Shown here: piece after piece, positions 1-12,830 of the stretch | How positions within the stretch are numbered: the stretch's first letter is position 1 | How the letters are laid out: each line of letters begins with the position of its first letter | Source of the DNA: a virus | Lineage: Duplodnaviria; Heunggongvirae; Uroviricota; Caudoviricetes | Strand: one strand, 5' to 3' | DNA: 12,830 bases | IMG/VR virus record: IMGVR_UViG_2671181030_000005 | Coordinates: 1 to 12,830 of that record | Notes under the pieces: generated by a model | Databases searched by the model: none | What the model saw: the letters and a program-made list of their open reading frames with translations, nothing else | What the model was told of the DNA's origin: nothing | Made by a program: the position numbers and the translations under genes

Positions 1-933
1 ATGGACAACGACAAAATTGATCAACACAGCGACGAAATTGAAGTTGAGAGCGAAGAAAAAGAGCGTGGCAAAAAAATAGAAATAGATGAAGATCGACTCC
101 CCTCCCGGGCGATGGCAATTCATGAGCATATCCGCCAGGATGGTGAAAAAGAGCTGGAACGCGACGCAATGGCACTACTGTGGTCAGCCATTGCGGCGGG
201 TCTGTCGATGGGCGCTTCATTACTGGCAAAAGGGATATTTCATGTCGAACTGGAAGGTGTGCCGGGCAGCTTCTTGCTGGAGAATCTCGGTTATACCTTT
301 GGTTTTATTATCGTCATTATGGCCCGCCAGCAATTATTTACCGAAAACACCGTAACTGCGGTACTACCCGTCATGCAAAAACCGACAATGAGCAACGTTG
401 GCTTACTTATGCGGTTATGGGGCGTCGTGCTGCTGGGTAATATTCTCGGGACAGGTATTGCGGCGTGGGCATTTGAATATATGCCAATCTTCAATGAAGA
501 AACTCGCGATGCATTTGTCAAAATCGGCATGGATGTGATGAAGAACACCCCCAGCGAGATGTTTGCCAACGCGATCATTTCCGGCTGGCTGATCGCCACT
601 ATGGTATGGATGTTTCCTGCAGCGGGTGCGGCAAAGATTGTGGTGATTATATTGATGACTTGGCTTATTGCCCTGGGTGACACCACTCACATCGTTGTCG
701 GTTCTGTTGAAATCCTCTATCTGGTGTTTAACGGTACGCTGCACTGGAGCGATTTCATCTGGCCCTTCGCACTACCTACTTTAGCGGGGAACATCTGCGG
801 CGGCACCTTTATCTTCGCGTTAATGAGTCATGCACAGATCCGTAACGACATGAGCAACAAGCGCAAAGCAGAAGCACGCCAAAAAGCAGAACGTGCGGAA
901 AACATTAAGAAAAATGATAAAAACCCGGCATAA
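1..933 (+). CDS. yfdC: Formate/nitrite transporter (FNT) family inner-membrane protein YfdC
   Basis: 310-aa ORF filling the whole interval; multiple hydrophobic segments; sequence recalled as E. coli YfdC, the gene that precedes argW in E. coli. Window begins at its ATG. Confidence 0.9.
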   Translation: MDNDKIDQHSDEIEVESEEKERGKKIEIDEDRLPSRAMAIHEHIRQDGEKELERDAMALLWSAIAAGLSMGASLLAKGIFHVELEGVPGSFLLENLGYTFGFIIVIMARQQLFTENTVTAVLPVMQKPTMSNVGLLMRLWGVVLLGNILGTGIAAWAFEYMPIFNEETRDAFVKIGMDVMKNTPSEMFANAIISGWLIATMVWMFPAAGAAKIVVIILMTWLIALGDTTHIVVGSVEILYLVFNGTLHWSDFIWPFALPTLAGNICGGTFIFALMSHAQIRNDMSNKRKAEARQKAERAENIKKNDKNPA

Positions 934-968
934 ATGGCGAGGGTTTAAGCAATCGAGCGGCAGCGTAC

Positions 969-997
969 TTACCCCGCAGTCCATTAGCGGGTATACT
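969..997 (+). promoter_or_regulatory. Putative sigma70 promoter of argW (-35 TTACCC, 17-bp spacer, -10 TATACT, GC-rich discriminator)
   Basis: TATACT at 992..997 lies 11 nt upstream of the mature tRNA 5' end; weak -35 at 969..974; GC-rich catgccgc between -10 and the tRNA is typical of tRNA promoters. Motif-based only. Confidence 0.3.
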
Positions 998-1008
998 CAT
1001 GCCGCATT

Positions 1009-1083
1009 GTCCTCTTAGTTAAATGGATATAACGAGCCCCTCCTAAGGGCTAATTGCAGGTTCGATTCCTGCAGGGGACACCA
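1009..1083 (+). tRNA. argW: tRNA-Arg (anticodon CCU), argW, complete with encoded CCA
   Basis: 75-nt sequence GTCCTCTTAGTTAAATGGATATAACGAGCCCCTCCTAAGGGCTAATTGCAGGTTCGATTCCTGCAGGGGACACCA; cloverleaf with anticodon loop CU-CCU-AA and T-arm GGTTCGATTCC; matches recalled E. coli argW. Confidence 0.95.
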
Positions 1084-1199
1084 TTTATCAGTTCGCTCCC
1101 ATCCGTACCAGTCCGTAAAATCCCCAGAATATCAAGCCTCCCGGAAACTAACAGTTCGTCATGGTTCGCTTCAGATCGTTGACAGCCGCACTCCATGAC

Positions 1200-1245
1200 G
1201 GGTAAAAAGTGGATAAAATAATTTTACCCACCGGATTTTTACCCA
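1200..1245. promoter_or_regulatory. Cluster of GGGTAAAA-type repeats (two direct, two inverted) just upstream of and overlapping the int start; candidate arm-type recombinase or AlpA binding sites
   Basis: gggtaaaaa (1200..1208), ggataaaata (1211..1220), ttttaccca (1222..1230, inverted) and tttttaccca (1236..1245, inverted). The same motif recurs as a tandem pair at 11049..11070 at the other end of the element. Confidence 0.3.
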
Positions 1246-2402
1246 TGCTCACCGTTAAGCAGATTGAAGCAGCAAAGCCGAAAGAAAAACCATACCGCCT
1301 TCTCGATGGTAATGGCCTGTACCTTTATGTTCCTGTATCCGGGAAAAAGGTATGGCAGCTTCGCTACAAGATTGACGGTAAGGAGAAAATCCTGACCGTC
1401 GGAAAATATCCGCTTATGACTTTGCAGGAAGCAAGGGATAAGGCATGGACTGCGAGGAAAGACATCTCGGTTGGCATCGATCCGGTAAAGGCGAAAAAGG
1501 CTTCGTCTAACAACAATTCATTTAGTGCGATTTACAAGGAGTGGTACGAGCACAAGAAGCAAGTCTGGTCAGTAGGCTATGCAACTGAACTTGCCAAAAT
1601 GTTTGATGACGACATTTTACCCATCATCGGCGGCCTTGAAATTCAGGATATTGAGCCGATGCAACTGCTGGAAGTAATCCGCAGATTTGAAGATCGCGGC
1701 GCAATGGAGAGAGCCAACAAAGCCCGCAGAAGATGCGGCGAGGTTTTCCGTTACGCTATTGTTACTGGTAGGGCTAAATATAACCCGGCACCTGACCTTG
1801 CTGACGCCATGAAGGGATACCGCAAGAAGAACTTCCCGTTTCTTCCTGCAGACCAGATCCCGGCATTCAACAAAGCACTGGCAACATTTTCAGGAAGTAT
1901 TGTATCGCTCATTGCGACCAAAGTTTTACGCTACACAGCCCTAAGAACGAAAGAGCTTCGTTCTATGCTATGGAAGAACGTCGATTTTGAAAACAGGATT
2001 ATCACCATCGACGCCAGTGTGATGAAAGGACGCAAAATTCATGTGGTCCCGATGTCAGACCAGGTGGTTGAACTTCTCACTACGTTAAGCTCCATCACCA
2101 AACCAGTATCAGAATTTGTTTTTGCCGGGCGCAACGATAAGAAGAAGCCAATCTGCGAGAACGCGGTGCTACTTGTGATCAAACAAATCGGCTATGAGGG
2201 TCTGGAAAGCGGTCACGGATTCAGACATGAATTCAGCACGATTATGAACGAGCACGAATGGCCTGCTGACGCTATTGAAGTGCAACTGGCACATGCCAAC
2301 GGCGGATCTGTGCGTGGGATTTACAACCATGCTCAGTATCTCGATAAGCGCAGAGAAATGATGCAGTGGTGGGCGGACTGGATTGATGAGAGGGTGGCAT
2401 AG
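1245..2402 (+). CDS. intS: Tyrosine recombinase / phage integrase, P4-IntS type
   Basis: 385 aa from ATG 1245 (MLTVKQIEAAKPKEKPYRLL...); C-terminal catalytic region HGFRHEF ... LAHANGGSVRGIYNHAQY with the terminal Tyr; position directly 3' of a tRNA gene. Recalled as near-identical to E. coli K-12 IntS (CPS-53). The ORF track starts at a GTG at 1209; I prefer the ATG at 1245. Confidence 0.9.
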   Translation: MLTVKQIEAAKPKEKPYRLLDGNGLYLYVPVSGKKVWQLRYKIDGKEKILTVGKYPLMTLQEARDKAWTARKDISVGIDPVKAKKASSNNNSFSAIYKEWYEHKKQVWSVGYATELAKMFDDDILPIIGGLEIQDIEPMQLLEVIRRFEDRGAMERANKARRRCGEVFRYAIVTGRAKYNPAPDLADAMKGYRKKNFPFLPADQIPAFNKALATFSGSIVSLIATKVLRYTALRTKELRSMLWKNVDFENRIITIDASVMKGRKIHVVPMSDQVVELLTTLSSITKPVSEFVFAGRNDKKKPICENAVLLVIKQIGYEGLESGHGFRHEFSTIMNEHEWPADAIEVQLAHANGGSVRGIYNHAQYLDKRREMMQWWADWIDERVA

Positions 2403-2536
2403 CGCCACCTATAAACCGTGCAATAATCAAACTCACATCGCATCGTTGATGATGTATGTTATCACTCCTAATGCAGCAGATGTCTCACAGAGGGCGCCAT
2501 TCTGCAACCAATCCATTCCCAATTTATCAGATTAAC

Positions 2537-4627
2537 CTACATATTCACGCATGATATATGCTCAATAATCACTGTCATCCGCCCGCTTGCAGCGGTGGTT
2601 CCAGCGATTTTTTTTACAACTAAATTGTTTTCAGCAACTGTGACCACGATAGATCCAACGTTTGTTTGTGTTTTTACTCCAGCGACTGATTCTATATAAT
2701 ATGGCAATGATAACCCGAAGAACCAGTATCCTTCTGTGAATAGCTTTGCTGCATGCTCATCCCTGTTTGAGTTATACATTACAGATATTTTTACTGCCGT
2801 TTTTCCATTTGTTGTCTTTATTGGTATTAAAAGTGTTGTAGATTCATTTTCAGCTACGTCTGCAGTTACTGCATAGATGCGTTGAGATGTATCGGAATTT
2901 ACGTTAGTTAGCGTATCAAACCCTCTGCAATTACTTACTTGACGAAATAAAACATCAAGAAAAGTTGTAACCCCTGGCAATGGGTCAAGATAATACAATG
3001 GTGCGATATTTCCATCGCCAAGATTGAGGTTTTGCACCCGTACTATAGCCTTCACATACGCAGAGGAACCTCTGCTTATTTGAATTACAGCAGTTGGCAC
3101 CGTTCCTGCCATTCCTGACGACTGAATGTTTCTGAAGATAACCTCTTTGAAGAGATATACATTAAAATTTGTGTTTCCTGTATTGCTATACAGAAATCCA
3201 ACATTCTCTATTATGGCATTACATTTTATATTTTCAGCAATGTAACCATCATATGTATTCGGCGAGTTATTATAAAATGATACCAGACGAGAGATAATAT
3301 CTGACGGATCTTCGCAGTTGACGTCAATATTTCGCAAAGAAATACCTCGAAATGTCGGTGCTCCACTGACAAGACCACCTGAAACGATTGACTGTGGGGC
3401 TGCTCCGTCAGCATAGAAGCAACTAAGTCCGTCTAGAGAACCTCCTGCCTGCAAGTCTACTGCTGACTGCCCAGCAGCAACAGCAAAGGCCTGTGTGCGC
3501 CGCTCTACAATATTGCTCACCCGAGAGTTCATTATCTGTGATTTGACTGATCTCTTCTGGCAGTCTTCAAAATACGAATCACTAATATCAAATACTGCTG
3601 ATAAATAGTTAGGGGATGATGCATATATCCCATCCGCATCCTGATATGGTCCAACTCGGAATACTGAAATATTCCTAACATAGCAATATTCAAAGTTTTG
3701 AACCATAAACCCGCGACCAACATTAGAACCACCTGAGCTTGAAATATCATAAGCTGAGGAATCTGACAGCCTAATCTCTTTCCATCTAAACAATGAGCCT
3801 GCCGTAATATATGCAGCAGTTGATAATCCTGTGTCAATTGCTTCCCTAGCGTTTCTTCCAGAATAGCCTGAAATAGATATTTTTGCGTTGTTATCGGATG
3901 AAAGCGCATAGAGTAGCTTTGCAGCATTGTTCTTGCCGTCAATGGCAATATCCTCTATGGAAAGAACGGATGAGCACGTTATTTTTAAAACAAATGGACT
4001 TACTGCTCCAGTATAGATAATAGTTCCATTTCTTATTGTTGTTTTTTTGTTGAAAACAACACTAATCATCTCGCTTGTTTTAATTGTCATTCCAGACAGG
4101 TCGATAACATACCCATCATATCTATTTAGCAAATAGATTAATTTTTCTCCTTCATCTGTCCCATCACCAGTTATTCCTGCCGATGATGGCGTAACATAAT
4201 ATATAGCACTTTGAACTGTTCCACCCTGCTGAAGGGGGATCATATCCGCACCTTTTCCTTTCCCTGTGGATGTAATTTCCTTCCTTAACTGATCAGGGTC
4301 GTATTTCAGCACATTAGGGAAATAAAACTGCTGCGCACCATATGCATCATAAACAGCCATAGAGTGGCCTTGCACAGTTACGAACTTGGCAATCTGTCCG
4401 TTATATACAGGATAACCAGCGGCGTTAATGATGATTGGCTGCGAAACAGGAACGTGAGAACCATCCTCATTCTCCACATAAACCTGAATCTGGTTTTCAG
4501 GATTTACCGGGTCAGTGTCAATTTTACCGATATAAATTTTACCATTGGCAACCGCTTTAAAAGAACGCGCCATAGTGAAGAGTTGCGAAGGCATGCTTAC
4601 CACAACATTTGCGGTGATATCTGACAT
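2537..4627 (-). CDS. P22-like tailspike protein (gene 9 homolog) with conserved N-terminal head-binding domain and divergent receptor-binding domain
   Basis: 696 aa from ATG at 4627 ([46 protein letters not shown]...), closely matching the recalled P22 gp9 N-terminus ([46 protein letters not shown]...); the remainder diverges from P22. GGAG 7 nt upstream of the ATG. The ORF-track N-terminal extension to 4726 has no homology and is rejected. Confidence 0.85.
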
Positions 4628-4747
4628 TTCATTGCTCCAGACGATGATATGATGCAACCATGATGTGATTGCATACCGAAATGGTACTATTGAGTATTTA
4701 TCCAGTAGGTTACGATGCCATTCCACCCAACTGGTGAGGCATCAAGG

Positions 4748-5014
4748 ATGTACAGCAAATACGATGAGGCGCAGTTTCACTTGAGACTTCCGCATGAACT
4801 CCACGCGAAAATTAAGCAGCGTGCGAAGATGAATAACAGATCTCTGAACTCAGAGATAATTGCAGCGATTGAAGAATCGTTGGCTAAACAAAGCTCTGCA
4901 TCCGTTTACATTGATGATGCAGAGCGTATGGCAGAACAACAATCTGATATGGTTAAGAAAATGGTATTTGAAACGCTTAAGACCATGTATAGCAATAATA
5001 AAAAGGAAACATAG
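4748..5014 (+). CDS. mnt: Mnt-like ribbon-helix-helix repressor (P22 immI-type)
   Basis: 88 aa from ATG 4748 (MYSKYDEAQFHLRLPHELHAKIKQRAKMNNRSLNSEIIAAIEESLAK...AERMAEQQSDMVKKMVFETLK), aligning with recalled P22 Mnt (…PHFNFRMPMEVREKLKFRAEANGRSMNSELLQIVQDALSK…AERLADEQSELVKKMVFDTLK). GAGG 8 nt upstream. Divergent from the tailspike gene as in the P22 immI region, but no arc or ant is present. Confidence 0.8.
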   Translation: MYSKYDEAQFHLRLPHELHAKIKQRAKMNNRSLNSEIIAAIEESLAKQSSASVYIDDAERMAEQQSDMVKKMVFETLKTMYSNNKKET

Positions 5015-5084
5015 AAATCTAGTTTCCGGCTAAAATGGCATAGCCTTCATGATATCCTGTGAAAAACTAAGGAGAGTTAACCAT

Positions 5085-5570
5085 ATGAAAAAATCACTGT
5101 TAATTATCCCGCTTCTGCTGGTTGGATGCGCAAAAGTAAGTGACTATCAAGCAAGTTGCGAACAACGCTATCAAAAGCTTAGCGATATGGCTAATTGCCT
5201 TGATGCCAGTGTGAAGAACGACTCACGCATGGCATCAGCACCAACACCTAAGCTGTATGTCCTTGCTGCAAAGATGCTCGGGCAAGGTGTCGATGAAGGC
5301 AAGATAAGTGACGCACAGGCAAGACTTGAGCTTCAGAATCTTTATGTTCAATTACAAAGCCAAGAACAAGCCCAACAAATAGCACAAAGCCAAGCATTCC
5401 AGCAGGCTTTATTGAATTATCAGGCTGTAAACACAATGCAAGCGATCGAGCAAAAAGCGCGCCAGCCTGTTATAACTCAACCTTACCCAACACGCGTTGA
5501 CACATATACAAACTGCAATTCAGGATTTGGAAACACGGTAACATGCAACAGTAGCAGTAACATCAGATAA
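5085..5570 (+). CDS. Predicted lipoprotein with Gln-rich region, unknown function (occupies the sieA-like position between mnt and the ejection-type genes)
   Basis: 161 aa from ATG 5085; signal peptide MKKSLLIIPLLLVGC with lipobox LVGC; AAGGAG 10 nt upstream; Q-rich segment QLQSQEQAQQIAQSQAFQQALLNYQ. No family recognised. Confidence 0.7.
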   Translation: MKKSLLIIPLLLVGCAKVSDYQASCEQRYQKLSDMANCLDASVKNDSRMASAPTPKLYVLAAKMLGQGVDEGKISDAQARLELQNLYVQLQSQEQAQQIAQSQAFQQALLNYQAVNTMQAIEQKARQPVITQPYPTRVDTYTNCNSGFGNTVTCNSSSNIR

Positions 5571-6018
5571 CAATCAGCAAAGGTACCTTTGCAGAGGTGG
5601 CGCGCTGTTCGACTGTTGAGTCTGTCACCGGGTCACCCGCCCATTGAGCAAAGCGATCATCAACGTAACCGCGGCCTTCAGGTCCTGGCGTATATTCACC
5701 ACGCTTTGCCTTCATAACGTTGCCGGGACCGTCGTGATAAGCCTGAAGAGCGTCACGCCAGTTACCAAACTGCTGGTACATCTTTGCCAGATAGCGCGCG
5801 CCAGCGTCAGCTTGATATTCGGGGTTTTGCATTTGCTCATCGGTATAACCCATATCACGCCATGTCCCAGGCATGACCTGAGTCAATCCTACAGCCCCGG
5901 CGGAGCTTACTGCGGCAGGGTTGTAAGAAGACTCCTTGGCACCCAGTGCAGTCATCAACCCTTCTGGCACACCGTAACGTGCGCCAGCCTGCTCTAACAA
6001 ATCACGGTAATTAGCCAT
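5563..6018 (-). CDS. Lytic transglycosylase (SLT domain) protein, no signal peptide
   Basis: 151 aa; SLT catalytic motif region GAKESSYNPAAVSSAGAVGLTQVMPGTW and downstream AYHDGPG; start ATG follows, in the same frame, the TAA stop of the upstream 381-aa ORF. Confidence 0.8.
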   Translation of the reverse strand: MANYRDLLEQAGARYGVPEGLMTALGAKESSYNPAAVSSAGAVGLTQVMPGTWRDMGYTDEQMQNPEYQADAGARYLAKMYQQFGNWRDALQAYHDGPGNVMKAKRGEYTPGPEGRGYVDDRFAQWAGDPVTDSTVEQRATSAKVPLLIVI

Positions 6019-7164
6019 TTACTGCCCCAAAGATGGAAGATATCCGTAGCGATTAATGAAGTCGATTGACAGCTCGGGGTGCTGCTTCAGGTAATCTATA
6101 GAAGCCTGAGGCGCTTCCACTCGCTTGATACCGTTTTGCTGAACGTACTTACCAACCGCCTCATTACGCTTCTGGTTGAGCGTGTTCAGGATGACGCCAG
6201 CGTTGCGACGAAAGGACTCCTCGCTCTGCGAGTTCTGCAGCGAACCAACAGCCTGGTCGAGCTTTTTGCCCTCGGCATCAGAAAGTGCGCCCATGCCTCG
6301 CATGGCCTGAACCGCTGTCAGGTATGCTTGTGATTTAAAGGTATCAAGTCGTGCCTGAGTGTCTGCAGCCTGTGAGCCTGGAACGTTGGGGATTACTCCA
6401 CGTAAGCCTGTAATGCTCTTAAGTGAAGGAGAACTAACGATATCGTTCAGAGTGAACATGCTGGTTGTGAGGGTGTTGATGCCGTCTTTGTAGCCATCAT
6501 TTAGCGCTTGCTGCTTCTGCTGCAACTGCTGGTTGTTGGCTGCTATGCGGCTCTGTATTTCCTGGCGCTTCAGGTCGTTAGTTTCTGCTGATAGCATCCG
6601 GTCAAGGCGCTTATTTTCGTTGTTAATGCGGTTTGTTTCTGCGTCCAGATTAATGCGCTGCTGACCTAAATTCGCCTGGATATCTTGTCCGCGCATTGTG
6701 ATTGCCTGATTCCGAGCGGCGGTTTGCGAATCCAGATCCTGACCGCGCATGGTAACCTGGCGACCCTGCATTTTATCCTGTAGGTCAAAGTATTTTTCGG
6801 GCCCGAGACTGTTCATCCCCAGGTGATCGACAAATTCGACGAACTGCCGCGGGTTCTGTTGGTACATCTGAGCGACGTCATGAGGATTAACGCCAACACG
6901 AGCTAACTCACCGGCGTTGTTTTGCAGCCATGATTGCATTGCTTCTGGAGACGATGACGCAAGGCGTGCGCCAGCCGCTAAGGTGCCGATAGAATTACGC
7001 TGGTCTTCATCAATGAATCCCATGCCTTTACGAACGGATTCAATCTGGTCTGGATATTGAGTAATCTCGTTAGCAACGCGCATGAAACCATCTTCGGTAT
7101 CTGCCACGCGATGCTCCACGACCTCCAGTTGAGGCCTGTAATCAGCTAACTTAACGACGCCCAT
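6019..7164 (-). CDS. Gln/Asn-rich phage structural protein, candidate ejection (DNA-transfer) protein; function uncertain
   Basis: 381-aa ORF, long uninterrupted; low-complexity coiled-coil-like Q/N-rich middle; lies where P22-like phages place ejection genes, upstream of the immI and tailspike region; directly followed in frame by the SLT ORF. Family assignment is positional inference, not motif-proven. Confidence 0.5.
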   Translation of the reverse strand: MGVVKLADYRPQLEVVEHRVADTEDGFMRVANEITQYPDQIESVRKGMGFIDEDQRNSIGTLAAGARLASSSPEAMQSWLQNNAGELARVGVNPHDVAQMYQQNPRQFVEFVDHLGMNSLGPEKYFDLQDKMQGRQVTMRGQDLDSQTAARNQAITMRGQDIQANLGQQRINLDAETNRINNENKRLDRMLSAETNDLKRQEIQSRIAANNQQLQQKQQALNDGYKDGINTLTTSMFTLNDIVSSPSLKSITGLRGVIPNVPGSQAADTQARLDTFKSQAYLTAVQAMRGMGALSDAEGKKLDQAVGSLQNSQSEESFRRNAGVILNTLNQKRNEAVGKYVQQNGIKRVEAPQASIDYLKQHPELSIDFINRYGYLPSLGQ

Positions 7165-7312
7165 GTTTCACTCCTGCTTTGGCTAGTCTGTAAACACCAA
7201 CAAGGCGCTCTGCGAACGCCCTGTTATTTGCTGCGGCTACCACTAATCCCTCAGGTGAATCAGGGTGTCGAATCTCTTCTTTTTCCTGGTATTTCTTACG
7301 ACGTTTTGTCAT
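7151..7312 (-). CDS. Small basic ORF (53 aa), possible deletion-junction fusion ORF
   Basis: ATG at 7312 with AGGAG 7 nt upstream; MTKRRKKYQEKEEIRHPDSPEGLVVAAANNRAFAERLVGVYRLAKAGVKHGRR; overlaps the start of the 381-aa gene by 14 nt; sits 32 bp downstream of the cII-like stop. Below the 60-aa cutoff of the ORF track; found by manual translation. Confidence 0.3.
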   Translation of the reverse strand: MTKRRKKYQEKEEIRHPDSPEGLVVAAANNRAFAERLVGVYRLAKAGVKHGRR

Positions 7313-7344
7313 AATTACTCCTGTGGATTGATCCAGTAATTCCC

Positions 7345-7641
7345 TCAGAATTGCATATCAATTTGCTCAGAATCCTCGGTGGCAGCCGGGGATTTTTTCT
7401 TTGTGATTCCATCCAATGCATACTTAAAAGCCCTGCTAATCGGACTGATGTCTGATGCCATTCCGAAAGCACACAAGACCGAAGCAATAAATCTCCAGTC
7501 CGTTCTGCTTATCTTCGATTCATGACAGCCAATCATCTTTGCCAGACCGCGCTGGGTAAGCGTTGACAGGTTGATGAGTAAATCAGTTTCAGCGCGATCA
7601 ATTTCTCGCTGTGTTGGCTTGCTATAACTTGCTTGTGTCAT
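7345..7641 (-). CDS. cII: CII-family transcriptional activator (lambda CII-like)
   Basis: 98 aa; C-terminus TKKKSPAATEDSEQIDMQF resembles recalled lambda CII C-terminus (TNKKRPAATERSEQIQMEF); helix-turn-helix-like core ...GLAKMIGCHESKISR...; located immediately downstream of cro on the same strand, as in lambda. Confidence 0.7.
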   Translation of the reverse strand: MTQASYSKPTQREIDRAETDLLINLSTLTQRGLAKMIGCHESKISRTDWRFIASVLCAFGMASDISPISRAFKYALDGITKKKSPAATEDSEQIDMQF

Positions 7642-7725
7642 TTGTTAATTTTCCAATAGTGAATAGTTAGTTGAAAGGTATGCGTGGAAACGCATATGGC
7701 CTTAGTTGGTCAGATATCTTGGGGC

Positions 7726-7740
7726 TCGCTTTGTCAGCGA
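7726..7740 (-). promoter_or_regulatory. nutR-like boxB hairpin (TCGCT-GACAA-AGCGA on the minus strand) between cro and cII
   Basis: 5-bp stem with GACAA pentaloop, the loop I recall for P22-type boxB; a boxA-like CGCTCTTT lies upstream on the same strand (about 7766..7774). Motif-level call. Confidence 0.4.
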
Positions 7741-7778
7741 CGTAGGACGAATGTCCATTGTGAAAAGAGCGGTGTTAC

Positions 7779-7979
7779 TTATGCAGTTGTTTTTTTGTTA
7801 CTTGGGAAGGGCTTTATTTCTTCCGCATAAACGCTTCCATCAGCGTTTATAGTTAAAAAAATCTTTCGGCCTGCATGAATGGCCTTGTTAATCGCGCTTT
7901 GATATACGCCGAGATCTTTAGCCGTCTTGGTTTGCCCAAAGCGTATTGCATAATCTTTCAGGGTTATGCGTTGTTCCAT
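7779..7979 (-). CDS. cro: Cro repressor, lambda type
   Basis: 66 aa [66 protein letters not shown]; differs from recalled lambda Cro at about two positions (M12I, V55I); AAGGAGG 7-8 nt upstream of ATG. Confidence 0.95.
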
Positions 7980-8002
7980 ACAACCTCCTTAGTACAGGCA
8001 AC

Positions 8003-8069
8003 CATTATCACCGCTAGAGGTAAAATAGTCAACACGCACGGTGTTAGAAGTTTATCCCTTGCGGTGATA
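8003..8069. promoter_or_regulatory. Lambda-type right operator region: OR1 (8006..8022), OR2 (8030..8046), OR3 (8053..8069) with divergent PR (toward cro) and PRM (toward cI)
   Basis: Three 17-bp operators: TATCACCGCTAGAGGTA, CAACACGCACGGTGTTA, TATCCCTTGCGGTGATA; PR -35 TTGACT and -10 GATAAT on the minus strand; layout as in lambda. Confidence 0.85.
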
Positions 8070-8076
8070 GATTTAA

Positions 8077-8793
<717 letters not shown>

Positions 8794-8824
8794 TTGTTTT
8801 ATTTTTCACGTAATAGGATGATTT

Positions 8825-9166
8825 ATGACACAATTTCAACTTGCATTAATCGCTAGAGAAGTTGATGGAGAAGTCATCCATCTTCGCACCAAAGACGGAT
8901 ACATCAATGCCACCGCGATGTGCAAGTCTGCGGGGAAGCTACTTGCTGACTATACACGACTAAAAACAACACAAGATTTTTTTGATGAATTATCACGCGA
9001 TATGGGGATTCCCATATCGGAGTTAATTCAATCATTTAAAGGCGGAAGAGCAGAGAATCAAGGGACTTGGGTTCATCCAGACATCGCAATTAATTTAGCT
9101 CAGTGGCTATCTCCAAAATTTGCAGTGCAAGTATCGAGATGGGTGCGTGAGTGGATGTCAGGTTAA
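8825..9166 (+). CDS. KilA-N domain protein (N-terminal part of a probably larger ancestral gene)
   Basis: 113 aa; KilA-N/Bro-N-like features (…DGEVIHLRTKDGYINATAMCKSAG…GTWVHPDIAINLAQWLSPKFAVQVSRWV); AGGA 6 nt upstream; sits downstream of cI where lambda has rexAB. Its TAA stop is in frame with the next ORF. Confidence 0.7.
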   Translation: MTQFQLALIAREVDGEVIHLRTKDGYINATAMCKSAGKLLADYTRLKTTQDFFDELSRDMGIPISELIQSFKGGRAENQGTWVHPDIAINLAQWLSPKFAVQVSRWVREWMSG

Positions 9167-9205
9167 AGAGCGCCTGCCGAACTCCCTATCCACCTTAAGC
9201 GGTAT

Positions 9206-9584
9206 ATGACAAACCGAGGCAGAGTTCCTCATACGCACTTTTCTATGCTTAATGAACTGACGTTTAACTTGGTTGCGCCACTTGAACAGGCCGGATATAC
9301 GCTGCCAGAAAAAATGGTCCCTGATATTTCAGAGGGTAGGGTTTTCTCGCAATGGCTCCGTGACAACCGGGGGGTTGAGCCGAAGACATTCCCAACATAT
9401 AACCATGAGTACCCAGATGGCCGGACATTCCCGGTACGTCTATACCCAAACGAATATTGCAGATTTCAAACAATACTTCAACGAAGTGTGGCTGCCTCAG
9501 TACGCTCCTAAATATTTTGCTGAACGAGACCAAAGGGCATTGACGTTGATTGAGAAAATCATGCTACCTGACCTTGATTCCTAA
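9206..9584 (+). pseudogene. Disrupted ORF: continuation of the KilA-N gene, carrying an in-frame stop (9164..9166) and a frameshift near 9450..9460
   Basis: ORF 9206..9511 is in the same frame as the KilA-N ORF, separated by a single TAA; a second overlapping ORF in another frame runs to 9584 and ends just before a terminator hairpin. ATG 8825 to stop 9584 is 760 nt (3n+1), which fits one extra base in an ancestral 252-codon gene. No convincing RBS before 9206. Confidence 0.5.
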
Positions 9585-9592
9585 ATGTTATT

Positions 9593-9614
9593 CCCGGCCA
9601 CAGAGCCGGGTTTT
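9593..9614 (+). terminator. Rho-independent terminator ending the cI operon
   Basis: Stem CCCGGC / GCCGGG (9593..9598 and 9605..9610) with 6-nt loop, followed by TTTTCTTT. Confidence 0.6.
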
Positions 9615-9770
9615 CTTTGCCTCACGATCCCCCTCACCCAAGAACACATAACCAATTGTATCTATTTGAAAATAAATAGATACAACTCACTAAACATAGC
9701 AGTTCAGATCTCTCACCTACCAAACAATGCACCACTGCAAAAAATAAATTCATATAAAAAACATACAGAT

Positions 9771-9833
9771 AACCATCTGCGGTGATGAATTATCTCTAGC
9801 GGTGTTGAAATAAATACCACTGGCGGTGATACT
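9771..9833 (+). promoter_or_regulatory. Lambda-type left operator region: OL3 (9771..9787), OL2 (9791..9807), OL1 (9815..9831) with PL (-35 TTGAAA 9805..9810, -10 GATACT 9828..9833)
   Basis: AACCATCTGCGGTGATG, TATCTCTAGCGGTGTTG, TACCACTGGCGGTGATA; 17-bp spacer between -35 and -10; matches recalled lambda OL/PL apart from single-base differences. Confidence 0.8.
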
Positions 9834-9902
9834 AAACACATCAGCAGGACGCACTACTCACCAGGGCGGTGAATATACAACGATTCAAATATGAATCTAC
9901 GG

Positions 9903-9917
9903 CGCTGACAAAGCGCA
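9903..9917 (+). promoter_or_regulatory. nutL-like boxB hairpin (GCGCT-GACAA-AGCGC) in the PL leader
   Basis: Perfect 5-bp stem with GACAA pentaloop about 62 nt downstream of the predicted PL start; matches recalled P22-type boxB. No N-like (Arg-rich) ORF follows. Confidence 0.45.
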
Positions 9918-9979
9918 ATAACCAAAGTGAACTTTGGGGTGAATGCAGAAGCTAACCTTCTCGGCGGAGGCGCTTTGCA

Positions 9980-10273
9980 ATGATTACGCTAAGCGAAATG
10001 CTTCGCTCATATAAACCAGATGAACACACTAAGGACGCTAACGAAACAAACGCTGGTTGGATAAGCTGTAGTGAGCGAATGCCGAACGATAAACAGTATG
10101 TTTGGTGTTGGGGTAAGTCTTACGGCTGGACTGAGTGCGATACCTTCGAAGGGTATTACGATTGGTCGAGAAACAAATGGTGGGCAGTTACTGACGATGG
10201 GGAAGAACCGGCATCGAAAGTAACCCACTGGATGCCGCTACCAGAACCGCCTCAGGAGGTTAACCGTGGCTAA
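9980..10273 (+). CDS. DUF551-like phage early protein
   Basis: 97 aa; GGAGG 9 nt upstream; Trp- and Cys-rich with C-terminal VTHWMPLPEPP, a motif I associate with DUF551 proteins of lambdoid early-left operons. Confidence 0.7.
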   Translation: MITLSEMLRSYKPDEHTKDANETNAGWISCSERMPNDKQYVWCWGKSYGWTECDTFEGYYDWSRNKWWAVTDDGEEPASKVTHWMPLPEPPQEVNRG

Positions 10274-10304
10274 CCTGCAACTTGCCGTAAAAGGTGAATA
10301 ACAA

Positions 10305-10360
10305 TCCTCGCACTCGCGGGGATTTCTTTTATCTGAACTCGCTACGGCGAGTTTTGTTTT
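10305..10360 (+). terminator. Tandem Rho-independent terminators downstream of the DUF551-like gene
   Basis: Hairpin 1: TCCTCGC / GCGGGGA (one G-U pair) with loop ACTC, then TTTCTTTT (10305..10330). Hairpin 2: AACTCGC / GCGAGTT with loop TACG, then TTGTTTT (10336..10360). Confidence 0.6.
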
Positions 10361-10373
10361 ATGGAGACAAGAA

Positions 10374-10718
10374 ATGTCAGATTTGGCTATGAAGGTTTTG
10401 AAATGGCAATCAACTGGCGATGTCGGCATCAGTAGCGCAACTCTTGCCTCAATCGCATGTGGCCTGAAAAAGAATATCTATGGTCATCACTTCGGCGCTC
10501 CCCATGACGCAGACGATTTCCAACGATGCGTTGCGCTTGTTGAGCAGATTCCAGAAATCAGAGATTCATTCGACAAGGTTGCAAAGCGCGTTCCGGCATT
10601 CAAAGGAATCCTCAACGAATGGGATTCCCTAGTTGCTCTGTTGAAGTCGGAAATGAAGATACACGGAAACAAAGCACCAGAGACTTACAGAAGAATCAGA
10701 GAGCTACGCAAGGACTAA
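10374..10718 (+). CDS. Hypothetical protein, 114 aa, no recognised family
   Basis: GGAG 7 nt upstream of ATG; uninterrupted ORF with ordinary amino-acid composition (MSDLAMKVLKWQSTGDVGISSATLASIACGLKK...); bracketed by terminators on both sides. Confidence 0.6.
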   Translation: MSDLAMKVLKWQSTGDVGISSATLASIACGLKKNIYGHHFGAPHDADDFQRCVALVEQIPEIRDSFDKVAKRVPAFKGILNEWDSLVALLKSEMKIHGNKAPETYRRIRELRKD

Positions 10719-10788
10719 CCATAAAATAACACCGCCTCACACTCGATGATGCCTGTTCATTGCTCAATGATATCCAGACCTACCATCG

Positions 10789-10808
10789 CCGCATCAATGC
10801 GGTTTTTT
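10789..10808 (+). terminator. Rho-independent terminator
   Basis: Stem CCGCA / TGCGG with loop TCAA followed by TTTTTT (to 10808). Confidence 0.55.
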
Positions 10809-10816
10809 ATTGCCTG

Positions 10817-10834
10817 ATTTGCAGGTTCGATTCC
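10817..10834 (+). repeat. Partial direct repeat of the argW T-arm region (16 identical bp, TTGCAGGTTCGATTCC)
   Basis: Matches argW positions 1054..1069 exactly; flanks diverge on both sides. Confidence 0.6.
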
Positions 10835-10853
10835 CTATTCGGAGATAGCACTC

Positions 10854-11054
10854 ATGCAACACGAACTACAGCCTGATTCACTGGTTGATTTGAAATTCAT
10901 CATGGCCGATACTGGCTTCGGTAAAACCTTCATCTATGATCGGATTAAGTCCGGAGACCTTCCAAAAGCCAAAGTTATCCACGGGCGAGCAAGATGGTTA
11001 TATCGTGACCATTGTGAATTCAAAAATAAGCTCTTAAGCCGCGCCAATGGGTAA
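10854..11054 (+). CDS. AlpA-family small DNA-binding protein (excisionase / recombination directionality factor candidate)
   Basis: 66 aa MQHELQPDSLVDLKFIMADTGFGKTFIYDRIKSGDLPKAKVIHGRARWLYRDHCEF...; matches the AlpA/Xis-type HTH pattern; GGAG 9 nt upstream; located at the element end opposite the integrase. Confidence 0.75.
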   Translation: MQHELQPDSLVDLKFIMADTGFGKTFIYDRIKSGDLPKAKVIHGRARWLYRDHCEFKNKLLSRANG

Positions 11055-11070
11055 AATAGCGGGTAAAATA
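11049..11070 (+). repeat. Tandem direct repeat GGGTAAAATA-GC-GGGTAAAATA; candidate arm-type binding sites
   Basis: Two identical 10-mers at 11049..11058 and 11061..11070, overlapping the AlpA-like stop codon; same motif family as the repeats at 1200..1245. Confidence 0.35.
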
Positions 11071-11122
11071 TTTCTCACATCTAAAAAATACCATTCCAAT
11101 CAATCCCCTGCCGCTTCAAGTA

Positions 11123-11140
11123 GATGTCTGCAGGGGACAC
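11123..11140 (+). repeat. Partial direct repeat of the argW 3' end (CTGCAGGGGACAC); candidate attR core of the element
   Basis: 13 identical bp matching argW 1068..1080, with GAT two bases upstream also matching; sequence beyond differs from that following the intact tRNA. Confidence 0.6.
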
Positions 11141-11582
11141 TAGATACCCTTCATACGAAATCTACCTTCACCCCGTAAAAGATGGGTTTGGCAGCACACT
11201 TGCCTTATATCTACTCATTTTTACTGCAACAGGTTGAAATCTCAGCACTGTCAGAAAGCGCTGATGACTAAACAGCCCTGGGCCGGGCGATGTAACCATC
11301 ACACAGAATCCTGATAGCGAAATATGGCGTGACTCGATACTTCACTCCGCAATGCATTCCTTGATGAATTCGCAGGACCGTGATACACGGGACAGGTCGC
11401 TGAATGACGACAATGTCCTGGAAATCAGCGAACCGCGCATCTGAAGTACATTTGAGCGACTGTACCAGAACATGAATGAGGCGTTTGGATTAGGTGATTA
11501 TTAGCAGGGCTAAGCACTTTAGTATTATTATTTTCCGGTTGAGGGATAGGGAGATATCGACAACAACCGGAAAAGTTTACGT

Positions 11583-12830
11583 CTATATTGCTGAAGGTAC
11601 AGGCGTTTCCATAACTATTTGCTCGCGTTTTTTACTCAGGAAGAAAATGCCAAATAGCAACATCAGGCAGACAATACCCGAAATTGCGAAGAAAACTGTC
11701 TGGTAGCCTGCGTGGTCAAAGAGTATCCCAGTCGGCGTTGAAAGCAGCACAATCCCAAGCGAACTGGCAATTTGAAAACCAATCAGAAAGATCGTCGACG
11801 ACAGGCGCTTATCAAAGTTTGCCACGCTGTATTTGAAGACGGATATGACACAAAGTGGAACCTCAATGGCATGTAACAGCTTCACTAATGAAATAATCCA
11901 GGGGTTAACGAACAGCGCGCAGGAAAGGATACGCAACGCCATAATCACAACACCGATAAGTAATGCATTTTTTGGCCCTACCCGATTCACAAAGAAAGGA
12001 ATAATCGCCATGCACAGCGCTTCGAGTACCACCTGGAATGAGTTGAGATAACCATACAGGCGCGTTCCTACATCGTGTGATTCGAATAAACCTGCATAAA
12101 AGACAGGAAAAAGTTGTTGATCAAAAATGTTATAGAAAGACCACGTCCCCACAATAAATATGACGAAAACCCAGAAGTTTCGATCCTTGAAAACTGCGAT
12201 AAAATCCTCTTTTTTTACCCCTCCCGCATCCGCCGCTACGCACTGGTGATCCTTATCTTTAAAACACATGTTGATCATCATAAATACAGCGCCAAATAGC
12301 GAGACCAACCAGAAGTTGATATGGGGACTGATACTAAAAAATATGCCGGCAAAGAACGCGCCAATAGCATAGCCAAAAGATCCCCAGGCGCGCGCTGTTC
12401 CATATTCGAAATGAAAATTTCGCGCCATTTTTTCGGTGAAGCTGTCAAGCAAACCGCATCCCGCCAGATACCCCAGGCCAAAAAAGAGCGCCCCCAGAAT
12501 TAGACCTACAGAAAAATTGCTTTGCAGTAACGGTTCATAAACGTAAATCATAAACGGTCCGGTCAAGACCAGGATGAAACTCATACACCAGATGAGCGGT
12601 TTCTTCAGACCGAGTTTATCCTGAACGATGCCGTAGAACATCATAAATAGAATGCTGGTAAACTGGTTGACCGAATAAAGTGTACCTAATTCCGTCCCTG
12701 TCAACCCTAGATGTCCTTTCAGCCAAATAGCGTATAACGACCACCACAGCGACCAGGAAATAAAAAAGAGAAATGAGTAACTGGATGCAAAACGATAGTA
12801 CGCATTTCTGAATGGAATATTCAGTGCCAT
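11583..12830 (-). CDS. cscB: Sucrose:H+ symporter CscB (LacY-family MFS permease)
   Basis: 415-aa ORF whose ATG is the last three bases of the window; MALNIPFRNAYYRFASSYSFLFFISWSLWWSLYAIWLKGHLG... recalled as CscB of the chromosomal csc sucrose regulon (E. coli W / EC3132 type); 12-TM-like hydrophobic profile. Confidence 0.9.
   Translation of the reverse strand: MALNIPFRNAYYRFASSYSFLFFISWSLWWSLYAIWLKGHLGLTGTELGTLYSVNQFTSILFMMFYGIVQDKLGLKKPLIWCMSFILVLTGPFMIYVYEPLLQSNFSVGLILGALFFGLGYLAGCGLLDSFTEKMARNFHFEYGTARAWGSFGYAIGAFFAGIFFSISPHINFWLVSLFGAVFMMINMCFKDKDHQCVAADAGGVKKEDFIAVFKDRNFWVFVIFIVGTWSFYNIFDQQLFPVFYAGLFESHDVGTRLYGYLNSFQVVLEALCMAIIPFFVNRVGPKNALLIGVVIMALRILSCALFVNPWIISLVKLLHAIEVPLCVISVFKYSVANFDKRLSSTIFLIGFQIASSLGIVLLSTPTGILFDHAGYQTVFFAISGIVCLMLLFGIFFLSKKREQIVMETPVPSAI

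Follow-up and report, generated by a model that had tools for sequence, protein, structure and literature searches.

The cryptic prophage KplE1/CPS-53 of E. coli K-12 is integrated at argW and carries gtrABS-type genes, tail-fibre assembly remnants and yfdM-T, with no CI module (PMC2951348). The IntS/TorI module was experimentally shown to excise KplE1 (PMC2951348, PMC3509656), and PintS and the IntS/TorI binding sites were located in its attL arm (PMC2951348). In Sf6/HK620/Dewey-type phages, the usual gene order places attP between int and xis (PMC2951348). The BstA abortive-infection system of the BTP1 prophage is encoded by a KilA-N gene that directly follows the repressor gene and has a terminator of its own (Owen et al. 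2021; PMC8585504).

The window analysed here, the whole 12,830-nt stretch of IMG/VR record IMGVR_UViG_2671181030_000005, contained an element of 10,074 bp (1069–11142), which extended from argW to a 15-nt argW repeat with one mismatch and carried intS, a tailspike gene, mnt, a lipoprotein gene, cII, cro, cI and torI (Table 1). This element is very probably a recently decayed, passively inherited remnant of a temperate phage of about 39 kb of the Sf6/HK620 type (P22-like, lambdoid) at argW, reduced by three deletions.

Table 1. Features of the argW element and its borders (positions in the window)
Feature	Position	Strand	Evidence
argW, tRNA-Arg(CCU)	1009..1083	+	ARAGORN; Rfam tRNA, 63.4 bits
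attL core CTGCAGGGGACACCA, last 15 nt of argW	1069..1083		Dewey and IME10 homology begins at 1069
attL arm, overlapping intS promoter region	1084..1244	+	168/176 identical to K-12 CPS-53 attL (core-to-ATG stretch)
intS, tyrosine integrase, 385 aa, apparently intact	1245..2402	+	Pfam Phage_integrase, Phage_int_M, Arm-DNA-bind_3
Tailspike, 695 aa, full length; P22-type head-binding N-terminus, rare receptor-binding domain	2537..4624	-	Pfam Head_binding, E=4e-66
Mnt-like ribbon-helix-helix repressor, 88 aa	4748..5014	+	Pfam Arc, E=8e-15; Repressor_Mnt, E=4e-12
Lipoprotein gene, 161 aa, between mnt and ejection genes	5085..5570	+	LVGC lipobox; PHROG 6067 end to end (PHROG function unknown)
SLT ejection-protein fragment (gp16 position), first 145 codons, then 6 out-of-context codons	5563..6018	-	Pfam SLT; PHROG 21143 positions 1-145 of 576
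ORF of 381 aa joining, in frame, ~34 codons from replication gene O to the C-terminal ~348 codons of gp20-type ejection protein	6019..7164	-	Pfam Inj_translocase
Small conserved ORF, 53 aa, between cII and O	7151..7312	-	PHROG 1331 end to end; 100% DNA identity to IME10, KD602
cII, HK97/mEp234 type	7345..7641	-	Pfam Phage_CII, E=5e-34; 96% DNA identity to mEp234
cro, lambda type	7779..7979	-	64/66 identical to lambda Cro; Pfam Cro
Right operator region: OR1 8006-8022, OR2 8030-8046, OR3 8053-8069	8004..8073		Alignment to lambda
cI repressor, lambda immunity, 237 aa	8080..8793	+	233/237 identical to lambda CI; Pfam HTH_3, Peptidase_S24
bstA-family (KilA-N) abortive-infection pseudogene in rexAB slot	8825..9584	+	Alignment to intact 253-aa ML35 homologue
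Terminator-like hairpin, predicted end of cI-bstA' transcript	9593..9610	+	Terminator scan
Left operator: OL3 9771-9787 (1 mismatch), OL2 9791-9807 (1 mismatch), OL1 9815-9831 (identical)	9771..9833	+	
boxB-like hairpin of nutL, GCGCTGACAAAGCGC	9902..9916	+	Sequence reading
Truncated DUF551 gene, joined at J3 to 4 pL-leader codons	9980..10273	+	Pfam DUF551; PGAP 'missing N-terminus'
Conserved early-left ORF, 114 aa	10374..10718	+	PHROG 1229 end to end (PHROG function unknown)
Terminator-like hairpin (10788-10803), then 16-nt exact argW T-arm copy (10819-10834), directly upstream of torI	10788..10834	+	
torI, recombination directionality factor, 66 aa	10854..11054	+	100% identical to K-12 TorI; PHROG 66 excisionase
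attR core CTGCAGGGGACACTA, C to T at 11141	11128..11142		

The first-pass annotation had placed the borders at argW and its partial repeat, and these were correct within 2 nt. Its calls of an integrase, an AlpA-like RDF, a P22-type tailspike, Mnt, a lipoprotein and intact-looking operators were all borne out by the domains and alignments of Table 1, as was the absence of N, replication, nin, Q, lysis and head genes. Two calls stood in part: of the lambda-type cI/cro/cII switch, cI and cro were retained while CII was only 37/98 identical to lambda CII, and the transglycosylase had an SLT domain but was not a complete gene.

Comparison with KplE1/CPS-53 showed that the two elements shared the argW site, the 15-nt core, intS at attL, torI at attR and the 16-nt argW T-arm copy upstream of torI. 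IntS had 2–3 differences (383/386 aligned positions identical, stop codon counted), the attL and attR arms were 95–97% identical, and the core-to-core size was 10,059 bp here and 10,215 bp in KplE1/CPS-53. The same 15-nt core flanked every argW element examined, and attP core homology was found at both element ends. By their KplE1 counterparts, PintS and the IntS/TorI sites are putatively placed in the attL arm here. However, nothing of the internal content was shared: the P22-type tailspike, mnt, the ejection fragments and the lambda-specificity switch occurred only in the present element, whose right flank was the csc sucrose locus, compared with dsdC in K-12.

The element was colinear with the P22-like phages Sf6, HK620, CUS-3, IME10 and Dewey (Lederbergvirus) and with a prophage of E. 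coli strain 1190 over int, the tailspike, the ejection genes, cII, cro, cI, pL and xis. The attP core of this group also lies between int and xis, and DNA identity was 95–99.6% in intS, the head-binding domain, the gp20/gp16 junction region and torI. The gene order was that of the circular Dewey map opened between int and xis. The prophage of strain 1190, apparently complete at 38,932 bp and located at the same site, carried lambda cI/cro/rexAB, P22-like virion genes and intS/torI, and it matched the window in colinear blocks (89–99% identity). Compared with this group, the element was short by about 29 kb, lacking the replication, nin, Q, lysis, head, N and recombination genes; it had another tailspike receptor-binding domain, and bstA' stood in the place of rexAB. 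A highly reduced lambdoid prophage with lambda-type cI/cro and a P22-type tailspike had been recognised properly at first pass, whereas most of the interpretation built on it was not supported. In particular, the combination of lambda immunity and P22 late genes at argW had been called a notable mosaic; it follows the standard Sf6/HK620/Dewey order, and the strain 1190 prophage has the same combination at the same chromosomal site.

Breakpoints were determined by BLAST comparison with relatives, the mapping by homology that the first-pass annotation had proposed. J1 was at 5583–5585 (GTA), within a palindrome (5577–5592), and J2 was at 7061–7063 (GTA), so that two junctions crossed at a 3-nt GTA microhomology; J3 was at 9991/9992, where homology to 1008S19 stopped at 9991. 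Among 5,426 complete E. coli genomes, each junction was found in only one. The parent phage would have entered argW through the IntS/TorI recombination module, and with attP between int and xis attL of the prophage would have been next to intS and the tailspike end, and attR next to torI and the early-left end. Three illegitimate deletions would then have left the DNA beside attL and attR and an island between two deletions. Deletion 1 (about 2 kb) would have removed ~650 codons from the C-terminal end of the SLT ejection-protein gene. Deletion 2 (about 21.5 kb) would have run from O codon ~34 into the gp20-type ejection gene, as far as its codon ~98, and deletion 3 (about 5.4 kb) would have taken N together with the greater part of the early-left operon; these sizes are estimates from relatives, strains 1190 and KD602.

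The size of about 10 kb, the integration in a tRNA gene and the set of integrase, AlpA-like RDF and cI-type repressor would also suit a phage satellite (PICI-like) or mobilisable island that exploits a helper phage to be replicated and packaged. In the element, however, no replication initiator or primase, packaging or capsid-redirection gene, or pac/cos candidate was identified; all segments aligned colinearly with complete P22-like or lambdoid phages at 89–100% DNA identity, with breaks inside genes, and the arrangement was confined to one lineage. A satellite is therefore highly improbable. Equally hard to credit is an assembly artefact in which a full-length prophage was collapsed or joined as a chimera, although repeat-bearing prophage regions misassemble easily: the independent complete genome EC2641, the only near-identical one, had the same structure and identical junctions, the only differences being an IS insertion and 3 SNPs.

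Of the genes retained, at least four were fragments or pseudogenes (the SLT fragment, the O'-'gp20 fusion, the bstA-family gene and the DUF551 gene). The intact counterpart of the SLT fragment, which PGAP labelled a pseudogene, is an ejection protein of ~797 aa, and full-length genes of 2394 nt were present in KD602 and strain 1190. Residues 1–35 of the fusion ORF matched the O-like PHROGs 2365/345/277, and residues 34–375 matched PHROG 2534 positions 98–435 of 435. This ORF was missing from the first-pass annotation.

The bstA-family gene resembled the BstA system in position, directly downstream of the repressor and followed by a terminator-like hairpin, but it was dead: codon 114 had become a stop (E114*, at 9164), and 2 nt were missing at about 9456. 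Its ML35 homologue matched PHROG 6287 'BstA' over the whole length (E=1.8e-82). The hairpin aligned with the lambda region after rexB and was the counterpart of the terminator there. Despite the loss of N, pL, OL1–3 and the boxB-like hairpin were kept (9771–9916); the hairpin is one that we take to match the boxB of P22. The 114-aa early-left ORF was also found in mEp234, ZY22049 and strain 1190.

The tailspike was 691/695 identical to an intact copy in HCP6S3_I2, and its receptor-binding part had no match among 50,697 phage records. In the element, mnt was without an accompanying arc or ant gene. The lipoprotein gene occupied the place of the exclusion gene sieA in P22 (PMC10883804). It had 94 homologues in Enterobacterales, all hypothetical, and was found in the same position in Serratia P22-like prophages.

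The first-pass annotation had regarded the retained genes as a non-random set and proposed a domesticated remnant, in which the host keeps cI, Mnt, the lipoprotein and the tailspike for immunity or exclusion and the deletions were selected. The near-lambda cI, cro and operators are intact, the sieA slot of the lipoprotein gene would fit exclusion, and the functions lost are those harmful to the host (replication, lysis, N and, judging from intact relatives, kil). There were also full-length frames in mnt, the lipoprotein gene, the tailspike gene, intS and torI, but these are uninformative on selection, because the window is only 3 SNPs from its sole close relative; and since all three junctions were private to one lineage among the 5,426 genomes, there was no time for selection to show. 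An intact intS-tailspike-mnt block recurred in several independent argW remnants, which could reflect selection rather than position alone. However, independently derived argW remnants of other strains, where remnants ranged from 6.2 to 19.6 kb, kept the attL-proximal block and had wholly lost the immunity region, and that of strain 41 had lost the right end. The tailspike gene of EC2641 was split by an IS3-family element, the sole recognisable defence gene (bstA family) was inactivated, and the lipoprotein gave no PADLOC hit and no structural match. Survival of att-proximal DNA is predicted by internal deletions alone, and domestication is unlikely.

For the decayed remnant, the IntS/TorI/att module looks functional from sequence, and the element would still be able to excise if TorI were supplied, as in K-12 KplE1. 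The T allele at 11141 in attR occurred in none of the 5,426 complete E. coli genomes, and this core mismatch may leave excision impaired rather than functional. Cleavage of cI would not induce excision efficiently, because N is gone and terminator-like hairpins (consensus-scan matches only) lie between pL and torI.

In the immunity region, OR1–3, OL1–3, pR, pRM and pL were conserved with lambda, mEp234, HK106 and HK97-group relatives, and mEp234 shared 96% DNA identity from the start of O through cI. CI had the QAGM motif of the cleavage site, and GNSM and FKKL were present as well. OR2, OR3 and OL1 had the lambda sequence, and OR1, OL2 and OL3 were each one base off. The OR allele was common to mEp234 and the strain 1190 prophage: the OR1 variant was shared with viable phage mEp234, and the pRM -35 variant with the apparently complete prophage. 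By lambda alignment and promoter scan, pR extended from the -35 at 8032 to the -10 at 8004 on the minus strand; the pRM -10 was TAGATT (8068–8073). The differences from lambda-immunity phages were the non-lambda cII, the dead bstA-family gene for rexAB, another nutL boxB, the absence of N and the -35 of pL (9805–9833), TTGAAA in place of TTGACA. This change at 9809 was unique among the 5,426 genomes, and pL may be impaired rather than functional. The near-lambda cI/cro/OR/OL switch looks functional, and if expressed as predicted, it would keep pR and pL repressed and give the host immunity to lambda-immunity phages, which is a reasonable prediction. The element itself is an ordinary one, a relative of the K-12 cryptic prophage KplE1/CPS-53.

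The element occupied positions 1069-11142 (10,074 bp), since its homology to the free phages Dewey and IME10 started exactly at 1069 and ended at 11140, and both of its ends mapped onto the single attP core of these phage genomes. A 15-nt core (CTGCAGGGGACACCA) closed argW at 1069-1083, and its second copy lay at 11128-11142 with one mismatch at 11141. With core repeats and phage homology in agreement, the element limits proposed in the first-pass annotation proved essentially right. The Rfam scan of the window detected the tRNA only and no known sRNA. The stretch from attR to cscB (11143-11582, about 440 bp) was unlike that of K-12, where dsdC comes after the element; the annotation of strains 1190 and GPEC87-32-644 gives it as a fragment of a DUF4942 gene, and it resembled a scar that another island left at the border of the csc sucrose locus.

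Features of the window, in window coordinates (J1 to J3, deletion junctions)
Feature	Position	Strand	Remark
yfdC	1-933		E. coli chromosome, left of argW
argW, tRNA-Arg CCU	1009-1083
intS, 385 aa	1245-2402	+	Pfam integrase domains
tailspike, 695 aa	2537-4624	-	P22 head-binding domain
Mnt-like repressor	4748-5014	+	Arc and Repressor_Mnt domains
lipoprotein	5085-5570	+	PHROG 6067
SLT-domain ORF, 151 aa	5563-6018	-
J1	5583		SLT ejection protein codon 145 (~797 aa) to DNA 61 nt past that gene's stop
381-aa ORF	6019-7164	-
J2	7061-7063		replication gene O codon ~34, in frame, to gp20-type ejection gene codon ~98
53-aa ORF	7151-7312	-
cII	7345-7641	-
cro	7779-7979	-
OR1-OR3	8006-8069	.
cI	8080-8793	+
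KilA-N ORF	8825-9166	+	then frame-shifted continuation to 9584
terminator-like hairpin	9593-9610	+
OL3-OL1 and pL	9771-9833	+
boxB-like hairpin	9902-9916	+
DUF551 fragment	9980-10273	+
J3	9991/9992		pL leader upstream of N to middle of DUF551 gene
114-aa ORF	10374-10718	+
torI	10854-11054	+	66/66 identical to K-12 TorI
cscB	11583-12830	-	right of element

The two ends of the element carried an IntS/TorI recombination module. The IntS-type tyrosine integrase adjoined attL and was oriented as the tRNA gene; it was identical to K-12 IntS at 383 of 386 aligned positions including the stop (2-3 differences). At the attR end, torI lay 74 nt from the attR core and was transcriptionally uncoupled from int, and integration was at the 3' end of argW with the core at both ends. 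The int-attP-xis order was described by Panis et al. as the hallmark of the KplE1/HK620/Sf6/CUS-3 module at argW (PMC2951348, PMC3509656). In modules of this type, IntS, TorI, and IHF are required for excision. The att arms were 95-97% identical to those of K-12, and the C-to-T change in the attR core was unique. Immediately 5' of the ribosome-binding site of torI and about 290 nt from the att core, 16 nt of the argW T-arm (TTGCAGGTTCGATTCC; 1054-1069) recurred without mismatch at 10819-10834. All IntS/TorI modules inspected had this copy (those of K-12 CPS-53, of five other E. coli prophages, and of the free phages IME10 and Dewey), so the phage carries the 3' half of argW split around torI.

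Comparison with Dewey showed the architecture of the element to be ordinary. The circular order of Dewey was gp20, DNA-transfer protein, tailspike, int, attP, xis, early-left genes, N, cI, cro, and cII, followed by replication, nin, Q, lysis, and head genes; opened at attP, this circle gave exactly the gene order of the window. In strain 1190, argW and cscB flanked a prophage of 38,932 bp that was apparently complete. This prophage contained lambda-type cI, rexA, and rexB, the whole of a P22-like virion module, an ejection protein with an SLT domain, and intS and torI, and its Cro shared the protein accession WP_000437871.1 with the EC2641 cro product. The cI/cro allele of the window also recurred in other lambdoid backgrounds (strains 1008S19 and ML35). 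Lambda immunity combined with P22 late genes at argW, which had been singled out as a notable mosaic, is therefore an existing phage type.

Phage homology comparison, which the first-pass annotation had proposed, mapped the deletion endpoints at J1 (5583), J2 (7061-7063), and J3 (9991/9992). The loss was about 2.0 kb at J1 relative to KD602, about 21.5 kb at J2 relative to the strain 1190 prophage, and about 5.4 kb at J3; the 10.07 kb kept and the approximately 29 kb lost add up to roughly 39 kb. The crossovers of J1 and J2 were each at a 3-nt GTA. As judged from these alignments, the three deletions appear to explain the surviving gene set. Alignment of the 381-aa fusion ORF showed that residues 1-35 matched O-like PHROGs and residues 34-375 matched the gp20 PHROG. 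Both the gp20 piece and the 'transglycosylase' were gene fragments, and the DUF551 gene was truncated; the transglycosylase that had been counted as a retained gene was only the N-terminal fragment of the ejection protein at the gp16 position. Positions 7064-7133 were considered as a separate middle fragment; this was rejected, as they were the 5' end of another O allele (O157-type and KD602-type), contiguous from 7061. The two parental sequences shared 9 nt of inverted complementarity, which gave rise to a perfect 16-bp palindrome with a KpnI site at J1 (GCAAAGGTACCTTTGC, 5577-5592). Read on the minus strand, this palindrome scored as a terminator-like hairpin just past the truncated SLT ORF.

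Queries spanning J1, J2, or J3 were each recovered in full from only 1 of 5,426 complete E. coli genomes. EC2641 was also the sole genome of the 5,426 with a match covering at least 80% of the window; it differed from the window at 3 SNPs and in carrying an IS3-family element of 1.33 kb that split its tailspike gene (7487-8854 in the EC2641 sequence L001, corresponding to window 4487-4503). This IS element was bounded by a 15-17-bp direct repeat of the target (AATCTGGTTTTCAGGAT), and the site was empty in the window; 15-17 bp is long for an IS3-family target duplication. That the element is an assembly artefact is hardly credible and was rejected, since the same junctions were present in this independent complete genome.

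Ejection genes were represented only by the C-terminal gp20 fragment and the N-terminal fragment at the gp16 position, and head genes were absent; the complete gp7/gp20/gp16 ejection set and the portal/coat/scaffold module of a P22-like genome were thus not found. Ejection fragments without head genes indicate that the element is a remnant and not a phage. A phage satellite of the PICI type would carry a replication initiator or primase and functions that redirect helper packaging; domains of these were found in none of the ORFs, and this extremely improbable reading was rejected for want of replication or packaging functions.

The immunity region is predicted to have lambda specificity. CI shared 233/237 and Cro 64/66 residues with lambda, and six cognate 17-bp operators lay at pR/pRM and pL, of which OR2, OR3, and OL1 were those of lambda and OR1, OL2, and OL3 were each one base off. 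CI retained the QAGM cleavage-site motif, GNSM, and FKKL. The OR1 variant was common to the viable lambda-immunity phage mEp234, and the pRM -35 variant was also found in the apparently complete strain 1190 prophage; both variants are natural alleles and not decay. The lambda-type cI/cro/cII switch reported at first thus stood for cI, Cro, and the operators, but not for cII, which was of the mEp234/HK97 type (37/98 identical to lambda cII).

In the rexAB slot 3' of cI, a bstA-family (KilA-N) abortive-infection gene was located at 8825-9584 (BstA is described in PMC8585504). Its position and N-terminal 113 aa matched the family; the frame was broken by E114* at 9164 and by a 2-nt deletion at about 9456, so that a full-length KilA-N plus C-terminal BstA protein is not encoded. 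The intact 253-aa ML35 allele matched PHROG 6287 from end to end (E=1.8e-82), and alignment with it led to rejection of the KilA-N gene as an intact 113-aa gene. An identical dead bstA allele was observed in strain 1008S19, in a far larger, siphovirus-type prophage at argW.

The identification of a P22-type tailspike held: residues 1-112 formed a P22 gp9-type head-binding domain (Pfam PF09008, E=4e-66). For the receptor-binding part (residues about 175-695, window 2537-4100), tblastn gave no match in 50,697 phage records, and PHROG 8280 (a 'colanic acid degradation' tailspike) aligned only as far as residue 373. The DNA of this part was present in 2 of the 5,426 E. coli genomes, EC2641 and HCP6S3_I2; the HCP6S3_I2 copy was intact and lay inside a near-complete P22-like prophage. 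In the tailspike-mnt intergenic region, the search for an Mnt operator yielded nothing beyond a weak, imperfect inverted repeat of 9 nt (4652-4674), and none of the promoter candidates was convincing.

The lipoprotein (161 aa) had a lipobox and four further conserved cysteines. Pfam, PADLOC, and PDB sequence searches gave no match, PHROG 6067 carries no known function, and all 94 homologues were annotated as 'hypothetical'. Its AlphaFold model (29-sequence alignment) had a pLDDT of only 64, with a helical core at residues 17-100, and Foldseek of the model against the PDB gave nothing below E=0.9. The protein was conserved in Escherichia, Citrobacter, Serratia, Klebsiella, Yersinia, Morganella, and Providencia. 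The gene sits in the sieA slot of P22-like prophages, and in a Serratia P22-like prophage (sequences L018-L020), it occupied the same slot, with gp16 as its neighbour and the tailspike close by. A moron or an exclusion gene is a candidate identity for it.

The element belongs to the known class of defective IntS/TorI prophages at argW. Measured core-to-core, independent remnants at this site were 6.2 kb (1EC187), 8.9 kb (H2), 10.2 kb (K-12), 10.3 kb (GPEC87-32-644), and 19.6 kb (ZY22049) long, compared with 38.9 kb for the apparently complete one; the remnant of strain 41 had lost its right end. The small remnants kept the attL-proximal block and had no immunity region. KplE1, the K-12 cryptic prophage, had other internal content without a CI module, whereas the element of the window keeps the CI module. 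Chimeric junctions were seen in several argW prophages; in KD602, a helicase was joined to terminase, and in ZY22049, a gp4 fragment lay beside the helicase gene.

The first-pass annotation had taken a gene set that looked non-random to suggest a domesticated prophage, with the reduced set kept for immunity or exclusion. The intS-tailspike-mnt block was indeed intact in several independent argW remnants, cI was intact, and the lipoprotein gene occupied the sieA slot. However, the reduced arrangement was not seen across diverged lineages, being private to one lineage, 3 SNPs from its relative, so that intact reading frames are uninformative on selection. Moreover, the SLT, gp20, and DUF551 genes were broken, the sole recognisable exclusion gene was the dead bstA-family gene, the EC2641 tailspike was split, and the small argW remnants were missing the immunity region. 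An excess of retained genes over internal deletions that keep both ends was not demonstrated; five independent remnants without a left breakpoint in int or tailspike gave p~0.1 under uniform breakpoints, a rough estimate that was not significant. Domestication is thus quite unlikely. The comparison shows that the seemingly non-random gene set follows from prophage geometry, with attP flanked by int and xis and the immunity region bounded by two deletions.

Two of the three SNPs were derived in the window: the pL -35 change from TTGACA to TTGAAA at 9809, and the C to T change at position 14/15 of the attR core (11141). Each allele was absent from all others of the 5,426 genomes. The third, IntS E321D, was derived in EC2641, two residues before the HGFRH box (HxxR box). 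Since both window-derived SNPs hit sites controlling excision or early transcription, the remnant might be a 'grounded' immunity island, with selection having favoured the immobilisation as such; we consider this very unlikely. Either chance or sequencing error could account for the three SNPs, as could selection acting against pL activity and excision. If the changes were adaptive, the host would have locked in a lambda-immunity cassette (cI, Mnt, and the lipoprotein) with mobility disabled.

In the working proposed for this remnant, pRM-driven cI would repress pR and pL and should give the host immunity to lambda-immunity phages. After CI cleavage, the genes expressed from pR would be cro, cII, orf53, the O'-'gp20 fusion, and the SLT fragment, and transcripts from pL would comprise the nutL leader with the DUF551 fragment. 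As N is lacking, pL transcription should end at terminator-like hairpins (10303-10354 and 10788-10803) before torI; excision should thus need basal or ectopic TorI, as in KplE1, which was reported to be excisable but not SOS-inducible (PMC2951348). The element would be unable to replicate, lyse the cell, or form particles.

The direct value of the element is modest: it is a clean, fully mapped collapse of a ~39-kb P22-like prophage to ~10 kb, apparently by three microhomology or illegitimate deletions, and the apparently complete relative at the same chromosomal site allows comparison. It also documents a dead bstA-family gene and a widely conserved lipoprotein at the sieA slot. The argW prophage series lends itself well to quantifying how prophages decay, and the CI module beside IntS/TorI, unlike in KplE1, could serve as a natural test of the coupling between repressor control and excision.

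Follow-up and report, generated by a model that had tools for sequence, protein, structure and literature searches.

An orphan mnt gene and a conserved phrog_6067 lipoprotein gene between the gene 16 and tailspike homologues of a decayed P22-like prophage

Organization of the locus

The window, that is, the whole 12,830-nucleotide stretch of DNA analyzed here (IMG/VR record IMGVR_UViG_2671181030_000005, class Caudoviricetes), is a P22-like (Lederbergvirus) prophage at argW that has decayed and whose "ant moron" is reduced to two genes on the anti-late strand. These two genes, mnt and a lipoprotein gene, are flanked by the tailspike gene on one side and a truncated gene 16 homologue on the other, where P22 carries sieA (Table 1). 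Read along the minus strand, the order in the window is gp20′, gp16′, lipoprotein (leftward), mnt (leftward) and tailspike (rightward); the annotated P22 record gives 16 (rightward), sieA, orf59a and mnt (all leftward), and then arc, ant and 9 (all rightward). A previous reading of the letters alone (hereafter, the sequence-only reading) had placed the lipoprotein gene in a sieA-like position, and comparison of the P22 record with the window and orthologous loci confirms this for both the 16–9 slot and the anti-late strand. The identity and anatomy of the mnt–lipoprotein locus can be regarded as very likely correct.

The prophage is a deletion remnant, in which gp16 retains no more than 151 N-terminal amino acids, comprising only the lytic transglycosylase domain (RefSeq name in an identical genome, "lytic transglycosylase domain-containing protein"), and gp20 is joined to the N-terminus of an O-like replication protein (O′::′gp20 fusion). 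At the deletion joint, Gally-type homology stops at 5597 and gp16 SLT-type homology starts at 5583. The exact junction is found in only 1 of 5,426 complete E. coli genomes. Neither the remnant status nor the rarity of the junction was visible to the sequence-only reading. Regarding the gene boundaries, a mechanical tailspike start at GTG 4726 was rejected in favor of the ATG at 4633, and a lipoprotein start at 5049 in favor of the ATG at 5085. A longer mnt frame beginning at 4715 is unlikely, as GAGG at 4736–4739 lies 8 nt before the ATG at 4748 and RefSeq has the 88-aa form.

Table 1. Features in and around the mnt–lipoprotein locus (window coordinates)
Feature	Position	Strand	Remarks
Tailspike gene (P22 gene 9 homologue)	2537..4633	-	Pfam Head_binding 5e-67, residues 3-115; N-terminus like P22-like tailspikes
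Divergent control region tailspike/mnt, 114 bp	4634..4747		Aligned with Sf101, Gally, VSe13, E. coli prophages and P22-type loci
Imperfect 23-bp palindrome ATGCAACCATGATGTGATTGCAT	4652..4674		Abuts candidate operator; 19 nt upstream of tailspike ATG
Candidate Mnt operator ATACC-GAAAT-GGTAC, ATACCGAAATGGTAC	4673..4687		Position homologous to P22 Omnt
Pmnt-like promoter remnant	4690..4716	+	-35 TTGAGT (4690-4695), -10 TACGAT (4711-4716); homology to P22 Pmnt
mnt, 88-aa ribbon-helix-helix repressor with Mnt tetramerisation domain	4748..5014	+	Pfam Arc and Repressor_Mnt; phrog_795
mnt–lipoprotein spacer, 70 bp	5015..5084	+	Holds lipoprotein Shine-Dalgarno AGGAG 5070-5074
Lipoprotein gene, 161 aa	5085..5570	+	phrog_6067; lipobox L-V-G-C, Cys15 at 5127-5129
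Palindrome GCAAAGGTACCTTTGC right after lipoprotein stop codon	5577..5592		Terminator-like on minus strand; overlaps deletion joint 5583-5597
Truncated gene-16-type ejection protein	5563..6018	-	Pfam SLT 1.6e-26; phrog_21143 positions 1-145 of 576

The orphan Mnt repressor

Mnt of the window is a genuine full-length member of the Mnt family encoded by an intact open reading frame, as the sequence-only reading had recognized. The N-terminal region (residues 7–49) matches the ribbon-helix-helix DNA-binding family Arc (PF03869, 8.4e-15), and the C-terminal region (residues 57–81) matches the coiled-coil tetramerisation family Repressor_Mnt (PF11423, 4e-12). These domains are shared with P22 Mnt, the sequence of which was confirmed from the P22 record, although the identity between the two proteins is 45% and the recognition strand is QFHLR in the window instead of HFNFR in P22. 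The stepwise change HFNFR to QFNLR to QFHLR goes along with operator base changes. The protein also matches phrog_795 (4.6e-36), a family mislabeled as "partition protein ATPase." Comparison with orthologues gave pN/pS values of 0.08–0.34.

The presence of mnt without arc or ant, claimed previously, also stands: the gap between the tailspike gene and mnt is only 114 bp, and tblastn searches with P22 and O104 Arc and Ant revealed no match in the window. The hallmark of immI, ant with arc and sar under the control of Mnt, is therefore missing from the window. Neither ant nor arc is linked to this Mnt type in the best 80 IMG/VR loci; this Mnt lineage was devoid of an antirepressor in every locus examined. 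The sequence-only reading treated the orphan state as a puzzle, but the arrangement is ordinary. The 16–9 region, named "ant moron," is highly variable, and versions with mnt only and an extra gene have been described for ST64T, ST104, Para1 and L (PMC2629481, PMC8022706). The window shares with the described "ant moron"/immI regions (Villafane et al. 2008, PMC2629481; phage L, PMC8022706) the 16–9 location, the opposite-strand genes and the mosaic variability. It differs from them in that the extra gene encodes the widely conserved phrog_6067 lipoprotein, and in that its Mnt is of a distinct specificity type (QFHLR), orphan in all sampled loci.

The control region between mnt and the tailspike gene

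By alignment, the divergent control region is what is left of the immI Pant/Pmnt region. The candidate operator falls in register with TAGGTCCACCGTGGACCTA of P22 and AGACCACTGTGGTCT of Gally, and TA-TTGAG follows in all of them, so that, as in P22, the operator lies 2 nt from the TTGAG of the −35 element and mnt diverges from the tailspike-side genes. Among the best 80 loci of this Mnt type, all lacking ant and arc, 71 carry the operator motif upstream of mnt, and in one locus (L011) the 6-bp arms are perfect (CATACC-N5-GGTATG). In the window, the symmetry is imperfect, with four of the five arm positions complementary, and the operator thus differs from P22 Omnt in being only partly symmetric as well as in its bases. 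As the motif occurs once in the window against 0.7 occurrences expected by chance, the evidence for the operator is positional homology, not statistics.

The adjacent Pmnt-like remnant has a short, poor spacer of 15 nt and falls below the threshold of the consensus scanner; Pmnt of P22 is annotated in the P22 record as TTGAGA-17-TATCAT. The consensus promoter scan gave another promoter-like site, CTGACA-16-GATGAT at 4621–4648, and found no tailspike-directed promoter. The alignment with P22-type loci indicates that the −35 and −10 elements of P22 Pant are not conserved in the window. A putative operator homologous to Omnt thus survives, while Pant itself has decayed. The proposal that Mnt acts on the divergent region at 4628–4747 is accordingly upheld in part: the Omnt-homologous site within this region makes such an action reasonable, whereas no good tailspike-directed promoter is present and Pant is unconserved.

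The palindrome that abuts the candidate operator was also considered as a Mnt operator and was rejected in favor of the site at 4673–4687. It does not align with Omnt of P22 or Gally, and, although present in the displayed loci of this Mnt type, it is missing from loci of the VSe13 type, whose Mnt has an identical recognition strand. As an RNA fold, it is not significant (z = −1.6).

In P22, Mnt represses Pant, and Ant inactivates heterologous repressors (summarized in PMC2629481 and PMC8022706). One explanation for the orphan gene is that Mnt is mainly a defense acting in trans, which would keep Pant silent in P22-like phages that enter the cell or share it and have the same operator specificity, and would protect the resident repressor against foreign antirepressor, the lipoprotein being an unrelated passenger. 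The intact frame under purifying selection, the lack of an ant in cis to be controlled and the separability of the lipoprotein gene from mnt (see below) are in line with this explanation. However, no ant-bearing phage with an ATACC-N5-GGTAY operator was seen in the best 80 loci, leaving such a defense with no known target, and autoregulation suffices to explain an operator conserved in cis. This explanation is improbable.

Sequence, structure and selection of the lipoprotein

The lipoprotein matches phrog_6067 over its entire profile (1.7e-110, positions 1–161 of 161), a family annotated as "unknown function." Scans against Pfam, NCBIfam and PADLOC assigned it to no family and gave only a sub-threshold match to GspK (18.9 bits, the cut-off being 130); its distant relatives have no Pfam family either. 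No paper on the lipoprotein was found in literature searched by protein accession, locus tag and PHROG number. Residues 1–14 form the signal peptide (MKKSLLIIPLLLVG followed by C), with Cys15 as the predicted lipid-modified residue. The canonical lipobox and the Gln-rich segment described by the sequence-only reading are both present; Gln accounts for 15 of the 45 residues (33%) over positions 84–128. Among 32 diverse homologues, C15, C25, C38, C144 and C154 are invariant and Gly14 and Ala16 nearly so, and Cys15 is also nearly invariant in a superfamily alignment of 101 sequences. In Enterobacterales, lipoproteins without Asp at position +2 are sorted to the outer membrane. The lipoprotein has Ala16 at this position, which predicts an outer-membrane anchor.

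Structure prediction, which had been suggested as a check on the lipoprotein, yielded a confident AlphaFold model (pLDDT 87.8) from the 101-sequence superfamily alignment, an earlier model from 32 close sequences having been poor (pLDDT 63). The fold obtained is a generic one, consisting in the mature protein of a helical bundle (residues 18–70), a long helix of 50 residues (76–125) whose distal half is rich in Gln, and a C-terminal disulfide β-hairpin (139–159). Inspection by eye found a hydrophobic segment only in the signal peptide, and the mature part is modeled as a soluble helical bundle.

The lipoprotein gene is under strong purifying selection (dN/dS 0.04–0.13), and its N-domain is highly conserved across genera. 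These values bear on the idea that neither mnt nor the lipoprotein gene is functional and that the two are relics of an immI region decaying along with its prophage. Such an origin would suit the heavy deletion of the prophage, including the truncated gp16 and the O′::′gp20 fusion, and a "remnant of a degrading immI region" was raised, among other possibilities, for the mnt-like gene of phage L (PMC8022706). The selection analysis has, however, already largely refuted the idea: both frames are intact and selected, the lipobox and cysteines are invariant across genera, the lipoprotein orthologue is expressed (see below), and Gally, vB_EcoP-720R6 and VSe13, which are plaque-forming or inducible, carry both genes. 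It is very hard to maintain.

Distribution of the lipoprotein gene

At least 80% of window positions 4600–5620, that is, most of the mnt–lipoprotein stretch, is present in 106 of 5,426 complete E. coli genomes (approximately 2%), and the carriers include prophages of STEC, O104:H4 and AIEC LF82. The lipoprotein gene is found in at least eight enterobacterial genera. In prophages of E. coli, Salmonella, Serratia, Yersinia, Morganella, Providencia, Klebsiella and Pectobacterium, it directly adjoins gene 16 in a convergent orientation on the anti-late strand. A narrow-alignment scan of a genome collection for lipoprotein relatives yielded six loci. The sequence-only reading had proposed that mnt and the lipoprotein gene form a module, but their association is not obligate. 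The lipoprotein gene is also found beside a complete ant–arc–mnt set, is elsewhere separated from mnt by inserted genes, and is found without any mnt in Yersinia, Morganella and Serratia, with promoter-like sequences upstream of it in the latter two. The conserved lipoprotein cassette starts at approximately 5063–5068 in other contexts. These patterns suggest that the lipoprotein gene is an independent, horizontally shuffled cassette that is always found beside the 3′ end of gene 16.

The distribution also bears on a role in the lytic cycle or virion economy of the phage, in which the lipoprotein would, for example, keep progeny phages from delivering their DNA to cells that are lysing or already infected, or would tune the read-through of the late operon into the tailspike gene. 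The gene does lie within the late operon beside the ejection-protein genes, and the ant moron has been proposed to influence late-operon read-through into the tailspike gene (PMC2629481). Against such a role, the gene lies on the anti-late strand, transcription of its orthologue in the uninduced lysogen exceeds the prophage background, many functional P22-like phages (among them Sf101, IME10, P22 and L) lack it, and it is intact in remnants unable to make virions, such as the window and locus L005. This role is quite improbable.

SieA occupies the same slot in P22-like phages, of which only 22 of 66, about a third, carry sieA (PMC10883804). No SieA was detected in approximately 95 lipoprotein loci, either by tblastn with P22 SieA or by motif, and a search for the RYPxEA core motif over all loci found it in P22 only. 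This fits the lipoprotein and SieA as alternative occupants of one slot. The lipoprotein resembles SieA (types A–C, PMC10883804) in its slot by the 3′ end of gene 16, its strand orientation and its expression from the prophage. SieA is, by contrast, a polytopic inner-membrane protein with the motif FxRYPxEAxxFNK, whereas the lipoprotein has neither this motif nor sequence similarity to SieA, and possesses a cleavable lipoprotein signal peptide, a soluble helical body and a predicted outer-membrane anchor.

Expression in the LF82 lysogen

The orthologue in prophage Gally of strain LF82, GALLYPH_13, is 97.5% identical to the window lipoprotein. Transcript data of the LF82 lysogen (PMC9928086 supplements) give it a value of 70 in LB against a prophage median of 15.6 (4.5-fold) and show mnt at background level; even without induction, the lysogen thus transcribes the orthologue at more than the background level of the prophage. 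Because 4.5-fold lies under the 5-fold cut-off of that study, the gene was not classed there as a moron (PMC9928086). In macrophages, GALLYPH_13 is induced approximately 6-fold (log2FC 2.55; PMC9928086 supplements). Deletion of mnt in LF82 produced no macrophage-survival phenotype (PMC9928086).

This induction is among the arguments for the lipoprotein as a host-fitness or envelope-homeostasis moron, captured from an old periplasmic lipoprotein family and serving stress resistance, serum resistance, intracellular survival or envelope architecture. The distant superfamily members (25–40% identity) are chromosomal lipoproteins of diverse, environmental Proteobacteria, located near housekeeping genes (uvrC/UDG/EarP, hom–thrC, aroA and hrcA), which points to a general envelope role. 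A factor engaged in an arms race would not be expected to show such strong purifying selection or an N-domain so conserved between genera, and other occupants of the slot are exported as well, namely the Gally14 lipoprotein and a secreted 104-aa protein in O104. However, all five neighboring genes, tailspike included, are induced in macrophages (PMC9928086), so that the induction is not specific to the lipoprotein. In addition, the close homologues (at least 48% identity) whose context was examined are all located in the 16–9 slot of P22-like prophages and none in the core genome, and the situation that would have told against a phage role in the sequence-only reading, homologues only outside phages with a housekeeping function, is not what is found. 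A host-fitness role is possible but doubtful.

Proposed role in superinfection exclusion

From its position and cell location, superinfection exclusion by the lipoprotein is plausible. Mnt most likely binds the Omnt-homologous site abutting the weak Pmnt-like promoter and would thereby autoregulate a short leftward transcript. This transcript may continue into the lipoprotein gene, as the spacer between the two genes is 70 bp and the scans, including the consensus promoter scan, detected no terminator-like or promoter-like site in it. The product would present to the periplasm a disulfide-stabilized helical bundle, a helix of approximately 75 Å (estimated from its 50 residues) and the C-terminal hairpin. 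As a lysogenic-conversion envelope factor, it could hinder DNA delivery by superinfecting P22-like podophages at an outer-membrane or periplasmic step, in a manner analogous to, not homologous with, the inner-membrane SieA. With only position, predicted location and the expression of the orthologue in the lysogen behind it, this function is a tentative assignment, less likely right than wrong, and the PADLOC scan gave no match to support it. When identity and anatomy are combined with the exclusion role, the explanation as a whole, taken as a compromise over its parts, has somewhat less than an even chance of being right.

Small envelope lipoproteins, expressed from prophages or early in infection, that exclude phages by acting on the receptor or DNA delivery of the incoming phage include Llp of T5, Cor of phi80, N15 and HK022, and Ltp of Streptococcus phage TP-J34. 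No sequence or fold relationship between these proteins and the window lipoprotein was detected, and the proposed likeness is one of functional analogy only. Their targets (FhuA and the tape-measure protein) are siphophage ones, whereas ejection proteins are what P22-like podophages employ. Bor of lambda, also a prophage lipoprotein, has a role in host interaction. The window lipoprotein is like Bor and other such morons in its expression in the lysogen, its location in or beside the late genes and a possible role in host fitness, but it shares no homology with them.

In a bolder version, which is rather unlikely, the lipoprotein would represent a new class of outer-membrane-anchored exclusion factors against short-tailed phages. 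The helix and hairpin would block assembly of the trans-envelope conduit of gp7, gp20 and gp16 from the outer-membrane side, the lipoprotein would replace SieA in many P22-like prophages without sieA, and the orphaned Mnt would have been repurposed as a lysogen-phase regulator.

Implications

The layout of the locus is common and already described; the part not found discussed in the literature covered is the phrog_6067 lipoprotein as a conserved occupant of the slot. It is one of the commonest alternative occupants where sieA is missing, and it now has a confident structural model without a known relative. The orphan Mnt lineage with its putative operator kept offers a clean case of an immunity repressor after the loss of its target. 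If the exclusion role is false, the lipoprotein would still be a well-defined, tractable prophage envelope protein. If it is true, the lipoprotein would show that DNA delivery by podophages can be blocked from the outer-membrane side, which would bear on host range in phage therapy.

Gene content of the window

The sequence-only reading placed an mnt gene lacking arc and ant beside the tailspike gene, followed by a lipoprotein gene where P22 carries sieA, and this gene content is borne out (Table). The mnt product matches both the ribbon-helix-helix and the Mnt tetramerisation domain and is 45% identical to P22 Mnt. No tblastn match to Arc or Ant was obtained in the window, and the divergent gap between the tailspike gene and mnt is too short for either gene. 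The downstream product has a canonical lipobox and a Gln-rich segment (15 Gln among the 45 residues at 84-128), and in the annotated P22 record sieA lies at the same place, between mnt and gene 16, and points the same way. The start codons first given are replaced by 4748 for mnt and 5085 for the lipoprotein gene. A perfect 10-bp inverted repeat (GCTCTGCATC / GATGCAGAGC) lies within the mnt coding sequence at 4893-4902 and 4916-4925. PHROGs-derived annotation (phrog_795) tags Mnt homologues, among them those of Sf101 and P22 (mnt in NC_002371), as "partition protein ATPase", which is a propagated mis-annotation.

Table. Features of the prophage remnant and its flanks
Feature	Position	Strand	Remarks
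yfdC-like transporter gene	1-933		left flank; translation read by eye and RefSeq annotation of equivalent locus
tRNA-Arg(CCT), taken as argW	1009-1083		left flank
Tailspike gene start	4633	-	114-bp divergent gap to mnt
Pmnt-like -35 (TTGAGT)	4690-4695	+	candidate; homology to P22 Pmnt
Pmnt-like -10 (TACGAT)	4711-4716	+	candidate; homology to P22 Pmnt
mnt, 88 aa	4748-5014	+	ribbon-helix-helix and Mnt tetramerisation domains
Lipoprotein gene, 161 aa	5085-5570	+	AGGAG in front; LVGC lipobox
Cut-down gene-16-type protein	5563-6018	-	N-terminal 151-aa lytic-transglycosylase domain only, of ~576 aa; protein-family matches
Chimeric ORF	6019-7164	-	O-like replication protein start fused to gene-20 ejection protein; protein-family matches
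cscB-like permease gene	11583-12830		right flank; translation read by eye and RefSeq annotation of equivalent locus

The flanks enclose a P22-like (Lederbergvirus) prophage whose immunity region is of the lambda/HK97 type: 7345-8793 (cII-cro-cI) is 97.3% identical to phage HK97. This joining of HK97-like immunity to P22-like virion genes exemplifies lambdoid mosaicism in a prophage of Lederbergvirus type. Only a remnant of the prophage is left. The chimeric ORF matches lambda-O-like replication initiators over residues 2-35 and P22 gp20 (positions 98-435) over residues 34-375, marking a deletion joint near 7059 at which everything from the replication genes to mid gene 20 was lost. A second joint, directly past the lipoprotein stop codon, overlaps the palindrome GCAAAGGTACCTTTGC; homologies from both sides share 15 bp (5583-5597), which is read as a probable microhomology-mediated deletion. 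Among 5,426 complete E. coli genomes, this exact junction is present in strain EC2641 alone, at 100% identity. The 3' part of the argW tRNA (1054-1081) recurs twice near the far prophage end, at 10819-10834 (16/16 matches) and 11123-11140 (16/18), bracketing a small ORF that resembles xis (10854-11054); both copies may be att-like sites, left perhaps by successive integrations.

A candidate Mnt operator and its regulator

Mnt had been suggested to act on the region 4628-4747, and a counterpart of the P22 Mnt operator, Omnt, was found there. Upstream regions were grouped by Mnt recognition strand and then aligned. In P22 (HFNFR), the operator TAGGTCCACCGTGGACCTA is followed by the -35 region TTGAGAAT; the corresponding elements are AGAGACCACTGTGGTCTTA and TTGAGGAT in the LF82 prophage Gally (QFNLR), and GCATACCGAAATGGTACTA and TTGAGTAT in the window (QFHLR). 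The homologous operators are in register across the three Mnt types, and one relative, L011, has perfect operator arms (CATACC-N5-GGTATG). Since the P22 record annotates TTGAGA as the -35 of Pmnt, this alignment identifies 4673-4687 as an Omnt homologue, a candidate operator adjoining a Pmnt-like -35. The operator motif alone is not statistically rare, and the case rests on positional homology together with covariation with the recognition strand. The Pmnt-like -10 is weak because its spacer is 15 nt. The hexamers of P22 Pant (TTGACA ... TATATT), on the opposite strand, are not kept, their counterpart in the window being TAAATA with no recognisable -35, which argues that Pant has decayed. A promoter scan gave no tailspike-directed promoter. 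A 23-bp imperfect palindrome (ATGCAACCATGATGTGATTGCAT, 4652-4674), 19 nt upstream of the tailspike start, adjoins the candidate operator; it is present in the displayed loci of the window's Mnt type and absent from VSe13-type relatives.

The best 80 IMG/VR loci with the window's Mnt type all lack ant and arc; the lipoprotein gene is present in 43 of them, about 36 carry just mnt, and the operator motif persists in 71. With a pN/pS of 0.08-0.34, Mnt evolves under purifying selection; it is a stably orphaned repressor, predicted to be still functional. Its simplest role would be to autoregulate its own short transcript, which in the window's arrangement probably runs on into the lipoprotein gene, given a 70-bp spacer in which neither a terminator nor a promoter signal was detected. 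Deletion of mnt in Gally left macrophage survival unchanged (PMC9928086).

Variability of the slot between genes 16 and 9

Of the 5,426 complete E. coli genomes, 435 match at least part of 4600-5620, and 106 of these cover 80% or more of this query and so contain most of the stretch from mnt to the lipoprotein gene. At argW, strain 00_3230 carries an intact P22-like prophage in which the order is tailspike, mnt, lipoprotein and full-length gene 16. In the sequenced phages Gally, vB_EcoP-720R6 and VSe13, a small gene on the opposite strand separates mnt from the lipoprotein gene, and Sf101 and IME10 have the same mnt without the lipoprotein. In a census of ~95 lipoprotein-bearing loci, tailspike-mnt-lipoprotein-gp16 was found in 38 loci plus 4 truncated ones; an orf59a-like gene (10 loci) or the Gally14 gene, itself encoding a lipoprotein (9 loci), lay between mnt and the lipoprotein gene; and about 16 loci, such as that of O104:H4, combined the lipoprotein with a complete ant-arc-mnt set. 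Several, including loci of Yersinia ruckeri, Morganella morganii and Serratia marcescens, had no mnt, and further variants occur in Providencia, Klebsiella aerogenes and Pectobacterium. In all cases, the gene convergent with the gene 16 3' end is the lipoprotein gene. Given this constant place whatever the mnt context, the lipoprotein gene is an independent cassette of the "ant moron" (the variable region with mnt, arc and ant) and no part of a fixed Mnt module, so that the proposal of a single mnt-lipoprotein module is not upheld. Nor is an orphan mnt special: the moron was reported in ten types among sixteen genomes (PMC2629481), mnt-only morons are on record for ST64T, ST104, Para1 and L (PMC2629481, PMC8022706), and in this hypervariable, already described region the orphan condition is both known and common.

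Other occupants of the slot are exported too. Gally14 (4643-5062 of the Gally locus, L001) has the lipobox LSGC, and a 104-aa protein of O104:H4 (5662-5976 of L006) has a signal peptide; no Pfam family was found for either. The slot has the look of a hotspot for accessory genes directed to the envelope. In a Pectobacterium prophage (L104, 4006-5474), four close-spaced same-strand genes encode an mnt-like protein (82 aa), proteins of 148 and 91 aa and the lipoprotein; this run looks like an mnt-led operon and would speak for mnt being transcribed, in some lineages, together with accessory genes that follow it.

The lipoprotein family and its possible function

The lipoprotein matches phrog_6067, annotated "function unknown", and no family was found for it in Pfam, NCBIfam or PADLOC. 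Its close homologues form 94 clusters (90% identity, E <= 0.001), and all organism-named ones are from Enterobacterales. Their alignment shows five invariant cysteines: Cys15, to which the lipid would be attached, and Cys25, Cys38, Cys144 and Cys154. Conservation is high across the N-domain (16-90), the Gln-rich segment varies, and a TTNCxxxGNxxxCxSY motif is retained at the C-terminus. By the established +2 rule for lipoprotein sorting, the Ala at +2 would direct the protein to the outer membrane through the Lol pathway. The AlphaFold model (pLDDT 87.8, from a 101-sequence superfamily alignment) comprises three helices (18-28, 32-45 and 53-70), a further helix of 50 residues (76-125) and a beta-hairpin (139-159). 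A full profile search yielded 263 representatives at 50% clustering. Most of the representatives that were looked at are lipoproteins of 125-140 aa sharing these cysteines, and none of ten scanned members has a Pfam family; they constitute an unnamed superfamily of small lipoproteins. Among those with readable context, distant relatives (25-40% identity) are single chromosomal genes in environmental Proteobacteria (L099, L100/L101, L091, L092), neighboured by the housekeeping genes uvrC/UDG/EarP, hom-thrC, aroA or hrcA; one distant relative lies near a phage terminase gene.

SieA spans the inner membrane several times, carries a conserved motif and blocks the gp16/gp20 conduit; only 22 of 66 P22-like phages encode it (PMC10883804). 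The lipoprotein has slot and orientation in common with SieA but nothing more: it lacks the SieA motif and, from its sequence and model, is predicted not to be polytopic. It is a reasonable, if doubtful, candidate for a superinfection-exclusion factor. This reading is supported by its position, its predicted periplasmic location, apparent mutual exclusivity with sieA, which was found in none of the ~95 lipoprotein-bearing loci, and expression in the lysogen: RNA-seq of the LF82 Gally lysogen gave 70 normalised units for its orthologue (97.5% identity) against a prophage median of 15.6 and 13 for mnt, with an increase of log2FC 2.55 in macrophages (PMC9928086 supplements). Against this reading speak the strong purifying selection on the gene (dN/dS 0.04-0.13 within E. 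coli and Salmonella; cross-genus N-domain pN 0.06-0.07, with synonymous sites saturated), the chromosomal distant relatives and the lack of a link to known defence proteins; a general envelope or host-fitness role comes close behind exclusion. Gene content, lipobox and slot stand from the earlier description, and a special orphan Mnt in a fixed module does not; what is added here is the operator homology at 4673-4687, the cross-genus conservation of the slot and a confident structural model of the lipoprotein family.

Follow-up and report, generated by a model that had tools for sequence, protein, structure and literature searches.

Apparent remnants of two adjacent ejection protein genes at an in-frame TAA-ATG joint in a P22-like prophage of Escherichia coli

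The closest described counterpart of the locus analysed here is found in Shigella phage Sf101 (KJ832078). Its gene 12 encodes a 443-aa 'DNA injection protein' and its gene 13 a 911-aa 'transglycosylase'; the two lie in the same order and orientation and meet at the same junction, ...TTGGGGCAG TAA ATG GCTAAT...; IME10, APC_JM3.2, Dewey, Huey and phiKp_30 are likewise among the closest relatives. Sf101-type phages have both genes in full within a complete late operon, with gp7 upstream and the tailspike downstream, whereas our locus retains only codons 97-443 of the first gene and codons 1-145 of the second. The gp20-type part falls into one family with P22 gp20 (Sf6 gp12), namely PF16928, 'DNA/protein translocase of phage P22 injectosome', and the next gene occupies the position of P22 gp16 (Sf6 gp13). 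P22 and Sf6 gp16 are said to be without a transglycosylase domain (PMC8954989). Residues 188-901 of Sf101 gp13, its C-terminal body, share 94% identity with a downstream-gene protein that has no SLT domain (L068).

In the T7 gp15/gp16 ejectosome (PDB 7K5C, 7EYB), gp16 is built like the gp16-position protein, with a lytic transglycosylase at the N-terminus and a long body behind it. However, the two T7 proteins, at 747 and 1318 aa, are far larger, and the SLT fragment described here shows only a weak similarity to T7 gp16 residues 11-126 (E=2.7e-4), confined to the SLT domain. A sequence search found no solved structure of a gp20 homolog. In K1E and K1-5, gp35 is a gp15-like protein with lysozyme activity on the same polypeptide (PMC8954989), so tunnel proteins with a peptidoglycan hydrolase on one chain do occur in nature; the hypothetical 533-aa fusion considered below would resemble such a protein.

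As a whole element, the locus resembles KplE1 (CPS-53) of E. coli K-12, a P22-like remnant of ~10 kb at the same argW site (tRNA-Arg CCT next to yfdC) with intS at attL and torI at attR. The IntS/TorI recombination module of KplE1 has been described, and KplE1 is without a cI module (PMC2951348). The cargo differs, as our element carries a lambda-type cI/cro/cII immunity region, a tailspike gene, mnt, a lipoprotein gene and the two ejection-gene fragments. The window referred to throughout is the whole analysed stretch of 12,830 nt, positions 1 to 12,830 of IMG/VR record IMGVR_UViG_2671181030_000005; its features are collected in Table 1.

Table 1. Positions of the features discussed, numbered along the window
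Feature	Position	Strand	Remarks
tRNA-Arg	1009-1083
Defective prophage, KplE1-type recombination module, at tRNA-Arg(CCT) argW	1064..11140	.	~10 kb
att core direct repeat	1064-1081 and 11123-11140
intS	1209-2402
Convergent lipoprotein gene	5049..5570	+	lipobox LLVGC; phrog_6067 E=2e-110
SLT ORF	5563..6018	-	151 aa; ATG at 6016-6018, TGA at 5563-5565
Deletion junction 2 and read-out tail	5563..5597	-	6 foreign codons PLLIVI to TGA at 5563-5565
5' fragment, gp16-position ejection protein gene (Sf101 gene 13, 'transglycosylase')	5583..6018	-	codons 1-145, complete SLT catalytic domain by alignment, ES motif E29-S30
TAA-ATG boundary of gp20-type gene and SLT gene	6016..6021	-	same joint in 51/51 SLT-type loci
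381-aa ORF	6019..7164	-	TAA stop at 6019-6021
3' fragment, gp20-type ejection protein gene (Sf101 gene 12 / IME10 gene 20)	6019..7063	-	codons 97-443 and TAA stop
Deletion junction 1	7061..7063	-	in-frame join; 3-nt microhomology, TAC on minus strand, common to O and gp20-type gene
5' fragment, lambdoid replication gene O	7061..7164	-	start codon and first 35 codons (MGVVKLADYRPQLEVVEHRVADTEDGFMRVANEIT)
torI	10854-11054

The TAA-ATG joint and its counterparts in other phages

The 381-aa ORF, which is rich in Gln (10.8%), ends in TTG GGG CAG TAA, and the SLT ORF opens with the very next codon, ATG. A first-pass annotation had pointed out that the two ORFs share a frame and that the span 5563..7164, at 1602 nt, would read as a 533-aa protein if the TAA were a sense codon; these coordinates were confirmed, the span amounting to 534 codons. 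Such a joint in frame is not improbable, because a zero-nucleotide gap makes the frame automatic. In the late operon of Sf101, from gene 6 to gene 13, the gaps are a multiple of three at four of the seven junctions (9, 3, 9 and 0 nt).

We surveyed about 95 loci, drawn from genome contigs and IMG/VR, for a sense codon in place of the TAA. According to its annotation, Sf101 gene 12 stops at 11530 and gene 13 begins at 11531, and the junction sequence is identical to that of the window. Across the survey, TAA was directly followed by ATG in every one of the 51 loci whose downstream gene is of the SLT type, and a sense codon was seen at the TAA site in none of them. These loci spanned gp20 identities to Sf101 of 61-100% and five different flanking sequences, with the TAA kept while its flanks varied (CAG, GGT or GGC before it; GCT AAT, GCA ACT or GCA AAT after the ATG). 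In 37 further loci, the downstream gene was without an SLT domain (mostly 665 aa) and the two genes overlapped out of frame as TAATG.

The search for a fused protein gave a consistent picture. Among the best 120 matches to the concatenated query, none was a fused gp20-SLT protein: the matches covered at most 71% of the query, in the gp20 part only, were typically 443-446 aa long and never contained PF01464. All eight homolog sequences inspected end at ...GYLPSLGQ or earlier. With two-gene homologs in the survey and none of these matches spanning the junction, the suggestion of a single 533-aa protein is refuted by the criterion that the first-pass annotation itself had set. A protein search with the 145-aa SLT fragment returned only matches of up to 251 aa and missed the known parents of 576-922 aa, and it is uninformative on fusions.

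These data bear on the idea that a point mutation to TAA divided the gene for an ancestral ejection protein of at least 533 aa, one that had its SLT domain at the C-terminus. The in-frame geometry is all that speaks for it. Against it stand the 51 loci without a sense codon, the retention of TAA despite differing flanking codons, the same stop in the functional phages Sf101 and IME10, and the lack of a fused protein among the best 120 matches. We therefore regard a nonsense-disrupted gene, which had been offered as an explanation, as next to impossible.

Programmed readthrough would let some ribosomes pass the TAA and yield a minor gp20-SLT fusion in the intact phage and perhaps here. With the in-frame zero gap conserved in every SLT-type locus, readthrough would yield a continuous fusion, and K1E gp35, in which a peptidoglycan-hydrolase domain is carried on a gp15-like protein (PMC8954989), indicates that this architecture is viable in principle. 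Unlike in K1E, however, a tunnel-hydrolase fusion was not found in the window's lineage, either among the best 120 matches or in the 51 SLT-type loci. The stop is TAA without exception in these loci, and TAA is the least leaky stop codon in E. coli. Further arguing against readthrough, a tRNA search of the window found no suppressor tRNA, and the downstream gene has its own initiation signals: an SD-like GGGG lies 6 nt 5' of the SLT-gene ATG in the window, within the final gp20 codons, and every junction variant has GGGG or GGAGG 4-6 nt upstream of this ATG. In relatives whose downstream gene has no SLT domain, the two genes overlap out of frame, so a fusion is dispensable in the family at large. 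In-frame gaps are frequent along the Sf101 late operon, and in the window both partners are truncated and the virion genes are gone. Readthrough, which the first-pass annotation had kept as an option, is highly improbable, as the homologs are two genes with the same stop-start arrangement. We give as little credence to its extension, in which the in-frame zero gap would be conserved in Sf101-type phages because a rare gp20-gp16 fusion, made by readthrough or re-initiation, tethers the tunnel protein to the transglycosylase as a built-in part of the ejectosome, the window being a truncated trace of it.

The remaining option of that annotation, two tightly coupled genes, proved right: the homologs are two genes joined by TAA-ATG in 51 of 51 loci and in the Sf101 annotation. 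The zero gap, together with the SD-like GGGG or GGAGG in the last gp20 codons, would fit translational coupling. Between tightly packed phage genes, an in-frame stop-start joint is no evidence for recoding or gene disruption, which removes a false lead.

Two truncated genes and their deletion junctions

By its alignments, the 381-aa ORF is a deletion chimera in which codons 1-35 of gene O are fused in frame to codons 97-443 of the gp20-type gene. Window positions 7350..7061 are 100% identical to HK97 cII-gp53-O over 290 nt (megablast), the N-terminus of the ORF is identical to HK97 O up to residue 35, and residues 1-36 match PHROG replication-initiation O-like families. The O fragment provides the start and the ribosome-binding site, with an upstream AGGAG as a good start context. 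From 7063 to 5583, the window is 98.7-99.6% identical to Sf101 and IME10, beginning at nt 288 of the gp20-type gene and running to nt 436 of the SLT gene. The position of junction 1 is based on a three-way alignment and on the two megablast matches, which overlap at query positions 288-290.

Consistent with this, the 381-aa ORF matches the gp20-type family profile (PF16928 Inj_translocase, 105.5 bits, cutoff 29.7, E=4e-30), but only at profile positions 87-217 of 218, whereas intact Sf101 gp12 covers 1-217; phrog_2534 aligns at positions 98-435 of 435 (E=1e-140). The ORF is not a complete gp20-type protein, which would have ~431-471 aa and its own N-terminus, as 35 residues of O stand in place of residues 1-96, and RefSeq remarks 'missing N-terminus'. 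The virion-assembly order gp7-type, gp20-type, gp16-type is present in Sf101, whereas in the window cII, gp53 and the O fragment lie upstream.

Homologs longer than 443 aa were considered as C-terminal fusions and rejected; they are instead N-terminal deletion chimeras. One of them, P0003, is a gp7::gp20 fusion (BLASTP), P0001 and P0002 look, by sequence, to be fusions of this kind too, and P0018 and P0024 carry other N-terminal domains.

The SLT ORF aligns as a deletion remnant as well, consisting of codons 1-145 of its parent gene followed by six codons of unrelated spacer. Pfam SLT (PF01464) matches residues 7-110 (E=1.6e-26, 92.6 bits, cutoff 21.3), which bears out the earlier domain assignment, and the domain lies at the extreme N-terminus, as in the T7 gp16-like architecture. 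In an alignment to residues 453-560 of E. coli Slt70, KESSYNP stands opposite QESAWNP, the Glu of which we take to be the catalytic residue of Slt70. The match to phrog_21143 is limited to positions 1-145 of 576. Homology ends after codon 145, so that the long C-terminal body (>400 aa) of a parent that measures 576-922 aa in relatives is absent; RefSeq remarks 'missing C-terminus'. Neither the O'::'gp20 chimera nor the restriction of the SLT ORF to the first 145 codons of this parent had been noticed in the first-pass annotation.

The far side of deletion 2 is marked by the convergent lipoprotein gene, which overlaps the final 8 nt of the SLT ORF. This gene is 94.6% identical at the nucleotide level to its counterparts in phages Gally and vB_EcoP-720R6, where it lies between a gp16-type gene and mnt. 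The Gally match starts at window position 5597, whereas the Sf101 match runs as far as 5583; between these points (5583-5597), the SLT gene and the spacer downstream of the lipoprotein gene show imperfect similarity (CCTCTGCAaAGG..TAC).

Alignments and locus survey together establish the homologies, the breakpoints, the conserved TAA-ATG and, among the best 120 matches and about 95 loci, the absence of fused homologs. Nothing found in this analysis contradicts the explanation that both ORFs are what is left of two separate late genes, neighbours in a P22-like prophage (Lederbergvirus, Sf101/IME10-type), and that the TAA-ATG is a normal and hence ordinary gene boundary, which we consider very probable. 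Intact phages such as Sf101 and IME10 encode the 443-aa gp20-type protein and the larger gp16-position protein back to back. The former would be the ejection protein of the periplasmic tunnel, by analogy the counterpart of T7 gp15; the latter, 576-922 aa long in close relatives, begins with ~145 residues of SLT lytic transglycosylase, an arrangement known from T7 gp16. The products would be two separate polypeptides, packaged in the virion and then ejected. Two illegitimate deletions would then have gutted the prophage in one E. coli lineage. The first would have joined O codon 35 to gp20 codon 97 via the 3-nt microhomology, by chance in frame so as to create the 381-aa ORF, and would have removed everything from O to gp20, that is, the replication, lysis, packaging, head and gp7 genes. 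The second would have linked the SLT gene, at its nt 436, with spacer DNA past the convergent lipoprotein gene.

The host prophage and the fate of the fragments

The element carries intS by attL and the tRNA-Arg gene, torI by attR and a repeat of the tRNA 3' core, as expected of the KplE1 (IntS/TorI) type. Its order is attL core, intS, tailspike, mnt/arc, lipoprotein, SLT', O'::'gp20, gp53, cII, cro, cI, a broken bstA-like gene, a DUF551 fragment, torI and attR core. A search of its ORFs, Pfam matches and RefSeq annotation found no coat/head, portal, terminase, gp7, lysis or replication genes. The cI/cro/cII control region, upstream of both ORFs, appears intact. Identical DNA is present in E. 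coli EC2641, where IS3 interrupts the tailspike gene and RefSeq already calls both ORFs partial pseudogenes. The chimeric arrangement was seen in one of 5426 complete E. coli genomes.

Protein products from the two fragments are possible, judging from the complete SLT domain and the good start context of the chimera. At most, the fragments may be transcribed from pR, a putative promoter by analogy to lambda, upon inactivation of the intact cI repressor. We infer that both are non-functional, because no virion can be built and the chimera is without the first 96 residues of gp20. By inspection, the N-terminus of the SLT ORF, MANYRDLLEQAGARYGVPEG, shows no hydrophobic signal-like stretch, in agreement with the earlier remark that a signal peptide is missing. 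Access to peptidoglycan would take a signal peptide, a lipobox or virion delivery; the ORF has no hydrophobic signal and the prophage no virion genes. The SLT fragment, having no export signal, would therefore be unable to reach murein.

An alternative is that the chimera, the 151-aa SLT fragment or both are kept for the benefit of the host, for example as an SOS-inducible murein hydrolase or to block ejection by superinfecting P22-like phages. Both ORFs are open and lie downstream of the apparently intact cI/cro/cII region, the SLT catalytic domain is complete with its Glu-Ser motif, and the 3' portion of gp20 also survives in further prophage remnants from the databases (P0001-P0003, P0018 and P0024). 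However, the occurrence in a single complete genome gives no sign of spread or retention, and the 99.6% identity to free phage over 1481 nt points to a recent deletion rather than long maintenance. Moreover, the SLT fragment without a signal peptide has no route to the periplasm, and its neighbours are decaying, with the bstA-like gene broken and IS3 in the EC2641 tailspike. PADLOC defence models matched neither of the two ORFs nor the lipoprotein. Domestication is thus very unlikely, though we would not set it quite as low as readthrough. The locus documents the recent decay, by two deletions, of a P22-like prophage at argW.

The first-pass annotation was also right to favour a virion-borne or injected SLT enzyme. 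Of wider use, a sizeable group of Lederbergvirus phages carries a T7-gp16-like N-terminal transglycosylase on the gp16-position protein, which is a feature of the intact phages and not of the remnant.

Two abutting genes at a conserved TAA-ATG joint

The first-pass annotation described a Gln-rich ORF and an SLT-domain ORF on the minus strand, separated only by TAA-ATG, and this arrangement was confirmed. The 381-aa ORF (6019..7164, 10.8% Gln) ends in TTG GGG CAG TAA, the codon right after the stop (ATG, 6016-6018) starts the 151-aa ORF (5563..6018), and the joint span is 1602 nt, divisible by three. The 151-aa ORF carries an SLT lytic transglycosylase domain (PF01464, residues 7-110, E=1.6e-26) and its N-terminus is, as described, without signal-like character.

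Such a joint had raised the possibility of a single 533-aa protein, of a nonsense-disrupted ejection protein or of stop-codon readthrough. Using a protein query in which the part resembling gp20, a P22-like ejection protein, was concatenated with the SLT part, we found no junction-spanning homologue: the best 120 matches, mostly 443-446 aa, covered at most 71% of the query, i.e., the gp20 part, and PF01464 was present in none of them. All eight match sequences inspected stopped at ...GYLPSLGQ or earlier, and the longer matches were N-terminal deletion chimeras (gp7::gp20 in database protein P0003; other N-terminal domains in others).

Loci were then gathered by gp20 alignment, 13 from one-genome-per-species contigs and 80 from IMG/VR, and their junctions were analysed by script. 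TAA was directly followed by ATG in 51/51 loci with an SLT domain starting the downstream gene, a set that takes in Sf101, IME10 and one E. coli prophage (gp20 identity to Sf101 61-100%). Sf101 gene 12 runs to 11530 and gene 13 begins at 11531; their joint reads as in the window (TTGGGGCAG TAA ATG GCTAAT). Because the flanks differ among diverged loci (ATTGGAGGT TAA ATG GCAACT; ATCGGAGGC TAA ATG GCAAAT), stop and start are each conserved. None of the 13 contig and 80 IMG/VR loci had a sense codon in place of the stop. Judged by the refutation criterion that came with the first-pass annotation (homologues consistently split into two genes with this stop-start arrangement, or none across the junction), the single-protein, nonsense and readthrough readings fail on these loci and on the best 120 matches. 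A functional low-level readthrough fusion in intact phages, the residual novel possibility, is extremely improbable.

SLT-type loci carry an SD-like GGGG or GGAGG 4-6 nt upstream of the ATG. The abutting stop and start with the embedded SD would fit translational coupling of two proteins obliged to interact; a gp16-gp20 interaction has been argued for (PMC10883804). An overlapping, out-of-frame TAATG was present in 37 loci with an SLT-less downstream gene (mostly 665 aa), and in remoter relatives the genes overlapped by ATGA or lay a short distance apart. In-frame gaps are frequent in the Sf101 late operon: of the seven junctions between genes 6 and 13, four have gaps divisible by three.

Origin of the two ORFs

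We traced both ORFs by megablast against phage genomes, which split the region cleanly. One part, 7350..7061, matches HK97 and many Stx phages at 100% identity and takes in the end of cII, gp53 and the opening 104 nt of replication gene O. The other, 7063..5583, shows 98.7-99.6% identity to the Lederbergvirus phages Sf101, IME10, APC_JM3.2, Dewey, Huey and phiKp_30, from nt 288 of the gp20-type gene to nt 436 of the next gene. Because of this split between HK97-type and Lederbergvirus DNA, the 381-aa ORF is an in-frame chimera of O residues 1-35 and gp20 residues 97-443; at the joint the parents have TAC alone in common. Three independent results agree with a chimera: residues 1-36 match PHROG O-like families, the phrog_2534 match begins at profile position 98, and Pfam Inj_translocase is matched at positions 87-217 only, compared with 1-217 in the intact Sf101 protein.

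Further chimeric ORFs in the database (P0001-P0003, P0018, P0024) join the same gp20 3' part to differing N-terminal partners, namely gp7 (P0003, confirmed) or PF11651- or PF16532-bearing proteins. This suggests repeated independent internal prophage deletions that spared the att-proximal late end.

The 151-aa ORF is, by alignment, residues 1-145 of a far longer protein (911 aa in Sf101, 797 aa in IME10, 576-922 aa elsewhere) plus a foreign tail, and phrog_21143 (576 positions) matches it over positions 1-145. Past codon 145 it consists of spacer sequence that phages Gally and vB_EcoP-720R6 carry beyond a convergent lipoprotein gene; the change-over lies at the imperfect similarity CCTCTGCA-AGG-TAC, and six foreign codons precede a TGA. 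On identical DNA of E. coli EC2641, RefSeq labels the two ORFs 'phage DNA ejection protein, missing N-terminus' and 'lytic transglycosylase domain-containing protein, missing C-terminus'.

Ejection proteins with an N-terminal SLT domain

The nearest relatives of the gene pair are Sf101 genes 12 and 13, within the family frame of P22 gp20/gp16 and T7 gp15/gp16. The pair already has GenBank annotation, and RefSeq lists the fragments as pseudogenes. In intact phages, the gp20-type protein would correspond to T7 gp15, which forms the periplasmic tunnel, and the gp16-position protein to T7 gp16; its SLT domain would cleave murein while DNA is ejected and its C-terminal body would serve inner-membrane steps (roles drawn from PMC8954989, PMC10883804). 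The N-terminal domain aligns with residues 453-560 of E. coli Slt70, Glu-Ser motif included (E=2e-11), and with T7 gp16 residues 11-126 (E=2.7e-4). In its C-terminal body the Sf101 protein shares 94% identity with an SLT-less gp16-position protein (locus L068).

Many Lederbergvirus phages and prophages carry the SLT domain at the N-terminus of the gp16-position protein, with mosaic C-terminal bodies (576-922 aa). The 797-aa SLT ORF is unannotated in the IME10 GenBank record. A 576-aa version occurs in loci L006, L007, L022, L024, L025 and L029, S. flexneri and E. coli chromosomes included; it shares 99% identity with the first 573 residues of the 911-aa Sf101 protein, equals phrog_21143 in length, and represents a truncation that recurs or else a distinct short allele.

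A defective prophage at argW

The window contains a ~10-kb defective prophage integrated at tRNA-Arg(CCT) argW, flanked by yfdC and a csc-type sugar permease gene. Its KplE1-type recombination module, made up of intS on the attL side and torI on the attR side, is common to HK620, CUS-3 and Sf6 (PMC2951348), and the whole element is a KplE1-like remnant, likewise at argW.

Features of the argW prophage in the window and SLT-bearing genes of related loci
Feature	Position	Strand	Remarks
tRNA-Arg(CCT) argW	1009-1083
intS	1209-2402		attL side
Tailspike	2537-4726	-	P22 head-binding domain
mnt/arc-type repressor	4715-5014
Lipoprotein gene	5049-5570	+	lipobox LLVGC, phrog_6067
gp53 homolog, cII, cro, lambda-type cI	7151-8793
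bstA-like gene	8825-9584	+	broken
DUF551 fragment			between broken bstA-like gene and torI
torI	10854-11054		attR side
attR copy of tRNA 3' core	11123-11140
SLT-bearing gp16-position gene, Sf101 gene 13	L001 6046-8781
SLT-bearing gp16-position gene, IME10	L002 4957-7350
SLT-bearing gp16-position genes, further loci			L019-L063

The prophage contains no replication, lysis, terminase, portal, scaffold, coat, gp4/10/26, gp14 or gp7 genes, and virion production from it would be impossible. The ejection functions of both ORFs are probably lost as well: the chimera lacks the first 96 gp20 residues, which would count toward this loss, and the SLT fragment, its catalytic domain complete, would have no route to the periplasm. 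Both fragments could be transcribed from a putative pR once cI is inactivated, as in lambda. E. coli EC2641 (NZ_JALDNN010000001.1) is 100% identical to the window apart from an IS3 in its tailspike gene, and among 5426 complete E. coli genomes the chimeric arrangement was found in no further genome. This single-genome distribution and the 99.6% identity to free phage indicate recent decay, not retention.

The EC2641 tailspike gene (locus L004, 9224-12665) is split by this 1351-bp IS3-family element, which is absent from the window, where the tailspike reading frame is unbroken. What is disrupted by nonsense and frameshift in the window is a bstA-like abortive-infection gene, not the gp20/SLT pair. 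A KilA-N ORF just past cI (8825..9166, plus strand) is terminated by an in-frame stop, its frame resumes at 9206..9511 with a match to PADLOC BstA profile positions 160-226 (E=4e-12), and profile positions 236-272 lie in a different frame (ORF 9273..9584, E=8e-4).

The intact lipoprotein gene, without a match in Pfam or PADLOC, lies between the gp16-position gene and mnt, the position of sieA in P22. It also occurs in phages Gally, vB_EcoP-720R6 and VSe13, and is a candidate prophage-expressed moron. Just upstream of torI, and distinct from the attR core, an exact 16-nt second copy of a tRNA-Arg T-arm segment (TTGCAGGTTCGATTCC; 10819-10834 = 1054-1069) may have been left by an earlier or a tandem integration.

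Follow-up and report, generated by a model that had tools for sequence, protein, structure and literature searches.

Cryptic lambdoid prophages such as CPS-53/KplE1, Rac, DLP12 and Qin have a recognizable make-up. They are integrated at tRNA genes (argW being the site of both CPS-53 and phage Sf6), they have kept an IntS-type integrase, a TorI-like excisionase gene and regulatory genes, and they have lost replication, lysis and morphogenesis genes through deletions, with truncated genes at the breakpoints and insertions of IS elements. The element described here, contained in a stretch of 12,830 nucleotides (the whole of which we call the window), resembles them in each of these respects. It differs from them in its ancestry, a P22/Sf6-like podovirus whose early region is of the HK97 type, in that complete cI, cro and cII genes and an uninterrupted tailspike ORF are found in the window, and in that it belongs to a narrow lineage, represented by one in 5,426 complete genomes. 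The closest complete relatives are the phages Sf6, IME10, Sf101 and HK620, with genomes of approximately 38–40 kb. Their int gene, attP region, tailspike head-binding domain and mnt gene are 94–100% identical to the window at the nucleotide level, as are gp20, the N-terminal part of gene 16, and the small ORF with the start of O; the gene order of these phages as prophages also matches that of the window. Unlike them, the window is without some 20 kb extending from codon 35 of O to codon 97 of gene 20; in addition, gene 16 is for the most part missing and the early-left operon greatly reduced. We are highly confident that the window carries a defective E. coli prophage of the Sf6/IME10 type (P22-like, Lederbergvirus) at argW, with an HK97-type early-right region (cro, cII, gp53 and O), in which a single deletion joined O to gene 20.

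The chromosomal gene yfdC (1–933) occupies one end of the window and a LacY-family permease of the csc sucrose locus the other. The gene for tRNA-Arg(CCT), argW (1009–1083), provides the only Rfam match at the gathering threshold. Its 3′ end forms the attL core (1069–1081, plus strand), which shows homology to the attP region of IME10 and is repeated directly as the attR core (11128–11140, plus strand); both copies read CTGCAGGGGACAC. The phage-derived segment enclosed by the two cores measures about 10.06 kb, versus about 39 kb in intact relatives. It opens with an IntS-type integrase gene (1209–2402, plus strand), followed by a tailspike gene with a P22 head-binding domain (2537–4726, minus strand), mnt/arc (4715–5014, plus strand) and a lipoprotein gene of family phrog_6067 (5049–5570, plus strand). 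Beyond cI lie a KilA-N ORF, a few small ORFs and the TorI-like excisionase gene. The adjacency of int and tailspike gene, with the att site upstream of int, is the native layout of the P22-like phages that integrate at argW, namely Sf6, HK620 and IME10. Repeated att cores at a known integration site thus accompany a phage integrase, essential modules of the intact close relatives are missing, genes at the breakpoints are truncated, and the junction is found in bacterial chromosomes, with no match in the phage records or in IMG/VR. A satellite (PICI-like) identity was also considered and was rejected on account of the truncated and fused phage genes and of the lack of a typical satellite gene set.

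The sequence-only reading of this DNA had proposed that a deletion joins the immunity region directly to late virion genes, and had placed the junction between 7151 and 7345. The deletion was borne out, its location was not. Base-level comparison sets the breakpoint at 7061–7063 (minus strand), 88–90 bp past the low end of that interval and inside an ORF of 381 amino acids (6019–7164, minus strand). When the reverse complement of window positions 5500–8100 was compared by megablast with 50,697 phage records, query positions 2–1040 were found to match HK97 with 98.2% identity (cro, cII, gp53 and the start of O) and positions 1038–2518 to match IME10, Sf101 and APC_JM3.2 with 99.6% identity (gene 20 and the start of the next gene). 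None of the 50,697 records spans both parts of the query, the maximum coverage being 57%. The change from cII-downstream homology to late-gene homology that the earlier reading had expected could thus be located on the window, with HK97 identity ending at 7061 and IME10/Sf101 identity beginning at 7063. The two overlap in a TAC triplet, common to the O side and the gp20 side, across which the reading frames agree; the junction sequence is GAGATTACTCAATAT. In the annotation of E. coli EC2641, a PGAP pseudogene described as “ejection protein, missing N-terminus” begins at the base equivalent to window position 7062. The bases beside the triplet differ from the window in 118 O-side and 119 gp20-side phage loci, indicating that the microhomology is exactly 3 bp in any plausible parent. 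An overlap of at least 3 bp has a probability of about 0.05 at a random junction and is therefore only mildly above chance, which is why the recombination mechanism proposed below is something that we infer.

The true product of the junction is the 381-aa ORF, in which an HK97-type replication gene O is fused in frame to a P22-type gp20 (O codons 1–35 followed by gp20 codons 97–443). The N-terminus of the predicted protein (MGVV...ANEIT) equals residues 1–35 of HK97 O, and the sequence that follows (QYPDQIESV...) is that of IME10 gp20 from residue 97 onward. Profile matches divide at the same place: the replication-initiator O families phrog_2365, phrog_345 and phrog_277 match amino acids 1–35, phrog_2534 (positions 98–435 of 435) matches amino acids 34–375, and the match to the Pfam family PF16928 (Inj_translocase) is limited to profile positions 87–217 of 218. 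The breakpoint therefore lies within the ORF and its halves match different parents. The O remnant (7062–7164, minus strand), identical to HK97 O over its approximately 35 codons, brings to the fusion the ribosome-binding site and start codon of O as well as its overlap with the 53-aa gene upstream. With 35 residues of O left, and no Pfam replication-protein domain detected in the 381-aa ORF, the protein is not a full O; with some 96 N-terminal residues missing, neither is it a full gp20-type ejection protein. As it has kept neither a complete O domain nor the N-terminus of gp20, we regard the fusion as in all likelihood a non-functional by-product, and its open frame as a presumable one-in-three accident. 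That the join is in frame (prior probability one third) and that the fusion ORF is perfectly conserved from sample to sample might point to retention; the genomes that carry it, however, are separated by no more than 6 substitutions over 12.8 kb, which gives no power to detect selection. The proper annotation of the 381-aa ORF is that of an O′::′gp20 fusion pseudogene.

The material lost can be read from the intact relatives. O begins at 9313 in IME10, where 30019 is the position corresponding to the gp20 breakpoint; the whole late operon lies between them. This interval comprises the rest of O, a gene for a DnaB-type helicase, the nin region, Q and the S/R/Rz lysis genes, then the genes for both terminase subunits, portal, scaffold and coat, and genes 4, 10, 26, 14 and 7. 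IME10 is 100% identical to the window over positions 7134–7337. Moreover, both exact flanks of the junction are present, on the same strand and 18,617–21,184 bp apart, in 12 IMG/VR contigs of 25–47 kb; one of these, UViG_2563366989_000003, is 95.9% identical to the window across the cII/gp53/O part and 99.5% identical across the gp20 part. The 12 contigs carrying both flanks, together with the identity to IME10, make a single P22-like parent with a mosaic early region realistic. This parent had to be reconstructed from mosaics, since none of the sequenced phages is nearly identical to the window along the full length of both sides.

An origin of the junction in recombination between two phages, with no internal deletion, was weighed against this interpretation. 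The partners could have been members of a tandem double lysogen at argW, or the prophage and a superinfecting phage. In its favor, lambdoid phages are highly mosaic and, among isolates, the nearest sequences to the O side of the junction come from HK97-type siphoviruses and those to the gp20 side from Lederbergviruses. However, the 12 P22-like contigs combine exactly this O N-terminus with this gp20 sequence at a spacing of 18.6–21.2 kb, and IME10, itself a P22-like phage, is 100% identical over gp53 and the start of O. Both ends of the remnant, furthermore, lie in native Sf6-type order at one locus and have intact att cores. We consider a two-phage origin unlikely; the same illegitimate 3-bp join would still be required, so that accepting it would change the history of the scar and not its nature. 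Loss of an internal segment from one prophage remains the explanation that we favor.

There is hardly any chance that the arrangement is native, i.e., that cII, the small ORF and an ejection-type gene are natural neighbors in some phages and that nothing has been deleted. Part of it is indeed found in intact phages: the succession of cII, the small ORF and the start of a next gene, with a 14-nt overlap, is universal in the phage group. In such phages, however, the next gene is always O and never gp20. Furthermore, no phage record joins the two sides, a 40-mer spanning the junction has no match in IMG/VR, where both flanks are common, and the ORF in the window is without 96 N-terminal residues of gp20 and has 35 residues of O. 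The adjacency that the sequence-only reading had named as evidence against a deletion thus exists for the small ORF and the gene start that follows it, and does not exist for the ejection gene.

The small ORF itself (7151–7312, minus strand) has all of the features originally ascribed to it. It encodes 53 amino acids with a basic composition (pI 10.7; 14 lysines and arginines versus 6 aspartates and glutamates), starts at 7312, 32 bp past the cII stop at 7345, has a strong ribosome-binding site (AGGAG, 5 nt ahead of the ATG) and overlaps by 14 nt the start, at 7164, of the ejection-like 381-aa ORF. The accompanying suggestions that it has no recognizable family and that it may be a chimeric product of the junction were not upheld. 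Pfam and NCBIfam hold no model for it and PHROGs alone recognizes it, phrog_1331 covering the full length (1–53 of 53, E 1.4e-37). It is identical to HK97 gp53 at 53 of 53 residues; Sf6 gene 42 and an unannotated equivalent in IME10 are likewise 100% identical to it.

Conservation of this ORF and of its surroundings extends well beyond these phages. Searches by tblastn found it at full length in 97 phage records, each time abutting an O-type gene; the carriers include HK97-like siphoviruses, Stx phages, Sf6, IME10, podoviruses of the epsilon34 and g341c types, and phages of Erwinia, Enterobacter and Cronobacter. An exact 41-mer from the O side, ending at the junction, is present in 118 IMG/VR contigs, 105 of which have enough upstream sequence to be testable. 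The 53-aa ORF lies directly upstream of O in all 105 (96–100% identity) and overlaps O by the same 14 nt in 104. The position between cII and O, with overlap into the start of O, recurs in HK97 and in Erwinia phage Eho49. In alignments with homologues from Erwinia and Enterobacter phages, substitutions at the three codon positions number 12/10/30 and 9/3/26, respectively (the start codon being left out and the stop codon included, which does not affect the conclusion), and many of the codon changes are synonymous. This pattern supports the view that the ORF is a real protein-coding gene; in the EC2641 annotation it is WP_000166961.1. The 14-nt overlap couples its translation to that of O. A literature search directed at a small ORF between cII and O, made without the names gp53 and gene 42, yielded no described function, and neither did the family scans.

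These findings leave practically no room for a chimeric 53-aa ORF. It does adjoin the scar and is without a Pfam or NCBIfam family; against this stand its full-length identity to the HK97 and Sf6 proteins, the full-length phrog_1331 match, its place upstream of O in 105 of 105 loci, the coding-type substitutions and the position of the breakpoint, 88 bp past its stop codon. Collinearity with HK97 and IME10 extends over the entire ORF and for a further 88 bp past its end. Compared with HK97 gp53 and Sf6 gene 42, the ORF shows no difference in sequence, length, position or 14-nt overlap; what sets the window apart from HK97 and Sf6 at this locus is the partner gene downstream, O, which is cut after codon 35. 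The 53-aa ORF is thereby shown to be a genuine, intact and conserved early gene.

The immunity region is likewise unaltered. The cII gene (7345–7641, minus strand; PF05269, E 5e-34; phrog_191), collinear with HK97, and cro (7779–7979, minus strand; PF09048, E 8e-34) are intact, as is the gene for a 237-aa cI repressor with HTH_3 and Peptidase_S24 domains (8080–8793, plus strand), whose region is 97.7% identical to HK97 at the nucleotide level. From cII through the small ORF to codon 35 of O, the sequence is collinear with HK97 (97.7–98.2% identity); in the P22-like IME10, identity is 100% over the small ORF and the 31 nt with which O begins. A pR-like promoter, TTGACT-17-GATAAT (8004–8032, minus strand), lies in the cI–cro intergenic region, homologous to HK97 OR; it would be expected to drive cro, cII, the 53-aa ORF and the chimera.

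A putative oop-like antisense RNA (plus strand) overlaps the 3′ end of cII. Its ends, presumably 7323 and 7399, follow from the coordinates that we take lambda oop to have, the lambda record used being without an oop annotation. The element aligns with the antisense strand of the lambda cII–O interval and contains a terminator-like hairpin (7369–7396) followed by a T-run; its minimum free energy is −30.4 kcal/mol (z = −4.08). Rfam gave no family for it at the gathering threshold. At the sequence level the element thus has homology to lambda oop in sequence and position as well as an intrinsic terminator. Like lambda oop, it is antisense to the cII 3′ end, starts ahead of the O-side gene, is conserved in sequence and has a strong terminator. 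Unlike the situation in lambda, the putative oop promoter region here overlaps the 5′ end of the 53-aa ORF, and the predicted promoter would lie in the first codons of that ORF. Lambda is without the 53-aa ORF, and its O start codon aligns with the start codon of the small ORF.

The distribution of the scar was assessed by means of the junction-spanning 40-mer. No exact match was found among the 2.9 million viral contigs of IMG/VR, the GTDB representatives (one genome per species) or the JGI metagenomes, while each flank alone, serving as control, gave at least 118 matches. Among 5,426 complete E. coli genomes, 978 have one of the sides and a single one, EC2641, spans the junction. Between EC2641 and the window, which are collinear, there are 3 mismatches in 12.8 kb; EC2641 moreover has an IS3 element inserted in the tailspike gene that is absent from the window. 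At least 10 ENA/Logan contigs, drawn from 9 samples, encode exactly the same 381-aa protein. Their identity to the window is 99.7–100%, and those of greater length have its chromosomal flanks as well (yfdC and csc genes). The presence of the junction in EC2641 and in the ENA/Logan contigs, always at argW, shows that the scar is real, inherited and confined to one lineage. Misassembly across repeats is scarcely credible: nothing specific speaks for it beyond the fact that prophage regions are sometimes misassembled and that, in one metagenome contig (L252), a different sequence follows at the second breakpoint (see below), whereas the junction is present in a complete RefSeq chromosome that its IS3 insertion distinguishes from the window and in at least 10 independent contigs, and 3 bp of shared sequence cannot mislead an assembler.

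The remnant shows further signs of decay. Downstream of the fusion, the homologue of gene 16, of the SLT transglycosylase type, is reduced to 151 amino acids (5563–6018, minus strand) and matches only positions 1–145 of 576 of phrog_21143. It is interrupted at codon 146 of 911 by a second breakpoint (5583), where identity to Sf101 and IME10 stops; PGAP annotates the fragment as a pseudogene “missing C-terminus”. The breakpoint joins gene 16 to sequence whose counterpart in phage Gally closely follows gene 16 and adjoins the same lipoprotein gene. The two sides share an imperfect stretch of about 12–15 bp (5583–5597), a length that is approximate as it comes from an ungapped view and the Gally side has a 3-nt indel. 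On the other side of the immunity region, what was once a gene for a 253-aa BstA-like protein, the KilA-N gene beside cI, has become a pseudogene through an in-frame TAG and, further on, a frameshift; the early-left operon is much shorter than that of IME10 or APC_JM3.2.

Taken together, the comparisons suggest a simple history. A single prophage would have undergone one illegitimate recombination event between two TAC triplets, one at codon 35 of O and the other at codon 97 of gene 20, probably mediated by this microhomology, with the loss of about 18.6–21.2 kb. The sequence upstream of 7063, including the cII stop, the oop-like element, the small gene and the start of O, is untouched native phage DNA. 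In lambdoid phages the replication origin lies inside O, and it would have been lost in the same event. The prophage has lost O and the helicase gene as well as its lysis and morphogenesis genes, and can therefore no longer replicate, lyse its host or form particles. Since cI, cro, cII and the pR-like promoter are intact, a transcript running from pR through cro, cII, gp53 and O′::′gp20 should be off as long as the repressor is active and would be made only upon cI inactivation. The remnant probably still confers repressor-mediated immunity.

A more speculative idea concerns the fusion itself. Under cI/pR control and with the translation signals of O kept, the in-frame O(1–35)::gp20(97–443) might be an expressed and domesticated protein; for example, a membrane-active fragment of the ejection protein, produced upon cI inactivation, could cause abortive infection or superinfection exclusion. 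We regard this as very improbable. If true, it would help explain the unchanged persistence of the remnant in several samples.

The scar is a case of ordinary, textbook prophage decay. What the present analysis contributes is the placement of the inactivating deletion to the base, and a junction sequence that could mark, as a lineage, the E. coli strains carrying this remnant. It also offers a further worked example of how a temperate phage is disarmed, its replication and lysis genes being lost and its immunity genes kept.

A second deletion breakpoint lies at 5583-5597 (minus strand), within the truncated SLT-type gene-16 homologue (5563-6018, minus strand). This gene is cut at codon 146, the Sf101 version being 911 residues long, and is joined to the region found 3′ of gene 16 in phage Gally. 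Approximately 12-15 bp at the join are common to both sides, the match being imperfect. Two contigs bear on this site. Contig L252 (ENA ERZ10621109 NODE_8967), from a metagenome, contains the O::gp20 junction and continues beyond position 5583 with intact Sf101-type gene 16 sequence over 150 nt (locus 4094-4243). Either L252 is an intermediate in which the second deletion is absent, or its assembly crossed over into an intact phage co-resident in the sample. Contig L254 terminates exactly at position 5583, as expected for a branch in the assembly graph.

A lipoprotein-like gene of the phrog_6067 family (function unknown) occupies 5049-5570 on the plus strand, opposite to the late genes. Gally, vB_EcoP-720R6 and VSe13, all of them intact phages, have this gene in the same slot, between gene 16 and mnt, and it is therefore a native moron. 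Its position corresponds to that of sieA in P22.

The tailspike ORF, as called mechanically, spans 2537-4726 (minus strand; 729 aa) and begins 33 codons upstream from the conserved head-binding N-terminus; the start chosen by gene callers yields a 696-aa protein. Only the first ~110 residues or so are shared with the tailspikes of Sf6, IME10 and N7, which indicates that the receptor-binding portion is a different allele. The 696-aa frame is uninterrupted in the window and in the ENA/Logan contigs; in the complete E. coli chromosome EC2641, an IS3-family element interrupts the gene (window ~4487-4503; 11811-13018 of the EC2641 locus, L006).

In the immunity region, the antisense strand of the lambda cII-O interval can be aligned with 7323-7399 (plus strand), delineating a putative oop-like antisense RNA whose ends were set by the lambda oop coordinates. 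A strong terminator hairpin spans 7369-7396, with a T-run behind it, and the predicted folding energy of the element is -30.4 kcal/mol (z = -4.1); no Rfam family matched it at the gathering threshold. The start codon and RBS of the 53-aa ORF align with those of lambda O, which places a mosaic boundary immediately 3′ of the start codon.

On the 3′ side of cI lies a KilA-N pseudogene (8825-9590, plus strand), whose 253-aa parent protein is intact in phage PhiR5_2. Its reading frame is broken twice, by an in-frame TAG following codon 113 and, around position 9480, by a frameshift. The two halves are tied by PHROGs and Pfam (KilA-N N-terminus, BstA_C) to BstA, a prophage abortive-infection protein.

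Finally, the remnant retains both att cores as well as intact genes for the TorI-like excisionase (10854-11054, plus strand) and the IntS-type integrase (1209-2402, plus strand). It may therefore have kept the ability to excise, much like KplE1/CPS-53, for which excision has been reported.

Follow-up and report, generated by a model that had tools for sequence, protein, structure and literature searches.

Overall organization of the locus

Here we analyse a 12,830-nt stretch of DNA (hereafter the window; all positions refer to it), a piece of Escherichia coli chromosome at the argW tRNA site that carries a prophage remnant with a lambda-type immunity region (Table 1). The window is 100% identical to E. 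coli EC2641, save for an IS3-family element inserted in the EC2641 tailspike gene, which in the window is a single open reading frame (ORF) of 729 aa. An Rfam scan of the window returned tRNA-Arg only. The prophage spans about 10 kb, and its replication, lysis, head and N genes are absent. The minus-strand ORF at 6019–7164 is a fusion, in which the first ~35 residues of an O-like replication protein are joined to residues 98–435 of a P22-type ejection protein; it thus marks a large internal deletion of the replication, lysis and head genes. On the right, PL is followed directly by a 5′-truncated DUF551 gene (~9900–10273), and the missing N and early-left genes indicate a second deletion junction near 10020. 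Two plus-strand ORFs elsewhere in the prophage are conserved in phages: 10374–10718 (PHROG 1229, E 3e-51) and 5049–5570 (PHROG 6067, E 2e-110), the latter with a lipoprotein-like N terminus.

The immunity region shares ~95% nucleotide identity with lambda, HK97, HK106 and HK544 over cro–OR–cI and OL/PL, and its cI gene is ~95% identical to lambda cI. The minus strand has a PR-like promoter at 8032–8004, and a promoter-like site is found at 9805–9833 within the OL/PL region. Only the cargo between cI and OL differs between phages: it is rexAB in lambda, hicAB in mEp234 and HK106, and the remnant described here in the window. Accordingly, the flanks but not the cargo match lambda, and no RexA- or RexB-like protein was found in the cI–OL slot. 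The cargo is closed by a strong G+C hairpin (9593–9610) followed by a T-run; the annotations of HK542, HK244 and HK544 give this sequence as the terminator of the immunity region. Two further ORFs in the slot, one of 89 aa on the minus strand (9264–9533) and one of 66 aa on the plus strand (9585–9785), had no family match and were treated as non-coding.

Table 1 Features of the window and of the cI–OL cargo slot.
Feature	Position	Strand	Description
yfdC	1–933
tRNA-Arg	1009–1080
intS integrase	1209–2402
Tailspike gene	2537–4726	−
arc/mnt-like genes, then fragments of DNA-ejection and transglycosylase genes	Between tailspike and cII
cII	7345–7641	−
cro	7779–7979	−
OR/PRM–PR region	7980–8079		Between cro and cI; divergent cro and cI ORFs
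cI repressor	8080–8793	+	Intact repressor of lambda-immunity type (237 aa); matching records name it cI or LexA family
Stretch positionally equivalent to BTP1 aba	8794–8858		~30 nt upstream and first 34 nt of gene; position per PMC8585504
Shine–Dalgarno AGGA	8815–8818	+	6 nt 5′ of the ATG of the bstA remnant; read from sequence
Segment 1	8825–9166	+	Codons 1–113 and premature TAA; ORF of 113 aa (ORF list); complete KilA-N DNA-binding domain; Pfam and PHROG 6287
Nonsense codon TAA	9164–9166	+	G-to-T at 9164 in Glu114 GAA; interdomain linker; alignment to intact alleles
Segment 2	9167–9457	+	Former codons 115–211; linker and first part of BstA_C; in frame with segment 1
2-nt deletion site	9456–9458	+	CT or TC gone from TAT-CTT-GCA; T9458 is the remnant of the Leu212 codon
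Segment 3	9459–9584	+	Former codons 213–253 and native TAA (9582–9584); last part of BstA_C, other frame
Intrinsic terminator of the cI–bstA unit	9593–9620	+	CCCGGC-cacaga-GCCGGG then TTTTCTTT; terminator scan
OL/PL region	9780–9880	+	Right-hand edge of the rex-position cargo slot
DUF551 fragment	Right of OL/PL
xis/torI	10854–11054
Sucrose permease gene	11583–12830	−

One gene spread across three frames

The interval 8825–9584 is one ancestral 253-codon gene, now spread across three frames. The Pfam KilA-N domain covers residues 13–112 of the first ORF (E 1.7e-27). Past its TAA the same frame is open again as far as 9457, and a third frame then runs from 9459 to the native stop. Translated separately, the fragments 8825–9163, 9167–9508 and 9417–9581 match positions 6–121 (E 4e-28), 154–253 (E 8e-34) and 248–301 (E 2e-9) of the 304-position profile PHROG 6287; three fragments falling on consecutive parts of one profile make chance impossible. 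A precomputed Pfam BstA_C match is also present on a 55-aa ORF called at segment 3 in related contigs.

In phage PhiR5_2, the same position after a near-identical cI is occupied by an uninterrupted gene of 762 nt (253 codons), to which the window sequence is 99.4% identical. Five differences between the two alleles lie within the gene span, including an A/G at 8833 that is synonymous, the T/G at 9164 that turns Glu114 from GAA into TAA, a 2-nt gap at 9456–9458 and a T/C at 9474. The sequences also diverge 3′ of the terminator, at ~9628–9640. The deletion was placed by alignment to five intact or deletion-free alleles. The product of segment 1 is identical to residues 1–113 of the intact 253-aa protein, and Glu114 comes directly after the end of the KilA-N match, in a linker that appears as a dip in pLDDT at residues 111–120 in the structure model of a homologue.

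The initial annotation had read the locus as a single rex-position gene broken by one nonsense codon and one frameshift, its three frame segments being followed by a terminator. Alignment to the intact PhiR5_2 gene bears out the former, and the ORF list, the sequence and the terminator scan the latter. Two details have to be corrected: the frameshift had been taken as a 1-nt insertion, whereas alignment makes it a 2-nt deletion with an equal effect on the frame (762 − 2 = 760 nt), and the ancestor had 253 codons instead of 252. Intact homologues extending across all three segments, the existence of which had been left conditional, were found at the same post-cI position.

Family identity of the repaired protein

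BstA is a prophage-encoded abortive-infection (Abi) protein that is strongly expressed in lysogens, and its gene typically lies right after the repressor gene, presumably under the same promoter (Owen et al. 2021, PMC8585504). It co-localises with the replicating DNA of an infecting phage, phage DNA replication fails, and the protected cell still lyses, the epidemic being halted at the population level (PMC8585504). The prophage's own induction is protected from BstA by aba, which in the Salmonella prophage BTP1 is a 63-bp DNA (−29 to +34 of bstA) with terminal CCCGCC repeats; aba acts as DNA, without a protein, and can do so in trans at high copy, each BstA variant having an aba specific to it (PMC8585504). 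The three BstA proteins tested are ~298–307 aa in length, natural homologues with the N-terminal domain only were remarked on, and the shared synteny with lambda rexAB was pointed out by the authors themselves (PMC8585504).

In the repaired window protein, Pfam KilA-N is found at residues 13–112. The whole protein is matched by PHROG 6287, a family annotated as 'BstA abortive infection system, replication inhibitor' (E 1.8e-82), and residues 120–237 by the BstA model of PADLOC (E 2.5e-20). By BLASTP, residues 133–251 align to residues 171–302 of BTP1 BstA with 29% identity (E 5e-15), and the N-terminal domains of the two proteins were not aligned. When BTP1 BstA was compared with a 52-sequence family profile using hhalign, the match (probability 97.9%, 186 columns) reached back into the KilA-N region. 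A large protein search returned 2748 relatives, and all full-length close homologues among the matches listed carry both PF04383 (KilA-N) and PF26567 (BstA_C). Pfam and NCBIfam scans found nothing in the C-terminal half, the Pfam set used being one without PF26567; the BstA family was thus recognised only via PHROGs, PADLOC and the precomputed PF26567 annotations. The C-terminal domain had no match among solved structures, and no Rex family was returned by the PHROG, Pfam or PADLOC scans.

The gene therefore combines the features of the BstA family: an N-terminal KilA-N or KilA-N-like domain, a BstA_C domain homologous to that of BTP1 BstA, and a location directly downstream of, and co-oriented with, a repressor gene, with its own intrinsic terminator. 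Judged by these sequence features, the intact protein is a member of the BstA family of abortive-infection proteins, and its activity is predicted. The initial annotation had proposed a candidate undescribed immunity-region function; the BstA family has, however, been described at just this cI-downstream position (PMC8585504). Against BstA function stands the identity of only 29% to BTP1 BstA, confined to the C-terminal half, and the function of the short (253–257 aa) subfamily with a canonical KilA-N domain is a prediction. This subfamily appears to lie outside the three proteins tested by Owen et al., and part 1 of the two-part Table S1 of that paper holds no 762-nt E. coli entry (PMC8585504). 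Between two intact alleles compared, 29 nucleotide differences result in 1 amino acid difference (pN/pS ~0.01), and the pattern of substitution indicates strong purifying selection on the intact alleles.

In the window, the TAA and the 2-nt deletion leave no uninterrupted ORF with both domains, and the gene is unable to encode the two. Because of these lesions the copy is to be regarded as a pseudogene and not as a working member of the family, and 8825–9584 is very probably a pseudogene of a bstA-family abortive-infection gene in the cI–OL/PL cargo slot.

Relationship to known systems

BTP1 BstA (st313-td, STMMW_03531) has the same position and orientation after the repressor gene as the window gene, and likewise its own intrinsic terminator. 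The repaired protein is shorter (253 versus 307 aa) and has a canonical Pfam KilA-N domain, and the window copy, in contrast to the BTP1 gene, is inactivated and has no CCCGCC-type aba repeats: between 8770 and 8900 we found no terminal direct repeats of the BTP1 kind, only short inverted repeats, although aba differs between homologues and has been mapped in BTP1 alone, so that little can be read from the lack of the BTP1 motif. BstA-Ec (E. coli NCTC10963, E4V89_RS07420) and BstA-Kp (K. pneumoniae Kp52.145) are experimentally active proteins of enterobacterial prophages, each with a cognate aba; at ~298 aa and 42–48% identity to BTP1 BstA, they belong to the long subfamily.

Lambda RexA and RexB occupy the same cI–OL/PL slot, with flanks ~95% identical at the nucleotide level, and are likewise a prophage Abi system expressed with cI. 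They have no sequence similarity to the bstA-family gene. RexAB consists of two proteins and depolarises the membrane, whereas the bstA type is a single DNA-binding protein that blocks replication. KilA-N domains also occur in stand-alone proteins and other fusions (P1 KilA, Bro-N/Ant-type antirepressors, and APSES proteins such as Mbp1); the stand-alone state of the window domain differs in being secondary, the result of a stop in a two-domain gene.

Spread of the broken allele

The 847 nt from 8794 to 9640 are identical (847/847) in the complete genomes EC2641 and 1008S19, and also in ten independently sampled isolate and metagenome contigs. Strain 81 and eight IMG/VR viral contigs carry both lesions in copies that are nearly identical. 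Resequencing of the stop and the frameshift, suggested initially as a guard against sequencing error, is unneeded given the identical allele in many independent assemblies. The 113-aa product is encoded on at least 1000 contigs (1970 index blocks of the collection), and the matching intact protein on 924. The 253-aa type is found in 22 of 5426 complete E. coli genomes: it is intact in 17, carries both lesions in 3 (EC2641, 1008S19 and 81) and has the stop only in 2 (H5 and H6). Directly downstream of cI, phage PhiR5_2 and the 17 complete E. coli genomes have their intact alleles (99.4% nucleotide identity) where the window has its remnant; E. coli D5 (WP_000191544.1) is a strain with such an allele.

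In ten sampled contigs, 100% identity extends over ~7124–10020 (orf53–cII–cro–cI–remnant–OL/PL), and the flanks of this cassette differ: some are P22-like at argW, some lambda-like beside ybhC, and others carry O/P or DnaB replication genes. An identical cassette in the neighbourhoods of different prophages indicates that the pseudogene moves within a mobile lambda-immunity cassette. The identical broken allele also occurs in fuller prophages, so the lesions are older than the decay of the prophage in the window.

Strain 81 (L007:2288–3790) holds a more decayed cassette with a frameshifted cI. Its bstA remnant has three more lesions, all past the stop: one base lost from the G6 run at 9369, CC-to-TA at 9421–9422 and a 3-nt deletion in the terminator stem. 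A 257-aa relative (86% amino acid and 77% nucleotide identity) is present in 117 complete E. coli genomes (for example, STEC383, L010:2968–3741). Its surroundings are a Rac/Qin-like region close to hokD, with no repressor gene preceding it, and every listed genome has it in full length, unlike the often-broken cI-linked type. In RefSeq/PGAP the 113-aa remnant is listed like any normal protein, under the name 'KilA-N domain-containing protein' (WP_227164514.1), and is not flagged as a pseudogene; the downstream fragments have no annotation or are called 'hypothetical protein'.

A stop at Glu114 on two backgrounds

The H5/H6 allele is ~96% identical to that of the window, comes after a different, XRE-type repressor and lacks the 2-nt deletion. 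It nevertheless carries the same G-to-T change at the base that corresponds to window 9164 (L008:3368–3371), and this second-background stop is also present in one viral contig and one metagenome contig (L023 and L091). The sequence is GGC TAA in H5/H6 and GGT TAA in the window, and the matching intact alleles read GGC GAA and GGT GAA. All four combinations thus exist at the adjacent sites 9163 and 9164, which requires a second G-to-T event, a recombination junction between neighbouring bases or a back-mutation beside an imported stop. Alleles do show fine-scale mosaicism (L091). A third case of the stop may be a Klebsiella variant, in which a 113-aa N-terminal ORF is accompanied by an intact C-terminal ORF that is also 113 aa long.

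Of the 109 single-base changes that could create a nonsense codon in the gene, only 1 yields the stop at Glu114; the coincidence of this stop on two backgrounds was noticed after the fact. Other truncations of the gene leave 69, 81, 144, 175, 176 or 239 aa. Among window-type alleles, extra lesions number 0 in the first 342 nt and ~5 in the next 418 nt, a skew with P ~0.05 that rests on a small count, two of the lesions being in the G6 run. We found no templating repeat, quasi-palindrome or second copy of the motif that could explain a hotspot at 9164, and the local DNA fold there is no better than that of shuffled sequences (z 0.74). A 17-base pattern for the nonsense allele gave 61 matches in genome contigs, from unrelated taxa and at about the number expected by chance, and a 24-base pattern run against metagenomes gave one real locus, L091. 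An 88-aa product with E180 (P0042) raised the question whether the 2-nt deletion had arisen more than once; this was rejected, as one more point mutation on a window-type allele suffices to explain it.

The same stop on a second background, together with the abundance of the truncated ORF, is not predicted by simple neutral decay. The occurrence on two backgrounds suggests a parallel origin of the Glu114 stop and, possibly, selection for a product consisting of the KilA-N domain only.

Proposed mechanism and alternative explanations

The OR/PRM–PR region is the presumed source of a lysogenic transcript that would run through cI into the cargo gene; co-transcription from PRM is proposed because of the precedents of lambda rexAB and of BstA (Owen et al. 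2021), and the remnant is probably still transcribed with cI because cI, OR and PRM look intact. The intact 253-aa form, with its N-terminal KilA-N/APSES DNA-binding domain and C-terminal BstA_C domain, would be made in the lysogen, presumably from the cI transcript. If it acts like the BstA proteins of BTP1, K. pneumoniae and E. coli NCTC10963, it would be drawn to the replicating DNA of an infecting phage, replication would be blocked and the infection aborted. The prophage's own lytic growth would be spared by aba, a short DNA at the gene's 5′ end. In the window, the G-to-T change puts a stop at the domain linker, and the 2-nt deletion a frameshift inside BstA_C. The stop probably came first and the deletion later, under relaxed constraint, since stop-only alleles exist and no deletion-only allele was seen. 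At most the 113-aa KilA-N domain would be made from the window copy, and the defence would be lost; the domain may be produced, with no Abi activity left.

The pseudogene reading has to be weighed against others. The 113-aa ORF might be a selected stand-alone gene with only the downstream frames being junk; it could then have a regulatory role, counteract BstA (by dominant-negative or anti-BstA action) or act together with aba DNA. The truncation falls exactly at the domain boundary, in the predicted linker, so that the effector is lost and the DNA-binding domain kept; the same GAA-to-TAA change at codon 114, one of 109 one-step nonsense changes, is seen on two nucleotide backgrounds, for which a common origin needs a recombination junction between two adjacent bases (9163 differs); the 113-aa product outnumbers the intact one on contigs (at least 1000 versus 924); all extra lesions lie past the stop (0 in 342 nt versus ~5 in 418 nt); and natural homologues consist of the N-terminal domain only (PMC8585504). 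Yet these extra lesions are few (P ~0.05, two in the G6 run), the abundance is accounted for by hitch-hiking in a 100%-identical lambda-immunity cassette, the other truncations, from 69 to 239 aa, are as in ordinary decay, and the fine mosaicism of L091 is real and leaves room for a recombinational origin. On balance we regard a selected stand-alone gene as unlikely. A more specific form, in which the E114 stop is a recurrent, selected linker truncation that generates a KilA-N-only, aba-bearing 'cheater' allele, is quite doubtful. Were it true, the DNA-binding domain and the self-immunity DNA would have been kept to neutralise or evade a cognate BstA in related lysogens and the costly effector dropped, which would account for a broken allele that is as common as the intact one and moves with the lambda-immunity cassette.

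Retention of the remnant for its 5′ DNA, as a working aba directed against BstA, is compatible with a protein pseudogene; carrying the broken gene, a phage would be able to infect related lysogens despite their cognate BstA and be spared the cost of an Abi protein of its own. BTP1 aba indeed works without protein, in trans and in a homologue-specific manner (PMC8585504), the 5′ end and the upstream spacer are unchanged in all window-type alleles examined, and some carriers seem to be complete prophages with replication genes (L012, L014 and L017). The 8770–8900 stretch is, however, devoid of terminal direct repeats, an aba in the short subfamily is putative, and in the window copy it would be useless, because that prophage, deprived of its replication, lysis and head genes, cannot replicate. 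We consider such retention rather improbable. A working split or recoded gene, expressed by readthrough and frameshifting or by re-initiation at ATG 9206 or 9245, would fit the nonsense-only alleles (H5/H6 and Klebsiella), which keep an intact C-terminal ORF of 113 to 126 aa that is annotated as a gene. In the window the C-terminal domain is itself frameshifted, there is no Shine–Dalgarno sequence before 9206 or 9245 and no slippery sequence at 9456, and TAA is the strongest stop codon, all of which makes recoding very improbable. That both lesions were introduced by faulty sequencing or assembly of an intact gene is a general possibility only: the error-prone G6 run at 9368–9373 is nearby, yet neither lesion is in it or in any other homopolymer. 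The 847-nt identity in two complete genomes and ten independent contigs, the nearly identical copies from strain 81 and eight viral contigs, which share both lesions, and the 1970 index blocks with the 113-aa product already refute this explanation, to which we attach practically no probability.

Discussion

For defence biology as such, the gain from this locus is small: the family, its post-cI position and the logic of its self-immunity were published in 2021, and the window copy is presumably dead. With the BstA family known, what is left to add is the intact short subfamily, its predicted members being 29% identical to BTP1 BstA over half its length. The intact 253-aa allele (WP_000191544.1) represents a compact BstA subfamily in which the KilA-N domain is canonical and the structure is predicted with confidence; it could be a handy model for how BstA_C stops replication. 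Because the 113-aa remnant is annotated as an ordinary KilA-N protein, protein-based censuses of defence genes mislabel or miss thousands of loci. The remaining interest lies in the parallel linker stop and in the wide spread of the broken allele; if selected, the linker stop would be a natural case of a defence gene turned into an anti-defence allele.

Follow-up and report, generated by a model that had tools for sequence, protein, structure and literature searches.

A copy of the argW T arm upstream of torI belongs to the phage genome and is not a product of prophage integration

The DNA analyzed here (the window, 12,830 nucleotides in full) contains, just ahead of torI, a 16-nt repeat of the argW T arm, which is a fixed component of a phage genome and not a product of integration. 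The segment spanning 10788-11142 is likely the right end of a degraded, ~10-kb prophage of the HK620/Sf6/KplE1 type (P22-like) in argW, with the T-arm copy as a phage-borne box. The new point concerns conservation: xCAGGTTCGATTCC is the sole invariant non-coding block 5' of TorI-type genes whose products are as little as 36% identical. This pattern suggests that selection maintains the box as linear sequence and that it probably serves as a DNA site bound by a protein.

Results

The window contains the two ends of a prophage integrated in argW

Features are collected in Table 1. Across 10788-11142, their order is terminator, torI leader, torI (excisionase), attR P arm, and attR core. In the window, int adjoins attL and the gene for the recombination directionality factor (RDF) adjoins attR; in the phage, the RDF gene and int flank attP, in agreement with the HK620 and Sf6 annotations. 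This arrangement has been published for the KplE1/HK620/Sf6 module (PMC2951348, PMC3509656, PMC8787464), and a preliminary description of the window, which had placed an excisionase-like gene at the end opposite the integrase, matches it. The same description had called that gene AlpA-like; its product is indeed an excisionase, and its specific identity is torI, with 66/66 residues matching the "Tor inhibition protein" of PDB 1z4h (E = 6.6e-43) and 100% identity to HK620 HkaC and Sf6 gp18 (tblastn). The integrase is 97-99.5% identical to those of Sf6, IME10, Kapi1, and VT2phi_272, and its next relatives beyond the HK620/Sf6 type are at most 38% identical. The attL P' arm region is ~93% identical to the right half of HK620 attP, and an attP rebuilt from the left part of the window's attR and the right part of its attL is the same as HK620 attP.

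Table 1. Features of the argW prophage ends in the window
Feature	Position	Strand	Basis
argW, tRNA-Arg(CCU)	1009..1083	+	ARAGORN; Rfam tRNA 63.4 bits
argW T arm (the argW 3' end forms attL)	1056-1072
attL core CTGCAGGGGACACCAT	1069..1084	+	16/16 vs 16-nt KplE1 core quoted in PMC2951348
attL P' arm and intS promoter	1085..1244	+	sequence read against PMC2951348 motifs
Five TorI-type motifs, predicted	GTTCG 1091, GTCCG 1111, GTTCG 1154, GTTCG 1164, GATCG 1174		within 1085-1244
-35 TTGACA of intS promoter	1179-1184	+	sequence
TAAA-containing IntS arm-type repeats GGGTAAAA or GGATAAAA, predicted	1200-1244	+	motifs of PMC2951348
intS-type integrase, 385 aa, P4-like, arm-DNA-binding domain	1245..2402	+	Pfam Phage_integrase, Phage_int_M, Arm-DNA-bind_3
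Intrinsic-terminator-like hairpin and T run, at the end of the early-left genes, immediately 5' of the torI leader	10788..10809	+	terminator scan
TTGC-N5-TTGC, off-consensus	10810..10822	+	HK620: cII binding site; Sf6: pI promoter region (GenBank features)
T-arm copy, 16-mer	10819..10834	+	identical to argW 1054-1069
Family-conserved part of T-arm copy, CAGGTTCGATTCC(C)	10822-10835	+	kept in 10 lineages
torI Shine-Dalgarno GGAG, inside conserved CGGAGATA	10841..10844	+	sequence, alignment
torI, recombination directionality factor (excisionase), 66 aa	10854..11054	+	PDB 1z4h match; RefSeq torI
attR P arm and core	11031..11142	+	in vitro attR substrate of PMC3509656 begins at 11031
Two IntS arm-type repeats GGGTAAAAT, predicted	11049-11057 and 11061-11069	+
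C-type core half-site AGTAGATGTC, predicted	11119-11128	+	compared across 19 lineages
attR core copy CTGCAGGGGACACTA, prophage right boundary	11128..11142	+	14/15 vs core; unoccupied argW-cscB junctions
Chromosomal argW-cscB spacer, outside prophage	11143..11582	.	same sequence directly after argW in element-free strains (L001)

Integration was an IntS-mediated exchange of the phage attP core with the argW 3' end. The exchange left attL with a phage-supplied tRNA 3' end and intS, and attR with torI and the original tRNA end, which is the 13-mer CTGCAGGGGACAC. This 13-mer matches argW 1069-1081 exactly, and the copy reaches 11142 with a single C-to-T mismatch at 11141 relative to argW (...ACACCA), a substitution that may have a bearing on excision competence. 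In strains without the element, argW reads CTGCAGGGGACACCA followed by GATACCCTTCA directly into the same cscB-side flank. In the empty-junction comparison that the preliminary description had called for, homology between these unoccupied argW-cscB sites and the window resumes exactly at 11128, and in other lysogens at least five different flanks lie immediately past the core. As that description had proposed, the 13-mer is a genuine att repeat; it corresponds to the known attR core and forms the element's right boundary. The argW locus has been recognized as a hypervariable hotspot for integration (PMC8787464, PMC3032704). In some strains, a fragment of a DUF4942 gene is annotated by RefSeq in the argW-cscB interval.

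Relation to known phages and prophages

KplE1 (CPS-53) of E. coli K-12 shares with the window its argW target, 16-nt attL core, identical TorI, torI at attR and intS at attL, attL TorI motifs, intS promoter, and arm-type repeats at the torI stop codon; it also has the 16-mer 5' of torI (L002 1585-1600). The two differ in cargo (tailspike, ejection-protein fragment, cI/cro/cII region, and early-left genes in the window; gtr and yfd genes in KplE1), in right flank (cscB versus dsdC), in the attR core substitution at 11141, and in the terminator hairpin 5' of torI, which is intact in the window and degenerate in K-12. HK620 and Sf6 (Lederbergvirus) are ~97% identical to the window over 10788-11140 at the nucleotide level in their hkaC/gene 18-attP-int regions and share with it the 16-mer, torI, arm sites, and core. 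Their genomes are intact and circularly permuted with an uninterrupted attP, whereas the window holds an integrated, deleted form. The xis-int region of lambda and HK97 resembles the window in having a terminator and then a TTGC repeat just 5' of the RDF gene. The window is 84-95% identical to HK97, HK022, and mEp506 up to ~10816, where the similarity ends, and the counterpart of its hairpin is annotated as a terminator in HK97. However, lambda and HK97 have TTGC-N6-TTGC, adjacent xis and int, and attP downstream of int, whereas the window has N5 spacing, with a tRNA T-arm copy following the repeat, and attP between the RDF gene and int. A different module, at argU, is found in epsilon34.

Among tRNA 3'-end duplications associated with P4-type integrases, the 13/15-nt acceptor-end repeat of the window is a classical case in which attP supplies the replacement tRNA 3' end. 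In contrast, the T-arm copy lies away from the element border and apart from the exchange site, and integration did not generate it.

The T-arm copy is carried by free phages

The 16-mer TTGCAGGTTCGATTCC matches argW exactly from the end of the variable region, through the 5' T-stem strand and the T loop, to 2 nt into the 3' T-stem strand. It lies 19 nt 5' of the torI start codon; the core starts 73 nt beyond the end of torI. Both tRNA-identical strings reported in the preliminary description are present (10819-10834 and 11128-11140) and, as it stated, joining them yields argW 1054-1081. The copies abut but are not strictly nonoverlapping as claimed, since in tRNA coordinates they overlap by one base (C1069). 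Among 3000 mononucleotide-shuffled versions of the window, 1 had a tRNA match of at least 16 nt and 54 had a match of at least 13 nt; the analytic expectations are 3.6e-4 and 0.024, respectively. When one mismatch was allowed, GGTTCGATTCC had sites at argW and 10824 only; ARAGORN and Rfam detected argW as the sole tRNA and no partial tRNA at 10819. Inspection by eye revealed no significant further tRNA homology 5' of 10819 or left of the E. coli core past GAT.

The free phages HK620 (L004 2033-2048) and Sf6 both contain the 16-mer at the same place. Because the 16-mer, torI, and core are contiguous in these free genomes, the T-arm copy is phage DNA carried in with the prophage and not a host scar. 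The three also occur as one block in 1402/5426 E. coli genomes, and a chimeric query detected argW fused directly to torI in 0/5426. A first survey of viral contigs with a TorI query returned only 100%-identical copies and is informative on polymorphism, not divergence.

xCAGGTTCGATTCC precedes the TorI-type genes of phages and prophages that target argW in Escherichia, Salmonella, Serratia, Citrobacter, Pantoea, Edwardsiella, and Erwinia. In an alignment of 10 box-bearing lineages, whose RDF proteins diverge to 36% identity, the only invariant non-coding columns were GTTCGATT and C, with CAG and another C nearly invariant. The distance from box to start codon was 16-19 nt in 9 of the 10, and sequence 5' of the box was unrelated between lineages. 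The 3' end of the box varied: CC was followed by C in most lineages, and CCTG was found in Serratia and Pantoea, where the box continues as ...GATTCCTG. Identity to the tRNA extended over 15-18 nt in four lineages (TT.CAGGTTCGATTCC[TG]), and Midgardsormr38 carries the box in two tandem copies. IMG/VR occurrences of GTTCGATTCCC-N3-6-GGAG other than those in tRNA genes lie ahead of TorI-type RDFs from at least three subfamilies. The box was absent in about half of the lineages (Klebsiella Chronis, Erwinia 49, Dryocola, Tatumella, Rouxiella, Arsenophonus, and three Pantoea) and is therefore dispensable for the module.

Every TorI-type module found, box-bearing ones included, targets tRNA-Arg(CCU). 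An RDF relative in Leclercia by tRNA-Arg(UCU) (L114) and a Hyphomicrobiaceae match (L115) had another layout and no box, and no analogous element was detected in the integrase relatives of Pseudomonas VW-6S, Stenotrophomonas S1, Acinetobacter 5W, and Klebsiella Kp4865-2. The last of these has just an ordinary ssrA attL. An RNA-level T-arm mimic or leader structure was considered and rejected: depending on lineage, 1-4 of 5 T-stem pairs are possible (2/5 in the E. coli-type box), RNAalifold on the 10 lineages gave 0 pairs, and Rfam gave nothing at 10819 up to an E-value of 1. Neither a description of the box nor binding, expression, or recombination data on it appeared in the papers examined.

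A T-loop remnant already adjoins the attP core

A degenerate, in-register T-loop remnant, separate from the box, lies beside the attP core, with the consensus TTCGATGT followed by A or C. TTCGAT stands at positions -9 to -4 left of the core, its successive bases being found in 16, 18, 10, 19, 16, and 15 of 19 lineages, respectively, and positions -3/-2 are GT in 19/19 attP/attR sites and never the TC of the tRNA. We read this remnant as the predicted C-type core half-site of the phage. The box has the tRNA version, ...TTCGATTCC, whereas the phage C site reads ...TTCGATGT(A/C) or GTAGATGTC; the box equals the predicted attB left half-site (..GATTCC) and is distinct from the phage C version (..GATGTC). 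In the layout predicted for the strand-exchange region, a B or C half-site is followed by TGCAGGG and then by GACACC. On this layout, each tRNA-identical block would end close to the left side of the probable strand-exchange region, which would explain why the two abut without any 290-bp insertion. Since a T-loop remnant already stands left of the core, the upstream copy is a second copy and not a missing half.

Discussion

Possible functions of the box

The box has remained invariant while RDF sites, arm-type sites, and the C site have drifted. Tentatively, we prefer a mechanism suggested by this sequence pattern in which the core-binding domain of IntS would recognize the box, and IntS occupancy would thereby be coupled to torI and read-through int expression. 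Held more tentatively still is the broader proposal that the box is a functional copy of the attB left half-site placed in a phage regulatory region, where binding by the integrase (or, less likely, by a host factor that recognizes the T loop) would tie excisionase and read-through int expression to integrase occupancy. On this broader proposal, the box would stay identical to the tRNA since the target specificity of the integrase is fixed, while the other protein-binding sites of the module drift. Most likely, the box derives from a formerly longer argW T-arm copy that was captured long ago: the 15- to 18-nt identity in four lineages is more than a core half-site requires and favors tRNA ancestry over a site shaped purely by function. 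The box is not needed for excision, because the published in vitro attR substrate begins at primer CTCTTAAGCCGCGCCAATGG, corresponding to window 11031-11050 (PMC3509656).

Two other regulatory readings are each unlikely, to a similar degree. In one, the TTGC repeats at 10810-10822 would bind a cII-like activator of a pI-type promoter and the T-arm identity would be an incidental spacer; a transcript starting near the torI ATG, without the torI ribosome-binding site, would express int for lysogenization. GenBank features agree with this reading ("cII protein" and "promoter, phage integration" in HK620; "pI" in Sf6), HK97 has a canonical TTGC-N6-TTGC at the homologous place just 5' of xis with a mosaic joint inside, and the window encodes a cII-like protein (7345-7641). 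However, the spacing here is N5, and the only canonical N6 site in the window (7619-7632) lies inside the 5' end of the cII-like gene, where lambda has its PRE site. The first TTGC is polymorphic (TTGC or TTAC), being TTAC in K-12 and many prophages, and the second is TTCC or missing in other box-bearing lineages. A consensus scan found no sigma-70-like promoter in 10600-11300, and the invariance of GTTCGATTCC in phages with unrelated regulators would go unexplained. The torI promoter has been described as not yet characterized (PMC2951348). A pI-type promoter here is compatible with the best explanation.

The other regulatory reading is that TorI binds the box through a GTTCG motif and autoregulates torI. 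TorI is known to repress the intS promoter. The box contains GTTCG, a published TorI-site motif, so that TorI may bind it in E. coli-type modules, and its aGGTTCGAt resembles site I4 (tGGTTCGCt); TorI sites on attL have been mutated at GTTCG, GATCG, and GTCCG (PMC2951348). Against this stands phiEt88, whose RDF is 36% identical to TorI in the alignment (38.7% by tblastn): the P' arm repeats at its I1-I5 positions are CCGATGTAA, CTGCGTTAC, and CCGGCGTAA, which lack GTTCG, yet its box (AGGTTCGATTCCC) is unchanged. Moreover, known TorI sites act in closely spaced arrays, in contrast to the solitary box, and the invariance of the box covers ATTCC, which TorI sites do not have.

Less probable again is that the box has no present function and is a long-captured piece of argW marking the left edge of a mosaic torI-attP-int module. 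Annotation of the stretch in Sf6 as boundary sequence bsq2, the unrelated upstream sequences together with the end of HK97/HK022 similarity at ~10816, and the lineages without the box are all in keeping with such a relic, and the long tRNA identity in four lineages favors descent from a tRNA copy. Neutrality is nevertheless hard to reconcile with 10-13 consecutive invariant bases in 10 lineages, amid randomized non-coding neighbors and RDFs diverged to 36% identity, or with the start-codon distance held at 16-19 nt. Should the box prove inert, the locus would be an unremarkable case of a module that is already well studied.

The preliminary description had offered two histories in which the tRNA-identical blocks are remnants of attachment sites. 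The first, that a contiguous tRNA 3' third (TTGCAGGTTCGATTCCTGCAGGGGACACCA) was part of an ancestral attP or attR into which a ~290-bp torI block was inserted between ...GATTCC and TGCAGG, we regard as very improbable. It would account for blocks on the same strand and in the same order that abut with a 1-nt overlap, and the 16-nt identity is far beyond chance. However, the in-register T-loop remnant lies directly left of the core in the 19 lineages compared, so that nothing is missing there; the Serratia and Pantoea box extends 2 nt beyond the supposed split point; Midgardsormr38 has tandem copies; and the upstream copy is missing from several lineages that do have torI and the core, one of which, Dryocola, looks like a clean box deletion. 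Such an insertion would also detach the core half-site from the exchange region and inactivate the site, and the lack of argW-torI fusions in the E. coli genomes further opposes it. A deep ancestral rearrangement is conceivable, but nothing requires it. The second history, in which two elements integrated in succession at argW in this chromosome and left a T-arm scar and an acceptor-end scar, can draw on the hotspot status of argW and the DUF4942 fragment but is scarcely credible, given that free phage genomes have the 16-mer at the same distance from torI and attP, that the attP reconstructed from the window ends is that of HK620, and that integrations with T-loop and acceptor cores would not set a T-arm block against non-tRNA sequence 5' of torI.

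Implications

For annotation, the right boundary of the argW prophage remnant is set at 11128-11142 and the "AlpA-like" gene is torI; a tRNA-like fragment near the end of an island is not necessarily an att scar. Expression of torI is the excision switch in this module, and the box is a candidate part of torI control: a 10- to 13-nt element of the torI leader, identical to the T loop of the target tRNA and conserved across genera. If the proposal of integrase binding is true, the box would be a target-site mimic serving as a regulatory operator in a temperate phage.

The two argW-like blocks bracket torI in a KplE1-type module

Both argW-like strings described in the preliminary account were present as exact matches: positions 10819 to 10834 (TTGCAGGTTCGATTCC, here called the box) are identical to argW 1054 to 1069, and positions 11128 to 11140 (CTGCAGGGGACAC) to argW 1069 to 1081, with one base common to both blocks in tRNA coordinates. 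The acceptor-end block extends to 11142 with a single C-to-T difference at 11141. In shuffled sequence, tRNA matches of at least 16 nt and at least 13 nt arose in 1/3,000 and 54/3,000 cases, respectively. The 11-mer GGTTCGATTCC, allowing up to one mismatch, occurred only in argW and at 10824, and no partial tRNA was called at 10819 by any tool used.

The gene between the blocks, labelled "AlpA-like" in the preliminary description, is torI: all 66 residues match the solved TorI structure (1z4h), the gene is annotated torI in RefSeq genomes, and its product is identical to HK620 HkaC and Sf6 gp18. TorI is the recombination directionality factor (RDF) of KplE1 (CPS-53), HK620, Sf6, and other argW-integrating phages, in which a duplicated core (CTGCAGGGGACACCAT) forms the module edges, with intS at attL and torI at attR (PMC2951348, PMC3509656, PMC8787464). 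The complete 16-nt core is present in the window and is followed on its 3' side by the published attL features of a KplE1-type module (PMC2951348; motif comparison): five GTTCG/GTCCG/GATCG TorI motifs, the intS promoter -35 element TTGACA, and TAAA-containing arm-type repeats. Joining the left part of the window attR to the right part of attL rebuilt HK620 attP. The locus, in a hypervariable argW region that adjoins the csc regulon (PMC3032704), represents a new example of this well-known recombination module, with its own pattern of degradation.

Features of the argW-cscB region
Feature	Position	Strand	Remarks
yfdC	1-933		
argW	1009-1083		tRNA-Arg(CCU)
attL core	1069-1084		
Prophage remnant	between argW and cscB		~10 kb
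Integrase	1245-2402		P4-like, with arm-binding domain; first gene of remnant
Middle of remnant			P22-type tailspike, ejection-protein fragment, cII-, cro-, and cI-like genes, early-left genes
Fusion ORF	6019-7164	-	381 aa
cII-like gene	7345-7641	-	
TTGC-N6-TTGC	7619-7632	+	Sole canonical site in window; inside 5' end of cII-like gene, facing cI-like gene
KilA-N domain ORF	8825-9166	+	
BstA-matching ORF	9206-9511	+	Matches C-terminal part of BstA abortive-infection protein; separate, after KilA-N ORF
Box	10819-10834		
torI	10854-11054		66 aa; last gene of remnant
43-aa ORF	11047-11178	+	Overlaps torI stop codon, spans att core
attR core	11128-11142		
Chromosomal spacer with DUF4942 fragment	11143-11582		
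cscB	11583-12830	-	

Within the remnant, residues 34 to 375 of the fusion ORF match the P22 gp16-type ejection protein and its first ~35 residues match replication-initiator O-like families; this ORF looks like a deletion joint at which the prophage lost its replication, lysis, and head genes. The KilA-N and BstA-matching ORFs are probably a single BstA-like defense gene broken by a frameshift. The 43-aa ORF is the counterpart of hkaB (HK620) and gene 17 (Sf6); since its C terminus varies with the flank after the core, it is unlikely to be a genuine gene.

The element ends at the attR core

In element-free strains, argW reads ...CTGCAGGGGACACCA|GATACCCTTCA... and then continues with the same sequence as the window from 11143 (L001, an unoccupied argW-cscB strain). 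In many E. coli genomes the match begins only at 11128, with a tRNA-Arg annotated beneath it, and other lysogens carry at least five different flanks after the core. The unoccupied-site match and the varied lysogen flanks therefore place the end of the element at 11128 to 11142. The comparison proposed in the preliminary description thus confirmed a boundary beyond which lies chromosome, not island. A fragment annotated in RefSeq as "DUF4942 domain-containing protein" lies between argW and cscB in many strains, prophage-free ones among them, and may be the remnant of an older island at the argW hotspot. None of the ~30 other attR sequences compared showed the change at 11141 (ACACTA instead of ACACCA), which falls within the predicted right half-site and might impair excision.

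The box is a second copy carried by the phage

The blocks had been interpreted either as an attR split by the torI segment or as nested scars. The split was not supported when 19 attP/attR sites (Escherichia, Salmonella, Klebsiella, Erwinia, Serratia, Citrobacter, Pantoea, Edwardsiella, and others) were compared over the 15 nt to the left of the core. TTCGAT, in T-loop register, occupies positions -9 to -4 (in 16, 18, 10, 19, 16, and 15 of the 19 sites, respectively), and every one of the 19 has GT at -3 and -2 (TC in the tRNA). Given this in-register sequence, attP has a degenerate T-loop remnant of its own adjoining the core (consensus TTCGATGT-A/C). Moreover, the upstream copy in Serratia and Pantoea runs on as ...GATTCCTG, 2 nt beyond the supposed split point. 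We infer that the attP remnant would be the phage C-type core half-site, with an inverted partner GACACC across the 7-bp TGCAGGG. Midgardsormr38 (L006 2486-2514) carries two boxes in tandem, repeating every 16 bp (cAGGTTCGATTCCcgt cAGGTTCGATTCCcac), immediately ahead of the RDF ribosome-binding site. A published in vitro attR substrate begins at window position 11031 (PMC3509656), so the upstream copy is dispensable for excision in vitro.

Scars of successive integrations in this chromosome are ruled out, because the same 16-mer occurs in the free phage genomes HK620 and Sf6 (19 nt before the torI start and 293 nt before the attP core), in K-12 KplE1, and as a single block with torI and the core in 1,402 of 5,426 complete E. 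coli genomes; argW was fused directly to torI in none of the 5,426.

The box is conserved upstream of TorI-type genes

The motif xCAGGTTCGATTCC sits 16 to 19 nt (25 in Serratia) upstream of TorI-type start codons in E. coli types, Salmonella g341c/Emek, Erwinia phiEt88 and Midgardsormr38, and Serratia, Citrobacter (with a 1-nt insertion), Pantoea, and Edwardsiella prophages. Across 10 aligned lineages, no noncoding columns other than GTTCGATT and a C were invariant; CAG and another C were nearly so, bases flanking the box were unrelated, and RDF proteins were as low as 36% identical. When IMG/VR was scanned for GTTCGATTCCC-N3-6-GGAG, the ORFs that followed non-tRNA hits encoded TorI-type RDFs, with at least three subfamilies represented. 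argW was the target of every TorI-type module found. The box is missing in about half of the lineages, and no analogue was detected in the more distant integrase relatives examined. Three lineages read TTCCAGGTTCGATTCC, a 15/16 match to the tRNA, so the ancestral copy probably spanned more of the argW T arm.

Dryocola sp. BD626 (L100 ~5960-6000) has the terminator and TTGCCTG joined straight to the RDF ribosome-binding site, as if the box of the E. coli arrangement had been cleanly deleted. Two metagenome-assembled genomes labelled Actinomycetes (L097) and Parachlamydiaceae (L112) carry an enterobacterial-type torI module with box and argW core, for which mis-binning or contamination is the likeliest explanation. 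In Stenotrophomonas phage S1 (L237 1840-2435), a "putative repressor" gene upstream of a P4-like integrase has TorI/AlpA-like sequence (…GLGKTTIYDRISAGTFP…), so an RDF-attP-int layout is probable there also.

Possible role of the box

In E. coli types the box is a possible TorI operator, as it contains the TorI motif GTTCG (PMC2951348); however, the phiEt88 box is unchanged, yet the repeats at the RDF-site positions of this phage lack GTTCG. HK620 and Sf6 annotations place a cII site and the pI promoter in the torI leader, which we consider doubtful. The repeat there is TTGC-N5-TTGC rather than the canonical N6, and its second tetrad is missing in other lineages. The first (10810-10813; homologous positions in loci L009-L088) is polymorphic in E. 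coli prophages, reading TTGC, TTAC, or rarely CTTGC, even in ~40-kb, intact-looking prophage contigs. Moreover, the sole canonical site of the window lies elsewhere, inside the 5' end of the cII-like gene, which is where lambda has its PRE site. RNA structure at the box found no support.

We tentatively favor, at low confidence, a putative copy of the attB left half-site that would be recognized by the integrase IntS, because the box has kept the tRNA version of the half-site while RDF sites, arm sites, and the C site drifted. If true, this would explain why both tRNA-identical blocks terminate close to the left boundary of the exchange region. To a known module, the conserved T-loop box adds a modest new detail that can be tested.
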